DNA of 64,000 bases, from assembly GCA_002050235.1 (NCBI GenBank), contig MWST01000001.1, forward strand, positions 4,243 through 68,242. The letters run 5' to 3'. The notes below the pieces were generated by a model, which was not told where the DNA came from, did not search any database, and worked only from the letters and a program-made list of their open reading frames with translations. Numbering within the stretch: the first letter of the stretch is position 1; each line of letters opens with the position of its first letter. The position numbers were made by a program, and so were the translations under genes. The stretch comes from Polyangiaceae bacterium UTPRO1 (GTDB taxonomy: Bacteria > Desulfobacterota > Binatia > UTPRO1). This document shows, one piece after another, positions 1-64,000 of this stretch.

Positions 1-651
<651 letters not shown>

Positions 652-942
652 GCGGCGCAACGGCTTCAGACCTGCCAGGCCGCGAGACCTACGGCCGAAA
701 GCAGGCGCTCGGCGGTCTCGTCCGCGACGACGTCCGGAGGAATGTTGCGCTCGCGATTCTCCCGCTCCATCGAGAAACCGAGGATAGTGCATGGCCACGC
801 AAATTGAACGCTTTTTCTGCAGCGACGCGCCAGAGTCTCTTCCCGCTCACTCCTCGGGTCGCGAACGAGCCGGCGCGCTCTCGAACGCTGCTCGACATCG
901 CCGCGTTGACACGATCGCCGCACCATCGCACTGTCGCGCGCC

Positions 943-2471
943 ATGTCGCGCCTGGTGTCCGTCGCGCTCACGATCTCGTCGGGGGCGCTCTACGGCCTCA
1001 GCTACCCGACCGCGCGCCTCCAGCTGCTCGCGTGGGTCGCGCTCGTACCGTTCTTCCTGGCGCTGCGCGGTGCGAGACTCGGCTGGAGCCTCGTATTGGG
1101 GTGGCTCTGGACGACGTCGGCCGCCTGGGCGGTGGGTGATTGGTTCGCGACCGCGGTCGCGCGCTACTACCAGCAGCCGCTCGTAGTCGGCCTCGGGTTC
1201 TTCGTCGGCGTCTCGGGCCTGATGGCGGCGCCGTTCTACATGACGTTCGCGGCCGCGTACCGGACGCTCGTCCGCCGCTCGGCACCGACGACCCCGTTGG
1301 TGGTCGCTGCCGCGTGGGTGGCCGCCGAGCTCGCGCGCACGCGGCTGGCCGGAAATCCGTGGGCGCTGTTCGGGTACTCCCAGATGGGCATCGATACCCT
1401 CGTGCAGGTCGCCGATCTCGCCGGCGTGTACGGCGTGACCTTCGTCCTCGTGGCGGTGAACGCGGCGCTCGCGCAGCTCCTGGTCGCCCGCGGCGGAGAG
1501 CGTCGCGCGGCGGTGCTGAGCGGCATGCTGACGATCGGCGTCGCGGGCGCCGTCCTCGCCTACGGATCGTGGCGTCTGGCCGCGGCGGAGGACTCGGGGC
1601 GGCCCGCCGAGATGGTCAGGGTCGGCATGGTCCAGGCGAACCTCGAGATCGGCGCCCTCTGGAATGCCGATGACTACGGCCGGAACCTGGACGTGTACCT
1701 CCAGCTCACCAAGGACCTGTTGCGTACGAATCCTCCGCCGATCGTCTTCTGGCCGGAAAGCGCGCTGACGTTCTTCCTCGAGGACGAGCCGCTCTACCGG
1801 GCGGCCATTGCCCGTGTGTTGGCGCCGCACGGGGCGGAGCTCGTCGCCGGGGGGCCGCGAGCGGACGGGGCCGAGTCGCACACGTACTACAATTCGGCCT
1901 TCCACATTTCTCCGACGGGCAGGATTCTCGGCGTGTACGACAAGCAGCGACTCGTGCCGTTCGCGGAGTACTTCCCGTGGCGTTCTCTGGAGCTGTTACG
2001 GCGTCGCTTTGCACGCGTTCGGGAGTTTACCGCGGGGGCATCGCAGCCGCCGTTCCGGACGGCAGCGGGCCCCGCCGGCGTCACGATCTGCAACGAGGCG
2101 ATGTTTCCCGAGATCGCGTCCGAGCGTGTGCGGGAAGGAGCGCGCTTCCTCGTCGATCCGGCGCACGACACCTGGCTGACGCCGCGCTTCTCGGCGCAGC
2201 AATTCGACATCGTCCGGCTCCGGGCCGTCGAGCAGCGCCGCTGGCTCGTCCGGGCTTCGACGTCCGGGCCGTCAGCGGTGGTCGATCCCTGGGGGCGGGT
2301 GATCGTTAGCACCGCGTTCGAGACGCGCACCGCCGTCACCGGCAGGATCATCCCTCGGGACGATGTAACGCCCTACCACCGCGTCGGGGACGCCTTCGCC
2401 GCGGGCTGTACGCTCGTCGCGATCGCCGCGTGGCTGCGCGGCCGTCGGCGCTCCGGCGCCGGGTCCGCGCG

Positions 2472-2493
<22 letters not shown>
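943..2493 (+). CDS. lnt: Apolipoprotein N-acyltransferase
   Basis: 516-aa ORF with a polytopic N-terminal membrane region followed by a CN-hydrolase domain (WPESALTFFLEDEP, VTICNEAMFPE, LVPFAEYFP). Size and architecture are typical of Lnt. Confidence 0.9.
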
Positions 2494-3917
<1,424 letters not shown>

Positions 3918-3985
3918 CGTAGCGTATATCGGCGTCGTCGGGCGGAAGGCAATGCGCCGTCGCGACCGCTGCGCGCTGCTGCCCG

Positions 3986-6712
3986 TCAGGCGGCGCGCGA
4001 GCGGGCGTGCGGCACCGGGAGACGCACGACGACGGTCGTCCCGCGGTCGGGAATGCTCGTGGCTTCGATCGTTCCCCCGTGGCTGCGTACCGCGCCGTAG
4101 GCGATGCTCATGCCGAGCCCCGTGCCACGCCCGACGGTCTTCGTCGTGAAGAAGGGGTCGAAGATCCTGTTCAGCACTTCCCGACTCATGCCGCAGCCGC
4201 TATCGGCGATGCGGATCTCGACCCAGCGGGCGGTTTCCGACGGGAGGGCGCTCGGGCGGTCCTCCCGACCCTCGACGCGGATGTGGAGCCGGCGTTCGGC
4301 TCGACCGTCGAGCGCATCGAGCGCGTTGGACAGGAGGTTCATCCACACTTGGCTCAGCTGGCCGGCGTGCGCCGCGATGAGCGGCGGGTCGAGGTACTCC
4401 CTGGCCACGTCGACGTCGCCGGCGGTGATGCGATCCCCGAGCAGCCGCAGCGAGGCCTCGATGCCGGCCACGACGTCCGTCGGCTTGCGCTCTCCATGCT
4501 CGGCGCGCACGAATACCCGGAGGTCCGCGACGATCGACTTGATGCGCTCGGAGCCTTCGGCGCAGATGCGAAGCAGCTCGGGCGTCTCACGGAGGAGGTA
4601 GTCGAGCCGAGTCTCGTTACGAACGGCGGCGATCGCCTCGCGGAGCTCCGGTCGGGAGGCGGCGAGCGCCTCGTACCGCTGCAGGGCATATATGAAGGCG
4701 TCGAGGTACTCGACGAGATTGGCGAGCCCGCCGTGCACGAAGCTCGCGGGGTTGTTGAGCTCGTGCGCGACGCCTGCCACCAGTTGTCCGAGCGAGGCCA
4801 GCTTCTCGCTCTGGACCAGTTGCGACTGTGCCGCGCGGATCTGTCGATACGCTTCACTGAGCTCGGTGTTGGACGCGGCGAGCTCGGCGTTGGACGCGGC
4901 GAGCTCGGCGGTGCGTTGGGCCACCTTGGCTTCGAGCTGAGCATTGAGCGCGGCGACCTCGCGGAACGAATGCGCGTTCTGGAGCGCAATTGCCGTCTGC
5001 GCGGCCAGGGTCTGGAGGAGCGCCACGTCCTCGGCGTCGAACCGACGCCCGGAGCGCTTCGCCGCGACACCGATGGCTCCGATGGTCCGATCCGCGATGG
5101 CGAGCGGTACGAGGACGCGCGCCGCGAGCGCGTGCGCCAACTCCCGAAGATACGCGGGGAGGCGCGTCGCGTCGTCGTCGTCATCCGCGTCGTCGGGAAC
5201 GACCAGCACCTGTCGCGGCAGCGGCGCGTCGATCCAGGCATCGGCTCCGGGAGGATGGTCGAGCGGAGCCATACCGCCCGTCCGGGGATCGTAGCGCCAG
5301 TAGGCGGTCGCGTCGCCGAACGCCAAGACCACGCGTGCGCCGCCGACCTGCAGTCCCTCTACCAGGGCGCGACCGACGCGGCTCAGGATCTCGTCGCGAT
5401 CCAGCACCGACGTGAGCGCGGCGCTCACGTCGCCGACGGTACGGCGGTAGTCGGGCCGACCGCGGAAGAAAGTCCGATCGACTACGCGTTGGACGCGCTC
5501 GCGGAAGGGCTGGAGCACGAACGCCATCAGCACCACGAAGGCGATCGTGACGAGCGGGGACACGTGCTCGTCACTCGGCGCCAGCCAACCGACGGCGGCG
5601 AGGCTGCCCGCATATCCGCCGGTGATCGCCAAGGTGAGCACCGCGTAGACGACCGCCTGCCGGACCAGGCGGTCGATGGCGAAGAGATCGTGGCGCAGGA
5701 TCGCGTAGCCGACCGACAGGTAGAAGAATGCCGGACCCAGGGCGATCAGGTTCATGAGGAAGTCGCCGCCCCCGCGAGAGATGTTGAGGAAGCCGTACAG
5801 GGCGACCACCGTTCCCACGACGAGACCCGGCAGGACCGCGTGGAGGGTCGAACGGACCTGCGGGCTGCGATCCTCGACATAGGCCCACGTCGCGAGCGCG
5901 ATCAAGGTGACGATGGCGAGGGCCGTGAAGTAGTAGGAGCAATACAAGCCGGTCAGGGCCGGGGGCTCCGCGTAGAAGCCGACGATCGCCCAAGCGGCGA
6001 TGGCCAGAGCGAGGACGTAGGGGACGGCGATCCATTCCGGTCGGCGCGCGACGAAGCGCCGCTCGACCGGGAAGACCAGCCCCAGATGGATGAACGCAGC
6101 GGGAAACGCCGCCTGCATCAGCAGGTGGAGCGGCGACAACCACCAGAGGCTCGGCCCGTAGAGAGCCGCACCCGTGAGGGCAAAGACTCCCGTGCATACG
6201 CCCTGTACGAGGAACGCCCGCGCCGCCCGCGTGCGCGGCTGGAGGATGCCGACCGCGACCCCGGTGCCGATCGAGGTCAGCGCGAAGACTAGATAGAGTC
6301 CGACCGTGAGCCAGTAGTCGCGGCCGCCGAATCGCATGGTCGCGACGGTGAGCGTCGTCGTACGGCCGCCTTTGGCGAAGGTGTAGCGCACGGGAGTGCC
6401 GGGCGGCCGCACGCTGGTGTACGCGTATACCGCGCGGCTCGAAGCGACCGGCACGTCTTCCACGGCGACGACCTGAGCGTGAAAGGGGACGTGCGCTTCG
6501 ATGCCGGTCCACCCGGGGAGGCCGATGGTCGGCACCAGGCGATTGCCCATCACGAAGAACCCGGGGAACGTGCGTCCGGGCCAGTGCAGCGTGTCGACCG
6601 CCGCCACGACGACGATCGGGACGGCGAGCGCCGCGAGGGTCAGCGCCGGCCAACGTTCGCGCAGCCATCGGCGATGGTGACGACCGATCATCGAATGCTC
6701 GTGGCCTAGCAC
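3986..6712 (-). CDS. Multi-pass membrane sensor histidine kinase with GAF domain
   Basis: 908-aa ORF with an N-terminal periplasmic segment, about 10 hydrophobic helices, a GAF-like region and a coiled-coil linker. It also has a HisKA H-box (GVAHELNNP) and a HATPase_c domain (NLLSNALDA...DSGCGM...GTGLGM). It lies 68 bp upstream of the response regulator on the same strand. The start could be 6712 or the Met at 6691. Confidence 0.85.
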   Translation of the reverse strand: MLGHEHSMIGRHHRRWLRERWPALTLAALAVPIVVVAAVDTLHWPGRTFPGFFVMGNRLVPTIGLPGWTGIEAHVPFHAQVVAVEDVPVASSRAVYAYTSVRPPGTPVRYTFAKGGRTTTLTVATMRFGGRDYWLTVGLYLVFALTSIGTGVAVGILQPRTRAARAFLVQGVCTGVFALTGAALYGPSLWWLSPLHLLMQAAFPAAFIHLGLVFPVERRFVARRPEWIAVPYVLALAIAAWAIVGFYAEPPALTGLYCSYYFTALAIVTLIALATWAYVEDRSPQVRSTLHAVLPGLVVGTVVALYGFLNISRGGGDFLMNLIALGPAFFYLSVGYAILRHDLFAIDRLVRQAVVYAVLTLAITGGYAGSLAAVGWLAPSDEHVSPLVTIAFVVLMAFVLQPFRERVQRVVDRTFFRGRPDYRRTVGDVSAALTSVLDRDEILSRVGRALVEGLQVGGARVVLAFGDATAYWRYDPRTGGMAPLDHPPGADAWIDAPLPRQVLVVPDDADDDDDATRLPAYLRELAHALAARVLVPLAIADRTIGAIGVAAKRSGRRFDAEDVALLQTLAAQTAIALQNAHSFREVAALNAQLEAKVAQRTAELAASNAELAASNTELSEAYRQIRAAQSQLVQSEKLASLGQLVAGVAHELNNPASFVHGGLANLVEYLDAFIYALQRYEALAASRPELREAIAAVRNETRLDYLLRETPELLRICAEGSERIKSIVADLRVFVRAEHGERKPTDVVAGIEASLRLLGDRITAGDVDVAREYLDPPLIAAHAGQLSQVWMNLLSNALDALDGRAERRLHIRVEGREDRPSALPSETARWVEIRIADSGCGMSREVLNRIFDPFFTTKTVGRGTGLGMSIAYGAVRSHGGTIEATSIPDRGTTVVVRLPVPHARSRAA
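4868..4909 (-). repeat. Perfect 21-bp tandem duplication inside the kinase signalling helix (encodes AELAASN x2)
   Basis: On the plus strand gttggacgcggcgagctcggc occurs at 4868-4888 and again at 4889-4909 without a mismatch. Its reverse complement translates to AELAASN AELAASN, followed by a degenerate third copy (TELSEA). Confidence 0.9.
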
Positions 6713-6918
6713 TTAGCAACCGGCGCGCCCATGAGCGGCCCGAGGGTTGGCGACGATGCCCGGCTGCGTGCCAGCGCGCTCCCGAGGTTGTCAAGTCGGC
6801 AAGACGCCCGGCGGCGGCAGCCGGTGCGCACCGTTGCGACAGCTCGACCTCCGCAGGTGTGCGGATCTTCGCACACGCGCCGTGGCGAAAGCCGCGCCAA
6901 CGCCGCGTCCTCGCACGG

Positions 6919-6932
6919 GGCACGGACCTTGC
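6919..6932 (+). promoter_or_regulatory. Candidate sigma54 (-24/-12) promoter element GGCACG-N4-TTGC
   Basis: The sequence gGGCACGgaccTTGCg matches the TGGCACG-N4-TTGCW core at 10 of 10 core positions, in the intergenic region next to a sigma54 activator operon. Caveat: it ends only 14 nt before the ATG at 6946, which implies a nearly leaderless mRNA, and it would sit inside the ORF if the longer 6859 start is real. Confidence 0.3.
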
Positions 6933-6945
6933 GACGGCGCTGCGC

Positions 6946-7947
6946 ATGGCCGTGAATGGCGACGACCTGAATAGGCTCATCGAGCTCACGTATGCGGGTG
7001 TCGAGGACGGCGCTCAGTGGAGCGCGCTCCTGACGCAGCTCGCCCGCGCGCTGCATGCGGAACGGGTCGAGGTGGAGTCCGAGCCCGACCCCGGGAGGGC
7101 TCCGATGTCCGGCGTCCGCTCGGCGACGGGCTTTCGTTTCGAGGACGACGCGAGCGATCCCCGGATGCTGCGTTGCGCGCTGGTTTCGTGCGGGGAGGCG
7201 ACGACGCTGACGGTCAGGTGGACCGCCGCCGGACCGGCAGGCTCGGCGCGCGCCGTCCGCCTGTGCCGTGCCCTGTTGCCCCACCTCGCCCGCGCCCGAC
7301 ATCTGCACCGACGCGTCTCGGCGGTGGAAGCGGGGCGCGAGGCTGCCGAGGCCGTGCTCGAATTCCTCCCGCTCGGCATCGTGTTGCTCGGGCCCGACGG
7401 CCGCGTCGTCGGGCTGAACTGCCGCGCCGCCGACCTCCTCGACCGACGCGACGGGCTGACGATCGCCGGTGGGCGGCTGAGCGCGCATCCCGCCGCAGTC
7501 GATGCCGAGCTGCGGCGACTGTGCGGCATGGCCGGATCCGGTGGCGTGCTGTCGATCCGCCGGCGATCGTGCGTGCAGCCGCTGTCGTTGACGGTCGTTC
7601 CGCTGGGCGCCGCTCCGGGCGCGGATCGCCGCTGCGAGCGACCGGCGGCGGTCGCCTTCCTCGGCGATCCCGACGTCAAGCTCAGACCGCTCTCCGGCGT
7701 GCTGGCGACGCTCTACGGGCTGACGCCGAGAGAGGCGTCCATCGTCGCCAGGCTCGTGGACGGCGAGACCGTGGCCGACATCTCACGATCGTTGGACGTC
7801 ACCTTGAATACGGTGCGGACGCATCTGAAGCGCGCTTACTCGAAGACGGGAACCAGCGGGCAGAGCAGCCTGCTCCGCCTGGTGCTCCTCGGAGTGAGCC
7901 TGGCGCAGTGTCACCCGATTGCGGGTCGCCGCAGCCGGGCCGCGTGA
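6946..7947 (+). CDS. LuxR-family transcriptional regulator
   Basis: C-terminal LuxR/GerE HTH (LTPREASIVARLVDGETVADISRSLDVTLNTVRTHLKRAYSKTGTSGQSSLLRLV). The N-terminal ~250 aa is an uncharacterised sensory region. The start is uncertain: the ORF track starts at 6859, and I prefer the ATG at 6946 (MAVNGDDLNRLIELTY). Confidence 0.8.
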   Translation: MAVNGDDLNRLIELTYAGVEDGAQWSALLTQLARALHAERVEVESEPDPGRAPMSGVRSATGFRFEDDASDPRMLRCALVSCGEATTLTVRWTAAGPAGSARAVRLCRALLPHLARARHLHRRVSAVEAGREAAEAVLEFLPLGIVLLGPDGRVVGLNCRAADLLDRRDGLTIAGGRLSAHPAAVDAELRRLCGMAGSGGVLSIRRRSCVQPLSLTVVPLGAAPGADRRCERPAAVAFLGDPDVKLRPLSGVLATLYGLTPREASIVARLVDGETVADISRSLDVTLNTVRTHLKRAYSKTGTSGQSSLLRLVLLGVSLAQCHPIAGRRSRAA

Positions 7948-7959
7948 TCCTCGTCGTCA

Positions 7960-9513
7960 TCATGTCCGGCCGTCGCCATGGCGCGCGTGCGCCGGCCCGT
8001 GTGCCTTCCGGTCCGGGACGCCATCCTGTAGCGGCAGGCGTTCCTCCGGCGGCACCAGCTCCGCGAAGGGCCCGAGCTGCCGCTCGTACTCGCGGTGGTA
8101 GAAAGCCGGGACGTCGCTGGCCTTACCTTCGTGGAAGGCGCGCAGCGCCGGATCGCTGCGCAGGCGCTCGCGCAGGCGGCGGAAGGCGTCGAGGCGGCGC
8201 CGCTTCACCCGAGTCCGGACGAGATGGGCGAGCGCTACGAACCGCGACCGCGCCGTGCGTAGGCGACGAAGCAGCATCGACGTCGACGTGAAATACGCGA
8301 ACATCTCGATGAGATGATCGTAGTAGGCGATCGGGTCGTAGTGGCGCGGAACGATCGCTAGGTAAGGCGAATAGTAGAAGTGGAAGGGGAGCGTCGTCAG
8401 CACACGCCCCTCGGCCCGTAACCGATCGGCGTAGGGGGTGCCGCCGAACGGGTGCGGCAGGTTCACCACTGGCCAGACGAACGGCGTCCGCCGCATGAAA
8501 TCCAGGGTGAGCCGTACCGGGTCGCGGCCGATGTCGTCGTCGAGCCCGAACATGAAGTTCGCTTGCACGTACGGAACGTGCTCGTGGAGGTCGGAGAAAT
8601 GTGCGGCGAGACGCTCCACCTTCCGCGCGCCGGACGAGCGCGGCGCTCCCGACTTCGAGCCGTAGCTCGTCCACGATTCGACGCCCGGCGCCGCCATTGC
8701 GCAATTGGTCGCGGCGAGGCGGGGGAGGCGCTCCGGGCGCAGGACGGCAAGCGAGGCCTCCATGATGTAGGCCGGCCTTCGCTCGGGAGGAGCGGCGGCG
8801 AGCACGTCGAGCACGTCGTCGAAGCGCACCGCGAAATTGGGATCGTGGAAGGACACCATGGCGCCGGGGATCTCACGGGCGACGGTGGCGAGATCGACCG
8901 CTAGACGTTCCGAGGGCAGTTGCACGTACGGGGTGTCCCAGTCGATGCAGAAATCGCACGCGTACGGACACCCCGTGCTCGCGAGCAGCGGGATGGTGGT
9001 GGATGCGTACGGCCGGCCGAGGAGGAAGGCTGACGCCCGAATCTCGGGCATGCGCTCGGCGACGGTCGGGAGCTCGCGCGGCGGCTTGCTCGAGACGACG
9101 ACGCCGCGGTCGTGCTCGCTGCGCACGAGCTGACCCACGAGATCCTCGTCGCATTCCTGGACGACGACGTCGAAGAAGCGCAGACAATCGGTCGGGAACG
9201 ATCGCGCGTGGGGACCACCGACGATCGTACGAACGCCGTCGCGGCGATAGAGGCGGGCGAGCGCATAGGCGAGCCCGCTCGCCTGCGTGTAGGTGGCGAT
9301 GAAGACGACATCGAGATCGTTCGGAAGCAGTCGCCGGGGATCGCCGTGTCCCCAGTAGGCGGCGTAGGCGGTGCGGTGGCCGTACCGGCGGCACCAAACG
9401 GCGATTGCCTGCGGCATGATGCTCGCGTACTGCTTCGTGAGCACCAGGCCGTAGGCCCGGTCCGCGAGCGTTGCCGCCGGCGTCGTCAAGAGATCGAGGA
9501 TGCCGACACGCAT
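7960..9513 (-). CDS. B12-binding-domain radical SAM protein
   Basis: N-terminal Rossmann-like B12-binding-type region (MRVGILDLL...DVVFIATYTQ...IVGGPHA) followed by a radical SAM CX3CX2C cluster motif (GCPYACDFC). I moved the start to the ATG at 9513. The upstream 84 codons of the track ORF are Arg-rich and overlap the divergent promoter region. Confidence 0.8.
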   Translation of the reverse strand: MRVGILDLLTTPAATLADRAYGLVLTKQYASIMPQAIAVWCRRYGHRTAYAAYWGHGDPRRLLPNDLDVVFIATYTQASGLAYALARLYRRDGVRTIVGGPHARSFPTDCLRFFDVVVQECDEDLVGQLVRSEHDRGVVVSSKPPRELPTVAERMPEIRASAFLLGRPYASTTIPLLASTGCPYACDFCIDWDTPYVQLPSERLAVDLATVAREIPGAMVSFHDPNFAVRFDDVLDVLAAAPPERRPAYIMEASLAVLRPERLPRLAATNCAMAAPGVESWTSYGSKSGAPRSSGARKVERLAAHFSDLHEHVPYVQANFMFGLDDDIGRDPVRLTLDFMRRTPFVWPVVNLPHPFGGTPYADRLRAEGRVLTTLPFHFYYSPYLAIVPRHYDPIAYYDHLIEMFAYFTSTSMLLRRLRTARSRFVALAHLVRTRVKRRRLDAFRRLRERLRSDPALRAFHEGKASDVPAFYHREYERQLGPFAELVPPEERLPLQDGVPDRKAHGPAHARHGDGRT

Positions 9514-9611
9514 TCGGAGCACGTTATTTTGTTTTGTGCCGGCTGACGCCCGTGCTAGGTTCCACGCCCGACCGGAGTAATTCGCCAGCACTACACCAGG
9601 GACCCCGCTGC

Positions 9612-12542
9612 GTGCACCTGTCCTTCCCAAGCCGAATCCTCGCCGCGCTGCTGATGGTGTTCGCGGTCTGCCATCGACCCTCCGCGCATGCCGCCGTCGG
9701 CGCGTGGAGCCCCGATGGCCCGGAGGGCGGAACGGTCTCCGCTCTCGCCGTCGATCCGAGCGCACCGGCGACGATCTATGCCGGCAGCGTCGGCGGCGGG
9801 GTCTTCAAGACCGTCGACGGCGGTCTATCGTGGCTGGCGGCGAATACCGGTCTGAAGGGGCGACCTACCGAGCTCTATATCCACGGGCTGTCGGTGGATC
9901 CGGTCTCCCCGAACGTCGTGTACGCGGGCACCAACTCCGGAGGCTTCAAGAGCGCCGATGCCGGCGGCACGTGGACGAAGATGAGCGCGCTCGGGCTGAG
10001 CTCGGTCTACTCGTTCGCGATCGACCCTGCCGCCCCCGCGACCATTTACGCTACCACCGGAGGCGCAGGAGTCTACAAGAGCGTGGACGCCGGGGCGACC
10101 TGGGGGCAGAGCAATACGGGACTCGGCAACTTGACGGTCCACGTGGCGAAGCTCGTGCCGGGATCACCGTCGACGGTGTTCGCGGGTACGCAAGGCGGCC
10201 TCTTCCGGACGACCGACGGCGCTGCGTCGTGGGCCCAGGTGACCGGCGGCCTCACGCTGGTGTTCGTCGCCGCTATCGCGATCGATCCGGTGACGCCCAC
10301 GACCATGTACGCCGCCGGCAGCACGGTATTCAAGAGCTCCGACGGCGGAGCGACCTGGGCGCCGGCGAACGCGGGGCTCGGTAGCCTGGGGATCGAAGCG
10401 TTGGCCATCGATCCGAGCGCGCCGTCGGTTCTCTACGCCGCTACCAACGGAGGAACGTACAAGAGCACGGATGCCGGAGCGAGCTGGACGGCGATGAACG
10501 GCGGCCTCTCGAATCTCGCCGTGAAGGCGCTCGCGATCGATCCGCTCGTCCCGGCGACGATCTATTGCGGCACCGCGAACGGCTGGAGCCCCGTCTTCAA
10601 GTCCACCGACGGCGCGGGCACGTGGACGGCGGCGAGCGTCGGGTTCACCAACACTCGGATCGCCGCCATCGTCGTCGACGCTTCCGATCCGGCGACCGTG
10701 TACGCCGGCCTGCTTGGCTCCAGTCCTCCGAACGGCGTCTTCAAGAGCACGGACGGCGGTAGCACCTGGACCGACCGGAACACCGCGCTCGGCAACCGGA
10801 ACATCCAGAGTCTGGTCGCCGATCCGAACGACCCCGCCCGGCTGTTCGTCGGGACCGCCAATGGCTTGTACCGGACCGACGACGGCGCTGTGACGTGGTC
10901 CGGAGCCGGCCTTGCCGGTAGCATCACCGCGATCGCCGTCGACCCGACGAGTGGCGGCACGATCTACGCCGCGGTCGCGAGCGGGGGGCTCTACAAGACG
11001 ACGGACGACGGCGCCGTCTGGATGTCCAGCGGCCTGGCGTCGCGGTACGTGGATGCGCTCGTCATCGATCCCGTCGTGCCGACGACTCTCTACGCGGGAA
11101 CCAGGAGCGGGTACGGCGTCTTCAAGTCGACGGACGGCGGCACCACGTGGAACGCCATGAATAGCGGGCTCGGTGTCTTGAGCGGCGCCAACGACGTATT
11201 GGCGTTGGTCCTCGACCCGGGCGCGACGCCGACCGTCTACGCGAGCGTCAGCTTCCGCGGCTTGTTCCGGAGCACGGACGCTGCGGCAACCTGGACCGCG
11301 ATGAGAGGTCCGAACGAATATGTGACTGCCCTGCTGCTGGCGCCGGGTTCACCCGGGACGATCTGGGCCGGTACGTTGACCCGGGGCGTGTTCATGACGA
11401 ACGACGCCGGATCGCTGTGGACGGCGCTGGGTGCGGGGCTCGGTCACACTACTGTGGCGGAGCTCGCGACCGATCCGACCGGGACGACGCTCTACGACGC
11501 CTCGGACGGGGGCGGTGTCTTCGAATGGTCGTCGGTCTGCGGCAACGGCGTGCGCGAGCTCGCGGAAGGGTGCGACGACGGCGACCTGGACGACGGGGAC
11601 GGGTGCAGCTCGTCGTGCGCGGTCGAGCCGACGCCCACACCGACCCCGACGGCGCCGGTGATCACGGCGACGCCGACGCTGGAACCCACTGTGACGGCGA
11701 CCCCCACCGCGACGGTTTCTCCGACGCCGCCCCCGACGCCGACGGCAACCGCGAGCGAGACCTCCGCTCCCACGGCCACCCCGGCGCCGACGGTGACCAC
11801 GACGACGCCGCCGACGCCGACGAGTACCCCGACCGTCACCGAGACCGCGACGCCGTTGGAAACCGCGACGCCGACGCCGCTACCGACGGCCGCGTGCGGG
11901 AACGCTGCGCTCGACGCCGGTGAGCAGTGCGACGACGGGAACACGGCGGCGGAGGATGGCTGCGACGCGGGTTGTCGCTTCGAGCAGTTGGTTCCCGGCA
12001 GGGGCTCGGCCGCAACCGATTGCATCGCCGAGTGGGCGATCGTGAATCCCGGGAACGCGCCCTATCTCGATCGCAAGGGACTCCCGAGCTTCAAGCAACG
12101 CTGCGTCGACGGCGATCCGCGCTGCGACGCCGACGGCGCGCCTGACGGCGTCTGTCGCTTCCGCGTTGCGGTGTGCCTGCGCAACGTCGACGCCAATCTG
12201 CCGCTCTGCGGACCGTTTCCGGCGATCGGTACGTACACGTTGCTGAAGCCGCGTCCCGACGACCGCAAAGCCGTACGTGCCGCCGACGCCGCGGCGCTGC
12301 TCGCCGCCTTTGCGCGCCTCGGCGCCGCCGGCGTGAGCGGTCCGCACGGGAACGTATTGACCTTCGCAACGCCGCTCGCGGTTGCGGCGCCCGACAATTG
12401 CACGGCTTCGACGGAGATCGCCGTGCCCCTCCAGGGCCGCCGGGGGTCGCTGACGTTGAAAGGGCGCGCGACGACGTACGCGCCGCTCGCGAAGGGGACG
12501 CGGGACACCGATGCGCTGCAACTGATCTGCGAGGGATCCTGA
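9612..12542 (+). CDS. Giant secreted Asp-box (BNR) repeat protein A with Myxococcus-type Cys-rich repeats, Pro/Thr linker and C-terminal Cys-containing domain
   Basis: Signal peptide (ILAALLMVFAVCHRPSAHA). 13 repeats of [FY]K[ST]xDxGx[ST]W. Two CGNG..E.CDDG...DGC...C repeats flank a Pro/Thr linker, followed by a ~220-aa C-terminal domain. Start set at GTG 9612 (alternative ATG 9654); the track start 9471 is a TTG-extended version. Confidence 0.85.
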   Translation: MHLSFPSRILAALLMVFAVCHRPSAHAAVGAWSPDGPEGGTVSALAVDPSAPATIYAGSVGGGVFKTVDGGLSWLAANTGLKGRPTELYIHGLSVDPVSPNVVYAGTNSGGFKSADAGGTWTKMSALGLSSVYSFAIDPAAPATIYATTGGAGVYKSVDAGATWGQSNTGLGNLTVHVAKLVPGSPSTVFAGTQGGLFRTTDGAASWAQVTGGLTLVFVAAIAIDPVTPTTMYAAGSTVFKSSDGGATWAPANAGLGSLGIEALAIDPSAPSVLYAATNGGTYKSTDAGASWTAMNGGLSNLAVKALAIDPLVPATIYCGTANGWSPVFKSTDGAGTWTAASVGFTNTRIAAIVVDASDPATVYAGLLGSSPPNGVFKSTDGGSTWTDRNTALGNRNIQSLVADPNDPARLFVGTANGLYRTDDGAVTWSGAGLAGSITAIAVDPTSGGTIYAAVASGGLYKTTDDGAVWMSSGLASRYVDALVIDPVVPTTLYAGTRSGYGVFKSTDGGTTWNAMNSGLGVLSGANDVLALVLDPGATPTVYASVSFRGLFRSTDAAATWTAMRGPNEYVTALLLAPGSPGTIWAGTLTRGVFMTNDAGSLWTALGAGLGHTTVAELATDPTGTTLYDASDGGGVFEWSSVCGNGVRELAEGCDDGDLDDGDGCSSSCAVEPTPTPTPTAPVITATPTLEPTVTATPTATVSPTPPPTPTATASETSAPTATPAPTVTTTTPPTPTSTPTVTETATPLETATPTPLPTAACGNAALDAGEQCDDGNTAAEDGCDAGCRFEQLVPGRGSAATDCIAEWAIVNPGNAPYLDRKGLPSFKQRCVDGDPRCDADGAPDGVCRFRVAVCLRNVDANLPLCGPFPAIGTYTLLKPRPDDRKAVRAADAAALLAAFARLGAAGVSGPHGNVLTFATPLAVAAPDNCTASTEIAVPLQGRRGSLTLKGRATTYAPLAKGTRDTDALQLICEGS
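9795..11425 (+). repeat. Array of 13 Asp-box/BNR repeats (period about 43-47 aa) within protein A
   Basis: Motifs counted by eye: VFKTVDGGLSW, FKSADAGGTW, YKSVDAGATW, FRTTDGAASW, FKSSDGGATW, YKSTDAGASW, FKSTDGAGTW, FKSTDGGSTW, YRTDDGAVTW, YKTTDDGAVW, FKSTDGGTTW, FRSTDAAATW, FMTNDAGSLW. Confidence 0.85.
11622..11890 (+). repeat. Low-complexity Pro/Thr linker coding region in protein A
   Basis: Encodes VEPTPTPTPTAPVITATPTLEPTVTATPTATVSPTPPPTPTATASETSAPTATPAPTVTTTTPPTPTSTPTVTETATPLETATPTPLPTA. The DNA consists of reiterated acg/ccg/acc/ccc codons. Confidence 0.9.
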
Positions 12543-12553
12543 GGGGAGCGCGC

Positions 12554-15418
12554 ATGGTGAAGATCGCCTGCGTGTGCCTGCTCCTGAGCACTGCCGTGCT
12601 CTTCCCGGCGGTGGGAGATGCCGGGATCAACCGCTGGACGACCCAGGGTCCCGACGGTGGCCGCGTATTCGACCTCGCGTTCAGTCCCTCGGCGCCCTCC
12701 GTGGTGTACGCGGCGACGGACGGCGGGATCTTCAAGAGCACGAACGGCGGCGCGGCGTGGACCCTCTGTCCGGGACTCGAGCACTTCATGTCGAAGGTCG
12801 CAGTCGATCCCACGACGCCGACCACCGTGTACGGAGGGGCATCCTACGACGGCTTCTACAAGAGCACCGACGGGGGCGCGACGTGGTCGTTCGCCGGCAG
12901 CGGCTTCTCCGACCTCCGGATCCGCGGCGTCGCCGTCGATCCACACGCGCCGGCGACGGTGTACGTCGGCACGCAATACGGAGGCGCCTACAAGAGCAGC
13001 GACCGCGGCGATACCTGGACGTCGATCACCGGCAGTCTCCCCGGGGCGGTGCAGGCATTCGCCTTCGATCCGTCGATGCCCGGAGTCGTCTATGCCGGGC
13101 TCGAGACCGGCGGCGTCTACAAAAGCATCGACGACGGGGCGACGTGGCTCGGTGCGGCCACTGGGTTGGGCTCGAGCAGCGTGAACGGTCTCGTCGTCGA
13201 CCCGTACGCCCCCGCCACGCTCTACGCCGCAACGTTCTCGGGGATCTACAAGACCACGAACGGTGGCGATTCTTGGACGCGAGTGTTCGTGGGGTTCTTG
13301 TTCACGATCGCGATCGATCCGGCGAATCCGGCGACACTCTACGCCGGGGGGGAGAACGGGCGCGTCTTCAAGACCACCAACGGCGGCGGCGCGTGGACCT
13401 CGGGGGTGACGACCTTGCCCGCGGCGCACGTGCGGGCGCTCGCCCTCGATCCCGCCAGCTCCGCGCGAGTGCTCGTCGGCCAGATACAAGGAGCCGGCGG
13501 CGTGTTCGGCTCGGCCGACGGCGGAGCGACGTGGGAGGCGAGCGGTGCGGGAATCGTTGCGCTGAGCTTCGGTGCGCTCGCACTCGACCCGTCCGATCCG
13601 ACGATCGTGTACACGGGGACCGGCGTGTCGGGGCTGTACAAGTCGACGGACGCTGCCGGCAGTTGGCAAGCGATGAGCAGCGGCATCACGGCCAGCCGGA
13701 ACGTCCGGGCGATCGCCGTCGATCCAGTCACGCCGACGACCGTCTATGCCGGGACGGAGGCGGGCGTCTACAAGAGCGTCGACGCCGGCAGTCATTGGAC
13801 GCCGGCGAGCAACGGGCTCTCCATCCTGAACGTAGCCTGCCTGGTGATCGACCCGGTTGATCCGCGGACGCTGTATGCCGGGACCAGCAACGGGGTCTTC
13901 AAGAGTACGGACGGAGCGGCCACCTGGAGCGGCTCGAGCAACGGCTTGACGGGCCAGATCTACGATCTCGCGATCGATCCGCAGAGCCCGGCGACGCTGT
14001 ATGCCGCGTCGGTGGGGGGCGTGGGCGCGCCGCTCTACAAGACGACCGACGGGGGAGCGAGCTGGGTGGTGCGGACGAACGGGCTCCTGCCGGCGGCGTA
14101 CGTCTATGGGCTCGCCATCGGCGGTGACGATCCGCAGAGGCTCTACGCGGCGACGGACATCGGCGTGTTCAAGACCAGCAACGGCGCGTCCTCGTGGACC
14201 CTGACCACCGCGACGAGCGGCGCCGCCAGCGCCGTCGCCGTGGATCCGGACGATGCGAACATCGTGTATGCGGGTACGAACGCAGCGGCGCTCGTGCGCA
14301 GCAGGGACGGCGGCAACACCTGGCTGCCGATGGGGGATGGGTTGCCGTTCGTCGGGATCTGGGAGCTGCGGGTCGAGCCGGGGAACGCACGGGTACACGC
14401 CGCGACCGGCCGTGGCGTCATGACCTTCGAGCCACGCTGCGGCAACGGCATCGTGGATCCAACCGAGGCCTGCGACGACGGCGCCGCGACGGGATACCAG
14501 GGCTCGTGCTGCTCGTTTCCCGGGTGTCAGGCGCTGCCGCCGGCGAGCGGTTGCGCGGTGACGTCGACGCCGACCGCATCGCGCACGCCCACCCCGACCC
14601 GAACGCCTACGGCCACGATGACGGCGACGCCGACGCCCACGGCGACCGGGACATCTTTACCGACGGTCACGGTGACGAGCGCCGGTACTACGACCGTCGC
14701 CAGTACGCCCGGACCTTCGGAGACTCCCACCCCGTTCGCGGAGCCGACGCCCACGCCCGATCCCACTCCCGCATGCGGTGATGGACGGCTCGGCGCCGAC
14801 GAGCAGTGCGACGACGGCAACGCGCTCGGCGGTGACGGCTGCAGCTCGGCCTGCCGGTACGAGCAGCTAGTGCCGGGAAAGGGATCGCCCGCGACCGACT
14901 GCTTCGCCGAATGGGCGGTCACGAATCCCGGAAACTCACCCTACCTCGATCGGGCGGGCGTCCCGAGCATCAAACAGCGATGCGTCGACGGCGATCCCGC
15001 GTGCGACGCCGACGGCACCGTCGACGACGTGTGCCGCTTCCGCGTCGCGGTCTGCCTGCGGAACGCCGATCCTGGCCTGCCGCTCTGCGCGCCTGCCCCG
15101 ATCGCACGCGTGGTGCTGAAGAAACCACGGCCGGGCGCCGTCAAGCCGGTGCCGGCGCGGAACGCCGTCGCCTTGTTGGCGGCATTCGATCGATTTCCGG
15201 CTGCGACTGCCGGGAGGTCGTCTGCCGACACCATCGTATTCTCGCCGGTGCTCGCCGCGCTCGCACCCGAAAACTGCTCCTATCCGTTCGAGATCCTGGT
15301 GCCGCTCGTCGGCGCTCGTTCCACGACGACGCTGAAGCTGCGCACGGAGAGCGACGCGTCCTCCGGCCGCACGCGCTTGGATACGGATACGCTGCGGCTC
15401 AGCTGCGAGCGGCCCTGA
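12554..15418 (+). CDS. Giant secreted Asp-box (BNR) repeat protein B, tandem paralog of protein A
   Basis: ATG at 12554 is preceded by GAGGGGAG. Signal peptide MVKIACVCLLLSTAVLFPAVGDA. It has 13 Asp-box repeats, two Cys-rich repeats, a Pro/Thr linker and a C-terminal domain that aligns by eye with protein A (EQLVPG.GS.ATDC.AEWA..NPGN.PYLDR.G.PS.KQRCVDGDP.CDADG...VCRFRVAVCLRN). The track ORF start 12173 overlaps protein A and is rejected. Confidence 0.85.
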   Translation: MVKIACVCLLLSTAVLFPAVGDAGINRWTTQGPDGGRVFDLAFSPSAPSVVYAATDGGIFKSTNGGAAWTLCPGLEHFMSKVAVDPTTPTTVYGGASYDGFYKSTDGGATWSFAGSGFSDLRIRGVAVDPHAPATVYVGTQYGGAYKSSDRGDTWTSITGSLPGAVQAFAFDPSMPGVVYAGLETGGVYKSIDDGATWLGAATGLGSSSVNGLVVDPYAPATLYAATFSGIYKTTNGGDSWTRVFVGFLFTIAIDPANPATLYAGGENGRVFKTTNGGGAWTSGVTTLPAAHVRALALDPASSARVLVGQIQGAGGVFGSADGGATWEASGAGIVALSFGALALDPSDPTIVYTGTGVSGLYKSTDAAGSWQAMSSGITASRNVRAIAVDPVTPTTVYAGTEAGVYKSVDAGSHWTPASNGLSILNVACLVIDPVDPRTLYAGTSNGVFKSTDGAATWSGSSNGLTGQIYDLAIDPQSPATLYAASVGGVGAPLYKTTDGGASWVVRTNGLLPAAYVYGLAIGGDDPQRLYAATDIGVFKTSNGASSWTLTTATSGAASAVAVDPDDANIVYAGTNAAALVRSRDGGNTWLPMGDGLPFVGIWELRVEPGNARVHAATGRGVMTFEPRCGNGIVDPTEACDDGAATGYQGSCCSFPGCQALPPASGCAVTSTPTASRTPTPTRTPTATMTATPTPTATGTSLPTVTVTSAGTTTVASTPGPSETPTPFAEPTPTPDPTPACGDGRLGADEQCDDGNALGGDGCSSACRYEQLVPGKGSPATDCFAEWAVTNPGNSPYLDRAGVPSIKQRCVDGDPACDADGTVDDVCRFRVAVCLRNADPGLPLCAPAPIARVVLKKPRPGAVKPVPARNAVALLAAFDRFPAATAGRSSADTIVFSPVLAALAPENCSYPFEILVPLVGARSTTTLKLRTESDASSGRTRLDTDTLRLSCERP
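12721..14325 (+). repeat. Array of 13 Asp-box/BNR repeats within protein B
   Basis: Motifs: FKSTNGGAAW, YKSTDGGATW, YKSSDRGDTW, YKSIDDGATW, YKTTNGGDSW, FKTTNGGGAW, FGSADGGATW, YKSTDAAGSW, YKSVDAGSHW, FKSTDGAATW, YKTTDGGASW, FKTSNGASSW, VRSRDGGNTW. Confidence 0.85.
14558..14772 (+). repeat. Low-complexity Pro/Thr linker coding region in protein B
   Basis: Encodes VTSTPTASRTPTPTRTPTATMTATPTPTATGTSLPTVTVTSAGTTTVASTPGPSETPTPFAEPTPTPDPTPA. Confidence 0.9.
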
Positions 15419-15424
15419 CGTCCG

Positions 15425-18400
15425 TCAATCGGAGCGATCCTGGAGTCGCGTCGGATCCTGGCGCTCGAACGGGGCGGCATAGCTCGCGCCCCAGCAAAGG
15501 CCGCCGCGGGCCTGGAGCTGTATGGTGAGCGGTGCGGCGAAAGTCGTGGGCGGCGGCATGGCCAAGGCCGAGCCCGATCCCTTGAGGTCGATCTTCGCGA
15601 CGCCGTCGGGCCCCGCCTTCAGGGACACCTGGAGCCGTCCGTCGGGACCGAACGCGTAGTTGCGATACGTGAATCCGCTCGGACGCGCGCTCCAACACGG
15701 CCGTCCGGCGCAGACGCCGGCAGCGGGCATGGCCCACTCCGCGCGCAGGCCGCTGGCGTCGTAGAGGCAGAGCGCGAAGTCCGATCCGTCGGGCTGCGTC
15801 GGGTTGCCGAAGTCGGCGACGGCCGTGGCCGCACCATGGGTCCACTTCCAGCGCACCGTGTCCTTACGGCCGCCTTCGCGATCGCGGAGCTGCACCGACG
15901 CCATGCCCGATCGCACCGGCCGACGGCAACCCGTTGACGGTGCCGGACCGCACTGCGGTCCGGGTGTGGGCGTCGCGGTGGCGATCGTCGTCGCGGATAC
16001 GGTCGGAGTGGCGGTCCGCGTCGGGGTGGGCGTCCGCGTCGCGGTGCGCGTTGCGGTCGGCAGGCGCGGCGTCACGGTCGGGGACGCATCCGGATCGCAG
16101 GGATCTCCGAGCCCGTCGCCGTCGGTATCCTGTTGCTCGATGTTGGCGATGGTCGGACAGTTGTCGAAGGCATCGGGAATCTCGTCGCCGTCTTGATCGG
16201 CGGCTGCTGCGACCGTGATCTCCTGGCGGCAGATCGCAGAGGCGGGACAGTCAGCGGTAGCCGCGCAGGGATCGAGCGCCCGTTCGCAACGACCCGCGTC
16301 GCCGCAGGTCGCCGGGGCTTCGCAGGACGCGTCGTTCGTACAGGTCGTGCCGAGATCCTCGATGCACCGGCCGGCGCTGCTGAAGACGCTGCCGCCTCCG
16401 TCCGGTGCGGTTAGCGGGCTCACGAGCCGTTGGATGTTCTGTCCGGCCGCTACGCAGGTCGCCGGCGCGGTGCAGCTTGCATTGGTGGCGCACGGCCCCT
16501 CGACGGTCTTGCAGACTCCCTGGCCCGGAGCGTCGCGCACGGGCTCGCAGTAGTTGTCCGTGCCGCAGAGACCGGATTGCTGCGGATCGCACGCGATCCC
16601 GAGGCTGCGCGTGCAGCCGCCGGGAGGTACGAAGCACGTTCCTCCCGGGCAGTTGGCGTCGCTCGCGCAAGCGTTGCCGCTCGTGGTGCAGATGCCGGCG
16701 CTCACGCTCCCGAGCACGCGGAGGGGACTCGCCGCACCGCCCGCACGGCCGCGCGCCCGGCCGCCGCTCGGCGGCGCCAGGCGAGGGTTGAAGACCTGCA
16801 GAACCAGGTCGTCCTGATCGCCGTCGCCGTTCAGGTCGCGCCCCTGATCGGCCTCTAGCGTCAGAAACGTCACCGTGTCGCCCTGGACTCGATACGGTTG
16901 CCGGGGGTCGCAGGCTTCGAGCCGACACGGGGTGACCGCCATGGCGGTGTTGAGGAGCCGCCGGCTCTCGACGTCGTAGATCTGCAATACGTCGTCGGCG
17001 ATGTCACCGTCACCGTTCAGAGGGAGGCCGCCTTCGGCGGCTTCGCTGGTGCGGAAGGCGACGAGCTCGCGTCCGGCCGTACCACCGATTACGAACTCCT
17101 CGGCGGCGCAGGCGCGCGGCGTCGTCGTCGCGCCGAGCAGGATCCGGCCGAGGGCGGCGTCGTAGATCTGGAGCACGCGATCGGTCGCATCGGCGTCGCC
17201 ATTGATCCGTGCGGAGCCTTGCGCGCTCTCGTCGGTCAGGAAGACCGCGATCGGGCCGGCGAGCGCGAGCTTCACGGCAGCCTGGCCGACGTTCGCCCAG
17301 CCGCCGCCGTCGAGCGCCCGTACCGCGACGACCGTGTCGGCGCTATCGCCGTCGCCGTTCAGGTCCGCGCCCTCGCCCGCCTCGGAGACGAGAGCGGCGA
17401 CGTGGCTGGCGGAGAGGGCGACGCTCGTTGCGGCGAGGCCGAGATTCTGGACGCTGCCGTTCGCCCAGAGGTGCACGACCTCGTCGAGCGCGTCGGCGTC
17501 ACCGTTCAGGCTCGGGGCAGCCGCGGGACACCCGGGCGCGTTGCCGCCGCTCTCGGGTCGCAAGAACGCCGCGGCGCCCGCCGCGACGCTCACCGCGCCC
17601 GCCGGGCACGACGGTCCGAGCGAGGCGCCGGTCTGTGCGTCGATCACCTGCAGGACGGTATCCGCGAGATCGCAATCGCCGGTGAGGTCGTGGGCGCAGT
17701 CGGTGCGGTCGGGCGCCCATACCTGTGCGCGGATGCCAGTGACGTCGTAATAGCCGACGATCTGGCCGTCGGCGCTGATGGAGGATTCCCCTCCGGCCGC
17801 GTAGATCAACTCGGTGGTCGCCGTCAGGCGATCGCGGCGGTAGAGGGCGAAAGCGCTCCCCGGAAACCCCGGCACGACGTTGGGAGAGTTGTCCGAGCCG
17901 AAGAGGACGTACCGCGCGTCGCCGCTCACGCCGCGCAGTCGGCCCAAGCCGGGCAACTGCACCCCACCGTTGCCGAGGCTGACGCGTTCTGTGATGCCGG
18001 TCAGTCGGTCGCGGACGAAGACGTCGCCGATGCCGTTCGTGTCGCCGGCGACGAGGTTCGACGCGGAGGACGTGAAGGCTACGTACCGGCCGTCCGGAGT
18101 GATCAGCGGCGCGCCGGCGTCGTGGTTCGGCGCCCCTCCCGTGGGCGTCACGTCGATGCGTTCGACGGTGCCGGTCGCCCGGTCGCGCACGTAGACTCCC
18201 GTCCAGTTTCCCGGCGGCACGAGGCTGGCATCGTTGGACGTGAAGACGACGAAGCGGCCGTCGGCGCTGAGAGTCGCGCCGCCGCCGCCGCTCGGATTCG
18301 CCGGCGGAGCGTTGCGGCGGCTCACGCACTCGGTCGAGCCGGTGAGAGTGTCGTGCAGAAACGAGTCGGTGATCCCGTTGGTGTCGTTAGCGACCAGATT

Positions 18401-20815
18401 GGTCGCTTGCGAGTCGAAGGTGACGAAGCGTCCGTCGGCCGAGATGGCAGGGTTCCAGCTGGACCCGTTGCCTTGCTGTCCGGCGCTGTCGACGCTGACG
18501 CGGACGGTGCTGATCGCGCCGGGCTCGTCGAAGATGCCGTCACCGTCCGTATCGCGATCGTGGAGGAAGACGTCGCTGAAGCCGTTGGTGTCGCCCGGCA
18601 CCATGTTGCTCGCGACGCTCGGAAAGGCGACGAAGCGTCCGTCCGGCGAGATGGCGATGCCCGGCCCGCTGCCGTTGTTGACCTCGTTGCCGTTGCCGTC
18701 GACGCTCACGCGGACCCTGGTGCCGGTGGCGCGGTCGTACGCGTAGACGTCCAATACCCCGTTGGTGTCTGCCGGGACCTCGGTGGGGTCGCTGCTGGCA
18801 AAGGCGACGTGGCGGCCCTCGGCGGCGACCACGGCGCCGAAGCTGTGCAGGCCGAGGAAGATGCTCGACGGGGTGCCGGCGCCGGGGCTCTCGAAGACGT
18901 GGCGCGCCGCGTGCGCCTCGGGCGCGCGGACGAACACCCGCCCGTTCGAGAGCACGAGCGGGCGACCGTCGACGAGGGGCGCCGCATCGACGACGCGGGT
19001 GCTCGTTCCCGCGATCGGTACGGCGCCGCCGGGCGTCGAGCGGAAGAGGCGAAGAACGGCGTCGGCGACATCGCCGTCGCCGTTGGCGTCGAGGGCGGCC
19101 TGTGCCGGCTCCGATTCGAGGAAGGCCGAGATCTCGCCGTCGACGGCGAGGGCCGGATAGCTGAACGGGGGCTCGTGGACGCGTGCGACCGCGCGTCCGT
19201 CAGCGCCGCTCGTGCCGATGGGCTGCAGTGTGCCGGTGGCGCGGTCGGTCAGGCGGACGACGTCGTCGAGCCTGTCGCCGTCACCGTTCAGATCCTCGTC
19301 TTGGAGAGCTTCGGACATGACGAAGGCGTTGACGTCGGCGCTCTGGTTGAGGCCATCGAGCGCAACCGGATCGAGCGCTACGGCGGCAAAGGCCGTGCAC
19401 TGGCCGGGAGCGCATTGCGCATCGACGGTGCACTGGTCGAGAGGGCTCGCTCCGCCGAGGCATGTGCCGGCGCGCAGCACCACGGGCCCGACTCCGGCGA
19501 GCAGCCGGGTTTCGAAGTCGAACAAGCCGGCGCGACACGTGCCGCCCGGGCACTCGGAGCTCGATGCGCAGGTCGCGGTAGCGTTCGTACCGCCGACGCA
19601 GGTCGCGATACCGCACGTCCCGTCGGGGCAGTCGGCGCCGCCGTTGCACGGCAGGCCGACGTTCGCGCCGCCGGCGCAGACGAGGCGGCCCGGACTGCGG
19701 CGCGCGATGCGCACGACGCTCGCCGGCGCGTCGGCCGTACCGAAGAGCGTGAGCGCGTCTTCCGCTGTCGGGTCGGTTTGGGGATCGAAGATGGGAGGGA
19801 GCTTCGCGCCGCCGGGCGAGTACGAGCCGAGGAAGGCACGATCGGGGATCCGTAACGGCTGCCCGGATTCCTCGAACGCCTCGACCGTCGTCGAGCCGCG
19901 GAGCAGGCGCGCGACCGGCACCTCGTTCCGGCGTACGAGTACGCCCTGCATCCCGACCGGGAGCAGGACGTTCCCGGCCGTATCGAGGGTGAAGCGGAGG
20001 TCGTCGACGGTCCCCGTGCAGGGCGGGCTCGGGGCCGTGCAGAGCGCTTGGTAGTCGTTGGGTGGCGGCAACGCGGTGAAGTGCGGAAAGACGGGGTGCG
20101 GCATCGGATCGCAGGCGGTGCCGAGATCTGCGAACAGATCGTCGACGCACGCGAGCAGGTCCGTCCGATCGGCGCACGACTCGCTAGCGAGCGCACAGGG
20201 CAGTGCATCGCTCGCCGAGGTTACGGCGATGGCGACCGGTCCCGTCAGGGTCAGGTCGTCGTTCACGCCGCCCGTGCAGGCGCCGCCGGGACAGGTCGCA
20301 TCGTCGGTACAGGCGCGCCCCGCGTCGTTGCCGCCGGTACAGATCCGCAGGATCGGGTCGGTATCGGGAAAGCGGAATCGAAGGTGGTTGCCGTCGCTGG
20401 CTGCGATGTCGAGCGGCTGCCCGAATCGATTCGCGGTGAAGCACGTGGCGCTCGCTACGTCCGGGCGGGCCGCGCAATCCTGGCGTCGACTCTCGAGCGC
20501 GGCGCAGTCGGTGGCCAGGATCGCAACGTGCCGCGGACCGGCGGGCGGCTGGAAGACGACGGTGACGACTTGCTCCGCCGCCGTCGTCGCGAACCCCGGT
20601 GACCCCGCGTGGCAGCCCGGCTCGCGCGTCAGCTGTATCCAATCGCCCGGGGAGGCGAACGGGCGATCGGCGGCGGCGAGCGTGGAGCGGAAGGACTGTT
20701 GCGTGCCGGGAATGACGTCGCAGGTCGCGAGGCACCGATCGGGGTGTCCGAGCCGCAGGGCAGCGATCGCCACGGAGGCGAGAGCGTGCCTGCGGAAAGA
20801 GCGAAGGGTGCGCAT
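15425..20815 (-). CDS. 1796-aa secreted multi-repeat protein (Cys-rich modules, DxNGDGD calcium-loop-like repeats, PD40/TolB-like beta-propeller repeats, thrombospondin type-3-like repeat, Pro/Thr linker, C-terminal domain)
   Basis: Signal peptide [23 protein letters not shown]. Six repeats of DGR[FYH]V.F.S....V..DTNG..D.[FY]..D..TG (PD40-like). Eight copies of [DN]G D[GAC] D..D.V[LV] motifs (e.g. [17 protein letters not shown]). At least 8 copies of C..[DSN]..C[PA].G.C. One [35 protein letters not shown] segment (TSP3-like). Confidence 0.85.
   Translation of the reverse strand: [1796 protein letters not shown]
15955..16095 (-). repeat. Low-complexity Pro/Thr linker coding region in the 1796-aa protein
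   Basis: Encodes [45 protein letters not shown] on the minus strand. Confidence 0.9.
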
Positions 20816-20983
20816 GAGAGCCCGTTGGAGGTGTAGAGAAGCTCTCTAATCGCCGGCGTGGCGTCAAGGATTTCGAGACACGGCGTCCGACCCGAGCTGC
20901 GCCATATCGGTGCACCCTATCCGCGCCGGCGCCGCCCAGCGCTGCCACTGCCATTCCGCCATATCGCCCATCTCCTGCGCTCT

Positions 20984-21003
20984 CTAGCGCGACACTAGCG
21001 CGA
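20984..21003 (+). repeat. Direct repeat CTAGCGCGA-CA-CTAGCGCGA in the divergent intergenic region upstream of the cytochrome operon
   Basis: ctagcgcga occurs at 20984-20992 and again at 20995-21003, separated by ca. A TTGACC (-35-like) hexamer follows immediately at 21010-21015. No function is demonstrated. Confidence 0.5.
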
Positions 21004-21090
21004 TTTTCCTTGACCGCGACGCAACGGAACGGTAAGCGGCTGCGGCAAGCCTGGGTCGGCATCGCTACGGAGCTTGAGGGGGGTGTGCGC

Positions 21091-23418
21091 GTGCGACGAG
21101 ACATTGGTTGGTCTCGCAGGTGGTTTTCGGTTGCGGCAGCGGCGCTTCTCGCGGGCGCGACGGCGTGCGGCGGCGGTGGTGGCGGCGGCAACGAGAGCAC
21201 CCGACCGACCGCACCGGGGGCGAGCGCGAATGCGCTCAACGTGACGATCGTCGATGCGGCGATCGCCGGCGACGATCGGCCGACCGTCCGCTTCTTCCTG
21301 ACCGACGGACAGGGGGCGCCGCTCTCGCCCGACGGCGTCCGTATTCGCTTCGTGATCGCGGTGCTGCAGGGCGACGGCGGCGAATACCGCGACTACATCA
21401 CCACCGTGCAGACGAGTCCAGACACCAAGATCTCGGCGACGCAGGCAGCCGCCGAGGATGCGGCGCAGGGTACCCTCGAAGATCAGGGCGGAGGCCTCTT
21501 CCGTTACACCTTCGAGAAATCGTTGCCGCAAGGCTACGTTCGGGATGCTTCACACCGGGTCGCCATCTTCGCCGACACCACCATCCTCGACGTCGCCTAC
21601 GTGTCGAACGACGTGCTCGACTTCGTACCGGCGGGCGGGGCGCCGAGGGCGACGCGCGACATCGTTCGCACCGAGACGTGCAACGGTTGCCACGACCCGC
21701 TCGGCGCGCACGGCGGAGCGCGTCGCGACGTCCGGCTCTGCGTCGCCTGCCATTCCACGGAGATCACCGACTTCGCTACCGGAGAGACGACCCCGCACAT
21801 CGATCCCGACACCCGGAACGGCATCGGTTTTCCGGAGCTCATCCATAAGATCCATCGGGGCGAGAACCTGCCGAGCGTGGAGAGCGGACACCCATACCAG
21901 ATCATCGGCTATCGCCAGAGCGTCATCGATTTCTCCCACGTCGCGTTTCCGCAGGACATCCGGAACTGCGAGACCTGCCACAGCGGCGGCGCCCAGAGCG
22001 ACTTCTTCGCGACGCGCCCGTCGCGAACGGCCTGCGGCTCGTGTCACGACGACGTGAACTTCGCGAGCGGCGCCAACCACGGCGGCGGCCCGCAGCCGAC
22101 CGACGGTAGCTGCTCGTCGTGCCACCTGCCGGACTCCGGCCACGAGTTCGATCTTTCGGTCGTCGGGAGCCACACGGTGCCGCAGAACTCGCGGCAGGCC
22201 GCAGGTGTGCGGTTCGCACTCCTCGAGGTTACGAGCGCCGAGAGCGGCGAACCCGTGGTCGCGCCCGGCCAGCACCCGCGCGTGCGCTTCACGATCACCA
22301 GCGCCGCCGGCGACCCGATCCCGCCGGCCGCCATGAACTCGCTGAGCCTCGTGCTCGGCGGCCCGACGGCGGAGTATTCGGCGCAGGACTACGACGGCAA
22401 CGGGACCATCGTACCCGGCGACCCGTCGAGCCCGTGGACCCCCGGCGCCGAGACCTTCAAGTCGGAGAGCGCGATCAAAGACGCGCAGGGTCCCGACCAG
22501 TCGGGCGCCTGGACCTACACCTTCAAGGCCGCAGTGCCGCCGAATGCGACGGGCAGCTACGTGATCGGCATCGAGGGCTACCGGTGCGCCGCGATCGCGG
22601 GGGCGAACCAGCGGCGCGGCGGCTCGAACTGCGACGGCACGGCCGATCCGAACGGCAACGGCCGCGAGGATCCCGGCGAGGTGTTCAACCAGGTTCGCGA
22701 CGCGGGCCACAACGAAGTGCTACCGTTCCCGGTCTCCGCCGCCGCAGTCGCGTCGCGCCGCGAGCCCGTAGCGATCGACAGGTGCTCCGTCTGCCACGGT
22801 GTCTTCTCGAAGGATTTCCTGGTCCACGGCGGCATCCGCAACGAGACGCGCTACTGTCCGGTCTGCCACAATCCGTCGAACGACACGCTGAGCCGCGAGC
22901 TGCCGCCGGCCGGCGAGACGGCGATGACGAGCCCGATCGACTTCAAGGTGATGATCCACAAGATCCACCGGGGTGAGGAACTAGCCGATCCGTACGTCCT
23001 CTACGGCTTCCCGACCGGAAAGTTTCCGAACCAGACCTCGACGGCGACGAACTTCCAGGAGCTTCTCTACCCCGGCGATCTCCGCGACTGCGAGGCGTGC
23101 CATCTGCCGGGCACCTACGTGCTCTCCCCCGGCGCGGGGATCCTCGGGCCCGGGGTGCTGCCGTCGACGGTGCGCTCATTCCTCCAGGGAGAGCGTGACA
23201 AGACGGTCCTCGATGTCTTCACGACGCCGCCGACGATCGCGGTCTGCACGAGCTGCCACGACGACGTCGACTTCACGACCGGCGCCAACCATGCGGCGGG
23301 ACCGCAGAGCGAGGGGAGCTGCGTCGACTGCCATGGCGTCGGACGGTCTCTGAGCGTCGAGCGCACGCACTTCCCCGGCGTTGCGCGCGAGGCGCGCATC
23401 CTGCGGCCGAACAACTGA
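21091..23418 (+). CDS. Decaheme c-type cytochrome lipoprotein, MtrC/OmcA-like architecture
   Basis: Ten CXXCH motifs in a 5+5 arrangement: CNGCH, CVACH, CETCH, CGSCH, CSSCH, then CSVCH, CPVCH, CEACH, CTSCH, CVDCH. The first lies at 21679-21693 and the last at 23320-23334. The two halves are separated by a ~200-aa heme-free region. Duplicated signatures are present (LIHKIHRGENL / MIHKIHRGEEL; C..CHDDV.F..GANH..GPQ...GSC..CH twice). The signal peptide ends ...AAALLAGATAC and is followed by a Gly run, so it is a probable lipoprotein. The start is uncertain (GTG 21085 or 21091, after GAGGGGGG); the track start 21010 is a TTG inside a promoter-like hexamer. Confidence 0.85.
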   Translation: MRRDIGWSRRWFSVAAAALLAGATACGGGGGGGNESTRPTAPGASANALNVTIVDAAIAGDDRPTVRFFLTDGQGAPLSPDGVRIRFVIAVLQGDGGEYRDYITTVQTSPDTKISATQAAAEDAAQGTLEDQGGGLFRYTFEKSLPQGYVRDASHRVAIFADTTILDVAYVSNDVLDFVPAGGAPRATRDIVRTETCNGCHDPLGAHGGARRDVRLCVACHSTEITDFATGETTPHIDPDTRNGIGFPELIHKIHRGENLPSVESGHPYQIIGYRQSVIDFSHVAFPQDIRNCETCHSGGAQSDFFATRPSRTACGSCHDDVNFASGANHGGGPQPTDGSCSSCHLPDSGHEFDLSVVGSHTVPQNSRQAAGVRFALLEVTSAESGEPVVAPGQHPRVRFTITSAAGDPIPPAAMNSLSLVLGGPTAEYSAQDYDGNGTIVPGDPSSPWTPGAETFKSESAIKDAQGPDQSGAWTYTFKAAVPPNATGSYVIGIEGYRCAAIAGANQRRGGSNCDGTADPNGNGREDPGEVFNQVRDAGHNEVLPFPVSAAAVASRREPVAIDRCSVCHGVFSKDFLVHGGIRNETRYCPVCHNPSNDTLSRELPPAGETAMTSPIDFKVMIHKIHRGEELADPYVLYGFPTGKFPNQTSTATNFQELLYPGDLRDCEACHLPGTYVLSPGAGILGPGVLPSTVRSFLQGERDKTVLDVFTTPPTIAVCTSCHDDVDFTTGANHAAGPQSEGSCVDCHGVGRSLSVERTHFPGVAREARILRPNN

Positions 23419-23437
23419 GCGACGAGCGAGGGCGGGC

Positions 23438-23752
23438 GTGGTGCGGCGGTGGTGCGGAGCGGTTCTCGGGGCGGTCGCGATCGTGGCGCTCGTCGGCTGC
23501 GGCAAGGGCAACGACGACGGCGAGGACTTCGGGAACCTGATCGCCGGAGCGCAGGGGACGCAGCTGACGCGCGCCGAGCATCCGACTGGATGGGGACGGA
23601 GCGAGTGCTTCCTTTGTCATCCGCTCGAGGAGATTCATCGGGTCGATCGCAGCGGCACCGGTACGTTGCCGCTCGCCGACATTCGCCGCTTGGTCGATCG
23701 CGATCGCCTGGGGAGCTGTCCCCTGTGCCACGGCAGCAACGGCGTGAATTGA
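23438..23752 (+). CDS. Small diheme c-type cytochrome lipoprotein
   Basis: Signal peptide with a good lipobox (AIVALVGC) and two CXXCH motifs (CFLCH, CPLCH) in about 85 mature residues. GTG start follows GAGGGCGGG, 19 nt after the decaheme stop. Confidence 0.7.
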   Translation: MVRRWCGAVLGAVAIVALVGCGKGNDDGEDFGNLIAGAQGTQLTRAEHPTGWGRSECFLCHPLEEIHRVDRSGTGTLPLADIRRLVDRDRLGSCPLCHGSNGVN

Positions 23753-23756
23753 CGGC

Positions 23757-25064
23757 ATGAGCAGCGGACGCGTCCTCGCAGCAGTGGTGGCCGTGGCGGC
23801 GGCGTTGCCGGCGCCGCCGGCGATCGCGGGAGCACCAGCCCGTTGGGCGCCGGCCGCGAGCGGCTTCTACGGCAACGTGTACACCGCCTTCCAGGCGAAC
23901 ACGCCGCTGCGCCGCCCGTTCGACGACGACAAGAAGGTGTTTCCCTTCTACCAATATCTCGACGTCCACGGGTACGATCCCGCGCACGGACTGTCGTCGT
24001 CGGCGTTCGTGCGCGCGCGCGAGGTCGCCAACGGCGACGATGTCACCCTCGATGTCTACAATGCGAACCTCGAATATCGGGGTCTCGGCGACGCCGGCGA
24101 CGCGCTGCAGGTGCGGGCCGGACGCCAGGTGCTCGCCGAGGGAACGAATTTCCTGCTGATGGACGGAGCCTACGTCCGCGCCAAGCCGCTACGGGGGCTC
24201 GATGTGGTCGCGTACGGCGGCTACCAGGATGCCGATCTGCAGCCGTACCCGGAGAAGCCGGAGCGGAGCTTCGGCGTCTTCGGCGCCACGCTGCGCTCGA
24301 CGCAGTTCCTGGGCGCCCTCGCAACGGTCGGCTACCACGGCCTGACGCCGCAGGACTCGGCTCCGCGCCACTTCGTGGACCTGGGCTTCAAGCGCGCCGT
24401 GCCGTACACCGACTTCGCCGACGTCTACAGCCGGGTGGAGCTCGATGTCGGCGAGGCGGTGCCGGCGTTCGCCAACGTCGGCGTCGGCCTGAGCCTGGCG
24501 CGGCCGCTCTACCTGAATCTCGAATACGACAGCTACGAACCCGACCCCGATCAGGACCGGTTCCTGCAGGATCGGATCTTCGACGTCTTCGCGCTCGACC
24601 GTCTGCAGGAGGCGCGCATCGGGATCACCTACAAGGCGACGCGCTGGCTCGATGTGTCGTCGAGCTATTCGTTCGCGACCTACGACAAGCAGAACGACCA
24701 TGCGACGCACGGCCACATCGCCAAGCTCGGCTTCAACTGGAACTTCTGGCGGCGACTCGGGCTGCGCGCGTTCAACGGCGTCTACCTGATCGACGGCGGC
24801 GGCGACGATCGCGCGGTCGGCGTCAACTGCGGCGTCTCCGAGGAGATCCTCCGCGGCCTCGAGATCCATGGGATCTTCGCCTTCGCGAACTTCGACAGCA
24901 TCACCGGCAAGCACGGCAACGCCTACAGCTACATCATCGGCACCCAGTACCTGGTGGTGCGGAACGTCTCGCTCCTCGCCGAGATGGAGTACAACACCAA
25001 TCCCGATTTCGAGGTCGACGTCCGCGGCAATTTCGGCCTTACCTACACCTTCAGCTGGAGCTGA
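23757..25064 (+). CDS. Outer-membrane beta-barrel protein (candidate porin component of the cytochrome conduit)
   Basis: 435 aa with signal peptide MSSGRVLAAVVAVAAALPAPPAIAGA. Aromatic-rich amphipathic strands alternate throughout (LDVYNANLEYRG, VVAYGGYQD, IGITYKATRWLDVSSSYSFATY, LGFNWNFW, GNFGLTYTFSWS at the C-terminus). There are no heme motifs. The call rests on composition and pattern, not on a recognised named family. Confidence 0.65.
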   Translation: MSSGRVLAAVVAVAAALPAPPAIAGAPARWAPAASGFYGNVYTAFQANTPLRRPFDDDKKVFPFYQYLDVHGYDPAHGLSSSAFVRAREVANGDDVTLDVYNANLEYRGLGDAGDALQVRAGRQVLAEGTNFLLMDGAYVRAKPLRGLDVVAYGGYQDADLQPYPEKPERSFGVFGATLRSTQFLGALATVGYHGLTPQDSAPRHFVDLGFKRAVPYTDFADVYSRVELDVGEAVPAFANVGVGLSLARPLYLNLEYDSYEPDPDQDRFLQDRIFDVFALDRLQEARIGITYKATRWLDVSSSYSFATYDKQNDHATHGHIAKLGFNWNFWRRLGLRAFNGVYLIDGGGDDRAVGVNCGVSEEILRGLEIHGIFAFANFDSITGKHGNAYSYIIGTQYLVVRNVSLLAEMEYNTNPDFEVDVRGNFGLTYTFSWS

Positions 25065-25068
25065 CCCG

Positions 25069-25701
25069 GTGCGACGATCGACCTTGCGGATCTGTCTGTT
25101 CTCTCTCGTGCTCGCGATCGGCGTGGGCCTCGGCTGCCGGAAGCTCGGGCAGGGCGTCGACTGGGGCTGGCGTGCGGAGCGGCCGGCGGACGCGCTCGCG
25201 GTGTTCTCGCATCAGGGGCACAAGAAGGTCTTCGCGGAGCGGCGGATCCAATGTTTCGCGTGTCACACCATGTCGGCGCGGCTCGAGGACGAGCAGGAGG
25301 CCGCCGCCGCGATCCGAGCGTCCAGGGAGGTGTTCAACGGCGGCAAGGAGGCGTGCCACGCCTGCCACTACAATCCCGAGGTCGGCAACACCGCTCCCGA
25401 CCGCTGCGGGATCTGTCACGCCGATGTCGAGGAGGTCGAGCCGGCGAATCACAACTTCGACTGGATGAGCCGCCACCTGGTCTTCGCCAAGAACGACCCC
25501 GCCAGCTGCGAGAGCTGCCACCAGCAGCGCTACTGCCAGGACTGTCACACCCGTCGCGACCAGACGGTGCGCAGCTACCACGACACCAACATCCGCTTCA
25601 CGCACGGCATCGAGGCGCGCGCGAATCCCATGAAGTGCGGGCAGTGCCACGCTCGCGGCTTCTGCCAGCACTGCCACACGGAAGGCGGCTATGAGAAGTA
25701 G
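25069..25701 (+). CDS. Heptaheme c-type cytochrome (c3/c7-like paired motifs), possibly lipoprotein
   Basis: Seven CXXCH motifs: CFACH, CHACH, CGICH, CESCH, CQDCH, CGQCH, CQHCH, including the tandem pairs CESCHQQRYCQDCH and CGQCHARGFCQHCH. The N-terminal hydrophobic segment ends GVGLGC, an imperfect lipobox. GTG start at 25069, 4 nt after the barrel stop; the track start 24868 overlaps the barrel gene. Confidence 0.8.
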   Translation: MRRSTLRICLFSLVLAIGVGLGCRKLGQGVDWGWRAERPADALAVFSHQGHKKVFAERRIQCFACHTMSARLEDEQEAAAAIRASREVFNGGKEACHACHYNPEVGNTAPDRCGICHADVEEVEPANHNFDWMSRHLVFAKNDPASCESCHQQRYCQDCHTRRDQTVRSYHDTNIRFTHGIEARANPMKCGQCHARGFCQHCHTEGGYEK

Positions 25702-26293
25702 GGGAGCACTCGCCGTCGCCGCGGCGCTGCTCCTATTCGGAGCGGTCGGAGCGCATGCGGCGGAGAAGGACAAGGACGAGGACAATCCGCACGAGAAGAT
25801 GACGCGGAGCCGGAGCGTTTGCATCGATTGCCATACGCGGGTGCCGAAGCCGGGAGAGCACGCCGCCGATTATTCCCTCGTCGATGCGCCGTCGGAGAAC
25901 TGCCTTGGTTGCCACAGCGAATCCGAGCACGCCGGCGCCCGGGCGCACCTCGGCCGCGAGTTCGCGAAGGAGGCGCCGGAGGTGGCCGCCGGGTTGCCGC
26001 TCGACGAGCACGGCAAGATCGCCTGCTTCACCTGCCACGATCCGCATCCGGCGGGCGTGATCGAGGGCCGCACGGTGCATGCGTCGGCGGTGAATACGGA
26101 GACGCGGACGTTTCTCGCGGCGCGGGCGCTGCCCGCGGGCGCCGAGCGCCTCGAGCCTTCCGCCGAGTTCGGGGCGCTGCTGCGCTTGCCACCCGGTGTC
26201 GGATGTGCAGGTTGTCACCCGGCAACGAAAGAATCACCTTGGAGGGAGAAGACGCTATGGAGCGAACGCATTCGGGTCTTGCCGTATTGGTAG
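25691..26293 (+). CDS. Tetraheme c-type cytochrome, periplasmic
   Basis: Signal peptide MRSRGALAVAAALLLFGAVGAHA and four CXXCH motifs (CIDCH, CLGCH, CFTCH, CAGCH). The start overlaps the preceding gene by 11 nt. Confidence 0.8.
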   Translation: MRSRGALAVAAALLLFGAVGAHAAEKDKDEDNPHEKMTRSRSVCIDCHTRVPKPGEHAADYSLVDAPSENCLGCHSESEHAGARAHLGREFAKEAPEVAAGLPLDEHGKIACFTCHDPHPAGVIEGRTVHASAVNTETRTFLAARALPAGAERLEPSAEFGALLRLPPGVGCAGCHPATKESPWREKTLWSERIRVLPYW

Positions 26294-26730
26294 TCGCGGG
26301 TCTCGTCGGAGCGCTGGCGAGCGCCGCGGCAGCAGCCGACGATCCCGGCGTGAAGGTGTTCATCGAGAAGCGGTGCTACACGTGTCATACGGTGGCGTCG
26401 CATGCGGCCGAGATCGAGAAACAGAAGGCCGCTTTCATCAAAGCGAGCGGCGCCGAAGCGGATGAAGAGGGCGAGGACGAGAAGGATAGCAAGGGTGGCG
26501 ATCTCTCCGACGTCGGTGCGAAGCGCACTGCCGCCTGGGTGGACGAGATCCTGAAGAACCCGAAGCCGAGCTTCAAAGATACTCCGGAGTGCCAGCGCCT
26601 GGCGAAACAGAAGGATCGGAAGAAGTTCAAGGGCACGCCCGAAGAGCTGACGGCGCTCGAGAAGTTCTTGGGCAGCCTGAAGGGAGAGGCGAAGCAGGCT
26701 GCGGGCTTCACCTCCTGCCTGAAGGACTAG
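26257..26730 (+). CDS. Monoheme c-type cytochrome with Lys/Glu-rich region
   Basis: ATG at 26257 is preceded by GGAGGGA. Signal peptide MERTHSGLAVLVVAGLVGALASAAAA and a single CYTCH. The charged segment EADEEGEDEKDSKGGD is followed by AAWVDEILKNPK, which resembles class I cytochrome c. It overlaps the tetraheme gene by 37 nt in another frame. Confidence 0.7.
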   Translation: MERTHSGLAVLVVAGLVGALASAAAAADDPGVKVFIEKRCYTCHTVASHAAEIEKQKAAFIKASGAEADEEGEDEKDSKGGDLSDVGAKRTAAWVDEILKNPKPSFKDTPECQRLAKQKDRKKFKGTPEELTALEKFLGSLKGEAKQAAGFTSCLKD

Positions 26731-26737
26731 TCGGCAG

Positions 26738-27415
26738 ATGACGTGGGACTGGTTGCCGCTCCTCCTCGTCGGCGCCGACGCCGGCGGGGAGGCCGCGGAA
26801 CCCGGACTCGCAACGCTGCGCATCGGCGCGGGAGCTCTCTGCGTTCTGGCGATGGCGCTGGTCGCGTACGGCACGCTCTGGCGCCGCGACGGCGTTAGCC
26901 CCGGGGCCCGCGTCGCCATGATGATCGGCTTCCTCGTGCTCTCGCCGCTCGCCTACGTGGTGAACGCGGGCCTGGCGATTACGGACGCCAAGCCCGTCGC
27001 ATTCTGCAACTCGTGCCACGTCATGGAGGCGTACGTCGCCGATCTGCATGATCCCGACAGCGAGCACCTGGCGGCGCAGCACTACCAGTTCCGCTGGATC
27101 GCCGAGAACCAGTGCTACACCTGCCACTCCGACTACGGGCTCTTCGGCGACTTCCAGGCGAAGATCGCCGGACTCAGGCACGTCTGGCACAACACCATCG
27201 GCGACTACGAAGTGCCGTTGAAGATCCGCGGCACCTACAACAACCAGCGCTGCCTCTTCTGCCACGGCCCCGTGCGCTCGTACCGCGAGGTGCCGGAGCA
27301 CGAGAAGAACGCGGCGCGGATCGCGACCAGCGAGATGTCGTGCATCGGCGGCAGCTGCCACGTGTCGCCGCATCCGAAGGCCGCGGCGAAGGCGGAGTCG
27401 GCGCATGCTTCCTGA
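26738..27415 (+). CDS. NapC/NirT/NrfH-family-like membrane-anchored multiheme quinol dehydrogenase
   Basis: Two N-terminal hydrophobic helices. Heme motifs are CNSCHVM (a CXXCHXM signature as in NrfH heme 1), CYTCHSDYGLFGDFQAKIAGLRHVWHN (NapC/NirT-like), CLFCH, and a non-canonical CIGGSCH (CX4CH) at 27341-27361. Confidence 0.75.
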   Translation: MTWDWLPLLLVGADAGGEAAEPGLATLRIGAGALCVLAMALVAYGTLWRRDGVSPGARVAMMIGFLVLSPLAYVVNAGLAITDAKPVAFCNSCHVMEAYVADLHDPDSEHLAAQHYQFRWIAENQCYTCHSDYGLFGDFQAKIAGLRHVWHNTIGDYEVPLKIRGTYNNQRCLFCHGPVRSYREVPEHEKNAARIATSEMSCIGGSCHVSPHPKAAAKAESAHAS

Positions 27416-27638
27416 CGAAGGAGCGCGTGCGGCGGCCCGGAGCCGGCAACGCGTGTGGCTCGTCGCCGCCGGACTCCTGCAGATCGTAGCGATGCTGCTG
27501 GTCCTCGGCGCCCTCGTCCGTCTGACGCCGCTCACCATGACGTTCTCCGTCGGTGGCGCCGGGATACTGCTCGTCCTCGCCTGCGGTATCTACCTAGTGA
27601 ACGTCATGATGGACCTCCGCCACCGCAGCATTTTCTGA
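27405..27638 (+). CDS. Small two-helix membrane protein, last ORF of the cytochrome operon
   Basis: 77 aa with two clear hydrophobic helices (VWLVAAGLLQIVAMLLVLGALV; VGGAGILLVLACGIYLVNVMM). G/C dominates the third codon positions, as in the neighbouring genes. It overlaps the preceding gene by 11 nt. No recognisable family. Confidence 0.45.
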   Translation: MLPDEGARAAARSRQRVWLVAAGLLQIVAMLLVLGALVRLTPLTMTFSVGGAGILLVLACGIYLVNVMMDLRHRSIF

Positions 27639-29129
27639 CGGCCCTACTTGAGGCTGACGTTGCGGCTGTAGGTGGCCGCTACGAGGCGCTGCGAATGCGG
27701 TCGCCTGCCCAGGCCCGAGCTCCGGAGCGGCTGTCTGCATCCGGCGCGTGCGCAAAATCGCCTCGCTGGCGGCGAAGCGCGAGTCCACGAGTGGGCTCGG
27801 TGCCACCCCGAAGGCCACCAGCACCAGAATGAGGGCGCCGAACGTCCAAGTCTCGCGCGGCTGCAGCTCGAGCGACAGCGCTGACGGTACCGGCGGATCC
27901 GGTCGTCCGCAGAACAAGGCGAAGTACATGCGCAGGACGGCGAGGCCGGTCAGCGCCGCCGCGATCACTACGGCAAAACCCATGAAGGGGAAGAGATCGA
28001 TGGCGCCGTCGACGAGGAGCTCCTGCCCCGTGAAGCCCATCGTTCCCGGAAATCCGGTGCATGCAAGGCCGGTGAGCAGGAACGCGATCGCGAGCAGCGG
28101 CATGCGCCGGTAGCCGCCGTGGTATGTCGCCAGGTCCAGACGGCCGCGACGCGATTCGAGCACGAGCACCGAGCGTGCCAGGCCGGCGAACGCCAGCCCT
28201 GCCGACAGCCATACGAGTAGACCGCCGGCGAGCGCGCTCGCGCTCGTGCAGTCGAGACCGGCCATCACCAGTGCCGACTGGCTCACGAACAGGTATCCGC
28301 AGGCTCGGCGTGCGCTTGTTTGAGCCAATGCGAGGGCCGCGCCGTAAACGGCGGTGCCGAGCGCCAACGTGGCGATCGTCCGCAACAACGCCGGGGAGGC
28401 GTGCGGCACGATGAGCACGACGGTGATGTATGCTCCCAGTTGCGGAGCAGTGAACAGGATCGCAGGACCGAGCCGCCCGCGATCGAATACTTCCGGCACC
28501 CAGGCGTGAAACGGCAGAATGCCCTTGCGCGCCAATGCTCCTCCTGCCATGAGCCAGAGCCCGAGCGTTTCGGCGCCGGTGCCGCGCGCGCTCGGAGCCG
28601 TCACGAGCATCACGCCGACCGCGAACAATACTGTGGAAGCGCCGAGATAGGCTGCCGCGACCCGGCGCACGCGCCGGTGTGCCGGGGCAGCGAGTGCCGC
28701 GAGCAGCGTCCACACCGAGGCCGTCGCCAGTACTACCAGCGCAACCGCGCTTTCGGTCAGGAACGACGCGAATGTGATCAACGTGGCGAGCGCCGTACGC
28801 CGGAGGCCGCTTCGGTCGAGTGCCGCGCGCGGCGTCACGCCGACGGTGAGAAGCCATAATCCTGCGGCGAACGGCAGCAACGCCGCCGAGAACGAGTCGA
28901 TGCGCAGGATCGATTCGTTGCCGGCGCGCCAGGCTAGCGCCGTGGTCGGAATCGAAAAAGTGCGCAATCGCGGCGAGAACGCAGCCCCTAGCGCGATCGC
29001 CGTCATTATCGATGCGGCTCCGACCGCCAGCGAGCGCAGCCGCTCGACGTCGAGGCGCACGTACGACACGACAATGACGGTCGCGGGGCATGCGGCGAGC
29101 GCGGCCAGCCAGAGCGGGGCGCTAGTCAT
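27594..29129 (-). CDS. Second proton-conducting antiporter-like membrane subunit (NuoM/NuoN/MnhD-like, PF00361-type) of the DAB-like operon
   Basis: 511 aa, polytopic, with a divergent version of the K..P.H.W.P motif (ARKGILPFHAWVPEVFDRG) and a TM-embedded Glu (FLTESAV). An 8-nt overlap with the upstream gene suggests translational coupling. The C-terminal ~45 aa are low complexity. Confidence 0.7.
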   Translation of the reverse strand: MTSAPLWLAALAACPATVIVVSYVRLDVERLRSLAVGAASIMTAIALGAAFSPRLRTFSIPTTALAWRAGNESILRIDSFSAALLPFAAGLWLLTVGVTPRAALDRSGLRRTALATLITFASFLTESAVALVVLATASVWTLLAALAAPAHRRVRRVAAAYLGASTVLFAVGVMLVTAPSARGTGAETLGLWLMAGGALARKGILPFHAWVPEVFDRGRLGPAILFTAPQLGAYITVVLIVPHASPALLRTIATLALGTAVYGAALALAQTSARRACGYLFVSQSALVMAGLDCTSASALAGGLLVWLSAGLAFAGLARSVLVLESRRGRLDLATYHGGYRRMPLLAIAFLLTGLACTGFPGTMGFTGQELLVDGAIDLFPFMGFAVVIAAALTGLAVLRMYFALFCGRPDPPVPSALSLELQPRETWTFGALILVLVAFGVAPSPLVDSRFAASEAILRTRRMQTAAPELGPGQATAFAAPRSGHLQPQRQPQVGPSENAAVAEVHHDVH

Positions 29130-30483
29130 CGTGCCCGTCGCTCCCGTCGTCCGGCGGCGCCGGCGAGGCGCCTGCCGCCGCGGCGCACAGCCTCTGGTCG
29201 AGAATCGTCAAGCGTCGCGTGAGCGTCGTGAATGGAGCGACGACGAGGCGGTCGAGCCAGCTATCGAGGAATCCGCGCTCGAGCGCGAACAGGTACAGCC
29301 CCAGCTGGGCGCGACGCGGGGCCAGCGCTTCGATGTAGCCGCGCGCCGGTGTCGGGCGTCCGCCCAGCGCATCCTCCATCCCGTGCAGGTCGTGCAAGAC
29401 GTTCGGTGCGCTCAGAAATTGCAGTAGCCGGAAGCACGCGTGTCCCGAGAGGTGCAGGAAGGCGATCGTGCTCCAGCCGAGCGCGATTTCGACGACGATG
29501 ATCCCGACCTGCGTCAGCGCCGCGTATGCCAACGACGACTTGACGTCGCTCTGCACGCGCGTAGCCATCGCGGCGAAGACGGCCGTGCTTGCGCCGGCAG
29601 CGCCGGCCAGCAGGCGCGCGGCCATCGCCTGCTCGAACAGCGGCCCCGCTCGCAGCAGCAGGAAGCAGCCGGCATGAATGGACAACGATCCGTAGTATAC
29701 GGCACTCGATGGAGTTGGTCCCTCCATCGCTCGGGGTAGCCAGCCCGAAAACGGCAGCAGGGCGCTCTTGCCGGCTACGGCGACGATGATGAGGACGGCG
29801 ATCGAGGTCACCTTGACCGGTGTGAGACCTGCCAGCGACAGCGCCGGCGCGCCGCTGAACAACAACTCCAGACTATCGCTGCCGGCGACGTGCCGGAGCA
29901 GTACCGCCGCTGACAGTAGCGCCGCATCGCTCACGCGGTATATGGCGAGTACGCGCAGCGCATTCGATACCGGCGCCGGTCGCTCGTGAAAGAACCCGAC
30001 GAGCAGCGCCGAGCTGAGCCCGACGAGCTCCCAGCCGACGAACAGCACTTCGACATTGCCGGCGAGGGCGACAAGCAGCATGCCGGTCGAGAGCATCGCG
30101 AGCAGGACGAAGTAGCGGTTGTAGCCGGGTTCGCAGTGCAGGTAGCGGTTCGAGAAGGCCGCGACGATGCCGAGGATGGCGGCCGACAGTGCCGCAAAGG
30201 CGAGCGACATCCGGTCGACCAGGAACTCGAGGCCAATGGCGTGGCTGTACGAGCCGGACCAGGCACCGTATGACAAGAGGCGCAGCTCTGCCGGCGTCGA
30301 TTCGTGGATGGCGAACGCGATGCAGAGGGCCGTGCACGCCAGGAGCATCGCGGTACCCGTCAGGAACGCAGTCCAGCGTTCAGTGAGCGGTCGCCCCGCG
30401 ACCGAGGCCGCGCCGAGCAGCGCGAACAGGCCGACTGGGGCGGCGACTGCCGTCAGCACGAGTGCCGCGAGCGCGCCGCTCAT
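29122..30483 (-). CDS. dabB: DabB-like proton-conducting membrane subunit (NuoL/MnhA-like, PF00361-type)
   Basis: 453 aa, polytopic, with NuoL-type signatures VLFVGWELVGLSSALLVGF and AGKSALLPFSGWLPRAMEGPTPSSA. A 4-nt overlap with the upstream DUF2309 gene. Confidence 0.75.
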   Translation of the reverse strand: MSGALAALVLTAVAAPVGLFALLGAASVAGRPLTERWTAFLTGTAMLLACTALCIAFAIHESTPAELRLLSYGAWSGSYSHAIGLEFLVDRMSLAFAALSAAILGIVAAFSNRYLHCEPGYNRYFVLLAMLSTGMLLVALAGNVEVLFVGWELVGLSSALLVGFFHERPAPVSNALRVLAIYRVSDAALLSAAVLLRHVAGSDSLELLFSGAPALSLAGLTPVKVTSIAVLIIVAVAGKSALLPFSGWLPRAMEGPTPSSAVYYGSLSIHAGCFLLLRAGPLFEQAMAARLLAGAAGASTAVFAAMATRVQSDVKSSLAYAALTQVGIIVVEIALGWSTIAFLHLSGHACFRLLQFLSAPNVLHDLHGMEDALGGRPTPARGYIEALAPRRAQLGLYLFALERGFLDSWLDRLVVAPFTTLTRRLTILDQRLCAAAAGASPAPPDDGSDGHDD

Positions 30484-33479
30484 ATTGCCCGCTTCGCGCC
30501 GGAGATCGCCGCCGGTGGTACGAACCCGTGTTTGCCTTCGTACCAGACGGCCGAAACCCCTTCGATCCGGGGAAGCGCATGCTGCGCGTTATGCTGCACG
30601 AAGCCGTGCGTGCGCAGTTCCCAGAGAGACCCCGACTCCGGATCGAGCGCCGCGATCCAGAGCCAGCGGTGGCGTACGAGACGTTCGATCGCGGGAGTCT
30701 GCGATATCGCATCCCGCACGCGGTGACAGGGCGCCTCGATGACGATCGCGAGCCGGACCGGCTCGTGGATCTCGACCATCTGCCAGGGCAGACCGGTGCG
30801 CAGATCGCTCTGGGCACCGTCCATGACGCCCAACAGCGCCGTGACATTGTGCGGCAGCTTCGTGCCGGCGCCGTAACCTGACGGATCGACGTAGCTGAAA
30901 TAGTATTCGAGGTTGATGCCGGCTACGACCGGTCCCGTCGCGGCGATGATGCGCGTCAGAATCGCGCCGTCTGCGTCGAGCTCCGGATCGTACGAGACGA
31001 GAAACGCACGGCGGTCGAGAAACAGGCCGCGAGTCCGCGTCCGGCGCCCGATCACGCAGAAGGCGTTGGTAGCGTGACCGTACTCCGGCCGCGGCTGCGC
31101 GAGATCCGCAGCGCGACCTTCGACGTGGGCGAGCGCCGCGAGCGGCGGATACCAGCGAGGTACATCGAAGCGGCGGCAGCGCTCGTGCGCTTCGTTCCGG
31201 CGTGCGGCATCCACGGCCGACTTGGCGCGCGCGAAGTCCGCCTGCCGGGAGAGCGGCACCAGATCCTCGTCGAAGAAAGTGACCTCGTTGTTGCACGTGT
31301 TCCGCTGCGCTCCGACGAACCAGGTGTCGTCGTCGACTATCACTCCTTGGCTGGCCAGCCGGGTGCGTACGCGCAGATCGTTGGCCATCTGCGCGAACGC
31401 CCGAGCGTTGGGGCCGCCCCTACCGCCGCCGCAGGCGCCGCAGTCGTGCGCCGACTCGTGCGGATTGTTCAGGCTGATCGACCCGTGTCCGACCACTAGG
31501 ACGAGCGGTGATAGCCGTCCGTTGAGACCGACATCTTCGAGCAGCCGGCGCACGATCGCAGCTTGCTCGGCGACGGTGAATCCCGTGTAGGCGCCCGCCG
31601 GCGGCTGCCGCTCGTCGCGATCCAGTTGAAGGCGCGTGGACGGCACGATCGTCGTGTCGCGGGCCCGAACCCATCGCGAGGTCAGCCATGGGAAGACGAC
31701 ACGGAGGATGAGCGGTACGAGGGCCAGCCAGCCGAGCGTCGCCATCAATAACGCTCCGCGAACCGGCAGCCGGCTGCCGATGTGGACGTTGTAGCCGAGA
31801 AAGCCCGTCGCGCGGCGATGAAGGTGGCGCGTACGGCGCACGAGGCGGTCGGCGCCGGGCTCGATCTCCGCGACGTAGTGCTCGGGTCGGATCGCTGCCG
31901 GGCAGAGCGGTCGCGGGTGGGCGTCGACCACGCCTTGGTGGTACATCGCCACGCCGAAGAAGCCTGCGGTGCTGAAGGTTTCGCACGCCGAGTCAGCCTC
32001 TTCGAGATGGCGGCGAAACGATTCTTCGCGCTCGTCGAGACAGAACACGGCCTGGAAGGCCGGTGTTGTAGCCGCCGGCCGCGGGGCGTGCTGTATCAGC
32101 GCGTCGTAGAGCCGATGCCGGATCGTGCGCTCGAAAGCCTGATGCAGAAGCCGCCGGCGCCGGATGTGGTCCATTTCCGAGAGCTCAGTCTCGAGTGCGG
32201 CGATGTCGCCGACCGTCCACCGATCGACGAGCGCCGCCTCGATGCCGCAGAGCTGCGCGAGATGGAAGAGCGGCCAAGCGCGCTCCTCGACCGTCGGCGG
32301 CGAAGCCGGAGAAAACTCCCGGCAGAGCCGTATCCGTAGATCCGCCGGTGTGCTCCCGGTGCCCGTCTGGCGGACGGCGTACTCGAGCGCCGCGCGTCCG
32401 AGTAACAGCCGTACCGCGAGGTAATCGCCGAGCGTGGCGTCGACGCTGCGCGCCGGCACGCGATCGGGACGCTCCTCGATTTGCCGTACGATGCCGGCCC
32501 AGCCGCGTAGCGCCAAGATCTCCGCTGCCAGGTACGCAGCGGTTTCTCCCTCGCTCACGCCGAGGACATGGAGCGAGTGCGCGAGCGATTCGAGCGGGCG
32601 CCGCTGCGCTGCTCGGTCTTCGGCCGCAATCGACGGCAGCGTCCGTGCCCACGCTCCGCATTGGGAAGCGAGCGGCGCGCCGTAGATCTCGAGAAAACAG
32701 CGGTGAAGCCCGAGTGCTCGATCCGGCATCGCCCAGTGGGCGATGCCCTGATCGAGATAGCCAGCCAGAAACCGTATCAGCGGCGGGTGGATCCACGCGT
32801 CGATGTCGATGCCGCGAACGATCTGCAGCCAGTCGTGATGGCGTACGGGCTGCGGGGCGGCGGGGGGCGGCGACGGGAGTGCGCGGCCCGCTGCGGCGAT
32901 GCAAGCCCGCCAGAGCCGGCGCACGTTTCGGCACTCGCCGCGCTCGCCCTCGGGATCGCTACTGTCGCGAAGATCGGCGAAGGCGGAGCGTGCCGACGCT
33001 GGCACGTCCGCACGAAAGCGCGTCAGCGCATCGGTCTCTGCGAGCACCCAGGCGAGCTCGCGTCCGCTTGCGCTCGGAACACCGTGCAGGGCGATGGCTC
33101 GCCACAGATCGCCGCGTGGAACGCCGGCGACCTGCTCCGCTGCGCGGACGCCGAGCTGTTCGTCGATGAGCTCCGCGACATCGCGGGCGCGAATGCGGCC
33201 CGAGGCGAGCTTGTCACGATAACGAGCTTCGGAGAGGTAGGGCTCGCGACCGAGCTCGGCAGCGGCAGTCTCGACCGCCGTCTCGAACGGCAGGTCCTCG
33301 TAGGCATGCAGGGTATTGTGGTGGATGAAGATGCTGATCGGCCCCTGGGCAGGCAGTAAATGCGCGAGGCTGTCGACGACGCGGGCGAGCGAGTGCGGCG
33401 GTTCGACTGCGGCTGCGACCGCATCTCCGCAGGGCAAGAGACCATGCATGGCAGGGATCTGTCGAGCGATGAATTGCAT
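30480..33479 (-). CDS. dabA: DabA (DUF2309/PF10070, UPF0753) putative energy-coupled carbonic-anhydrase-like subunit
   Basis: 999 aa with the N-terminal family signature LLPAQGPISIFIHHNTLHAYEDLPFE. Beta-carbonic-anhydrase-like zinc-site motifs are conserved: FCLDEREESFRRHLE (CxDxR, 32028-32042) and GHGSISLNNPHESAHDCGACGG (HDCGAC, 31431-31448). Confidence 0.85.
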   Translation of the reverse strand: MQFIARQIPAMHGLLPCGDAVAAAVEPPHSLARVVDSLAHLLPAQGPISIFIHHNTLHAYEDLPFETAVETAAAELGREPYLSEARYRDKLASGRIRARDVAELIDEQLGVRAAEQVAGVPRGDLWRAIALHGVPSASGRELAWVLAETDALTRFRADVPASARSAFADLRDSSDPEGERGECRNVRRLWRACIAAAGRALPSPPPAAPQPVRHHDWLQIVRGIDIDAWIHPPLIRFLAGYLDQGIAHWAMPDRALGLHRCFLEIYGAPLASQCGAWARTLPSIAAEDRAAQRRPLESLAHSLHVLGVSEGETAAYLAAEILALRGWAGIVRQIEERPDRVPARSVDATLGDYLAVRLLLGRAALEYAVRQTGTGSTPADLRIRLCREFSPASPPTVEERAWPLFHLAQLCGIEAALVDRWTVGDIAALETELSEMDHIRRRRLLHQAFERTIRHRLYDALIQHAPRPAATTPAFQAVFCLDEREESFRRHLEEADSACETFSTAGFFGVAMYHQGVVDAHPRPLCPAAIRPEHYVAEIEPGADRLVRRTRHLHRRATGFLGYNVHIGSRLPVRGALLMATLGWLALVPLILRVVFPWLTSRWVRARDTTIVPSTRLQLDRDERQPPAGAYTGFTVAEQAAIVRRLLEDVGLNGRLSPLVLVVGHGSISLNNPHESAHDCGACGGGRGGPNARAFAQMANDLRVRTRLASQGVIVDDDTWFVGAQRNTCNNEVTFFDEDLVPLSRQADFARAKSAVDAARRNEAHERCRRFDVPRWYPPLAALAHVEGRAADLAQPRPEYGHATNAFCVIGRRTRTRGLFLDRRAFLVSYDPELDADGAILTRIIAATGPVVAGINLEYYFSYVDPSGYGAGTKLPHNVTALLGVMDGAQSDLRTGLPWQMVEIHEPVRLAIVIEAPCHRVRDAISQTPAIERLVRHRWLWIAALDPESGSLWELRTHGFVQHNAQHALPRIEGVSAVWYEGKHGFVPPAAISGAKRAI

Positions 33480-33508
33480 ATATAGCGATATAACGATACA
33501 GTAGTCCA
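33480..33508. promoter_or_regulatory. AT-rich 29-bp divergent spacer between dabA and the ArsR gene, with TATAT-N4-ATATA inverted repeat (candidate operator/-10 elements)
   Basis: The sequence a-tatatagcgatataacgatacagtagtccag is the most AT-rich stretch I saw in the window. It contains the arms TATAT/ATATA and a CGATA direct repeat. The function is inferred from its position between divergent starts only. Confidence 0.35.
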
Positions 33509-33877
33509 GTGGCGCGCGTGCGAAGACGTTCCGATTCGCCCGTCGGCGAGCTGCAGGAGTTCAAAGCGCGCTTCTTTCGCGCTCTGGCGCACCCCGTCCG
33601 CATCCGCGTTCTCGAAATCCTCGTCCACGGCGGCCGCACCGTCGGTCAACTGCAGGACGCGCTGGTGCTGGAACAACCGGTCGTCTCTCAGCAGCTCGCG
33701 ATCCTGCGCAACCAAGCCATCGTGATCGCACGCAAACAGGGACTCTCGGTCTGCTACGAGCTGCGCGATCCGTTGATCGGCGATCTCCTCGACGTTGCCC
33801 GGCGGATTTTCAGCAACCACCTCGTCGGCACGCACGGGCTGCTGCGCGAGCTGCGGCGGGAGCGGCCGCGTCGTTAG
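33509..33877 (+). CDS. ArsR/SmtB-family transcriptional regulator
   Basis: 122 aa with a winged-HTH signature (FRALAHPVRIRVLEILVHGGRTVGQLQDALVLEQPVVSQQLAILRNQAIVIARKQGLSVCYEL). Start is GTG 33509 or GTG 33518. Confidence 0.85.
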   Translation: MARVRRRSDSPVGELQEFKARFFRALAHPVRIRVLEILVHGGRTVGQLQDALVLEQPVVSQQLAILRNQAIVIARKQGLSVCYELRDPLIGDLLDVARRIFSNHLVGTHGLLRELRRERPRR

Positions 33878-33892
33878 GCGCTCGCCGGGCCT

Positions 33893-34741
33893 TCAGGCGG
33901 TATCGTCGCCGTCGCGGACCAGGCCGCGAGTGCGGGGCGGCAGGTCGTGACGGCGGTCGGGATGGTCGCGCTCGCGAAACCGACGCAGGCCTTCCGCGGT
34001 CTCGGGGGTGCGGATCGAACGGTTGAAGCAGGCGGCTTCGACGCGCAAGCCTTCGGCGAGCGGCAGGCCGAAGCCGCGGACGGCGGCTTCCTTGTCGCTG
34101 CGGATGGCAGGCTGCGGCAGGCTGCAGATGGAGTCGGCGAGCTCGAGGGCTCGCTCCAGCGATTTCCCTTTCGGCACGATCTCGTTGACGAGGCCGATGC
34201 GCTCGGCCTCGACGGCGCCGATGACGCGGCCGGTTATGATGAGATCCATGGCCCGCCCCATGCCGACGATGCGCGGGAGGCGCTGGGTGCCGCCGTCGGC
34301 GAGGCCGATGTTCCAGCGCCGGCAGGTGACGCCGAAGGATGCGTGTTCCTCGGCGATGCGGATGTCGGCGAAGCATGCCCACTCGAGACCGCCGGCGTAG
34401 GCGACGCCGTTGATGGCGGCGATGACGGGTTTGTAGATGTCGGTCCAGCGGCTCGGCCCGAGGATGCCGGGACGCTCGCCGCGGTCGTGTGCGGCGATCT
34501 CGCTCGCAGTGCGCGGCACCAGGTCGTCTCCGGCTTTGAGATCGCCGCCGGCGCAGAAGGCTTTGTCGCCGGCGCCGGTGAGAACTGCGACCAGCGCCTC
34601 GTCGTCGTCGCGGAACCAGGTCCAGGCCTGGATCAGTTCGCGGTGCGTGACCGGGCCGATGCAGTTGCGGACCTCGGGACGGTTGAAGCTGATTATGGTG
34701 ACGGGGCCGCGGCGCTCGTAGGTGATCTCGGTGAAGGTCAT
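33893..34741 (-). CDS. Enoyl-CoA hydratase/isomerase (crotonase) family protein
   Basis: 282 aa with classic crotonase motifs (VTIISFNRPEVRN, VLTGAGDKAFCAGGDLK, VIAAINGVAYAGGLEWA). Confidence 0.9.
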   Translation of the reverse strand: MTFTEITYERRGPVTIISFNRPEVRNCIGPVTHRELIQAWTWFRDDDEALVAVLTGAGDKAFCAGGDLKAGDDLVPRTASEIAAHDRGERPGILGPSRWTDIYKPVIAAINGVAYAGGLEWACFADIRIAEEHASFGVTCRRWNIGLADGGTQRLPRIVGMGRAMDLIITGRVIGAVEAERIGLVNEIVPKGKSLERALELADSICSLPQPAIRSDKEAAVRGFGLPLAEGLRVEAACFNRSIRTPETAEGLRRFRERDHPDRRHDLPPRTRGLVRDGDDTA

Positions 34742-34842
34742 GCCCGGCGTCCTAGCAGACCCGGGCTATCGCATGAAGATTTTGGCTGCGCTATGAGGGC
34801 GCGCCGCTCCGGCCGTGTGCGAGCGGGGCGCGAGGACCGCAC

Positions 34843-34867
34843 TATAAATTTGCGAGACGAGGAGGAG
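34843..34867 (+). promoter_or_regulatory. Candidate -10 element (TATAAAT) and strong RBS (GAGGAGGAG) upstream of the VOC gene
   Basis: actATAAATt lies at 34843-34849 in otherwise GC-rich DNA. GAGGAGGAG lies at 34859-34867, 4 nt before the ATG at 34872. I found no convincing -35. Confidence 0.35.
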
Positions 34868-34871
34868 ACCC

Positions 34872-35252
34872 ATGTTCAGTCACGTAATGGTCGGAGCCAA
34901 CGACCTCGAGGCATCGAGGAAGTTCTACGACGCCCTTCTCGGGACGCTCGGCATCGGGCCCGGCGTCACCGACGAGAAAGGACGCATCTTCTACATGTCG
35001 GCGAACGGTGTCCTGGGGATCACGAAGCCGATCGACGGCAAGCCCGCGACGCCCGGCAACGGCAGTACGGTCGGCTTCACCGTCGCCGATCCCGCGACCG
35101 TCGACAAGTGGCATGCGGCCGGGGTCGCCAACGGCGGCACGAGCATCGAAGATCCGCCCGGTGTGCGCGAGAGCGGGATCGGCAAGATGTACCTGGCGTA
35201 TCTGCGTGATCCGTCGGGCAACAAGCTCTGTGCCTTGCATCGCATGGGGTAA
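34872..35252 (+). CDS. VOC-family (glyoxalase/bleomycin-resistance fold) protein
   Basis: 126 aa. MFSHVMVGANDLEASRKFYDALLGTLG...MYLAYLRDPSGNKLCALH is typical of small VOC proteins. Confidence 0.85.
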   Translation: MFSHVMVGANDLEASRKFYDALLGTLGIGPGVTDEKGRIFYMSANGVLGITKPIDGKPATPGNGSTVGFTVADPATVDKWHAAGVANGGTSIEDPPGVRESGIGKMYLAYLRDPSGNKLCALHRMG

Positions 35253-36807
35253 GCGAGCGCTCGCCCTCGCTGCGGCTGCGGCTGTAGCGGGGGCGACCGC
35301 GCTCGCCGACGTGGCCGCGGCTCAGGGCCTCGCCGGCATCTGGGTGCAGCCGGATTTCTCCGCCGCGGCGCTGGCGCGCCAACCGCAGCGGCTGCGGGTA
35401 CTGATCGTGCGCGAGACGCCGTCGGGAATGAGGGCCAAGCTGCTGGTCCCGACGATCAGCGGCGTGCCGCTGGCGGTCGAACCGCGTAGTAGCGGTTGGC
35501 GGCTCGTGATGCGGATGGCGCGCGGCATGGAGACGCAGTTCGATGTCGCGCGCACCGCGGAAGATCGCCTGAGCATCGCGGTGCCCGGAGGTCCGCAGCC
35601 GCCGGCGACGCTGCGGCGGGCGTCCGCCGAGGAGATCGGACTCCTCGAGGCGTCGGCGCCGCAGAAGCTGCCGCTCCCGGCGCTCAAGAAGCTCGCTCCG
35701 AACGGTCTCGCGGCGACGCCGCCCATGGGCTTCAGCACGTGGAACCGGTTCGGACCCGACATCGACGACCGCACCATCCGCGAGATCGCCGATGCGCTGG
35801 TGCGGACGGGACTTCGCGACGCGGGCTACGTGTACGTCAACATCGACGACGGCTGGCAGGGCGAGCGCGGCGCCGACGGCATCCTCCGCCCCAACGGCAA
35901 GTTCCCGGACATGCCGGCGCTCGCCGCCTATCTCCACGAGCGCGGCCTAAAGCTCGGCCTCTACACGTCGCCGGGGGCGAAGAGCTGCGCCGGCTTCGCG
36001 GGGAGCTACGGCCACGAGGCCGCGGATGCGCGCACGTTCGCGGCCTGGGGCGTCGACTACCTGAAATACGACTGGTGCAGCGCCGGCCTCGTCTACGACG
36101 ACGAGGAGATGCCGGCCGTCTACCTCAAGATGGCGGAGGCGATCCGCGCGACGGGACGTCCGATGGTGTTCAGCATCTGCCAGTACGGACGCGCCGACGT
36201 CTGGACCTGGGGCGCCGACGTCGGCGGCAACCTGTGGCGCACGAGCGGCGACATCGCCGATCGCTGGGATGTCATGTCGGCGATCGGCTTCGCGCAGGAC
36301 GAGCTGGCGCCCTTCGCCGGTCCCGGCCGCTGGAACGATCCCGACATGCTGGAGGTGGGAAACGGCCGCATGACGGCCGCCGAGTACCGGGCGCACGTGA
36401 GCCTGTGGGCGATGCTCGCGGCGCCGCTCCTCGCCGGCCACGACGTACGGCACTCGACGCCGGAGACCATAGCGCTGCTCGGCAACCGCGCCGTGATCGC
36501 GATCGATCAGGATCGGCTCGGGCGACAGGGGCGGCGGGTCGAGCGGCGCGGACCGGTCGAGATCTGGACGCGCCGCCTCGCCGACGACCGAACGGCCGTG
36601 GCGCTCTTCAACCGCGGCGACGCGGCGGCGCGGATAGAAGCCCGCCCGGCGACGCTCGGAATCACAGCCCGGGTCGAAGCCGTCGATGTCTGGCAGGAGC
36701 GCCCGCTCGGCGTGATCGAGGCGAGCCTGGCAGCCGACGTCGAGCCGCACGGCGTCGCCCTCTTCGTGCTGACGCCGCTGCCCGGGCGGCCGCAAGCGAC
36801 GCCGTGA
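35230..36807 (+). CDS. Secreted GH27 alpha-galactosidase with ~150-aa N-terminal extension
   Basis: GH27 core: TPPMGFSTWNRFGPDIDD, YVYVNIDDGWQGERG, GLKLGLYTSPGAKSC, GVDYLKYDWC (nucleophile-region motif). Signal-like segment GKRALALAAAAAVAGATALA. The start is inferred as GTG 35230, overlapping the VOC gene end; there is no in-frame ATG nearby. Confidence 0.85.
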   Translation: MPCIAWGKRALALAAAAAVAGATALADVAAAQGLAGIWVQPDFSAAALARQPQRLRVLIVRETPSGMRAKLLVPTISGVPLAVEPRSSGWRLVMRMARGMETQFDVARTAEDRLSIAVPGGPQPPATLRRASAEEIGLLEASAPQKLPLPALKKLAPNGLAATPPMGFSTWNRFGPDIDDRTIREIADALVRTGLRDAGYVYVNIDDGWQGERGADGILRPNGKFPDMPALAAYLHERGLKLGLYTSPGAKSCAGFAGSYGHEAADARTFAAWGVDYLKYDWCSAGLVYDDEEMPAVYLKMAEAIRATGRPMVFSICQYGRADVWTWGADVGGNLWRTSGDIADRWDVMSAIGFAQDELAPFAGPGRWNDPDMLEVGNGRMTAAEYRAHVSLWAMLAAPLLAGHDVRHSTPETIALLGNRAVIAIDQDRLGRQGRRVERRGPVEIWTRRLADDRTAVALFNRGDAAARIEARPATLGITARVEAVDVWQERPLGVIEASLAADVEPHGVALFVLTPLPGRPQATP

Positions 36808-37400
36808 GGCGGCGAATCTCGCTGGCCGCGGCGCTGCTGGTGCTGATCGCCGGGATCGGCCTGTGGCGGCTGTCGCGCTCGCGGGTAGCGGCCCTCCCGG
36901 CGAGCGGGCGCACGTCGCCGGCCGCGAGAGCGGCCCCAGGGACGGCTCCGCCGGCAGCGCTCCCCGCGGCCATCCCCACGCCGCAGCCGGCCACGACCGC
37001 GCTGCCGTCGGCGCCGCCGCCGTCCACGGCTGACAGGGTGCGGCGGGAGGACGCCGACCGGCTGCTCGCCGAGGGCAAGGTCCTGGAGGCGGTAGAGGCA
37101 TACCGCGAGGTGGTCGCGCTCGAGCCGACCGCGAAGAACCACGGCGACCTCGGGAGCCTTCTCTATCGCCTGACCGCGTTCGACGAGGCCGCCGTCCACC
37201 TGCGGGCGGCTGCCGAGCTCGACCCCGGGAATGCCGACCGTTGGATCGCGCTCGCCAACGTCTACTATCGCAAGGTGAACCCCGGCGAGGCGTGGAAAGC
37301 CGAGAAGCGGGCGCGCGCCGCGGAGCCCGGACTCGAGCTCGGACGCGACGCGGAGGGGATGCGGGTGCGCAAGGGCGAGGCGGCGGCGCGCCGGCCATAG
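36804..37400 (+). CDS. Membrane-anchored TPR-repeat protein
   Basis: The GTG at 36804 overlaps the GH27 stop (GTGA). N-terminal helix ISLAAALLVLIAGIGLW, then an Ala/Pro-rich spacer and TPR-like helices (LLAEGKVLEAVEAYREVVALEP, WIALANVYYRKVNPGEAWKAEKRA). Confidence 0.65.
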   Translation: MRRRISLAAALLVLIAGIGLWRLSRSRVAALPASGRTSPAARAAPGTAPPAALPAAIPTPQPATTALPSAPPPSTADRVRREDADRLLAEGKVLEAVEAYREVVALEPTAKNHGDLGSLLYRLTAFDEAAVHLRAAAELDPGNADRWIALANVYYRKVNPGEAWKAEKRARAAEPGLELGRDAEGMRVRKGEAAARRP

Positions 37401-37416
37401 CGTCTGCCGATTCCCG

Positions 37417-37447
37417 GCGGCGGCGGGGAGCGTCGCCGCCGCTGTTT
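37417..37447 (+). terminator. Candidate intrinsic terminator after the TPR gene
   Basis: A 9-bp all-GC stem (GCGGCGGCG at 37417-37425 pairs with CGCCGCCGC at 37434-37442) with an 8-nt loop, followed by tgTTT. The T-tract is short. Confidence 0.45.
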
Positions 37448-37550
37448 CCGACGACAGTGGCCGAGAATATCGTTGACCTCTTCGTTTCGCGCGTGTTAGC
37501 CGCCGGAGAGCGGCGCGGATCGCGCCCCTCTTTCCGCCCAGGAGGATACG

Positions 37551-39029
37551 GTGAAAGCTTCGATACGACTCCAGACGCTCGCGGCCACGCTCGCCCTCGG
37601 AATGCTGCCGGCGCCGGCGCGCGCATTCCCCGATTGCCCGGCCGACCACGTGGCCGATGGCTATACCTGTACGGAGCAGACGGGCGCCGGGAAGACCGGC
37701 GGTTTTTTCCGGGTGACTTTCCCGTCGAATTGGGACGGTGACCTCGTGATCATCAATCACGGATTCGATCTCAACGACCTCCACACCCGGCCGCACGAGA
37801 CCTGCAGCCACTACGCCGGCATGACCTGCGAGCAGGATTCGGACTGCGGGCCGGGACACTTCTGCAACGAGATCTCCTACCTCGGACTCGACGAGGTGCT
37901 CCTGCCGATGGGCAAGGCGGTCGCCGCGGGCACCTATACCGACAGCGGCTGGGCCACGTTCCACTCCGCGAAGGATCTGAAGGACATCATCAAATACGTG
38001 AAGAAGAGCTCCGGCTTCGGCGCCGGGCTGAAGCGCGTCATCGTCACCGGATTCTCGGGCGGCGGCGCCGTCACCGCCGACGCGACGCTGAAGCTCAAGA
38101 TCGACGGTGCCGTCCCGCTCTGTGCCGCGGCGGCCGGCGGTCTGGTGACGTGGGACGTCGCCCACGAGGTGCGGCTCGTCTACGACTATCTCTGCAACGA
38201 CGTACCCGGGGCCAAGTTCATCTATCCCTCCGACCAGGGTCAGCCGAACGGTCCCAACGCCAGCAACGACGCGATCGGGGTGGCGATGAAGGTCGATGCG
38301 TGCTTCGGCGTCCTCGGGCTCGTACCCGGCGATGGCCATCAGGCCGAGCGCTTCGCCGAGTTCCTCGCACTCACGCGATTCACGGGCGATGCGGGCCACG
38401 GCGGGAGCGGCGTCAACGTCGCGAGTGCGATCGGCTTTCCGGTGCTCGGCATGGGCGACTTCGTGTGGGACCCGAAGCGCCTCAAGGGCAAGCGCATCGG
38501 CCTCAACGATACGCTCGACTACTTGTCCCTCGGCAACGATCCGATGCTCGCCGCGGACTACGATGCCAACGTCGAGCGTCTGACGGCGGGGAAAGGGCGC
38601 AAGCAGCTCCGCAAGGTCTTCTCGCCGGACTTCGAGAAGGGCTTCGGCAAGAAGGTGGCGTACCCGATCCTGTCGATGGCGGGCGCCAATGACTGGCTCG
38701 TGATCCCGGAGTTCAACCGCGTCTACGACGACGCGCTCACGGCCGGCGGCAAGCCGCACACGCAAACCTGGATCGAGACCTACGGGCACTGCGTCTTCAG
38801 CGAACAGGAAGTGACGGCGCTCTTCACGAAGTACTTCGAGTGGCTCGGTCCCGCGGGCGGTCCGTACGGGGCACAACCGACGGCTGCCGACATCGCCGAC
38901 GCGTGCCTGGCTCTGCCGGGCGGCATCGCGGGCGACACCTGCAACTTCGATCTCGGCTTCACGCCGGGCGCGATCTTCGACCGCATTCCCCAGCGTCCCG
39001 ACTGGCCGGCGGCGGCCAAGGGCTCATAG
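37551..39029 (+). CDS. Secreted alpha/beta-hydrolase-like protein with Cys-rich insert
   Basis: GTG start follows AGGAGG. Signal peptide MKASIRLQTLAATLALGMLPAPARA. Nucleophile-elbow-like VIVTGFSGGGAV (GxSxG). The insert TCSHYAGMTCEQDSDCGPGHFCNE resembles the C..D..C.G..C mini-motif of the 1796-aa protein. No precise family recognised. Confidence 0.55.
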   Translation: MKASIRLQTLAATLALGMLPAPARAFPDCPADHVADGYTCTEQTGAGKTGGFFRVTFPSNWDGDLVIINHGFDLNDLHTRPHETCSHYAGMTCEQDSDCGPGHFCNEISYLGLDEVLLPMGKAVAAGTYTDSGWATFHSAKDLKDIIKYVKKSSGFGAGLKRVIVTGFSGGGAVTADATLKLKIDGAVPLCAAAAGGLVTWDVAHEVRLVYDYLCNDVPGAKFIYPSDQGQPNGPNASNDAIGVAMKVDACFGVLGLVPGDGHQAERFAEFLALTRFTGDAGHGGSGVNVASAIGFPVLGMGDFVWDPKRLKGKRIGLNDTLDYLSLGNDPMLAADYDANVERLTAGKGRKQLRKVFSPDFEKGFGKKVAYPILSMAGANDWLVIPEFNRVYDDALTAGGKPHTQTWIETYGHCVFSEQEVTALFTKYFEWLGPAGGPYGAQPTAADIADACLALPGGIAGDTCNFDLGFTPGAIFDRIPQRPDWPAAAKGS

Positions 39030-39083
39030 ACGGCGGCGAACCTCCGGACCGGAAGGGGGCATCCGACCCGCATCAGCGCCGGG

Positions 39084-39542
39084 GTGGTGCTCTACCGCCG
39101 CACGCGGCACGGCCTCGAGGTGTTGCTGGTGCATCCTGGCGGACCCTTCTGGGCGCGCAGGGACTTCGGCGCCTGGTCGATTCCAAAAGGCGAGCCGCGT
39201 GCCGGCGAGGACCTGCTCGCGGCTGCCGTGCGCGAGCTCGGCGAAGAGACGGGCTTCCCGATCGCCGGGCCGCTGCGGTCCCTCGGGAGCATTCGCCAGC
39301 GCGGCGGCAAGCAGGTGCACGCCTGGGCAGCAGAGAGCGACGTCGACCCGGCGGCGCTTTGCAGCAACACTTTCACGATGGAGTGGCCGCCGCGTTCGGG
39401 CCGCCGGCGGGCGTTCCCCGAGGCGGATCGTGCCGCCTGGTTCGAGCTCGACGAAGCCCGGCGGCGGATCAACCCGGGTCAGGCACCGCTCCTCGATGTG
39501 CTCGCCGCCGCCGTCGGAACGCAGCCGGCTGCAAGCAGTTGA
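39084..39542 (+). CDS. NUDIX hydrolase
   Basis: Nudix box GEPRAGEDLLAAAVRELGEETGF (GX5EX7REUXEEXGU). 152 aa, GTG start. Confidence 0.85.
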   Translation: MVLYRRTRHGLEVLLVHPGGPFWARRDFGAWSIPKGEPRAGEDLLAAAVRELGEETGFPIAGPLRSLGSIRQRGGKQVHAWAAESDVDPAALCSNTFTMEWPPRSGRRRAFPEADRAAWFELDEARRRINPGQAPLLDVLAAAVGTQPAASS

Positions 39543-39628
39543 TGCCGGGAGAGGGCGGAGCATCCCGATGCCGGCGGGTCGCACAACCGGCATTGTCGCC
39601 GGGCGTCTACGGGAGTAACCAGGAGCCC

Positions 39629-40474
39629 ATGACGCGCGTTCTCACGACGATGGTCTTCGTGCTCGGCCTCTGGACCGGTGCTGCGGCGCCGGTTGCGGCG
39701 GCGATCTGCGGCGATGCTGACGGCAACGGGACGGTGAGCGTCTCGGATGGCGTGCAGACGCTCCGGGCCGCGGCCGGTCTCCAGAGCACCTGTACTCCGG
39801 CGGTCTGCGACGTCGACGGCAGCGGCGCCATCACCGTGAGCGATGGGGTGAGCGTGCTCCGCAAGGCCGCGGGGCTCGCCGTCATCGAGAATTGCGGCGG
39901 CGCGGCGGCGCAGCCGGCGACGGTGCTGCGCGAGCTCCAACCGCTCTTCAAGTACGGCTTGGCGTTCGCGACCGGAGCGCCGGTTCACTCGTGCGCAAAC
40001 GCCCCCGACGGCGAGATCGACGTCGAGACCGACGAGGACGGGACGACGACGAGCTTCTACGGGTGCCGGGTGGACGACGTGTCGCTCTTCGGCGACGTCA
40101 CCGTCGGCGGCGGCACCCTCACGTTCTATCTGCTCGAAGCCGACACCGCGGACGAGGAGGACTTCATCGCCGACTACGACGGCGTGCTGACGCTCGGCGG
40201 CAGCGGCGGCGCCCGCAGGCTCGACGGCACCGTCGACGTGACCACGGACTCGGCGGACGACCTGACGGTGACGCTCGCGAACGTGATCGTGACGGGCGGC
40301 GTCCTCATGGGCGGCACCGCCAGGGTCGACCTCGGCGACAGCGGCATCGCCGATTCGTACACCCGTCTCGACCTCGTCTTCGACGGCTCGGGCGTCGCCG
40401 GCGTCGTCGCGACGCAAGCCGACAGCACTACCCGGAGCCTGCGCTTCGACATCGCCACCGGCGACGTATCGTAG
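39629..40474 (+). CDS. Secreted protein with tandem dockerin-type (EF-hand-like) calcium-binding repeats
   Basis: ATG at 39629 follows AGGAG. Signal peptide MTRVLTTMVFVLGLWTGAAAPVAAA. Two repeats: DADGNGTVSVSDGVQTLRAAAGL and DVDGSGAITVSDGVSVLRKAAGL (DxDxNGxxxxxD + helix). The remaining ~200 aa are unassigned. The track ORF start 38840 is rejected. Confidence 0.6.
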   Translation: MTRVLTTMVFVLGLWTGAAAPVAAAICGDADGNGTVSVSDGVQTLRAAAGLQSTCTPAVCDVDGSGAITVSDGVSVLRKAAGLAVIENCGGAAAQPATVLRELQPLFKYGLAFATGAPVHSCANAPDGEIDVETDEDGTTTSFYGCRVDDVSLFGDVTVGGGTLTFYLLEADTADEEDFIADYDGVLTLGGSGGARRLDGTVDVTTDSADDLTVTLANVIVTGGVLMGGTARVDLGDSGIADSYTRLDLVFDGSGVAGVVATQADSTTRSLRFDIATGDVS

Positions 40475-40596
40475 GGCGGGCAGGGCGGCGCCGGCCCTGA
40501 CGGCAAGCGGCCCGGCGGTGAAAAGAGCCTGACAAGCGGCTCGCGCTCGTGGTAAGCGAGCGGCATCCATCTCGCGCCGCCCAGGAGGCCTTCCTC

Positions 40597-43257
40597 GTGC
40601 GACCCCTTCGCCGCTCGACCCTGCCGCTCTCGTCGCTCGTCGTACTGACCGTGCTCACCGGCACTTCGTGGGCGGCGCCGTCGCCGTCGCTCGACGACTA
40701 TGTCCTCTTCGCTCTCGACCGGATGCAGGTCCGGAACCTGCGCGGGGGAGAGGGCGATCTCGGCGTCAACGCGGGCAGCTTCGTGGCGCGGGGAACCTTG
40801 GCGGCGCCGGCGGCGCAGGTCGTGGCCGGATCCGCCGACGTCGCCGCCGCCAGCACCTGTAGCGGCATCTACGCGACGTCGGTGGGCGCCAGCGGACCGA
40901 CGTGCCAGGCGGCGGGGGCGGCGCCGCAGCCGATCGTAGCCGACGTGCCGGCGGCGTGCGGCTACCCGGTGGCTTTCCCGGCCTGCAACGGCGCGGCGCG
41001 AATGACCGTGCGCGCCGGCAGGACGGTCCTGCCGCCCGGCGTCTACGGCGACGTGGTCGTGAAGAGCTCCGGCGCGCCCGCGACGCTCGAGCTCGCGGGC
41101 GGGAGCTACGTGTTCTGCAGTCTGCGCGTCGGGCGCCACGGCGAGGTCCGCTTTCGCGCCGCATCCCAGGTGCACATCGCCGACGCGCTGAAGCTCGGCG
41201 TCGGTGCGGTGCTCGTTCCCGCCGACGGTATGGCGGCGGCGCGCGCCGGCCGCGTCTATGTCCGGGGGAAGAGCGTCACCATCGACCGTCAAGCTCGCCT
41301 CGCCGCGGTACTCTGCGCACCGACGGCAAGGCTCAAGGTCAATCAGAGCCGGATCGAAGGCGCCGCCGTGGCGAAGGAGATCAGAGCCACGGGTGCGAGC
41401 GTGCTGCGGCCCTACGAGGAGCCGCGGGCGGCGTGCGCCGCCCGCAATCCGCTGCGCAACCTCTATTTCGGGGATCTCCACGTGCACACGGCGCTCTCCT
41501 TCGATGCCCAGGCCTTCGACGTGCGGACGACGCCGGCCGAGGCCTACGGCTTCGCCCGGGGAGCTCCGGTGGCGTTGCCGCCGCTCGACGTGAACGGCGT
41601 CGGGACGCGTACGGTGCAGCTCGAGCGGCCGCTCGACTTTGCGGCGGTCACCGACCATTCGGAGTTCCTCGGCGAGGTCGAGGAATGTACGACCCCCGGA
41701 TCCCCGAACTACGACGCGCCGACCTGCCAGCTCTATCGCGGCGAGACCTACAGCGCCGTCCGCTTCTTCGGGCTGGCGCTCACCGCGCAGCAGCCGAAGC
41801 GGTACGCGGACGTCTGCGCGCCCAACGGCCAGGAGTGCGCCGTCCGCGGCGCCCAGGTGTGGCAGAGCGTGCAGCAAGCGGCCGAGCAAGCCTACGATCG
41901 CAGCTCCGCCTGCAGCTTCACGACCTTCGTCGGCTACGAGTACACGAGCGCGCGGGCGACGAGCACGATGCACCGCAACGTCATCTTCCGCAACGACCGG
42001 GTGCCGTATCCGACTACGTACTTCGAGGAGGAGAGCCCCCGAGGCCTCTGGAGCCAGCTCGAAGCCGGATGCCGCGACGCGACCAGCGGCTGCGACGTGC
42101 TCGCCATCCCCCACAATCCGAACGAGAGTAACGGCCACATGTTCGCGATCGAATATCCGGGAGCGCGATCGGTGGCCGCCGAGCGCGGACAGGCGGCAGC
42201 GCGCGTGGCGATGGAGCCGCTGGTCGAAATCTATCAGCACAAGGGCGACTCGGAGTGCATGAACGGGCTCTCGGGCGTGATCGGCGCCTCCGACGAGCAG
42301 TGCGACTTCGAGAAGGATCCCCGACCGTTCCGGGACTGCGGCGACGGTACCGGCGGCGGCGGCGTGACCCGCGGCGGTTGCTTCTCGCGCCTCGACTTCG
42401 TGCGCAACGTCCTGCTCGCCGGCCTCGCCGAGGAGCAGCGGCTCGGGGTGAATCCGTACCGGCTCGGCATCATCGCGGGCACCGACACGCACAACGGCAC
42501 TACGGGCGCCGTCGACGAGACGACGTTTCAGGGGCACCGCGGCACCGACGACGATACGCCGGCGAGCCAGCTCGGCAACGGCGTGCTCACCGGAGGCGGC
42601 ATCCAGTTCAGTCCGGGCGGCATCGTCGGCGTCTGGGCCGAGGAGAACTCGCGTCCGAGCATCTTCGACGCGCTCCGCCGCCGCGAGGTGTTCGGTACGA
42701 GCGGCCCGCGCATGGCAGTGCGCTTCTTCGGCGGCTGGGATCTCCCCGCCGGCCTCTGTACCGCGCCCGAGATGATCGCCGACGCCTACGCCGCCGGAGT
42801 GCCGATGGGGAGCCTCCTCGATCCGCCTACTGCCGCAGCGCCGTCGTTCCTGATCGCGGCGACGCGCGACCCGGGCACGCAGGCGCGCCCCGGCACGCCC
42901 CTCCAGCGCCTGCAGGTCGTCAAGGGTTGGATCGATGACGCCGGATGGCACCAGGAGGTCTTCGACGTGGCCGGCGACGGCGACAACGGCGCGACCGTCG
43001 ATACCGACACCTGCGTCGCCAGCGGTCCCGGTGACGACGATCTCTGCACGGTATGGACGGACCCGACCTTCGATGCGAGCCGCCGCGCCTTCTACTACGT
43101 GCGCGTGCTCGAGAATCCTACCTGCCGCTGGAGCACGGTCACGTGCAACGCTTTGCCGCCGGATGACCGCCCGCCCTCGTGCACCGACCCTACCGTCCCC
43201 AAGACCGTGCAGGAGCGGGCCTGGAGCTCCCCGATCTGGTACCGCCCGAGCGCGTGA
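40597..43257 (+). CDS. DUF3604-domain protein with ~290-aa N-terminal extension
   Basis: GTG at 40597 lies 9 nt after AGGAGG. Signal peptide LPLSSLVVLTVLTGTSWA. DUF3604 signature NLYFGDLHVHTALSFDAQAF and a conserved C-terminal end (FYYVRVLENPTCRWS...ERAWSSPIWY). Confidence 0.8.
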   Translation: MRPLRRSTLPLSSLVVLTVLTGTSWAAPSPSLDDYVLFALDRMQVRNLRGGEGDLGVNAGSFVARGTLAAPAAQVVAGSADVAAASTCSGIYATSVGASGPTCQAAGAAPQPIVADVPAACGYPVAFPACNGAARMTVRAGRTVLPPGVYGDVVVKSSGAPATLELAGGSYVFCSLRVGRHGEVRFRAASQVHIADALKLGVGAVLVPADGMAAARAGRVYVRGKSVTIDRQARLAAVLCAPTARLKVNQSRIEGAAVAKEIRATGASVLRPYEEPRAACAARNPLRNLYFGDLHVHTALSFDAQAFDVRTTPAEAYGFARGAPVALPPLDVNGVGTRTVQLERPLDFAAVTDHSEFLGEVEECTTPGSPNYDAPTCQLYRGETYSAVRFFGLALTAQQPKRYADVCAPNGQECAVRGAQVWQSVQQAAEQAYDRSSACSFTTFVGYEYTSARATSTMHRNVIFRNDRVPYPTTYFEEESPRGLWSQLEAGCRDATSGCDVLAIPHNPNESNGHMFAIEYPGARSVAAERGQAAARVAMEPLVEIYQHKGDSECMNGLSGVIGASDEQCDFEKDPRPFRDCGDGTGGGGVTRGGCFSRLDFVRNVLLAGLAEEQRLGVNPYRLGIIAGTDTHNGTTGAVDETTFQGHRGTDDDTPASQLGNGVLTGGGIQFSPGGIVGVWAEENSRPSIFDALRRREVFGTSGPRMAVRFFGGWDLPAGLCTAPEMIADAYAAGVPMGSLLDPPTAAAPSFLIAATRDPGTQARPGTPLQRLQVVKGWIDDAGWHQEVFDVAGDGDNGATVDTDTCVASGPGDDDLCTVWTDPTFDASRRAFYYVRVLENPTCRWSTVTCNALPPDDRPPSCTDPTVPKTVQERAWSSPIWYRPSA

Positions 43258-43294
43258 TCCGAGCGCATCACCGGCAGGCCAGGAGCGGTAGGGC

Positions 43295-44140
43295 GTGACG
43301 CGCCGGATACTACGGGAACCGCTCGTCCACTTCGCCTTGCTCGGAGCCGCGCTCTTCGCGCTCCATCGCGCCGTGGCGCCGCCGCCGCCGACGAGCACCA
43401 TCGTCGTTTCGGCGGCGCTGCAGCGGGGCTTCCGGCAGGAGCACCTGCGCCGCCACGGCCGCCTGCCGACACCCGAAGAAGCGCAGGCGCTCGTCGACCG
43501 CTACGTCGACACCGAGGTGATGCTGCGCGAGGCGCTGGCGCTCGGCCTCGATCGCGGCGACATCATCGTGCGCCGGCGGTTGGTGCAGAAGATGGAGTTC
43601 CTGAACCAGGACATGACGCCGCCCGCGCCGCCGACCGACGCCGACCTCGCGTCCTTCCTGGCAGCTCGACCCGAGCGCTACCAGGTAGCGGCGCGGGCGA
43701 CGATCGAGCACGTCTTCGTGAGCACGCGGCTCCACGCGGGCGATGCGGCGGCGATCGCCGAGGACCTCCAGGCGCGGATCGCCGCGGGCGACGACCCGGC
43801 GCGCCTCGGCGACCCGTTCCTGCGCGGGCGTGTGTTTCGCAACGCCACCGAAGAGGAGATCGCCGGCGTCTTCGGACCGGAGCTGGCGCAGCGGGTGCAG
43901 AGCGCTCCGGTCGGCGCCTGGGTCGGGCCGTATCGGTCGAGCTTCGGGCTGCACCTGCTGCGCGTCTCCGAGCGGGTCGGAGGACGGCCGCCGACGATCG
44001 AGGATGTCCGCCGAGAGCTCGAGCGCGACTGGGAGGAGGAGCGGCGGAGCGAAGCCGCGCGCGCCGCGCTGGCGGCGCTGCGGACCCGCTACGACGTCCG
44101 GATCGAGACGGCGCCGGTGGAGGAGCCGCCGCGCTCGTGA
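43295..44140 (+). CDS. Parvulin-like peptidyl-prolyl isomerase family protein (membrane anchored)
   Basis: N-terminal helix (VHFALLGAALFALH) and a rotamase-like C-terminal part (IEHVFVS...VGAWVGPYRSSFGLHLLRVSE). This is family-level similarity only. Confidence 0.6.
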   Translation: MTRRILREPLVHFALLGAALFALHRAVAPPPPTSTIVVSAALQRGFRQEHLRRHGRLPTPEEAQALVDRYVDTEVMLREALALGLDRGDIIVRRRLVQKMEFLNQDMTPPAPPTDADLASFLAARPERYQVAARATIEHVFVSTRLHAGDAAAIAEDLQARIAAGDDPARLGDPFLRGRVFRNATEEEIAGVFGPELAQRVQSAPVGAWVGPYRSSFGLHLLRVSERVGGRPPTIEDVRRELERDWEEERRSEAARAALAALRTRYDVRIETAPVEEPPRS

Positions 44141-45168
44141 GGACGGAGACACGACTGGCGGCAGCGGCGATGGCGGTGCTGGCGCTCGTCGCCGGCGACG
44201 CGGCGGCGCATACGTTCGAGCCGGCGCTCCTGGATTTTCGCGAGCGCGAGAGCGGCACCTTCGATGTCGTCTGGCGGCCGCCCCGGAAGGAGTCGGGAGC
44301 GGTGCTGCCCGGCGCGCCGCCGCTGGTACCGCGCCTGCCCGCGGCGTGTCGTCCGGTCTCCGACCTCGGCGCCGGCGACGAGTGGACGGCGACGCGCGTC
44401 GCCTGCGGAACGGCACGGCTCCACGGCGAGACGATCGCGGTGCCGGGGATCGCCGGGGGCCGCGTCGATGCGATCGTGCGCATCTCCTGGAACGATGGCC
44501 AGGCGACGAGCGGCGTGCTCACCGATGCGAGCGAGGCCTTCGTCGTGCCCGAAGGTCCGCGCGGCATCCTGGAGCCCGGCGCGCCGCTGGCGGCGATCGC
44601 CGGCCGCTACCTGGAGCTCGGCATCGAGCACATTCTCGGTGGTACCGACCACGTATTGTTCGTGGTCGGCCTCTTCCTTCTCGTCGGCGCCACGCGGGCG
44701 CTCGTGGCGACGGTGAGCGCCTTCACGATCGCCCACAGCCTGACGCTCGCGGCGGCGGTGCTCGGTGTCGTGACGGTGCCGCCGCCGCCGGTCGAGGCGC
44801 TGATAGCGGCGAGCATCGTGCTGCTCGCCCGCGAGCTGCTGCGCGATGCCGGCGAGCCGGCGACGCTCACGCGCCGCTTTCCGTGGCTCATGGCCTTCGC
44901 CTTCGGCCTGCTCCACGGGCTCGGCTTCGCGGGAGCGCTGGCGGAGACCGGCGTGCCCGGCGACCAGATTCCGCTCGCCCTCGTCGCCTTCAATGTCGGG
45001 GTCGAGGTCGGCCAGCTCGCGATCGTGGGACTGTTGATCGGCGTCGCCGCGGCGGCTCCGCGGGCTCTCGCGGCCTGGCCCGGGCGGCGCTGGCTGCCCG
45101 CCTACGGGCTCGGCGCCGTGTCCTCGGCCTGGATGATCGAGCGCATCCTGCGGTTCTGGGCGACTTGA
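44137..45168 (+). CDS. HupE/UreJ-family membrane protein with ~150-aa N-terminal periplasmic extension
   Basis: HupE/UreJ signatures GIEHILGGTDHVLFVVGLFLLV, FTIAHSLTLAAAVLG, LLHGLGFAGAL and AFNVGVEVGQLAIV. A 4-nt overlap with the upstream gene. Confidence 0.8.
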   Translation: MRTETRLAAAAMAVLALVAGDAAAHTFEPALLDFRERESGTFDVVWRPPRKESGAVLPGAPPLVPRLPAACRPVSDLGAGDEWTATRVACGTARLHGETIAVPGIAGGRVDAIVRISWNDGQATSGVLTDASEAFVVPEGPRGILEPGAPLAAIAGRYLELGIEHILGGTDHVLFVVGLFLLVGATRALVATVSAFTIAHSLTLAAAVLGVVTVPPPPVEALIAASIVLLARELLRDAGEPATLTRRFPWLMAFAFGLLHGLGFAGALAETGVPGDQIPLALVAFNVGVEVGQLAIVGLLIGVAAAAPRALAAWPGRRWLPAYGLGAVSSAWMIERILRFWAT

Positions 45169-45257
45169 TGCGTTGAAGAGATCGCCGGTCTCCGGCTAGA
45201 GTCGTGAGCCTTCGGCGCCGGAGCTCTTCCGGCCCGCTCGCCGGACGCCGCATCGAC

Positions 45258-46148
45258 ATGGTCGCAAGCGCAGAAGCACCCAGGCTCATTCTCATCCTCA
45301 GCTCGGAGCGCTCGGGCTCGACGCTGACCCGCGTCGTGCTCGGCGCCAACAGCCGGATCGTCTCGCCGCAGGAGATGTTCCTGATGCGCTATCCGGACTA
45401 CCGCAGCTTCCGGGAGCAGAAGGGGGTCGCAGTCGAGAGTCTGACGGAGTTCTTCGACCTGATCGGGCAACCGCGGGATGCGGCGGCGATCGATGCCGCT
45501 TGCCGGGAGCGCGACACCCTCGACGTCTACCGCTGGCTCCTGGGGTTCCTGGAGCCGGGGCAGTTCCTGCTCGACAAGACGCCCGCCTACGCCAACGACG
45601 GCGATACGCTGCGGCGGTCGCAGCCGCTGCGGCCGTTCTACATCTGGCTCATCCGCCACCCGCTCGGGGTCATCGAATCGCACGTGCGGCTCAAGTTCCG
45701 CGAGCGCCACACCAGGGATCTGAAGGGTCTCGGCCGCCGGCTCCAGGACTTCGTGGTCGACCGGGTGGTGCGCACCGAGAACGGCATGCTGCGGGTAGCG
45801 CGCGGCCGCGAGGTGAAGTGGGTGCTGCAGCAGACGATCATCCGCGAGTTCCTGGCCGGCGTCGCCGAGGAGCAGAAGATCGTCATCAAGTTCGAGGACC
45901 TCGTCCGCGATCCCGAGCCCGCCGTGCAGCGGCTCTGCGCCGCTCTCGGCGTCGCCGTCGAGCCGGCGATGCTCGAGGCCTGCGGGGCGCGCAAGGTGAT
46001 GAATACGAGCCTCGGCGACCCGAACTTCCACCTGCACGACCGCATCGAAGCGAAGACTGCCGACACCTGGCGCGCGGTGTTCGCGGAGGAGCAGCTCACC
46101 CTCGAGACCCGCCGCTTGATGGACGCGATCGGCGTCGTCCGCGACTAG
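45258..46148 (+). CDS. Sulfotransferase-family protein
   Basis: PAPS-binding-loop-like LILILSSERSGSTLTRVVLG near the N-terminus, ~300 aa. Start is ATG 45258 (alternative GTG 45204). Confidence 0.75.
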   Translation: MVASAEAPRLILILSSERSGSTLTRVVLGANSRIVSPQEMFLMRYPDYRSFREQKGVAVESLTEFFDLIGQPRDAAAIDAACRERDTLDVYRWLLGFLEPGQFLLDKTPAYANDGDTLRRSQPLRPFYIWLIRHPLGVIESHVRLKFRERHTRDLKGLGRRLQDFVVDRVVRTENGMLRVARGREVKWVLQQTIIREFLAGVAEEQKIVIKFEDLVRDPEPAVQRLCAALGVAVEPAMLEACGARKVMNTSLGDPNFHLHDRIEAKTADTWRAVFAEEQLTLETRRLMDAIGVVRD

Positions 46149-46186
46149 TAGTAGCGCGGCGCCGGCGGCGGCGCCGTTGCTGCCGC

Positions 46187-46444
46187 TCAGACGTCCAGCA
46201 GCGTCCGGGTGTCGTGCCAGAGTACGAGTCCGACGCTCGCAGCCCATTCGGCTGCGAAGCTCAGGCGGGGAGTGCGCATGATCGGCACGATTGCGAGCGG
46301 CCCGAGCACGGCGGCTGCTAGGACGAGGATCCGGAGCGGCCGGTAGTACCGGGCGATCGCCGCGCTCTGACCCTCGCCGCAGGCGCGGCGGTAGCGATCG
46401 GTCTCGTCGATCGCGTGCTCGCAGCGCCAGCAATGCGTCGTCAT
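46187..46444 (-). CDS. Small hypothetical protein with N-terminal Cys pair and one membrane helix
   Basis: 85 aa from the ATG at 46444: MTTHCWRCEHAIDETDRYRRACGEG... followed by the hydrophobic segment LRILVLAAAVLGPLAIVPI. The track ORF (166 aa) is extended by an Arg-rich N-terminus. Weak evidence. Confidence 0.35.
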   Translation of the reverse strand: MTTHCWRCEHAIDETDRYRRACGEGQSAAIARYYRPLRILVLAAAVLGPLAIVPIMRTPRLSFAAEWAASVGLVLWHDTRTLLDV

Positions 46445-46563
46445 CGCACGAGACGACCGCGGCGCGGACCCGGCAACGAGCCCGGATCGCGTCCCGGTGC
46501 CGCAAGCGTTGCGTTCTGCGGCGCTGGCGTCGAGTCGCACGTCTGCTACTCTGCGCGACCTCC

Positions 46564-47790
46564 ATGGACGCAGCGGCGCGACGGGCGAGCGGTGGGTGGC
46601 GGAGCGGGTGGTGGCTGCGGACGCTGACTTGCTTCCTCGCGTTCGCCGCGGCCGCCTGCGGCAGGACGGCGCCGCCGCCGCCACCACCGCCGCCGGTCGC
46701 CGTCGCCCACCCGCTCGTGCAGGCGGTGGTCGAGTGGGACGAGTATACCGCGCGCCTCGCGGCAGTGAGCGCGGTCGAGGTCCGGCCGCGCGTCAGCGGC
46801 TATCTGCAATCGGTTCACTTCGTCGACGGCGCCATCGTGGCCGCCGGCGACCTGCTCTTCGTGATCGACCCTCGTCCCTACGAGGCCGTGCTCAATCGGG
46901 CGCGCGCCGACCTGGCGCTCGCCGAGGCGCGCCTCGATCTGGCGCGCAAGGATCTGGTGCGGGCGGAGTTCCTCGTCAAGTCCCGCGCCATCTCTCAGGA
47001 GGAGGTGGACACGCGTGCCGCCACGGTGCGGCAGGCGGAGGCGGCGGTCGGAGGGGCGCGGGCGGCGGTCGACGCTGCCGCACTCGACGTCGAGTTCACG
47101 CACGTGACGGCGCCGATAGGCGGGCGCGCCAGCCGGCACCTGGTCACCGAGGGCAACCTCGTCGTCGGCGGCGGCACCAGCAACGCGACGCTCCTCACCT
47201 CGATCGTCTCGATCGACCCCATCTGGGCATACTTCGAGATCGATGAGCAGGCGTACCTGCGCTACGCGCGTTTGAACCTGGCGGGAGAGCGGCCGAGCTC
47301 GCGCGAAGTACAGTATCCGGTGCAGGTGGCGCTCGCCGACGAGCCCGACTTCCCGCACGCCGGCGCGATGGACTTCATCGACAATCAGTTCGATCCCGAG
47401 ACGGGGACGATGCAGGGGCGCGCCGTGCTGCCGAATCCGGATCAGCTCTTCAGTCCCGGGCAGTTCGTGCGGCTGCGCCTGGCGGGGAGCGGCCGCCACG
47501 ACGCGGTGCTGATCCCGGACGAGGCCGTCGGTACGGACCAGGCGCAGCGCTTCGTCTGGGTCGTGGACGGGGAAAACCGGGTGCACTACCGCGCCGTCGA
47601 GCTCGGACCGCTGTACGAGGGCAAGCGCATCGTCCGCTCCGGCCTCACGGCGGCGGATCGCCTCGTCGTCTCCGGACTGCAGCGCGTGCGCCCGAACATC
47701 GTCGTGGCGCCGATGGAGGAGGCGCTGACAGCGGCCACCGACGCCGCGCCGCCGCCGTCGCCGCTGCCGAGTGCGACGCCGGCCAGCTGA
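46564..47790 (+). CDS. RND efflux periplasmic adaptor (membrane fusion protein)
   Basis: Lipoprotein-like signal (LAFAAAAC) and MFP motifs (VEVRPRVSGYLQSVHFVDGAIVAAGDLLFVIDPRPYEA, coiled-coil hairpin, FTHVTAPIGGRAS, GQFVRLRL). ATG at 46564. Confidence 0.9.
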   Translation: MDAAARRASGGWRSGWWLRTLTCFLAFAAAACGRTAPPPPPPPPVAVAHPLVQAVVEWDEYTARLAAVSAVEVRPRVSGYLQSVHFVDGAIVAAGDLLFVIDPRPYEAVLNRARADLALAEARLDLARKDLVRAEFLVKSRAISQEEVDTRAATVRQAEAAVGGARAAVDAAALDVEFTHVTAPIGGRASRHLVTEGNLVVGGGTSNATLLTSIVSIDPIWAYFEIDEQAYLRYARLNLAGERPSSREVQYPVQVALADEPDFPHAGAMDFIDNQFDPETGTMQGRAVLPNPDQLFSPGQFVRLRLAGSGRHDAVLIPDEAVGTDQAQRFVWVVDGENRVHYRAVELGPLYEGKRIVRSGLTAADRLVVSGLQRVRPNIVVAPMEEALTAATDAAPPPSPLPSATPAS

Positions 47791-47799
47791 GCAGCCACC

Positions 47800-50700
47800 G
47801 TGAGCCTGCCGCACTTCTTCATCGACCGCCCCATCTTCGCCGCGGTGCTCTCGATCGTCACGATTCTGCTCGGGGCACTCGCGTATCGGGCGCTGCCCAT
47901 GGCGCAGTATCCCGAAGTCGTGCCGCCGACGATCGTGGTGCGGGCGGCGTATCCCGGCGCGCCGCCGGAGGTGATCGCCGACACGGTCGCGGCGCCGATC
48001 GAGCAGGAGGTGAACGGCGTCGAGGACATGCTCTACATGTCTTCGCAGTGCACCACCGACGGGCGGATGGCGCTGACGATCACCTTCAAGCTCGGCACCG
48101 ATCTCGACAAGGCACAGGTGCTCGTCCAGAACCGCGTCGCCATCGCCGAACCGCGCCTGCCCGAGGACGTGCGGCGGATCGGCGTCACCACGGTGAAGAG
48201 CTCTCCGGATCTCCTCATGGTCGTGCACCTGCTCTCGAAGGACCAGCGCTACGACCAGCTCTACATCGGCAACTACGCGCTCATCCAGGTGCGCGACGTG
48301 CTGTCGCGCATCGACGGCGTCGGCGACGTGACCCTCGGCGGACTGCGCGAGTACAGCATGCGCGTCTGGCTCGATCCGGATCGGCTGGCGAGCCGCAACG
48401 TGACGACCGGCGACGTCGTCGCTGCGCTCCGCGAGCAGAACGTGCAGGTGGCCTCGGGGATGATCGGACAACCCCCGGCAGTCCCGGGAACGGCCTTCCA
48501 GTTGCCGATCAAGACCTTGGGGCGGCTGTTCGACGCCGAGCAGTTCGGAGAGATCGTCATCAAGACCGGGGTCGATGGGCGCGTCATCCGCATCCGCGAC
48601 GTGGCGCGCGTCGAGCTCGGAGCCCGCGACTATTCCGTCAACAGCTACCTCGACGGCGAGCCTGCCGTAGCGATGTTGATCAGCCAACGGCCCGGATCCA
48701 ATGCGCTGGCGACCTCGGACGCCGTCGAGCGCACGATGGAGGAGCTCTCGGCGAGCTTCCCCGAGGGCATCGAATACCGCATCGTCTACAACCCGACGGT
48801 CTTCGTCCGCGAGTCCATCGACGCGGTGATCCACACGCTCTACGAGGCGATCGTCCTCGTCGTCATCGTGGTGCTGGTCTTCTTGCAGAGCTGGCGCGCG
48901 AGCCTGATCCCGCTCCTCGCCATTCCGGTCTCGATCGTCGGCACCTTCGCGGCGATGGCGGCGCTCGGCTTCGCGCTCAACATGCTGTCGCTATTCGGCC
49001 TGGTGCTGGCGATCGGCATCGTCGTCGACGACGCGATCGTCGTCGTCGAGAACGTCGAGCGGCATCTGCGCGCCGGCCTGGCGCCGCGCGAGGCGACGTT
49101 CAAGGCGATGGAGGAGGTGACGTCGGCGGTCATCGCCATCGCCTTCGGTCTCTGCGCGGTGTTCGTGCCGACCGCCTTCCTCGGCGGCATCACCGGGCAG
49201 TTCTACCGGCAATTCGCGCTCACGATCGCGGCGGCGACGCTGCTCTCGGCGTTCAACTCGCTGACGCTATCGCCGGCGCTGTGCGCGCTCCTGTTGAAGC
49301 CGCACGGCGCGCCCCAGGACTTTCTCGAGGTCGTGACCGCGCGCGTGTTCGGGCGCTTCTTCGCCTGGTTCAATCGCGCCTTCGAGCGGATGACCGGGCG
49401 CTATGCGACCTCGCTCGGATGGGTGCTGCGGCGTCCGAGCCTCGGGCTCGTGCTCTACGCCGCCCTCCTGGCGGTGGCCGGATTCCAGCTCCGCCACATT
49501 CCGACCGGCTTCATCCCGCCGCAGGACAAGGGCTACCTGATCGCCGCCATCCAGCTGCCCGACGGCGCCTCCCTCGAGCGCACCGATGCGGTGGTCCGCA
49601 AGGCGACGCAGCTCATCCTCGAGTCGCCGCACGTCGCGCACGCGGTCGGGCTCGCGGGCTTCTCGGGCGCGACGCGCTCCAACAGCTCGAACGTCGGCGC
49701 CTTCTTCATCAATGCGAAACCTTTCGACGAGCGCCTGCACGGACCTTCGGCCGACGAGATCCAGCGCGATATGCAGCACCGCCTCGAGGCGATCGACGAG
49801 GCGCAGGTCTTCGTGCTGCCGCCGCCCCCGGTGCCCGGCCTGGGCTTCGTCGGCGGCTTCAAGGTGCTGGTGCAGGACCGCGCCGGTCACGGGCTGCGGG
49901 CCCTGCAGGCCGCCACCGATCAACTGGTCGAGCAGACCTATCAGGATCCCGACGTCAGCCACGTGTTCACTACCTTCCGCGCCTCGACCCCGCAGCTCTA
50001 CGCCAACGTCGATCGCATCAAGGCGCAAAAGCTCGGCGTGCCGCTCAAGAACGTCTTCGACACGCTGCAGGTGTACCTCGGGTCGCTGTACGTGAACGAC
50101 CTGAACCTGTTCGGCCGCACCTTCCAGGTGTGGGCCCAGGCCGAGGCGAAGTTCCGCTCCGAGGCGCGGGACATCGAGCGCCTGCAGACCCGCAACGTCG
50201 ACGGTGCGATGGTGCCGCTCGGGTCGGTGCTCGGAGTCGAGCAGCAGAGCGGTCCCGATCGCGTCGTCCGCTACAACATGTACCCGGCCGCGGAGGTGCA
50301 GGGCGACATGGCGCCCGGCGGCAGCCTCGGCTCCGCGATGGCGGCGATCCAGCGGCTCGCCGGACAGCTGCCGCTCGGCTTCGGCATCGCCTGGACCGAC
50401 ATCGCCTACCAGGCGCAGCTCGTCGGCAACAGCGCGCTCTTCATTTTCCCGCTCTGCGTCCTCTTCGTGTTCCTCGTGCATTCCGCGGAGTACGAGAGCT
50501 GGTCGCTGCCGCTCGCGATCATCCTGATCGCGCCGATGAGCCTGCCGTTCGCGCTCCTCGGGATCTGGCTGCGGGGCATGGACAACAACCTCATCACCCA
50601 GATCGGGCTCGTGGTGCTGATCGGGCTGGCTGCGAAGAACGCGGTCCTGATCGTCGAGTTCGCCAAGCAGCAGGAGGACGGGGGCAAGGACCGCTTCGCC

Positions 50701-52389
50701 GCCGCCATCACGGCGGCGCGCCTGCGCTTGCGGCCGATCCTGATGACCTCGTTTGCCTTCATCCTCGGGGTGGTGCCGCTGGCGCGCGCCACCGGCGCCG
50801 GCGCCGAGATGCGGCGCGTCCTCGGCACGGCGGTCTTCAGCGGGATGCTCGGGGTGACCGCGCTCGGGCTCTTTCTCACGCCGATCTTCTACGTGCTGAT
50901 CCGTGGCGCGGTGACCCGCAGGCGCGGCGTCCTAGGTTCGGCGGCGGTGGTTCTGGCGCTTGTCGGTGCCGGGGCTGCGTTCTCCGGTTGCATGGTCGCG
51001 GGGCGGGACTACGAGCCGCCGGCGCTGCGCGTGCCGGAGCGGTTCCGCGGCGCCGGCGGCGCTGCCGAGGCGACGCTCGACGCCCGCGACGCGGTCGAGG
51101 TCGCCTGGTGGAAAGGCTTCGGCGACCCGGAGCTGACCTCGCTCGTCGAGCGGGCGGCCCGGCGCAACCGCGATCTCGCGATCGCCACTGCGGCGGTGCG
51201 CGAGGCGCGAGCCCTGCGCTTCGAGAGCATGCTCGATCTGGCGCCGACCGTGACCAGCAACGCCGGCTTCGTCGAGGCGCGCATCAGCCGCGACAGCATT
51301 CGCGGCAGCGGCGCCTTCGCGGCGATCGAGCGCGAGCGGGGGCTCTACGATGCCGGCTTCGATGCCGGCTGGGAGCTCGACCTCTTCGGCCGGGTGCGGC
51401 GGTCGATCGAGGCGCGGACGGCGGATGTGGCAGCGGCGGAGGGACGGCTGCGGGACGTGTTGGTGAGCGTCCAGGCGGAGGTGGCGCGCGCCTACCTCGA
51501 GCTCCGCGGAGCCCAGCTACGGCTCGATGTCGCCGAGCGCAACGCGGCGAACCAGGCGTCGACCTACGAGCTCACCAAGGTGCTCCTCGAGGGCGGGCGC
51601 GGCACCGAGCTCGACACGGCGCGCGCCGAGGCGCAACTGACGGCGACGCGCGCCATGATCCCCCGGGTCCGCCTCGTCTCCGAGCGCGCCCGGCACCGAC
51701 TCGGCGTGCTGCTCGGCGTGGCGCCGACGGCGCTCGAGGAGGAGCTGGCGGCGCGCGAGCCGCTGCCGCGCCTGCCCGAGCTGGCCGCCGTCGGCTCGCC
51801 GAGCGAGCTCCTGCGCCGCCGACCGGACATCATGACCGCCGAGCACGAGCTCATGGCCGCGACCGCGCGCCGCGGCGTCGCGGTCGCCGATCTCTTCCCG
51901 CGCGTCACCTTCTCCGGGTCGGTGGCGCTGCAGGCGCAGAGCCTCGCCGGACTCGGCGGGGCCGGCAGCGATACCTTCAATTTCGGCCCGCGCATCTTCT
52001 GGGCGGCCTTCGATCTCGGGCGGGTGCGGGCGCGGATCGTCGCTGCCGACGCCCGCAGCGAAGCGGCTCTCGCACGCTACGAACGTACGGTGCTCGGCGC
52101 CCTCGAAGAGACCGAGAACGCCCTGGTGCAGCTGGCGCGCGAGCGCCAGCGCCGCGACGAGCTCCGCGTCTCGGCCGCGGCCAGCGAGCGCGCCACGGTG
52201 CGCGCGCGCGAGCGCTATCAGTACGGCGTCGCCAACTTCCTCGAGGTCCTCGACGCCGAGCGCCGACTGCTGGAGGTGCAGAACGACCTGGCCGACAGCG
52301 AGACGGAGACCGCGACGTCGCTCGTGGCGGTCTACAAGGCGCTCGGCGGCGGCTGGCAGGTGCCGGAGCCGGAGGCGCCGCCGGGCTGA
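47800..52389 (+). CDS. RND efflux permease (AcrB/MexB-like, residues 1-1037) continuous in frame with an outer-membrane-factor lipoprotein module (residues 1038-1529)
   Basis: N-terminus MSLPHFFIDRPIFAAVLSIVTILLG and the full 12-TM RND architecture ending ...LFLTPIFYVLIRGA. Then, with no stop codon, comes VTRRRGVLGSAAVVLALVGAGAAFSGC followed by NodT/OprM-type OMF sequence (DYEPPALRVPERF, WWKGFGDPELTSLV, YKALGGGW). The single ORF is as given in the track; I verified the frame at the junction. Confidence 0.85.
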   Translation: MSLPHFFIDRPIFAAVLSIVTILLGALAYRALPMAQYPEVVPPTIVVRAAYPGAPPEVIADTVAAPIEQEVNGVEDMLYMSSQCTTDGRMALTITFKLGTDLDKAQVLVQNRVAIAEPRLPEDVRRIGVTTVKSSPDLLMVVHLLSKDQRYDQLYIGNYALIQVRDVLSRIDGVGDVTLGGLREYSMRVWLDPDRLASRNVTTGDVVAALREQNVQVASGMIGQPPAVPGTAFQLPIKTLGRLFDAEQFGEIVIKTGVDGRVIRIRDVARVELGARDYSVNSYLDGEPAVAMLISQRPGSNALATSDAVERTMEELSASFPEGIEYRIVYNPTVFVRESIDAVIHTLYEAIVLVVIVVLVFLQSWRASLIPLLAIPVSIVGTFAAMAALGFALNMLSLFGLVLAIGIVVDDAIVVVENVERHLRAGLAPREATFKAMEEVTSAVIAIAFGLCAVFVPTAFLGGITGQFYRQFALTIAAATLLSAFNSLTLSPALCALLLKPHGAPQDFLEVVTARVFGRFFAWFNRAFERMTGRYATSLGWVLRRPSLGLVLYAALLAVAGFQLRHIPTGFIPPQDKGYLIAAIQLPDGASLERTDAVVRKATQLILESPHVAHAVGLAGFSGATRSNSSNVGAFFINAKPFDERLHGPSADEIQRDMQHRLEAIDEAQVFVLPPPPVPGLGFVGGFKVLVQDRAGHGLRALQAATDQLVEQTYQDPDVSHVFTTFRASTPQLYANVDRIKAQKLGVPLKNVFDTLQVYLGSLYVNDLNLFGRTFQVWAQAEAKFRSEARDIERLQTRNVDGAMVPLGSVLGVEQQSGPDRVVRYNMYPAAEVQGDMAPGGSLGSAMAAIQRLAGQLPLGFGIAWTDIAYQAQLVGNSALFIFPLCVLFVFLVHSAEYESWSLPLAIILIAPMSLPFALLGIWLRGMDNNLITQIGLVVLIGLAAKNAVLIVEFAKQQEDGGKDRFAAAITAARLRLRPILMTSFAFILGVVPLARATGAGAEMRRVLGTAVFSGMLGVTALGLFLTPIFYVLIRGAVTRRRGVLGSAAVVLALVGAGAAFSGCMVAGRDYEPPALRVPERFRGAGGAAEATLDARDAVEVAWWKGFGDPELTSLVERAARRNRDLAIATAAVREARALRFESMLDLAPTVTSNAGFVEARISRDSIRGSGAFAAIERERGLYDAGFDAGWELDLFGRVRRSIEARTADVAAAEGRLRDVLVSVQAEVARAYLELRGAQLRLDVAERNAANQASTYELTKVLLEGGRGTELDTARAEAQLTATRAMIPRVRLVSERARHRLGVLLGVAPTALEEELAAREPLPRLPELAAVGSPSELLRRRPDIMTAEHELMAATARRGVAVADLFPRVTFSGSVALQAQSLAGLGGAGSDTFNFGPRIFWAAFDLGRVRARIVAADARSEAALARYERTVLGALEETENALVQLARERQRRDELRVSAAASERATVRARERYQYGVANFLEVLDAERRLLEVQNDLADSETETATSLVAVYKALGGGWQVPEPEAPPG
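50911..52389 (+). other. OMF (NodT/OprM-family) module with its own lipoprotein signal peptide and potential internal GTG start
   Basis: The GTG at 50911 is in frame with the RND part. n-region TRRRG, h-region VLGSAAVVLALVGAGAAF, lipobox Cys codon at 50989-50991. 492 codons to the stop at 52389. Confidence 0.8.
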
Positions 52390-52564
52390 GGCGCGGGCCG
52401 ATTTCACGGCTGCGGCGCCTTACCGGGAGCCGCTTGGGTCGGGTGCCGGACGCAGGTCGCCGCACCGCTGCGTGCCGACTTTGGGGGTATGGAGGCTCGG
52501 CACGACTCCATGCCCGCGGCGGCTTGCCGGGACTGCTTGGGTCCGCCGCCCGCAGCAGTTCGCC

Positions 52565-53746
52565 TCACTCGCGCCGGATGACCGAGAGGTATGGAGGCTG
52601 GGTCAGGGTCGCCAGCGCGATGCGGCCGGCGATCAGGTCGCGCAATTCGTGTCCGACGAGCTCGGCGCGCCACCCGTGCGCGAGCGGATGTTCGTCGCCG
52701 GCGTCGGTCAGCACGAGCTCGACGTAGCGTTCGAGGTCGGTGCGCGTAGCTACCAGCTCCGCGGCGATGTCGGCGGCGTCGCAGCGCGCTCGCAAGAGGA
52801 CGGCCGCTAGCTCCGAGGCGGCGGCGACGCGACCTGCGAGGGCTCGGGGCACGTCGCGAGGCGGCTCGATGGGCTCGGCGGCGAGACCGGCGGCGATGGC
52901 GCCCAGCAGCCGCTCGCGCGCGGCGCGCGAAAGGCCGCCCGCGCCGCGGACGCGGCCTATGGCATCGGCGTCGCGAGGGCTAGTGCGGGCGATCTCGATC
53001 AGCGTCGGATCCTTGAGGATCCAGCCGACGGGGAGATCGGCTGCCTGCGCTTCCGCCTCGCGCCAGGCGGCGACCTCGCGCAGGAGGGCGAGCTGTCGTC
53101 CCGAGAGGCGGCCGCGGCGCGAGAGCTTCAGGTACGCCTGGCGCGGGTCGGTGGCGCGTACGCTGGAGTCGTAGCGGCGCGCCAGCTCGGCAGCCACCCA
53201 GGCGCTGCGGCCGCGCGCGGCGACCTCGTGCGCCAGCTTCGCGACGATTGCGTGCAGGTGGCGGACGTCGTCGGCCGCGTAGGCGATCTGCGTCGGCGAC
53301 AGGGGGCGCTTCACCCAGTTGCTGAAGGTCTCGTCGTGCGCGAGGCGAATGCCGAGCACGCGCTCGGTGAGACGGTCGTAGGCGAGCGAGGTGCCGAGGC
53401 CGACGAAGCCCGCGACCAGCTGGACGTCGAAGATGCGCGTCGGTCGGACGCCGAAGCGGCGCGCGAAGAGGATGAGGTCGGCAGCCGGGGCGTGCATCAG
53501 GATCTCGACCTCGGGATCGGCGACCAGGTCGGCGATCGGGGCGACGTCGACTCCGGCGATCGGGTCGATGATGGCCACGCGGTGGGCGGTCGCTACTTGT
53601 ACGAGGCACGGGACGGGAGCATAGGTGCGCTCCCACAGGAACTCGGTGTCGAGCCCGATGCGCCCGGCGACCCGGGCTTCGTCCGCGAGGCGCGCCACGT
53701 CGGCGGCGGTAGTCAGGTGCTCGATCGGAATGACTGGCTCGGACAT
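52565..53746 (-). CDS. rnd: Ribonuclease D
   Basis: 3'-5' exonuclease DEDDy motifs (IGLDTEFLWERTY, YAADDVRHLH) and an HRDC-like region. 393 aa. Confidence 0.9.
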   Translation of the reverse strand: MSEPVIPIEHLTTAADVARLADEARVAGRIGLDTEFLWERTYAPVPCLVQVATAHRVAIIDPIAGVDVAPIADLVADPEVEILMHAPAADLILFARRFGVRPTRIFDVQLVAGFVGLGTSLAYDRLTERVLGIRLAHDETFSNWVKRPLSPTQIAYAADDVRHLHAIVAKLAHEVAARGRSAWVAAELARRYDSSVRATDPRQAYLKLSRRGRLSGRQLALLREVAAWREAEAQAADLPVGWILKDPTLIEIARTSPRDADAIGRVRGAGGLSRAARERLLGAIAAGLAAEPIEPPRDVPRALAGRVAAASELAAVLLRARCDAADIAAELVATRTDLERYVELVLTDAGDEHPLAHGWRAELVGHELRDLIAGRIALATLTQPPYLSVIRRE

Positions 53747-53822
53747 GGGGAGCTTGTAGCAGAATCGGTCGTGAGGGGCGCTCCCTGCGGCGCCGCGCCT
53801 CGCGGCCTGCTAGAAGGAGCGC

Positions 53823-55250
53823 ATGACCATAGCGAGCATCGATCCTGCGACCGGCCGCCTGCTGCGGACCTTCGCGCCGCTCCCTGAGGCCGAGGTCGCG
53901 GCGCGGTTGGAGCTGGCGGCGACGGCGTACGCTCGCCATCGCCGTACGAGCTTCGCCGAGCGCGCCGCGCGCCTGTACCGGGTTGCGGACTTCCTCGATG
54001 CCGAGCGCGAGCGTTTGGCTCGGATCGCGGTGCGGGAAATGGGGAAGCCGATCGGCGCCGCCCGCGCCGAGGTCGAGAAGTGCGCCGGCGGCTGCCGCTG
54101 GTACGCGGAGCACGCGGCCGCTCTGCTGGCCGACGAGCCGATCGTCGGCGCCCGCCTCCCGAGCACGATCGTCTACCTGCCGCTCGGACCGGTGCTCGCC
54201 GTGATGCCGTGGAATTTCCCCTTCTGGCAGGTCGTGCGCTTTGCGGCTCCGGCGCTCATGGCGGGTAACGTCGCCCTCCTGAAGCACGCGTCGAACGTGC
54301 CGCAGTGCGCGCTGGCGTTGGAAGACCTGTTTCTGCGGGCGGGCTTCGAGGCCGGCGTTTTCCAGGTGCTGCTGATCGGCGGCGCTGCGGCCGCCGCGGT
54401 GGTGGCAGATCCTCGGGTCGCGGCCGTGACGCTCACCGGCAGCGAGGGTGCGGGCGCCGCTATTGCGGCCGCCGCCGGCCGGCACCTGAAGAAGTGCGTG
54501 CTCGAGCTCGGCGGCAGTGATCCGTTCATCGTCATGCCGAGCGCCGACGTGGCGGCCGCAGCGGCGACGGGCGTCACGGCGCGGGCGCTCAACAACGGGC
54601 AATCGTGCATCAATGCGAAGCGCTTCCTCGTCCACGACGCGGTCTACGATCGGTTCGTGACCCTGCTCGTCGACGGCCTATCGCGGCTTCGCGTCGGCGA
54701 CCCTGCCGCAGAGGATACCGAGCTCGGACCGCTGGCGACCGAGGCCGCCCGCAGCGAGTTGGAGCGTCAGGTCGAGGCGTCGGTGGTTGCCGGCGCTCGG
54801 GTACTGCTCGGCGGCCGCTCGCGCCCCGGCGACGGCTGGTTCTACGAGGCGACGGTGCTGGCGGACATTCCGCCGCAGGCGCCGGTGGCGCACGAGGAGG
54901 TCTTCGGACCGGTGGCGCTCGTGTGGCGCGTGCACGACCTCGACGAGGCGATCGCAGTTGCCAACGCCACGCCGTTCGGGCTCGGCTCGAGCGTGTGGAC
55001 CGCTGATCCGGTCGAGCGCGAGCGCTGCATCCGCGAGATCGAAGCCGGCATGACGTTCGTGAACGGCATGGTGGCGTCCGATCCGCGGCTGCCCTTCGGG
55101 GGCGTGAAGCGGTCCGGGTTCGGCCGCGAGCTCGGAGCGCTCGGCATCCGCGAGTTCACCAACGTGAAGACGATCGTCGAGAGCGACAACGACGCGCTCT
55201 GCGCTCCGGGCAGCGAGAGCGGGGACGCGTCGCGCCGGCGCGCTACCTGA
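53823..55250 (+). CDS. NAD(P)-dependent aldehyde dehydrogenase (succinate-semialdehyde dehydrogenase-like)
   Basis: ALDH family motifs: PWNFPFWQV, LELGGSDPFIV (catalytic Glu region), NNGQSCINAKRF (catalytic Cys), EEVFGPV. ~20-aa C-terminal tail. Confidence 0.9.
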   Translation: MTIASIDPATGRLLRTFAPLPEAEVAARLELAATAYARHRRTSFAERAARLYRVADFLDAERERLARIAVREMGKPIGAARAEVEKCAGGCRWYAEHAAALLADEPIVGARLPSTIVYLPLGPVLAVMPWNFPFWQVVRFAAPALMAGNVALLKHASNVPQCALALEDLFLRAGFEAGVFQVLLIGGAAAAAVVADPRVAAVTLTGSEGAGAAIAAAAGRHLKKCVLELGGSDPFIVMPSADVAAAAATGVTARALNNGQSCINAKRFLVHDAVYDRFVTLLVDGLSRLRVGDPAAEDTELGPLATEAARSELERQVEASVVAGARVLLGGRSRPGDGWFYEATVLADIPPQAPVAHEEVFGPVALVWRVHDLDEAIAVANATPFGLGSSVWTADPVERERCIREIEAGMTFVNGMVASDPRLPFGGVKRSGFGRELGALGIREFTNVKTIVESDNDALCAPGSESGDASRRRAT

Positions 55251-55255
55251 GGGGA

Positions 55256-55975
55256 GTGGCCGCGATCTCCTCCAGATCTGGCACTGCGGCTGTAGCCGCG
55301 TTCCGACCGGCCATTCTCATCCCGGCCTACGATTGTGCCGGCACCGTCGGCGCGGTCGTGAGCGGCGCCCGCGCCCACGGGCTCCCGGTTCTCGTCATCG
55401 ACGACGGCTCCCGCGACGATACGGACGCGGTCGCACGCGCCGCCGGCGCGGACGTCGTCCGGCATCCGCGCAATCGCGGCAAAGGGGCGGCGCTGGTGAC
55501 CGGCATGCGCACCCTCGACGAGCGCGGCTTCACGCACGCGCTCACCATGGACGGCGACGGCCAGCACTTGTCGCGCGAGGTCCCAACGCTTCTCGCGGCG
55601 GGGTCGAGCGAGCCGGCGGCGATAGTGATCGGGGTCAGACGGCGCGGCGGCCAGGAAGTGGCGGGCATCAATCTCTTCGGCAATCGCTTCGCGAATCTGT
55701 GCGTCCGCAGCGCCGCCGGAGTGCCGCTGCCCGATACCCAGTCGGGGTTCCGGGTGTATCCGCTCGCGACGATGCTGCGTTTGCCAAAGCAAGGCGAACA
55801 TTTCGAGTACGAGTCGACGTCGATCATCTACGCGGCGAGGGCGCGCGTACCGATCCGCTCGATCACGGTCGACGTCTACTACCCGCCGATCGCCGAACGT
55901 CGCAGCCACTACCGCAAGGTCGTGGATACACTCCGCATCATCCGCGCGGTCGCACCTCTATTGGTGCGACGATGA
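55256..55975 (+). CDS. Family 2 glycosyltransferase
   Basis: ILIPAYDCAGTVGAVV, VLVIDDGSRDDT, RNRGKGAAL and TMDGDGQH (DxD-type) motifs. 239 aa. Confidence 0.8.
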   Translation: MAAISSRSGTAAVAAFRPAILIPAYDCAGTVGAVVSGARAHGLPVLVIDDGSRDDTDAVARAAGADVVRHPRNRGKGAALVTGMRTLDERGFTHALTMDGDGQHLSREVPTLLAAGSSEPAAIVIGVRRRGGQEVAGINLFGNRFANLCVRSAAGVPLPDTQSGFRVYPLATMLRLPKQGEHFEYESTSIIYAARARVPIRSITVDVYYPPIAERRSHYRKVVDTLRIIRAVAPLLVRR

Positions 55976-56051
55976 GGCAGCGAATAGCTACTTTTGCGGC
56001 GGCCGCCGCAAGCGGGGCGCCCGCAATCCGGCGTCCACACGGGCGGCCGCC

Positions 56052-56345
56052 GTGGCATTCGTCTTGCTCCCCGCCCGAGCCGGAGGGCATGCACTCGTGG
56101 ACAAACTCGCACCCGTCATTCGCGACTTGAGAAGTCGCCTCGGTCTTACGCAGGAAGAATTCGCACACGCGCTCGGGATCACGGTGAGCACCGTGAATCG
56201 CTGGGAGAAGGGACACTCGATCCCGAGCAAGCTCGCCCGCGCATCGCTGGCGCGATTCGCGGGACGGCGCGGCGTCGCCGTCGAGAGCCTCCTCGAAGAG
56301 CAGGCGGTCCCAGGCATCCCACCCCGGCCGAGCGCGGTCAACTGA
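56052..56345 (+). CDS. XRE-family helix-turn-helix protein
   Basis: IRDLRSRLGLTQEEFAHALGITVSTVNRWEKGHSIPS is a canonical Cro/C1-type HTH. The start is uncertain (an internal GTG near 56096 is possible). Confidence 0.7.
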   Translation: MAFVLLPARAGGHALVDKLAPVIRDLRSRLGLTQEEFAHALGITVSTVNRWEKGHSIPSKLARASLARFAGRRGVAVESLLEEQAVPGIPPRPSAVN

Positions 56346-56446
56346 GCATCGTCATCCGTGGCGGGTGTTCCCCTGGCGGTATGCGGATACGGTCGTCACG
56401 CGGCGATGGCACTCCAACGCTAGCGATGCCTGCGCAGTAGGCGGCG

Positions 56447-56704
56447 TCACGCCGCGACGGCGCTCCAGCGCTCTTTGAGCAGGCTGCGGGCGATGCTCAG
56501 ACGCTGGATCTCCGAGGTGCCTTCGACGATGGTGAGCACCCGGCTCTGGCGGTAGATGCGCTCGATCCCGCTCTCCCGCAGGCAGCCGGCGCCGCCGTGA
56601 ACCTGAATGGCCTCATAGGCGGCGCGGTTGACCATCTCGCTACAGCCGGCTTCGACCGGCAAGTCGGCGGCGTACAGTCCGAGCGCTCTTGCGCGCAGGC
56701 GCAC
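56447..56704 (-). pseudogene. Acyl-CoA dehydrogenase C-terminal remnant (last ~85 residues only)
   Basis: ...AAYEAIQVHGGAGCLRESGIERIYRQSRVLTIVEGTSEIQRLSIARSLL matches the extreme C-terminal helices of ACADs. The N-terminal and middle domains are absent, and the upstream DNA is occupied by an unrelated plus-strand gene. Confidence 0.55.
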
Positions 56705-56854
56705 GTGGCGGCGGAGATCGTCGGGTGGCGCGCGGTCAGGATCCAGTTATTCCCGCTGCTGCAAGAATAGCGGCGAGCGTCAAGCGGTTTTTCGGTTGCT
56801 TGGGCTATGCGCTCTGGCATGGTGCAGCGGATACCTCGAAGGAGTTCCCGCGCT

Positions 56855-57502
56855 ATGAAGTGTTCCCCCCGAGTTCTCGTCATATCCGTGGCAACGCTCG
56901 GCGCCGTACTGCTCGGTGCCGCTTCCGCCGGGGCACAGCAGGTCACGGTCAACCGGTGTGCGGCGGCCAAGATGCGGTGCGTGATCGGCTATACCCACGT
57001 CTGCGGCGTGCAGGGCGTGCTCGGCCTGTTCAAGTGTCATCAGAACGCGACCCAGCGCGGCCGCTTCGCCGACCAGGTGTGCGTGAACCGGACCGTCGAC
57101 AAGATCACCGAGTGCTTCGCCGACGCGGAGCGGCGCGGCGTCTGCCGCACGGTGGACGACGTCACCGCGATCCAGGCGCAGATCGAAGCGTTCGTTATCG
57201 AAACGGTGCAGGACATCACCCCGGGCTTCCCGTACCCGCTCCTCAATAGCTGCGCGGCGAACAAGCAGAAGGCGCTCGCCGAGCTGACGGCCGAAAAGCT
57301 CGGATGCTTCGAGGACGCGATGCGGCGCGAGCCCGGCATGGTCGTCGCCTCCTGCCTGGCGCGACCGGCGGCGCAGTACGCCTACCTCTGGGATCGCATC
57401 GAGGGCAACGGTGGCTGCCTCACCCTCGGCGACGGTGCAGCCGTAGCGGACAAGGCTGACTCGTTCGTCGCCGCGGTCGTGACCGCACTCGATCCGCAAT
57501 AG
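56855..57502 (+). CDS. Secreted Cys-rich hypothetical protein
   Basis: ATG at 56855 lies 10 nt after GAAGGAG. Signal peptide MKCSPRVLVISVATLGAVLLGAASAGA. 11 Cys in the mature part. No recognised family. Confidence 0.55.
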   Translation: MKCSPRVLVISVATLGAVLLGAASAGAQQVTVNRCAAAKMRCVIGYTHVCGVQGVLGLFKCHQNATQRGRFADQVCVNRTVDKITECFADAERRGVCRTVDDVTAIQAQIEAFVIETVQDITPGFPYPLLNSCAANKQKALAELTAEKLGCFEDAMRREPGMVVASCLARPAAQYAYLWDRIEGNGGCLTLGDGAAVADKADSFVAAVVTALDPQ

Positions 57503-57696
57503 CTCCGGACAGGCGCGAACCGCCCGTAGAGAGCGACGTCACCGGTGCCGTACCCGGCTGCGGCGCCGTCCCGCTCGCGTGCGCAACCGCCGATGATGGC
57601 GTCGATTTTGCTGGACCTGACGCCCGAGCCCGAGTAATCTCGCCGCCGCCATCAGCGCTGCCGTAGCGCCGATGAGACCCGCCCCGAGGACCATTC

Positions 57697-59898
57697 ATGC
57701 TCGATCGTCACTTGAAGATCTGGTGCGCTGCCGTGTTCGCGATTTGCAGCGCCACTCCCGCGGTCGCCATGGACGTACAGTCCGGGATCGGCTTCGTCGC
57801 CGTTACCGGGCAAGCCGAAGGCACCGAGCTCGTGCTGGAGAACGCGCAACACCAGGACGTCGCGAGCGGGTTCGTCGACCGCTTCGGGAGCCTCATCTTC
57901 CGCGAGCTGGCGCAGGGTGCCGCGTACGCCGTGCGCGAACCCGGAGGGGCAACGACGCCGGTGACGACGTTGCGCTTCGCAGACCACCCGCCGCAGTCGT
58001 TCTATCAGGCGCAGACGCTCGTCGAGGGGCTCAACTACGTGCAGATGCGCGACGGGACCCTGCTAGCGGCCATGGTGCGCGCGCCTCTCGGCAGCTCGTT
58101 CGCACCCGGGAGGCGATTTCCTACGGTCGTCGAGTACTCCGGCTACGCCGTAGCCGATCCCGACAATCCGCAGCCCTCGACCCTACTCGCCCAGGCTCTC
58201 GGTTACGCGACCGTCGCCGTCAACATGCGCGGCTCGGGATGTTCGGGCGGAGTCATCGACCTCTTCGATCTCCCGACCACTGCCGACGGCTACGACATCG
58301 TCGAGATCGCCGGCAATCAGCCGTGGGTGCTCGGCGGCGGCGTCGGGATGGTCGGCATCTCGTTTCCGGGTATCAGCCAGATGTTCGTGGCCGGCGCACA
58401 ACCGCCGCATCTCGCGGCCGTAGCGCCGTTCTCGATCATCGGCGACATCTACCGCGCCCCGGGCTTTCCCGGCGGTATCTTCAACAACGGGTTCGCCGAG
58501 ACCTGGCTCCGGGAGCGCGCCGACGATGCGCGGCCGGCGCCGGAAGGCGGCCAGTCGTGGGCCATCGCGCGGGTGAATGCCGGCGACGCCACCTGCCTCG
58601 ACAATCAGAAGCTCCGCCTGCAGACGCAGGATCCGGTCGCGTTCACCCGTGACCATCCGTACTACGTCCCATCCCTGATGGACGCGCGCTCGGCGAGCAC
58701 GTGGGCGCCGCAGATCCAGGTGCCGGTCTTCATCGCCGGCGCTTGGCAGGACGAGCAGACTGGCAGCGGCTTCGCGACCTTGTTGAAGAGTCTGCCGAAG
58801 CGCCGCGACGTCCGCATCATGGTCGGCAACGGCGTGCACTCGAGCCCCCTCGAGCCCGAGGGCTTGTGGAACTGGATCGCGTTTCTCGATCTCTATGTAG
58901 GAAAGAAGCAGCCGAAGATCGATCGACTGGCTCCGTTCGCGAGCGCGGTCTACGAGCTGATCCTCGGACCCGGGGCACCGACGCCGCCGCTGCCGCCGAA
59001 TCGCTTCGCCGCCGCCAACGGCTATGCCGACGCCAAGCGGATGTTCGAGTCGGAGCCGCGGGTGCGCGTGCTGATGGAGAACGGCGCCGGCTCTCCGACG
59101 CCGGGTCTGCCGGCGCCGCGCTTCGAGCTCGGCTTCGCGAAGTGGCCGCCGCCCGGCGCCCGTCCGACCGCGTGGTATTTCGGTCCCGGGGGAGTGCTCT
59201 CCAAGCAGCGAGCGGTCGTCGACGGCTTCGATAGCTACAACCCGGATCCGGATGCTCGGCCGATGCAGACGATTGCGGGACAGGGCCAGTACGAGTCGTG
59301 GGAGATCATGCCGGCCTACGACTGGGAACCGCTCGTCCCCGGGACGGCGGTCGCGTACGCGACCGCGCCGCTCGAGCGCGACGTCACCATCGTCGGCGAA
59401 GGCGCCGTCGACCTGTTCCTCCGTTCGAGCGCCTCCGACACCGACATCCAGGTGACCTTGAGCGAGGTCCGCTCCGACGGTCTCGAAGCCTACGTGCAAA
59501 GCGGGTGGCTGCGGGCGAGCCAGCGTAAGCTGGCGCGCAAGGGCAACACCCGCACCGAGGTCCGGCAAACGCACCTCGAAGCCGACGTCGAGCCGCTGCC
59601 TCCGGGGCAGTTCGTGCCGATGCGGGTGGGGATCTTCGCGGTCGCCCATACCTTCCGCGCCGGGTCGCGCATCCGCCTGAGCCTCGAGGCGCCGGGCGGC
59701 GATCGGACGCGTTGGGCGTTCGATACGTTCGACACCAACGGCATGGTCACGAACGACGTCAGCTATGCGCGCGGGTTCGCATCGCGCGTCGTGCTGCCGG
59801 TCGTCCGCCGCGCGCAGGCGCCCGCGGGTCTTCCTCCCTGTCCGGGGCTGCGCGGCCAGCCCTGTCGCCTCTACGAGTCGGCGGGCAACGGCGGCTGA
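57697..59898 (+). CDS. CocE/NonD-family hydrolase (S15 X-Pro dipeptidyl-peptidase-like)
   Basis: Signal peptide, then YVQMRDGTLLAAMVRAP, PTVVEYSGY, VNMRGSGCSGG and the nucleophile elbow GISFPGISQ. A large C-terminal beta-sandwich-type region. 733 aa. Confidence 0.85.
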   Translation: MLDRHLKIWCAAVFAICSATPAVAMDVQSGIGFVAVTGQAEGTELVLENAQHQDVASGFVDRFGSLIFRELAQGAAYAVREPGGATTPVTTLRFADHPPQSFYQAQTLVEGLNYVQMRDGTLLAAMVRAPLGSSFAPGRRFPTVVEYSGYAVADPDNPQPSTLLAQALGYATVAVNMRGSGCSGGVIDLFDLPTTADGYDIVEIAGNQPWVLGGGVGMVGISFPGISQMFVAGAQPPHLAAVAPFSIIGDIYRAPGFPGGIFNNGFAETWLRERADDARPAPEGGQSWAIARVNAGDATCLDNQKLRLQTQDPVAFTRDHPYYVPSLMDARSASTWAPQIQVPVFIAGAWQDEQTGSGFATLLKSLPKRRDVRIMVGNGVHSSPLEPEGLWNWIAFLDLYVGKKQPKIDRLAPFASAVYELILGPGAPTPPLPPNRFAAANGYADAKRMFESEPRVRVLMENGAGSPTPGLPAPRFELGFAKWPPPGARPTAWYFGPGGVLSKQRAVVDGFDSYNPDPDARPMQTIAGQGQYESWEIMPAYDWEPLVPGTAVAYATAPLERDVTIVGEGAVDLFLRSSASDTDIQVTLSEVRSDGLEAYVQSGWLRASQRKLARKGNTRTEVRQTHLEADVEPLPPGQFVPMRVGIFAVAHTFRAGSRIRLSLEAPGGDRTRWAFDTFDTNGMVTNDVSYARGFASRVVLPVVRRAQAPAGLPPCPGLRGQPCRLYESAGNGG

Positions 59899-60776
59899 TC
59901 TCCGGCGGCTCGGATCCGGGCGAGTGCCTGTCGCACCCGCTCGACCGGGGACGCGAGATCGTACGCTGCTACCAGCGCGGCCAGCGCCTCGGGGTCGGCA
60001 GGAGCGGCCGGGAGCACGAGCGGCATCGCTGCGAGCGGCACGTCCGTGACCGGCGGGACGACGCGCGCCGCGACGGCGAGATATTCGCGGCCGGCGTCGA
60101 GCTTCCGTGCCACCGCGGGCGACAGGTCGCCCGCCGCGAGGATCGCCGCCAGCGAGCCGTAGCGCGCGAGCAGCCGTGCGGCTGTCTTTGCACCGATGCC
60201 GCGCACGCCCGGAAGACCGTCCGACGGATCGCCGCGCAGGAGCGCGAAATCGCCGTACGCGCGTCCGGGGATGCCGTAGCGGCGGGCAACCTCCGCCTCG
60301 TCGACGACCGCGAGCTTGGAGACGCCGGTGCGGGGATACAGGACGAAGCGATCCGGGTCGCGGACGAGGGCGAAGAGGTCGCGATCCCCCGAGACGATGG
60401 CGACCGCTCCGCGGCAGTGCTCGGCTAGGGTGGCGATGACGTCGTCGGCTTCGAATCCTGCGGCGCCGATGACGGCGAAGCCGAGCCCGCGCAGAACCGC
60501 GCGGCCGGCGGCTTCCTGGGGTGCCACGGGATCCTCGACAGCGTCCTCGGTCGCATCCCGATGCGCCTTGTACGAAGGTAGCGCTGCGACCCGGAAAGCC
60601 GGACGCCAGTCGTCGTCGACCGCGATCGCCAGGGCCCGAGGCCGGTGGTCGAGCAGCAGGCGCGCCAGCATGTTCAGGAAGCCGTAGACGGCGTGCATGG
60701 CGAGCGTCTCGGGCATGGAGTGGAAGGCCCGATGGAGGAGGCTCGAGTAGTCGATCAGCAGCGTCGGCGCGGCCAC
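59871..60776 (-). CDS. Stand-alone 5'-3' exonuclease (FEN/Pol I N-terminal domain-like)
   Basis: LLIDYSSLLHRAFH, AIAVDDDWRPAFR, FEADDVIATLA, IVSGDRDLFALV, and an H3TH region GIPGVRGIGAKTAARLL. Confidence 0.85.
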   Translation of the reverse strand: MAAPTLLIDYSSLLHRAFHSMPETLAMHAVYGFLNMLARLLLDHRPRALAIAVDDDWRPAFRVAALPSYKAHRDATEDAVEDPVAPQEAAGRAVLRGLGFAVIGAAGFEADDVIATLAEHCRGAVAIVSGDRDLFALVRDPDRFVLYPRTGVSKLAVVDEAEVARRYGIPGRAYGDFALLRGDPSDGLPGVRGIGAKTAARLLARYGSLAAILAAGDLSPAVARKLDAGREYLAVAARVVPPVTDVPLAAMPLVLPAAPADPEALAALVAAYDLASPVERVRQALARIRAAGDQPPLPADS

Positions 60777-60828
60777 GTCGTCAGCGTCATAGGCCAGTCC
60801 GTCGGCGCCGGCGAGAGTCGGGGCCGGT

Positions 60829-61707
60829 TTACTGCAGTACGCTCGCGACCCCGACCGTCGCCTTCGTGCCGTCGGCCTTCTCGCACCAGACGTCGACGTG
60901 GACGCGGCGCTTCGCGCCCTCGGGAATCTCTTCGCGCACTTTGCCGCGGACGGTCACCGTGTCGTCGGCCCAGATGACGTTGACGAGGCGGACGTCGAGC
61001 GTGCCGCCCATCTGCCACGGTAGTCCGAAGGCTGCGGTCATCAGCTCGGAGACGAGGCAGATCGACCACATGCCCTGGACGACGACGTCCGGGAAGCCGA
61101 GCATCCGCGCCGCCTCGCGATCGGTGTGGTAGTTCTTCTCGGGCCCTGAGAACGCGGCGCACATGGCGAGCGTGATACTGCGGGTAAGCGGCGCGAGTGC
61201 GGCGCCGCAGCCGTCGCCGACCGGGAACTGGCGCTCGGGGCGCTTCTCGCGCTCGCGGTCGACGACGAGCCCGCGGCGTTCGTCGTCGATGAGGAAGCTC
61301 TGGTGGGTGCGGCTGCGCTGCAGCCAGCGGCCCTCGTCGTCGGTCAAGAGGACTTCGTTGACGACGTATTCACGGTTGCGCTTCGTATAGCGCTCGACGA
61401 CCGTGGAGCGCGTGCGCACCGCGGCGCCGCAGCGCAGGGGGGCGAAGAGCTGCCATTCCTGGCGCGCGTGCAGGTTGCCGAAGATGTTCGGCAGGTACCA
61501 GGCGAGACTGCGGTACACCTCGGAATGGAAGAGGAGGGCCGGAGCCGCGACCGCTCCCGAGGCGAGGACGAGGCGCGGCGTCGGAGCGCCGATGCCGGCC
61601 TCGTAGCCGGCGACGTCGGCGTCGGTGATCACCGTGGCGCGTCCGCCGAGGTCGCGGCCGACGTAGACTTCGTGGCGCGGGAAGAATCCGCTGATCGCTT
61701 CGTCCAT
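60829..61707 (-). CDS. MaoC-like (double hot-dog) dehydratase family protein
   Basis: 292 aa from the ATG at 61707 (MDEAISGFFPRHEVYVGRDLGG...). The C-terminal part NYHTDREAARMLGFPDVVVQGMW is the MaoC dehydratase signature. The track's 795-aa ORF is this gene fused to an upstream shadow of cstA. Confidence 0.8.
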   Translation of the reverse strand: MDEAISGFFPRHEVYVGRDLGGRATVITDADVAGYEAGIGAPTPRLVLASGAVAAPALLFHSEVYRSLAWYLPNIFGNLHARQEWQLFAPLRCGAAVRTRSTVVERYTKRNREYVVNEVLLTDDEGRWLQRSRTHQSFLIDDERRGLVVDREREKRPERQFPVGDGCGAALAPLTRSITLAMCAAFSGPEKNYHTDREAARMLGFPDVVVQGMWSICLVSELMTAAFGLPWQMGGTLDVRLVNVIWADDTVTVRGKVREEIPEGAKRRVHVDVWCEKADGTKATVGVASVLQ

Positions 61708-61709
61708 CG

Positions 61710-63467
61710 CTACGCTCCTGACTTGGCTTCGCGGTCCGGTATTTGCCGCCTCCGGGAGGTTGCGCCGTCTCCCGAGTCGCGCCGCAGGGCGACGGCGGCC
61801 TCGACCACCACCGCGGCTGCGAGGCCCAAGAGCACGACGGCGACGATGCCGTTGGCGAGTTGCATCGGGTTCAGCGCGCCGGCGGGATCGCGGGCGGCGC
61901 CGAAACCGCTCCAGGCTTGGAGGGTGAGCGCCCACACCGTGATCGCCAGCACGAAGAGCATGGGTAGGCAAGTGAACCACACCGGCTTTCCGAGGCGCTT
62001 GCGCCAGACCGTGATGCCGAGGAGGGTGAGCGCCGCGAGTAGCTGGTTCGAGGTGCCGAAGAGGGTCCAGAAGGCCATGTAGGTCGGGGGTCGGCCGGGC
62101 ACCGGGGCGTCGGCACTGGCGATGAAGAGGAGCGGGGCACCGATCGTCGCCAGGGTCGCGACGACCGCGCCCGAGCGCGTGCGCCAGGCGAGGAGCTCCT
62201 GGATGATGTAGCGCCCGAGGCGAGTGGCGACGTCGAGGGTGTCGAAGACGAAGGTGGAGAACGCCATCGAGCCGAAGACCGTCGCGAAGACGAGGTGTTC
62301 CTTGCCGAGCACCACCGTTGCGAACTGCCCGATGCCGCGGCCGTAGGTGGCGCCCGCCGAGATCTTCGGTCCGCCCGGGGCGACGATCATGATGGTGACG
62401 AGCGCGATCAGGGCCACGAAGGCTTCGAGCAGCATGGCGCCGTAGCCGACCGGGCGGCAGTCGCTCTCCTTGGCGATCTGCTTCGACGTCGTGCCGCCGC
62501 AGACGAGGCCGTGAAAGCCGCTGCAGGCGCCGCATGCGATGGTCACGAAGAGGAACGGGAAGAGCCGGCCGGTGTCGCCGCCGGCGGCGAAGCCCTTGAA
62601 CGGCGGCTGCTGGATGGTCGCGTCGCCGAGGAAGATGCCGATGGTGCCGATTGCGAGCACCAGGTAGAGCACGAAGCCGCCGAGGTAGCCGCGTGGCTGC
62701 AACAGCAGCGACACGGGCAGCAGCGAGGCTACGATGCAGTAGCCGAGCAGGATCAAACCCCAGGTCTTCTGCGGATTGGCGCCGGCGAGCGCGAGCAGAT
62801 CGGCGTGCCGGGTCCCGAGCCAGACCACGGCCAGCGTCGCCGGAACGAAGATCGCGGTGAGCAGCGCCAGCGGCGGATTCCACCAGCGCTGCGCTAGGCC
62901 CATGGCGACGCTCAGCAGCAGGTAGGCGGTGCTGGCGAAGGCGACCGCTCCGCCGGCGTTGAAGCCCAACGCGGCGCCGTCGAGCTCTTCGATGCGGCCG
63001 AGGAAGGTCCCGGCGGTGACGTCGGTGAAGGCTACGATCACGTACACGAGCGCCAGCCAGATGAAGAGCATGACGCTCATCCAGGCCCGCCGGCTCAGAT
63101 TTTCGCGGATGATCTCCGCGACCGACGACGCCCGGTGGCGCACGCTCGCCACGAGAGCGCTGAAATCGTGCACGGCACCGATGAAGACGACGCCGCCGAG
63201 GATCCAGAGGAGGCACGGGAGCCAGCCGAACTGCTCGCAGGCGACGATCGGGCCGACGATCGGCCCCGCTGCTGCGATGGCGCTGAAGTGCTGCGGCATC
63301 AAGTAGATCGGCGCGGTCGGCACGTAGTCGATGCCGTCTGCGAGGGCGACCGCGGGCGTCCGCACGCGGTCGTCGAGGGCGTACTGCGAGGCGACGAAGC
63401 GTCCGTAGACGAGGTAGGCGGCGGCGAGTATCGAGAGGAAGACGAAGGCCAGGAGCGGCAGACTCAT
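61710..63467 (-). CDS. cstA: Carbon starvation protein A (peptide/pyruvate transporter family)
   Basis: 585 aa with the CstA N-terminal signature LVYGRFVASQY...DYVPT...LMPQHFSAIAAAGPIVGPI...GAVHDFSALVASVRH. Polytopic. Confidence 0.9.
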   Translation of the reverse strand: MSLPLLAFVFLSILAAAYLVYGRFVASQYALDDRVRTPAVALADGIDYVPTAPIYLMPQHFSAIAAAGPIVGPIVACEQFGWLPCLLWILGGVVFIGAVHDFSALVASVRHRASSVAEIIRENLSRRAWMSVMLFIWLALVYVIVAFTDVTAGTFLGRIEELDGAALGFNAGGAVAFASTAYLLLSVAMGLAQRWWNPPLALLTAIFVPATLAVVWLGTRHADLLALAGANPQKTWGLILLGYCIVASLLPVSLLLQPRGYLGGFVLYLVLAIGTIGIFLGDATIQQPPFKGFAAGGDTGRLFPFLFVTIACGACSGFHGLVCGGTTSKQIAKESDCRPVGYGAMLLEAFVALIALVTIMIVAPGGPKISAGATYGRGIGQFATVVLGKEHLVFATVFGSMAFSTFVFDTLDVATRLGRYIIQELLAWRTRSGAVVATLATIGAPLLFIASADAPVPGRPPTYMAFWTLFGTSNQLLAALTLLGITVWRKRLGKPVWFTCLPMLFVLAITVWALTLQAWSGFGAARDPAGALNPMQLANGIVAVVLLGLAAAVVVEAAVALRRDSGDGATSRRRQIPDREAKSGA

Positions 63468-63550
63468 GGAGGCGGAGGCTTACGCTACGCGCCGGGTGCG
63501 TTCAATCGCCGACGTGGACCTCGAGGCTGCGGCGAGCTAGAGTCCGCGCG

Positions 63551-64000
63551 ATGGCTACTCCGCTCGTCGCTTCCGCCGGCTGGATCGTGTCGCACTGGTT
63601 CTATCGGATCGACCGCCGGCAGTGGCGGAGCCTGGCGGCCGAGGAGCGGCGCGCGGCGATCGACGAGGTGCGGGCCTGGACGGCGCAGGCCGGGGCGGAA
63701 GAGGGGATGCAGCTCGTACCGCTGGCGATGATCGGCAAGGCCGACTTCGGGCTCATCGCCGTGCACCCGGATCTCCGCCGCCATCAGCAGCTCGCACAGG
63801 AGCTCGGCGCGACTGCCTTCGGCGCCTGCCTCGAGCCGGTCTACTCCTTTCTCTCGCTGTCGGAGGCGAGCGAGTATCTGAGCACCGACGCCGACTGGGC
63901 GCGGACGCTCATCGACGAGCAGCACGTCGATCCGACCTCCGCGGATTTCACGAGCGGGATGCAGGCTTTCCGGAAACGGATGAGTCACTACGTCGAGATG
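63551..64000 (+). CDS. Chlorite dismutase (Cld)/HemQ-like family protein, 5' part; runs off the right edge
   Basis: Not in the track because there is no stop. My translation from the ATG at 63551 gives MATPLVASAGWIVSHWFYRIDRRQWRSL...ADFGLIAVHPDLRRHQQL...VYSFLSLSEASEY...FRKRMSHYVEM. This pattern is typical of the N-terminal ferredoxin-like half of Cld-family proteins. The minus-strand ORF 63485..63988 is a shadow. Confidence 0.6.
   Translation, partial: MATPLVASAGWIVSHWFYRIDRRQWRSLAAEERRAAIDEVRAWTAQAGAEEGMQLVPLAMIGKADFGLIAVHPDLRRHQQLAQELGATAFGACLEPVYSFLSLSEASEYLSTDADWARTLIDEQHVDPTSADFTSGMQAFRKRMSHYVEM

What the first reader, a model, noticed from the sequence alone, without database searches (positions are those of the whole stretch)
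50880..50995. RND inner-membrane pump and outer-membrane-factor lipoprotein form one uninterrupted 1529-aa reading frame
The RND permease ends its twelfth helix at ...TPIFYVLIRGA. The frame then continues without a stop into VTRRRGVLGSAAVVLALVGAGAAFSGC|MVAGRDYEPP, a complete lipoprotein signal peptide with a lipobox Cys (50989-50991), followed by a full NodT/OprM-type OMF.

The RND C-terminus is cytoplasmic. The signal-like helix would therefore cross the membrane in the correct in-to-out orientation and expose the lipobox to signal peptidase II. A fused precursor could in principle be cleaved into pump plus lipidated OMF.

An internal GTG (50911) could also initiate the OMF separately, but ribosomes translating the pump would still read through. 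I am not aware of a described RND-OMF translational fusion. The alternative explanation is a 1-nt assembly error removing a stop. There are out-of-frame TGAs at 50897 and 50912, the latter forming a GTGA start/stop-overlap-like sequence.
Basis: partly seen in the sequence, partly recalled or inferred. Interest (0 to 1): 0.6.

Follow-up and report, generated by a model that had tools for sequence, protein, structure and literature searches.

The report
Efflux pump fused to its outer-membrane channel
One gene in this uncultured bacterium encodes both the inner-membrane pump and the outer-membrane exit channel of a drug-efflux machine, joined by the channel's own lipoprotein export signal; the fusion is real, recurs in many lineages, and probably yields two proteins by cutting at that internal signal, a route I found in no paper.

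Summary
Window 47800-52389 (+) is one 1529-codon frame. It encodes a complete HAE1 RND permease (residues 1-1035), a basic loop (R1035-R1042), a 21-residue uncharged stretch, a lipobox (F-S-G-C1064) and a complete NodT/OprN-type outer-membrane factor.

It is not an assembly error. DNA contigs from four studies and RNA contigs from three metatranscriptome runs cross the junction without an indel. Two NCBI assemblies encode the identical protein. Three same-genus orthologues (76-80% identity) are fused too.

128 of 129 fused homologues keep the junction Cys. 15 of 120 distant 50%-cluster representatives have the same architecture. RND trees need at least 6-16 gains or losses of the fusion. The fusion is still rare per genome: 7 of 301 genomes in the window's class, and 1 of about 13 RND systems in this genome.

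The internal GTG (50911) is not conserved within the genus. The out-of-frame TGAs are by-products of conserved codons or are not conserved.

Best reading: a polyprotein precursor. The internal signal inserts as a 13th helix, and Lgt and LspA (both encoded) lipidate and cut before Cys1064, releasing the channel. Cleavage is inferred, not shown.

Seven literature searches found no description. Earlier notes of this scan report the same architecture in at least 17 other genomes.

The parts
46564..47790 (+). Periplasmic adaptor (MFP) gene, 408 aa, MexE/OqxA-like. It is itself a lipoprotein (…LAFAAAAC-G near its N-terminus). It ends 9 nt before the fused gene.
   Evidence: Gene call in identical NCBI contigs. 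NCBIfam TIGR01730 is over its cut-off and the best equivalog model is MexE. Translation.
47800..52389 (+). Single 1529-codon ORF encoding RND permease, internal lipoprotein signal and outer-membrane factor. The stop is at 52387-52389.
   Evidence: The same frame is open in independent DNA and RNA contigs.
47812..50904 (+). HAE1-type RND permease domain (residues 5-1035). The proton-relay residues are present: D410/D411 in VVDDAIV, K946 in AAKNAVL, and R in RLRPILMTS. TM12 ends at ...TPIFYVLIR.
   Evidence: Pfam ACR_tran 5-1035. NF000282 and TIGR00915 are over their cut-offs. It aligns end to end with solved RND pumps 7wlv, 8yr0, 7cz9 and MexB. Motif positions.
50902..50925 (+). Basic cytoplasmic loop R1035-R1042 (RGAVTRRR). 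It serves as the n-region of the internal signal. It contains GTG 50911-50913 (V1038), the candidate internal start.
   Evidence: Sequence. The GTG is kept in G006 but replaced by ACG in G002 and CTC in G004. One NCBI annotation calls a 492-aa OMF from this GTG.
50926..50979 (+). Hydrophobic stretch G1043-A1060 (GVLGSAAVVLALVGAGAA). It is the h-region of the internal signal and the predicted 13th transmembrane helix, oriented in-to-out.
   Evidence: The uncharged run before the Cys is 21 residues. The best 19-residue Kyte-Doolittle mean is 2.07. The property is conserved in homologues, not the sequence.
50980..50991 (+). Lipobox F-S-G-C. Cys1064 (50989-50991) is the predicted acylation site and the first residue of the mature channel.
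   Evidence: The Cys is invariant in the 30-sequence junction alignment. A [GAS]-Cys is present in 128 of 129 fused homologues.
50989..52386 (+). Mature NodT/OprN-type outer-membrane factor, 466 aa, with two OEP repeats.
   Evidence: Pfam OEP x2. TIGR01845 is over its cut-off. The closest solved structure is OprN 5iuy/5azo at E 1e-93, followed by OprM, CusC and OprJ.

Best explanation
This is a natural gene fusion of a MexF/OqxB-like RND permease with its OprN-like outer-membrane factor. It is expressed from a two-gene operon (adaptor, then pump::channel).

The chain is most likely a polyprotein precursor.
1. After the 12 helices of the pump insert, its C-terminal tail lies in the cytoplasm.
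2. The following basic loop and 21-residue hydrophobic stretch insert as a 13th helix, in-to-out, and carry the channel part across the inner membrane.
3. Lgt attaches diacylglycerol to Cys1064.
4. LspA cuts between G1063 and C1064.
5. The lipidated channel is released and goes to the outer membrane. The signal helix stays attached to the pump.

The result is pump and channel in the 1:1 ratio of the assembled 3:6:3 machine.

**Shown:** the fusion, its transcription across the junction, its conservation and recurrence, the intact lipobox, and the presence of Lgt and LspA.

**Inferred:** insertion of the 13th helix, acylation, cleavage and sorting.
For: - **The sequence is real.** The frame is open and identical in independent DNA contigs from four studies and in RNA contigs. 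It is also identical in two NCBI assemblies.
- **Orthologues are fused.** Same-genus genomes G002, G004 and G006 match at 76-80% identity with no stop. Two further genomes of the class are fused as well.
- **The lipobox is under selection.** 128 of 129 fused homologues keep a [GAS]-Cys followed by the usual NodT start (xxGP[ND]Y), although the n- and h-regions differ freely in sequence. This is how a working signal peptide evolves.
- **The architecture recurs.** 15 of 120 RND representatives at 37-51% identity are RND+OEP fusions. 13 of them have a lipobox and one has a signal-peptidase-I-type signal. Trees of the RND half need 9 changes on 75 rows (6 forced by supported branches) and 22 on 310 rows (16 forced). 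Stop loss would be purged each time unless the internal signal worked.
- **A canonical junction is one step away.** Same-class relative G236 reads ...HEGAH-TAA-ATG-KRAALIAVLALLVSGC in one frame. One substitution would create this architecture.
- **No conserved internal start.** GTG 50911 is ACG in G002 and CTC in G004.
- **The signal is helix-length in fused genes.** The uncharged run before the Cys has a median of 23 residues, against 13 in 42 separate OMF signals.
- **The machinery is present.** The genome encodes LspA and Lgt.
- **Topology fits.** The RND half aligns end to end with solved pumps whose C-terminus is cytoplasmic (plus established AcrB/MexB topology).
Against: - No experiment or proteomic datum shows cleavage or acylation. 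Lgt and LspA are only known to act on N-terminal signals, so action on a signal behind 1035 residues is assumed.
- Internal initiation cannot be excluded from sequence. This genome shows no Shine-Dalgarno motif even before its real starts. A Val codon at the end of TM12 is GTG in most orthologues.
- The lipobox has F at -3, which is less common than L.
- The 'all fused' look of the large homologue clades is partly an ascertainment effect, because the search ranked hits across the junction.
- The hydrophobicity comparison is not corrected for relatedness.
- The fusion is rare per genome: 7 of 301 in the class, and 0-1 of 301 in a second phylum sample.
Confidence: 0.7

Rival explanations
1. The channel is made mainly by separate translation initiation inside the long ORF, at GTG 50911 or a nearby GTG or TTG, as in an ordinary operon that lost its stop codon. 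The full-length read-through chain would be a tolerated by-product that is degraded or inactive.
For: An in-frame GTG sits right before the basic residues. One NCBI annotation calls a 492-aa OMF from it. Starts in this genome have no visible Shine-Dalgarno motif, so the lack of one here says nothing. Most orthologues keep at least one GTG near the end of TM12.
Against: GTG 50911 is not conserved in same-genus orthologues G002 and G004. In other fused genes the possible starts lie inside TM12 or leave no positive n-region (L087, L035).

Ribosomes translating the pump would still make the fusion at a 1:1 ratio with the pump, so a useless product would be costly. A stop codon would restore the ordinary state by one mutation. 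Yet fused clades persist over branch lengths of 0.1-0.5 changes per site, and the fusion arose repeatedly. The hydrophobic stretch is longer than in free-standing OMF signals, as expected for an internal helix.
Confidence: 0.17
2. The chain is not cut, or only partly. Pump and channel would stay one polypeptide, tethered through the 13th helix and the roughly 40 residues between Cys1064 and the WW motif.
For: Nothing here shows cleavage. About 40 residues lie between the Cys and the first conserved channel motif (WWKGF at 1103). Fully extended, they might reach far into the periplasm.
Against: In solved OprM/OprN-type channels the N-terminal Cys is lipid-anchored in the outer membrane (established structures; closest match OprN). 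The fused proteins add no linker after the Cys compared with separate OMFs. The strict retention of a lipobox in 128 of 129 homologues has no purpose without Lgt/LspA processing.
Confidence: 0.06
3. The open frame is an artefact, either a 1-nt assembly or sequencing error that removed the pump's stop codon, or a recent pseudogene-like accident in one strain.
For: In +1 frame there are TGAs at 50897 and 50912. Frameshifted copies exist in two other assemblies: G003 in the same genus, and L013.
Against: Four independently assembled DNA contigs have 0 differences. 20 runs hold all sampled words. RNA contigs, including a divergent strain, keep the frame. Orthologues at 58-80% identity are fused. 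The TGAs are not conserved or are forced by conserved codons.
Confidence: 0.01

Closest known systems
MexEF-OprN of Pseudomonas aeruginosa, and the OqxAB pump type: tripartite HAE1 RND multidrug efflux systems
   Same: All three parts are present and complete. The adaptor is nearest to MexE/OqxA. The permease is nearest to the OqxB-type and related solved pumps (7cz9, 7wlv, 8yr0) and then MexB. The channel is nearest to OprN. The gene order is adaptor, pump, channel. Proton-relay residues are present.
   Different: Pump and channel are one reading frame instead of two genes, so the channel's lipoprotein signal lies at residues 1035-1064 of a 1529-aa chain. The operon has no separate OMF gene and no adjacent TetR/LysR regulator.
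Ordinary NodT-family outer-membrane lipoproteins (TIGR01845), such as OprM, OprN and CusC
   Same: The match to the family model is full length and over the cut-off, including the signal region. It has the lipobox Cys, the xxG(P/R)DY start and two OEP repeats.
   Different: The signal peptide is not N-terminal. Its uncharged stretch is of transmembrane-helix length: 21 residues here and a median of 23 in fused homologues, against 13 in separate OMFs.
FbcH of Bradyrhizobium japonicum, a cytochrome b / cytochrome c1 polyprotein split at an internal signal sequence (Thöny-Meyer and colleagues, about 1989-1991; recalled from memory, not found in the searchable library)
   Same: The logic is the same. 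A polytopic inner-membrane protein ending in the cytoplasm is followed in one chain by the signal peptide of an exported partner of the same complex, and cutting at that signal yields two subunits.
   Different: There the cut is by signal peptidase I and both products stay at the inner membrane. Here the predicted cut is by the lipoprotein pathway (Lgt/LspA), and the released product must travel to the outer membrane. This is an analogy in mechanism only, not a family relationship.
RND::OMF fusions noted earlier in this scan in at least 17 other genomes
   Same: The architecture is the same (complete RND, internal lipoprotein signal, complete OMF) and the proposed reading is the same.
   Different: They come from other lineages and other RND subgroups. 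My trees indicate that the window's clade is a separate origin from the two large fused clades. Those notes are unchecked AI notes, not evidence.

Membership tests
HAE1 RND permease (Pfam ACR_tran, TIGR00915, NF000282) | Full-length match to the family models above their curated cut-offs | tested here: met
   ACR_tran 5-1035 scores 1153 bits. NF000282 scores 1387.7 against a cut-off of 1250. TIGR00915 scores 1162.5 against 940.
HAE1 RND permease (Pfam ACR_tran, TIGR00915, NF000282) | Twelve-helix fold with two large periplasmic loops and cytoplasmic N- and C-termini | tested here: met
   Met by homology only. The half aligns end to end (1-1035) with solved pumps 7wlv, 8yr0, 7cz9, MexB and AcrB. 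No structure was predicted here.
HAE1 RND permease (Pfam ACR_tran, TIGR00915, NF000282) | Proton-relay residues (AcrB D407, D408, K940, R971 equivalents) | tested here: met
   D410/D411 in VVDDAIV, K946 in AAKNAVL, and R in RLRPILMTS.
NodT-family outer-membrane factor lipoprotein (TIGR01845, Pfam OEP) | Two OEP repeats and a full-length match to TIGR01845 above its cut-off | tested here: met
   OEP x2. TIGR01845 scores 311.9 bits against a cut-off of 210, with profile positions 3-460 on residues 1057-1518. OprN 5iuy matches at E 9e-94.
NodT-family outer-membrane factor lipoprotein (TIGR01845, Pfam OEP) | Own N-terminal lipoprotein signal peptide on a separate polypeptide | tested here: not met
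   The signal (basic loop, hydrophobic stretch, FSGC) is present but internal, at residues 1035-1064 of the fused chain.
Canonical tripartite RND efflux operon (MexEF-OprN / MexAB-OprM type) | Adaptor gene adjacent to the pump gene | tested here: met
   The MFP gene at 46564-47790 ends 9 nt before the fused ORF.
Canonical tripartite RND efflux operon (MexEF-OprN / MexAB-OprM type) | Pump and channel encoded as separate genes and polypeptides | tested here: not met
   There is one frame and no stop. In the same genome the other ~12 RND genes and ~10 OEP genes are separate.
Bacterial lipoprotein precursors (Lgt/LspA substrates) | Lipobox of the form [LVI..][ASTG..][GAS]-C after an uncharged stretch preceded by basic residues | tested here: met
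   RRRG-VLGSAAVVLALVGAGAA-FSG-C. F at -3 is unusual but within the PROSITE-type pattern as I recall it. Homologues mostly have LSGC, LTGC or LNGC.
Bacterial lipoprotein precursors (Lgt/LspA substrates) | Signal located at the N-terminus of the precursor | tested here: not met
   The Cys is residue 1064 of 1529.
Bacterial lipoprotein precursors (Lgt/LspA substrates) | Lgt and LspA encoded by the organism | tested here: met
   PF01790 scores 168 bits at C22:90979-91728. PF01252 scores 143 bits at C28:348490-348918. Both are over their cut-offs.
Bacterial lipoprotein precursors (Lgt/LspA substrates) | Diacylglyceryl modification of the Cys and cleavage before it | not testable with these tools
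   This needs globomycin sensitivity, a Cys-to-Ala mutant, palmitate labelling or mass spectrometry.
Membrane polyproteins split at an internal signal peptide (FbcH-type logic) | Upstream polytopic protein ends in the cytoplasm and is followed in frame by a signal peptide and an exported partner of the same complex | tested here: met
   Sequence anatomy. This is a resemblance in mechanism, not homology.
Membrane polyproteins split at an internal signal peptide (FbcH-type logic) | Two mature products demonstrated | not testable with these tools
   No proteomic or biochemical data were available.

The most novel reading that the evidence does not exclude
The chain is not cut, or only a fraction of it is. 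Pump and channel would then remain one polypeptide that is anchored in the inner membrane by 13 helices and in the outer membrane by the channel's barrel. The link would be the ~40 residues after Cys1064, giving a covalent single-chain bridge across the whole envelope. Under this reading the retained lipobox would serve only a cleaved sub-population.
Probability: 0.06. Interest if true: 0.9.

Novelty: new variant of a known kind. Interest (0 to 1): 0.62.

Why it matters
Tripartite RND pumps are the main intrinsic drug-efflux machines of Gram-negative bacteria, and every described one is built from separately encoded pump, adaptor and channel.

A natural, recurrent pump::channel polyprotein would mean three things:
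- The Sec/YidC and Lgt/LspA machinery can handle a lipoprotein signal that lies behind a 12-helix membrane protein.
- An outer-membrane protein can be born as the tail of an inner-membrane protein.
- The pump keeps a 13th helix whose role is unknown.

It also gives a built-in 1:1 pump-to-channel stoichiometry and a dedicated channel. This bears on how partner specificity and assembly order are set.

In practice, annotation pipelines label these genes only as 'RND permease', or split them inconsistently; here one assembly has a 492-aa OMF call. Channel counts in genomes of these lineages are therefore too low.

The hypothesis can be tested directly with standard tools: tags, globomycin and a Cys mutant.

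Tried and rejected
- **Shine-Dalgarno test for the internal GTG:** uninformative. Neither the adaptor start, the pump start nor GTG 50911 has a recognisable SD in this 69.7% G+C genome.
- **Excluding internal initiation by absence of start codons:** not possible. A Val codon at the end of TM12 is GTG in most orthologues.
- **Genome-contig scan with the junction alignment:** I used it as the unfused comparison set instead. My count of 'query residues matched 1-190' there was misleading until each locus was checked for a stop.
- **G035 as an in-frame relative:** I first took G035's in-frame TAG for a pump-stop-channel arrangement. The sequence after the stop is not an OMF.
- **'All members of the big clades are fused':** rejected as evidence, because the homologue search ranked hits across the junction (ascertainment).
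- **Prevalence in a second phylum:** only 1 of 301 genomes gave a strong junction match, and that one has an in-frame TGA. The fusion is scattered, not common. Only six candidates per genome were scored there, so this is a lower bound.
- **Literature:** seven full-text searches and one targeted read found no description of a natural RND-OMF fusion, and no open copy of the FbcH papers.
- **Taxonomy:** accession searches found nothing. Earlier notes say Binatia, but one 'same class' genome coincides with a record labelled Candidatus Acidiferrales. I left this open.
- **Structure prediction:** not run. A model cannot show cleavage, and the chain exceeds the size limit.
Full report
**What is there.** The window holds a single ORF at 47800..52389 (+), 1529 aa, with no internal stop.
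- Pfam finds ACR_tran on residues 5-1035 and two OEP repeats behind it.
- NCBIfam puts the first part in RND_permease_1 and TIGR00915 (HAE1), both over their cut-offs.
- It puts residues 1057-1518 in TIGR01845 (NodT-type outer-membrane factor), over the cut-off and from profile position 3, so the match includes the signal region.
- The junction reads ...TPIFYVLIR-GAVTRRRG-VLGSAAVVLALVGAGAA-FSG-C1064-MVAGRDYEPP.
- GTG 50911 is V1038. The Cys is at 50989-50991.
- A 408-aa MexE-like adaptor gene (46564-47790) ends 9 nt upstream.
- By sequence the pump half is nearest to solved OqxB-type pumps and MexB, and the channel half to OprN.

This is therefore a MexEF-OprN/OqxAB-like system in which pump and channel are one gene.

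**Is it an artefact? No.**
- All sampled 31-mers of the 701-base junction are present in 20 public DNA runs from at least 10 studies between 2017 and 2025.
- Contigs assembled separately from four of those runs cover 50700-51100 with no difference and no gap, at word depths of 6 to 112.
- Metatranscriptome contigs cross the junction in three runs. One of them is a strain variant with 28 substitutions over 1.9 kb and no indel inside the ORF. It has lost the out-of-frame TGA at 50912 but keeps the frame.
- The identical protein is called in two NCBI assemblies.
- In one annotation a 492-aa product starting at GTG 50911 was also called. This shows how inconsistently pipelines treat the gene.

**Relatives.**
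- In the same genus, three genomes carry a fused orthologue (76-80% identity across the junction, no stop). A fourth carries a copy broken by a frameshift inside TM12, in an assembly of only 20 contigs that may be long-read.
- In a sample of 301 genomes of the class, 7 hold a fused gene. About two dozen hold a closely related pump without a channel behind it.
- A protein search across the junction returned more than 100 clusters of 1430-1614 aa with both domains, at 53-80% identity.
- Of 129 such proteins, 128 keep a [GAS]-Cys lipobox followed by the usual NodT start. The basic and hydrophobic parts before it vary freely in sequence but not in character.
- A search with the pump half alone against 50%-identity representatives is not biased towards fusions. 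Of 120 full-length hits, 15 are 1372-1541 aa. The six I scanned are all ACR_tran plus OEP. Thirteen of the 15 have a lipobox, one has a signal-peptidase-I-type signal, and one has a degenerate junction.

**One origin or several?**
- Trees of the C-terminal 560 residues of the pump need 9 changes of state on 190 rows (FastTree) and 22 on 310 rows, 16 of them forced by well-supported branches (FastTree).
- They need 9 changes on 75 rows, 6 of them forced (IQ-TREE quick).
- The window's clade (14 fused rows) is separate from two large fused clades. It sits among unfused pumps of the same class.
- Single fused genes are nested inside unfused Gemmatimonadota and gammaproteobacterial groups.
- Counts cannot tell gains from losses. 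Some single cases come from long-read MAGs, where an indel could mimic a fusion.
- Even so, the pattern of repeated change is robust.
- A same-class relative shows how easily a fusion arises. Its junction is ...HEGAH-TAA-ATG-KRAALIAVLALLVSGC in one frame, with a GAGGGGG ribosome-binding site. One substitution in the stop codon would give exactly the fused architecture.

**How it most likely works.** The C-terminus of RND pumps is cytoplasmic (established AcrB/MexB topology). The pump half aligns end to end with those structures.

The genome encodes Lgt and LspA.

The channel part has no extra linker after the Cys compared with separate OMFs. In solved OprM/OprN-type channels that Cys is lipid-anchored in the outer membrane. 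A working channel therefore needs a free, processed N-terminus.

I conclude that the chain is a precursor cut before Cys1064. The signal helix would be left on the pump as a 13th helix. The length of the uncharged stretch fits an internal membrane-spanning role: median 23 residues in fused proteins against 13 in 42 separate OMF signals, and best 19-residue hydropathy 1.93 against 1.28. That comparison is not corrected for relatedness, so the p-values overstate the case.

**The main rival: a separate start for the channel.**
- GTG 50911 is kept in one same-genus orthologue but is ACG in G002 and CTC in G004.
- In several other fused genes the only in-frame start codons lie inside TM12 or after the basic residues. 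No internal start is conserved.
- I cannot exclude initiation at the GTG at the end of TM12, and this genome shows no Shine-Dalgarno motif even at real starts.
- Even with an internal start, every ribosome that finishes the pump also makes the channel part. A non-functional fusion product would be costly, and one mutation would remove it.
- Persistence and recurrence of the fusion argue that the read-through product is the useful one.
- The +1 TGA at 50897 follows from the conserved (C/G)TG-ATC codons. The TGA at 50912 is not conserved. Neither is a relic of a stop.

**Context and limits.**
- Only this one of about 13 RND systems and 11 OEP genes in the genome is fused.
- The fusion is phylogenetically scattered but rare per genome.
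- Source labels on homologues name Verrucomicrobiota, Acidobacteriota, Gemmatimonadota and Entotheonellia. Such labels on MAGs are not always reliable.
- Earlier notes of this scan place the window's genome in Binatia. I did not verify that, and I found one conflicting label.
- Seven literature searches and a look into the 2021 Chemical Reviews survey of tripartite pumps found no description of a natural RND-OMF fusion.
- Earlier AI notes of this scan report the same architecture in at least 17 other genomes with the same reading. They are leads, not independent support.

**Verdict.** This is a real, transcribed, conserved and recurrent pump::channel fusion. It is most likely matured by the lipoprotein pathway at an internal signal. 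It is a new variant of a known system, and the maturation step is still to be shown.

Noticed in passing
L005 (G003:C6:752801-753768), same genus: The orthologous fused gene is broken by a frameshift inside TM12 (...GLFLTPGRSTS*), and the channel part continues in another frame. The assembly has only 20 contigs for 7.7 Mb, so this may be a long-read indel error rather than a pseudogene.
   Followed up: partly
L098 (G236:C5:382441-383502), same class: This is a canonical unfused junction in a single frame: ...HEGAH-TAA-ATG-KRAALIAVLALLVSGC, with a GAGGGGG ribosome-binding site. One stop-codon substitution would make it a fusion.
   Followed up: yes
P0176 (1473 aa): A low-G+C RND+OEP fusion whose junction carries a signal-peptidase-I-type signal (...LALSAPAFS-EETEE) and no lipobox Cys. 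The fused architecture is therefore not restricted to lipoprotein channels.
   Followed up: no
P0014 (1614 aa): A fused homologue whose junction is an 80+ residue Gly/Asp/Arg-rich low-complexity stretch without a lipobox. It is probably a frame error in that metagenome contig.
   Followed up: no
L013 (CAVSQF010000016.1, 'uncultured delta proteobacterium'): A near-copy of a fused gene (junction like P0075/L087) with a frameshift just after ...RGILERKKG, so that pump and channel fall in different frames. It may be an indel error of the assembly or a recent fission.
   Followed up: partly
Earlier notes of this scan call the window's genome Binatia. One of the labels or groupings must be wrong.
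   Followed up: partly
window 46564-46665: The adaptor (MFP) itself starts with a lipoprotein signal (MDAAARRASGGWRSGWWLRTLTCFLAFAAAAC-G). Both periplasm-facing partners of the pump are therefore predicted lipoproteins.
   Followed up: no
window 50603-52500, run X26: A metatranscriptome from a biofilm holds a strain variant of the gene with 28 substitutions (about 1.5%). Eleven of them fall in the 70 bases of the junction, which is therefore the fastest-changing part of the gene while staying in frame.
   Followed up: partly
L104 8952-11307 (ENA ERZ25039549 contig_15829): Next to another fused operon (TetR, adaptor, pump::channel), a second RND gene on the opposite strand is called in three fragments of 244, 334 and 77 aa. 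These are probably indel errors of that 3.6-Mb long-read contig.
   Followed up: no
G528:C193:49013-50083: In the phylum sample around a Verrucomicrobia-labelled genome, the only strong junction-spanning match has one in-frame TGA between pump and channel. It is either an ordinary stop in the same frame or a recoded codon. I did not look at it.
   Followed up: no
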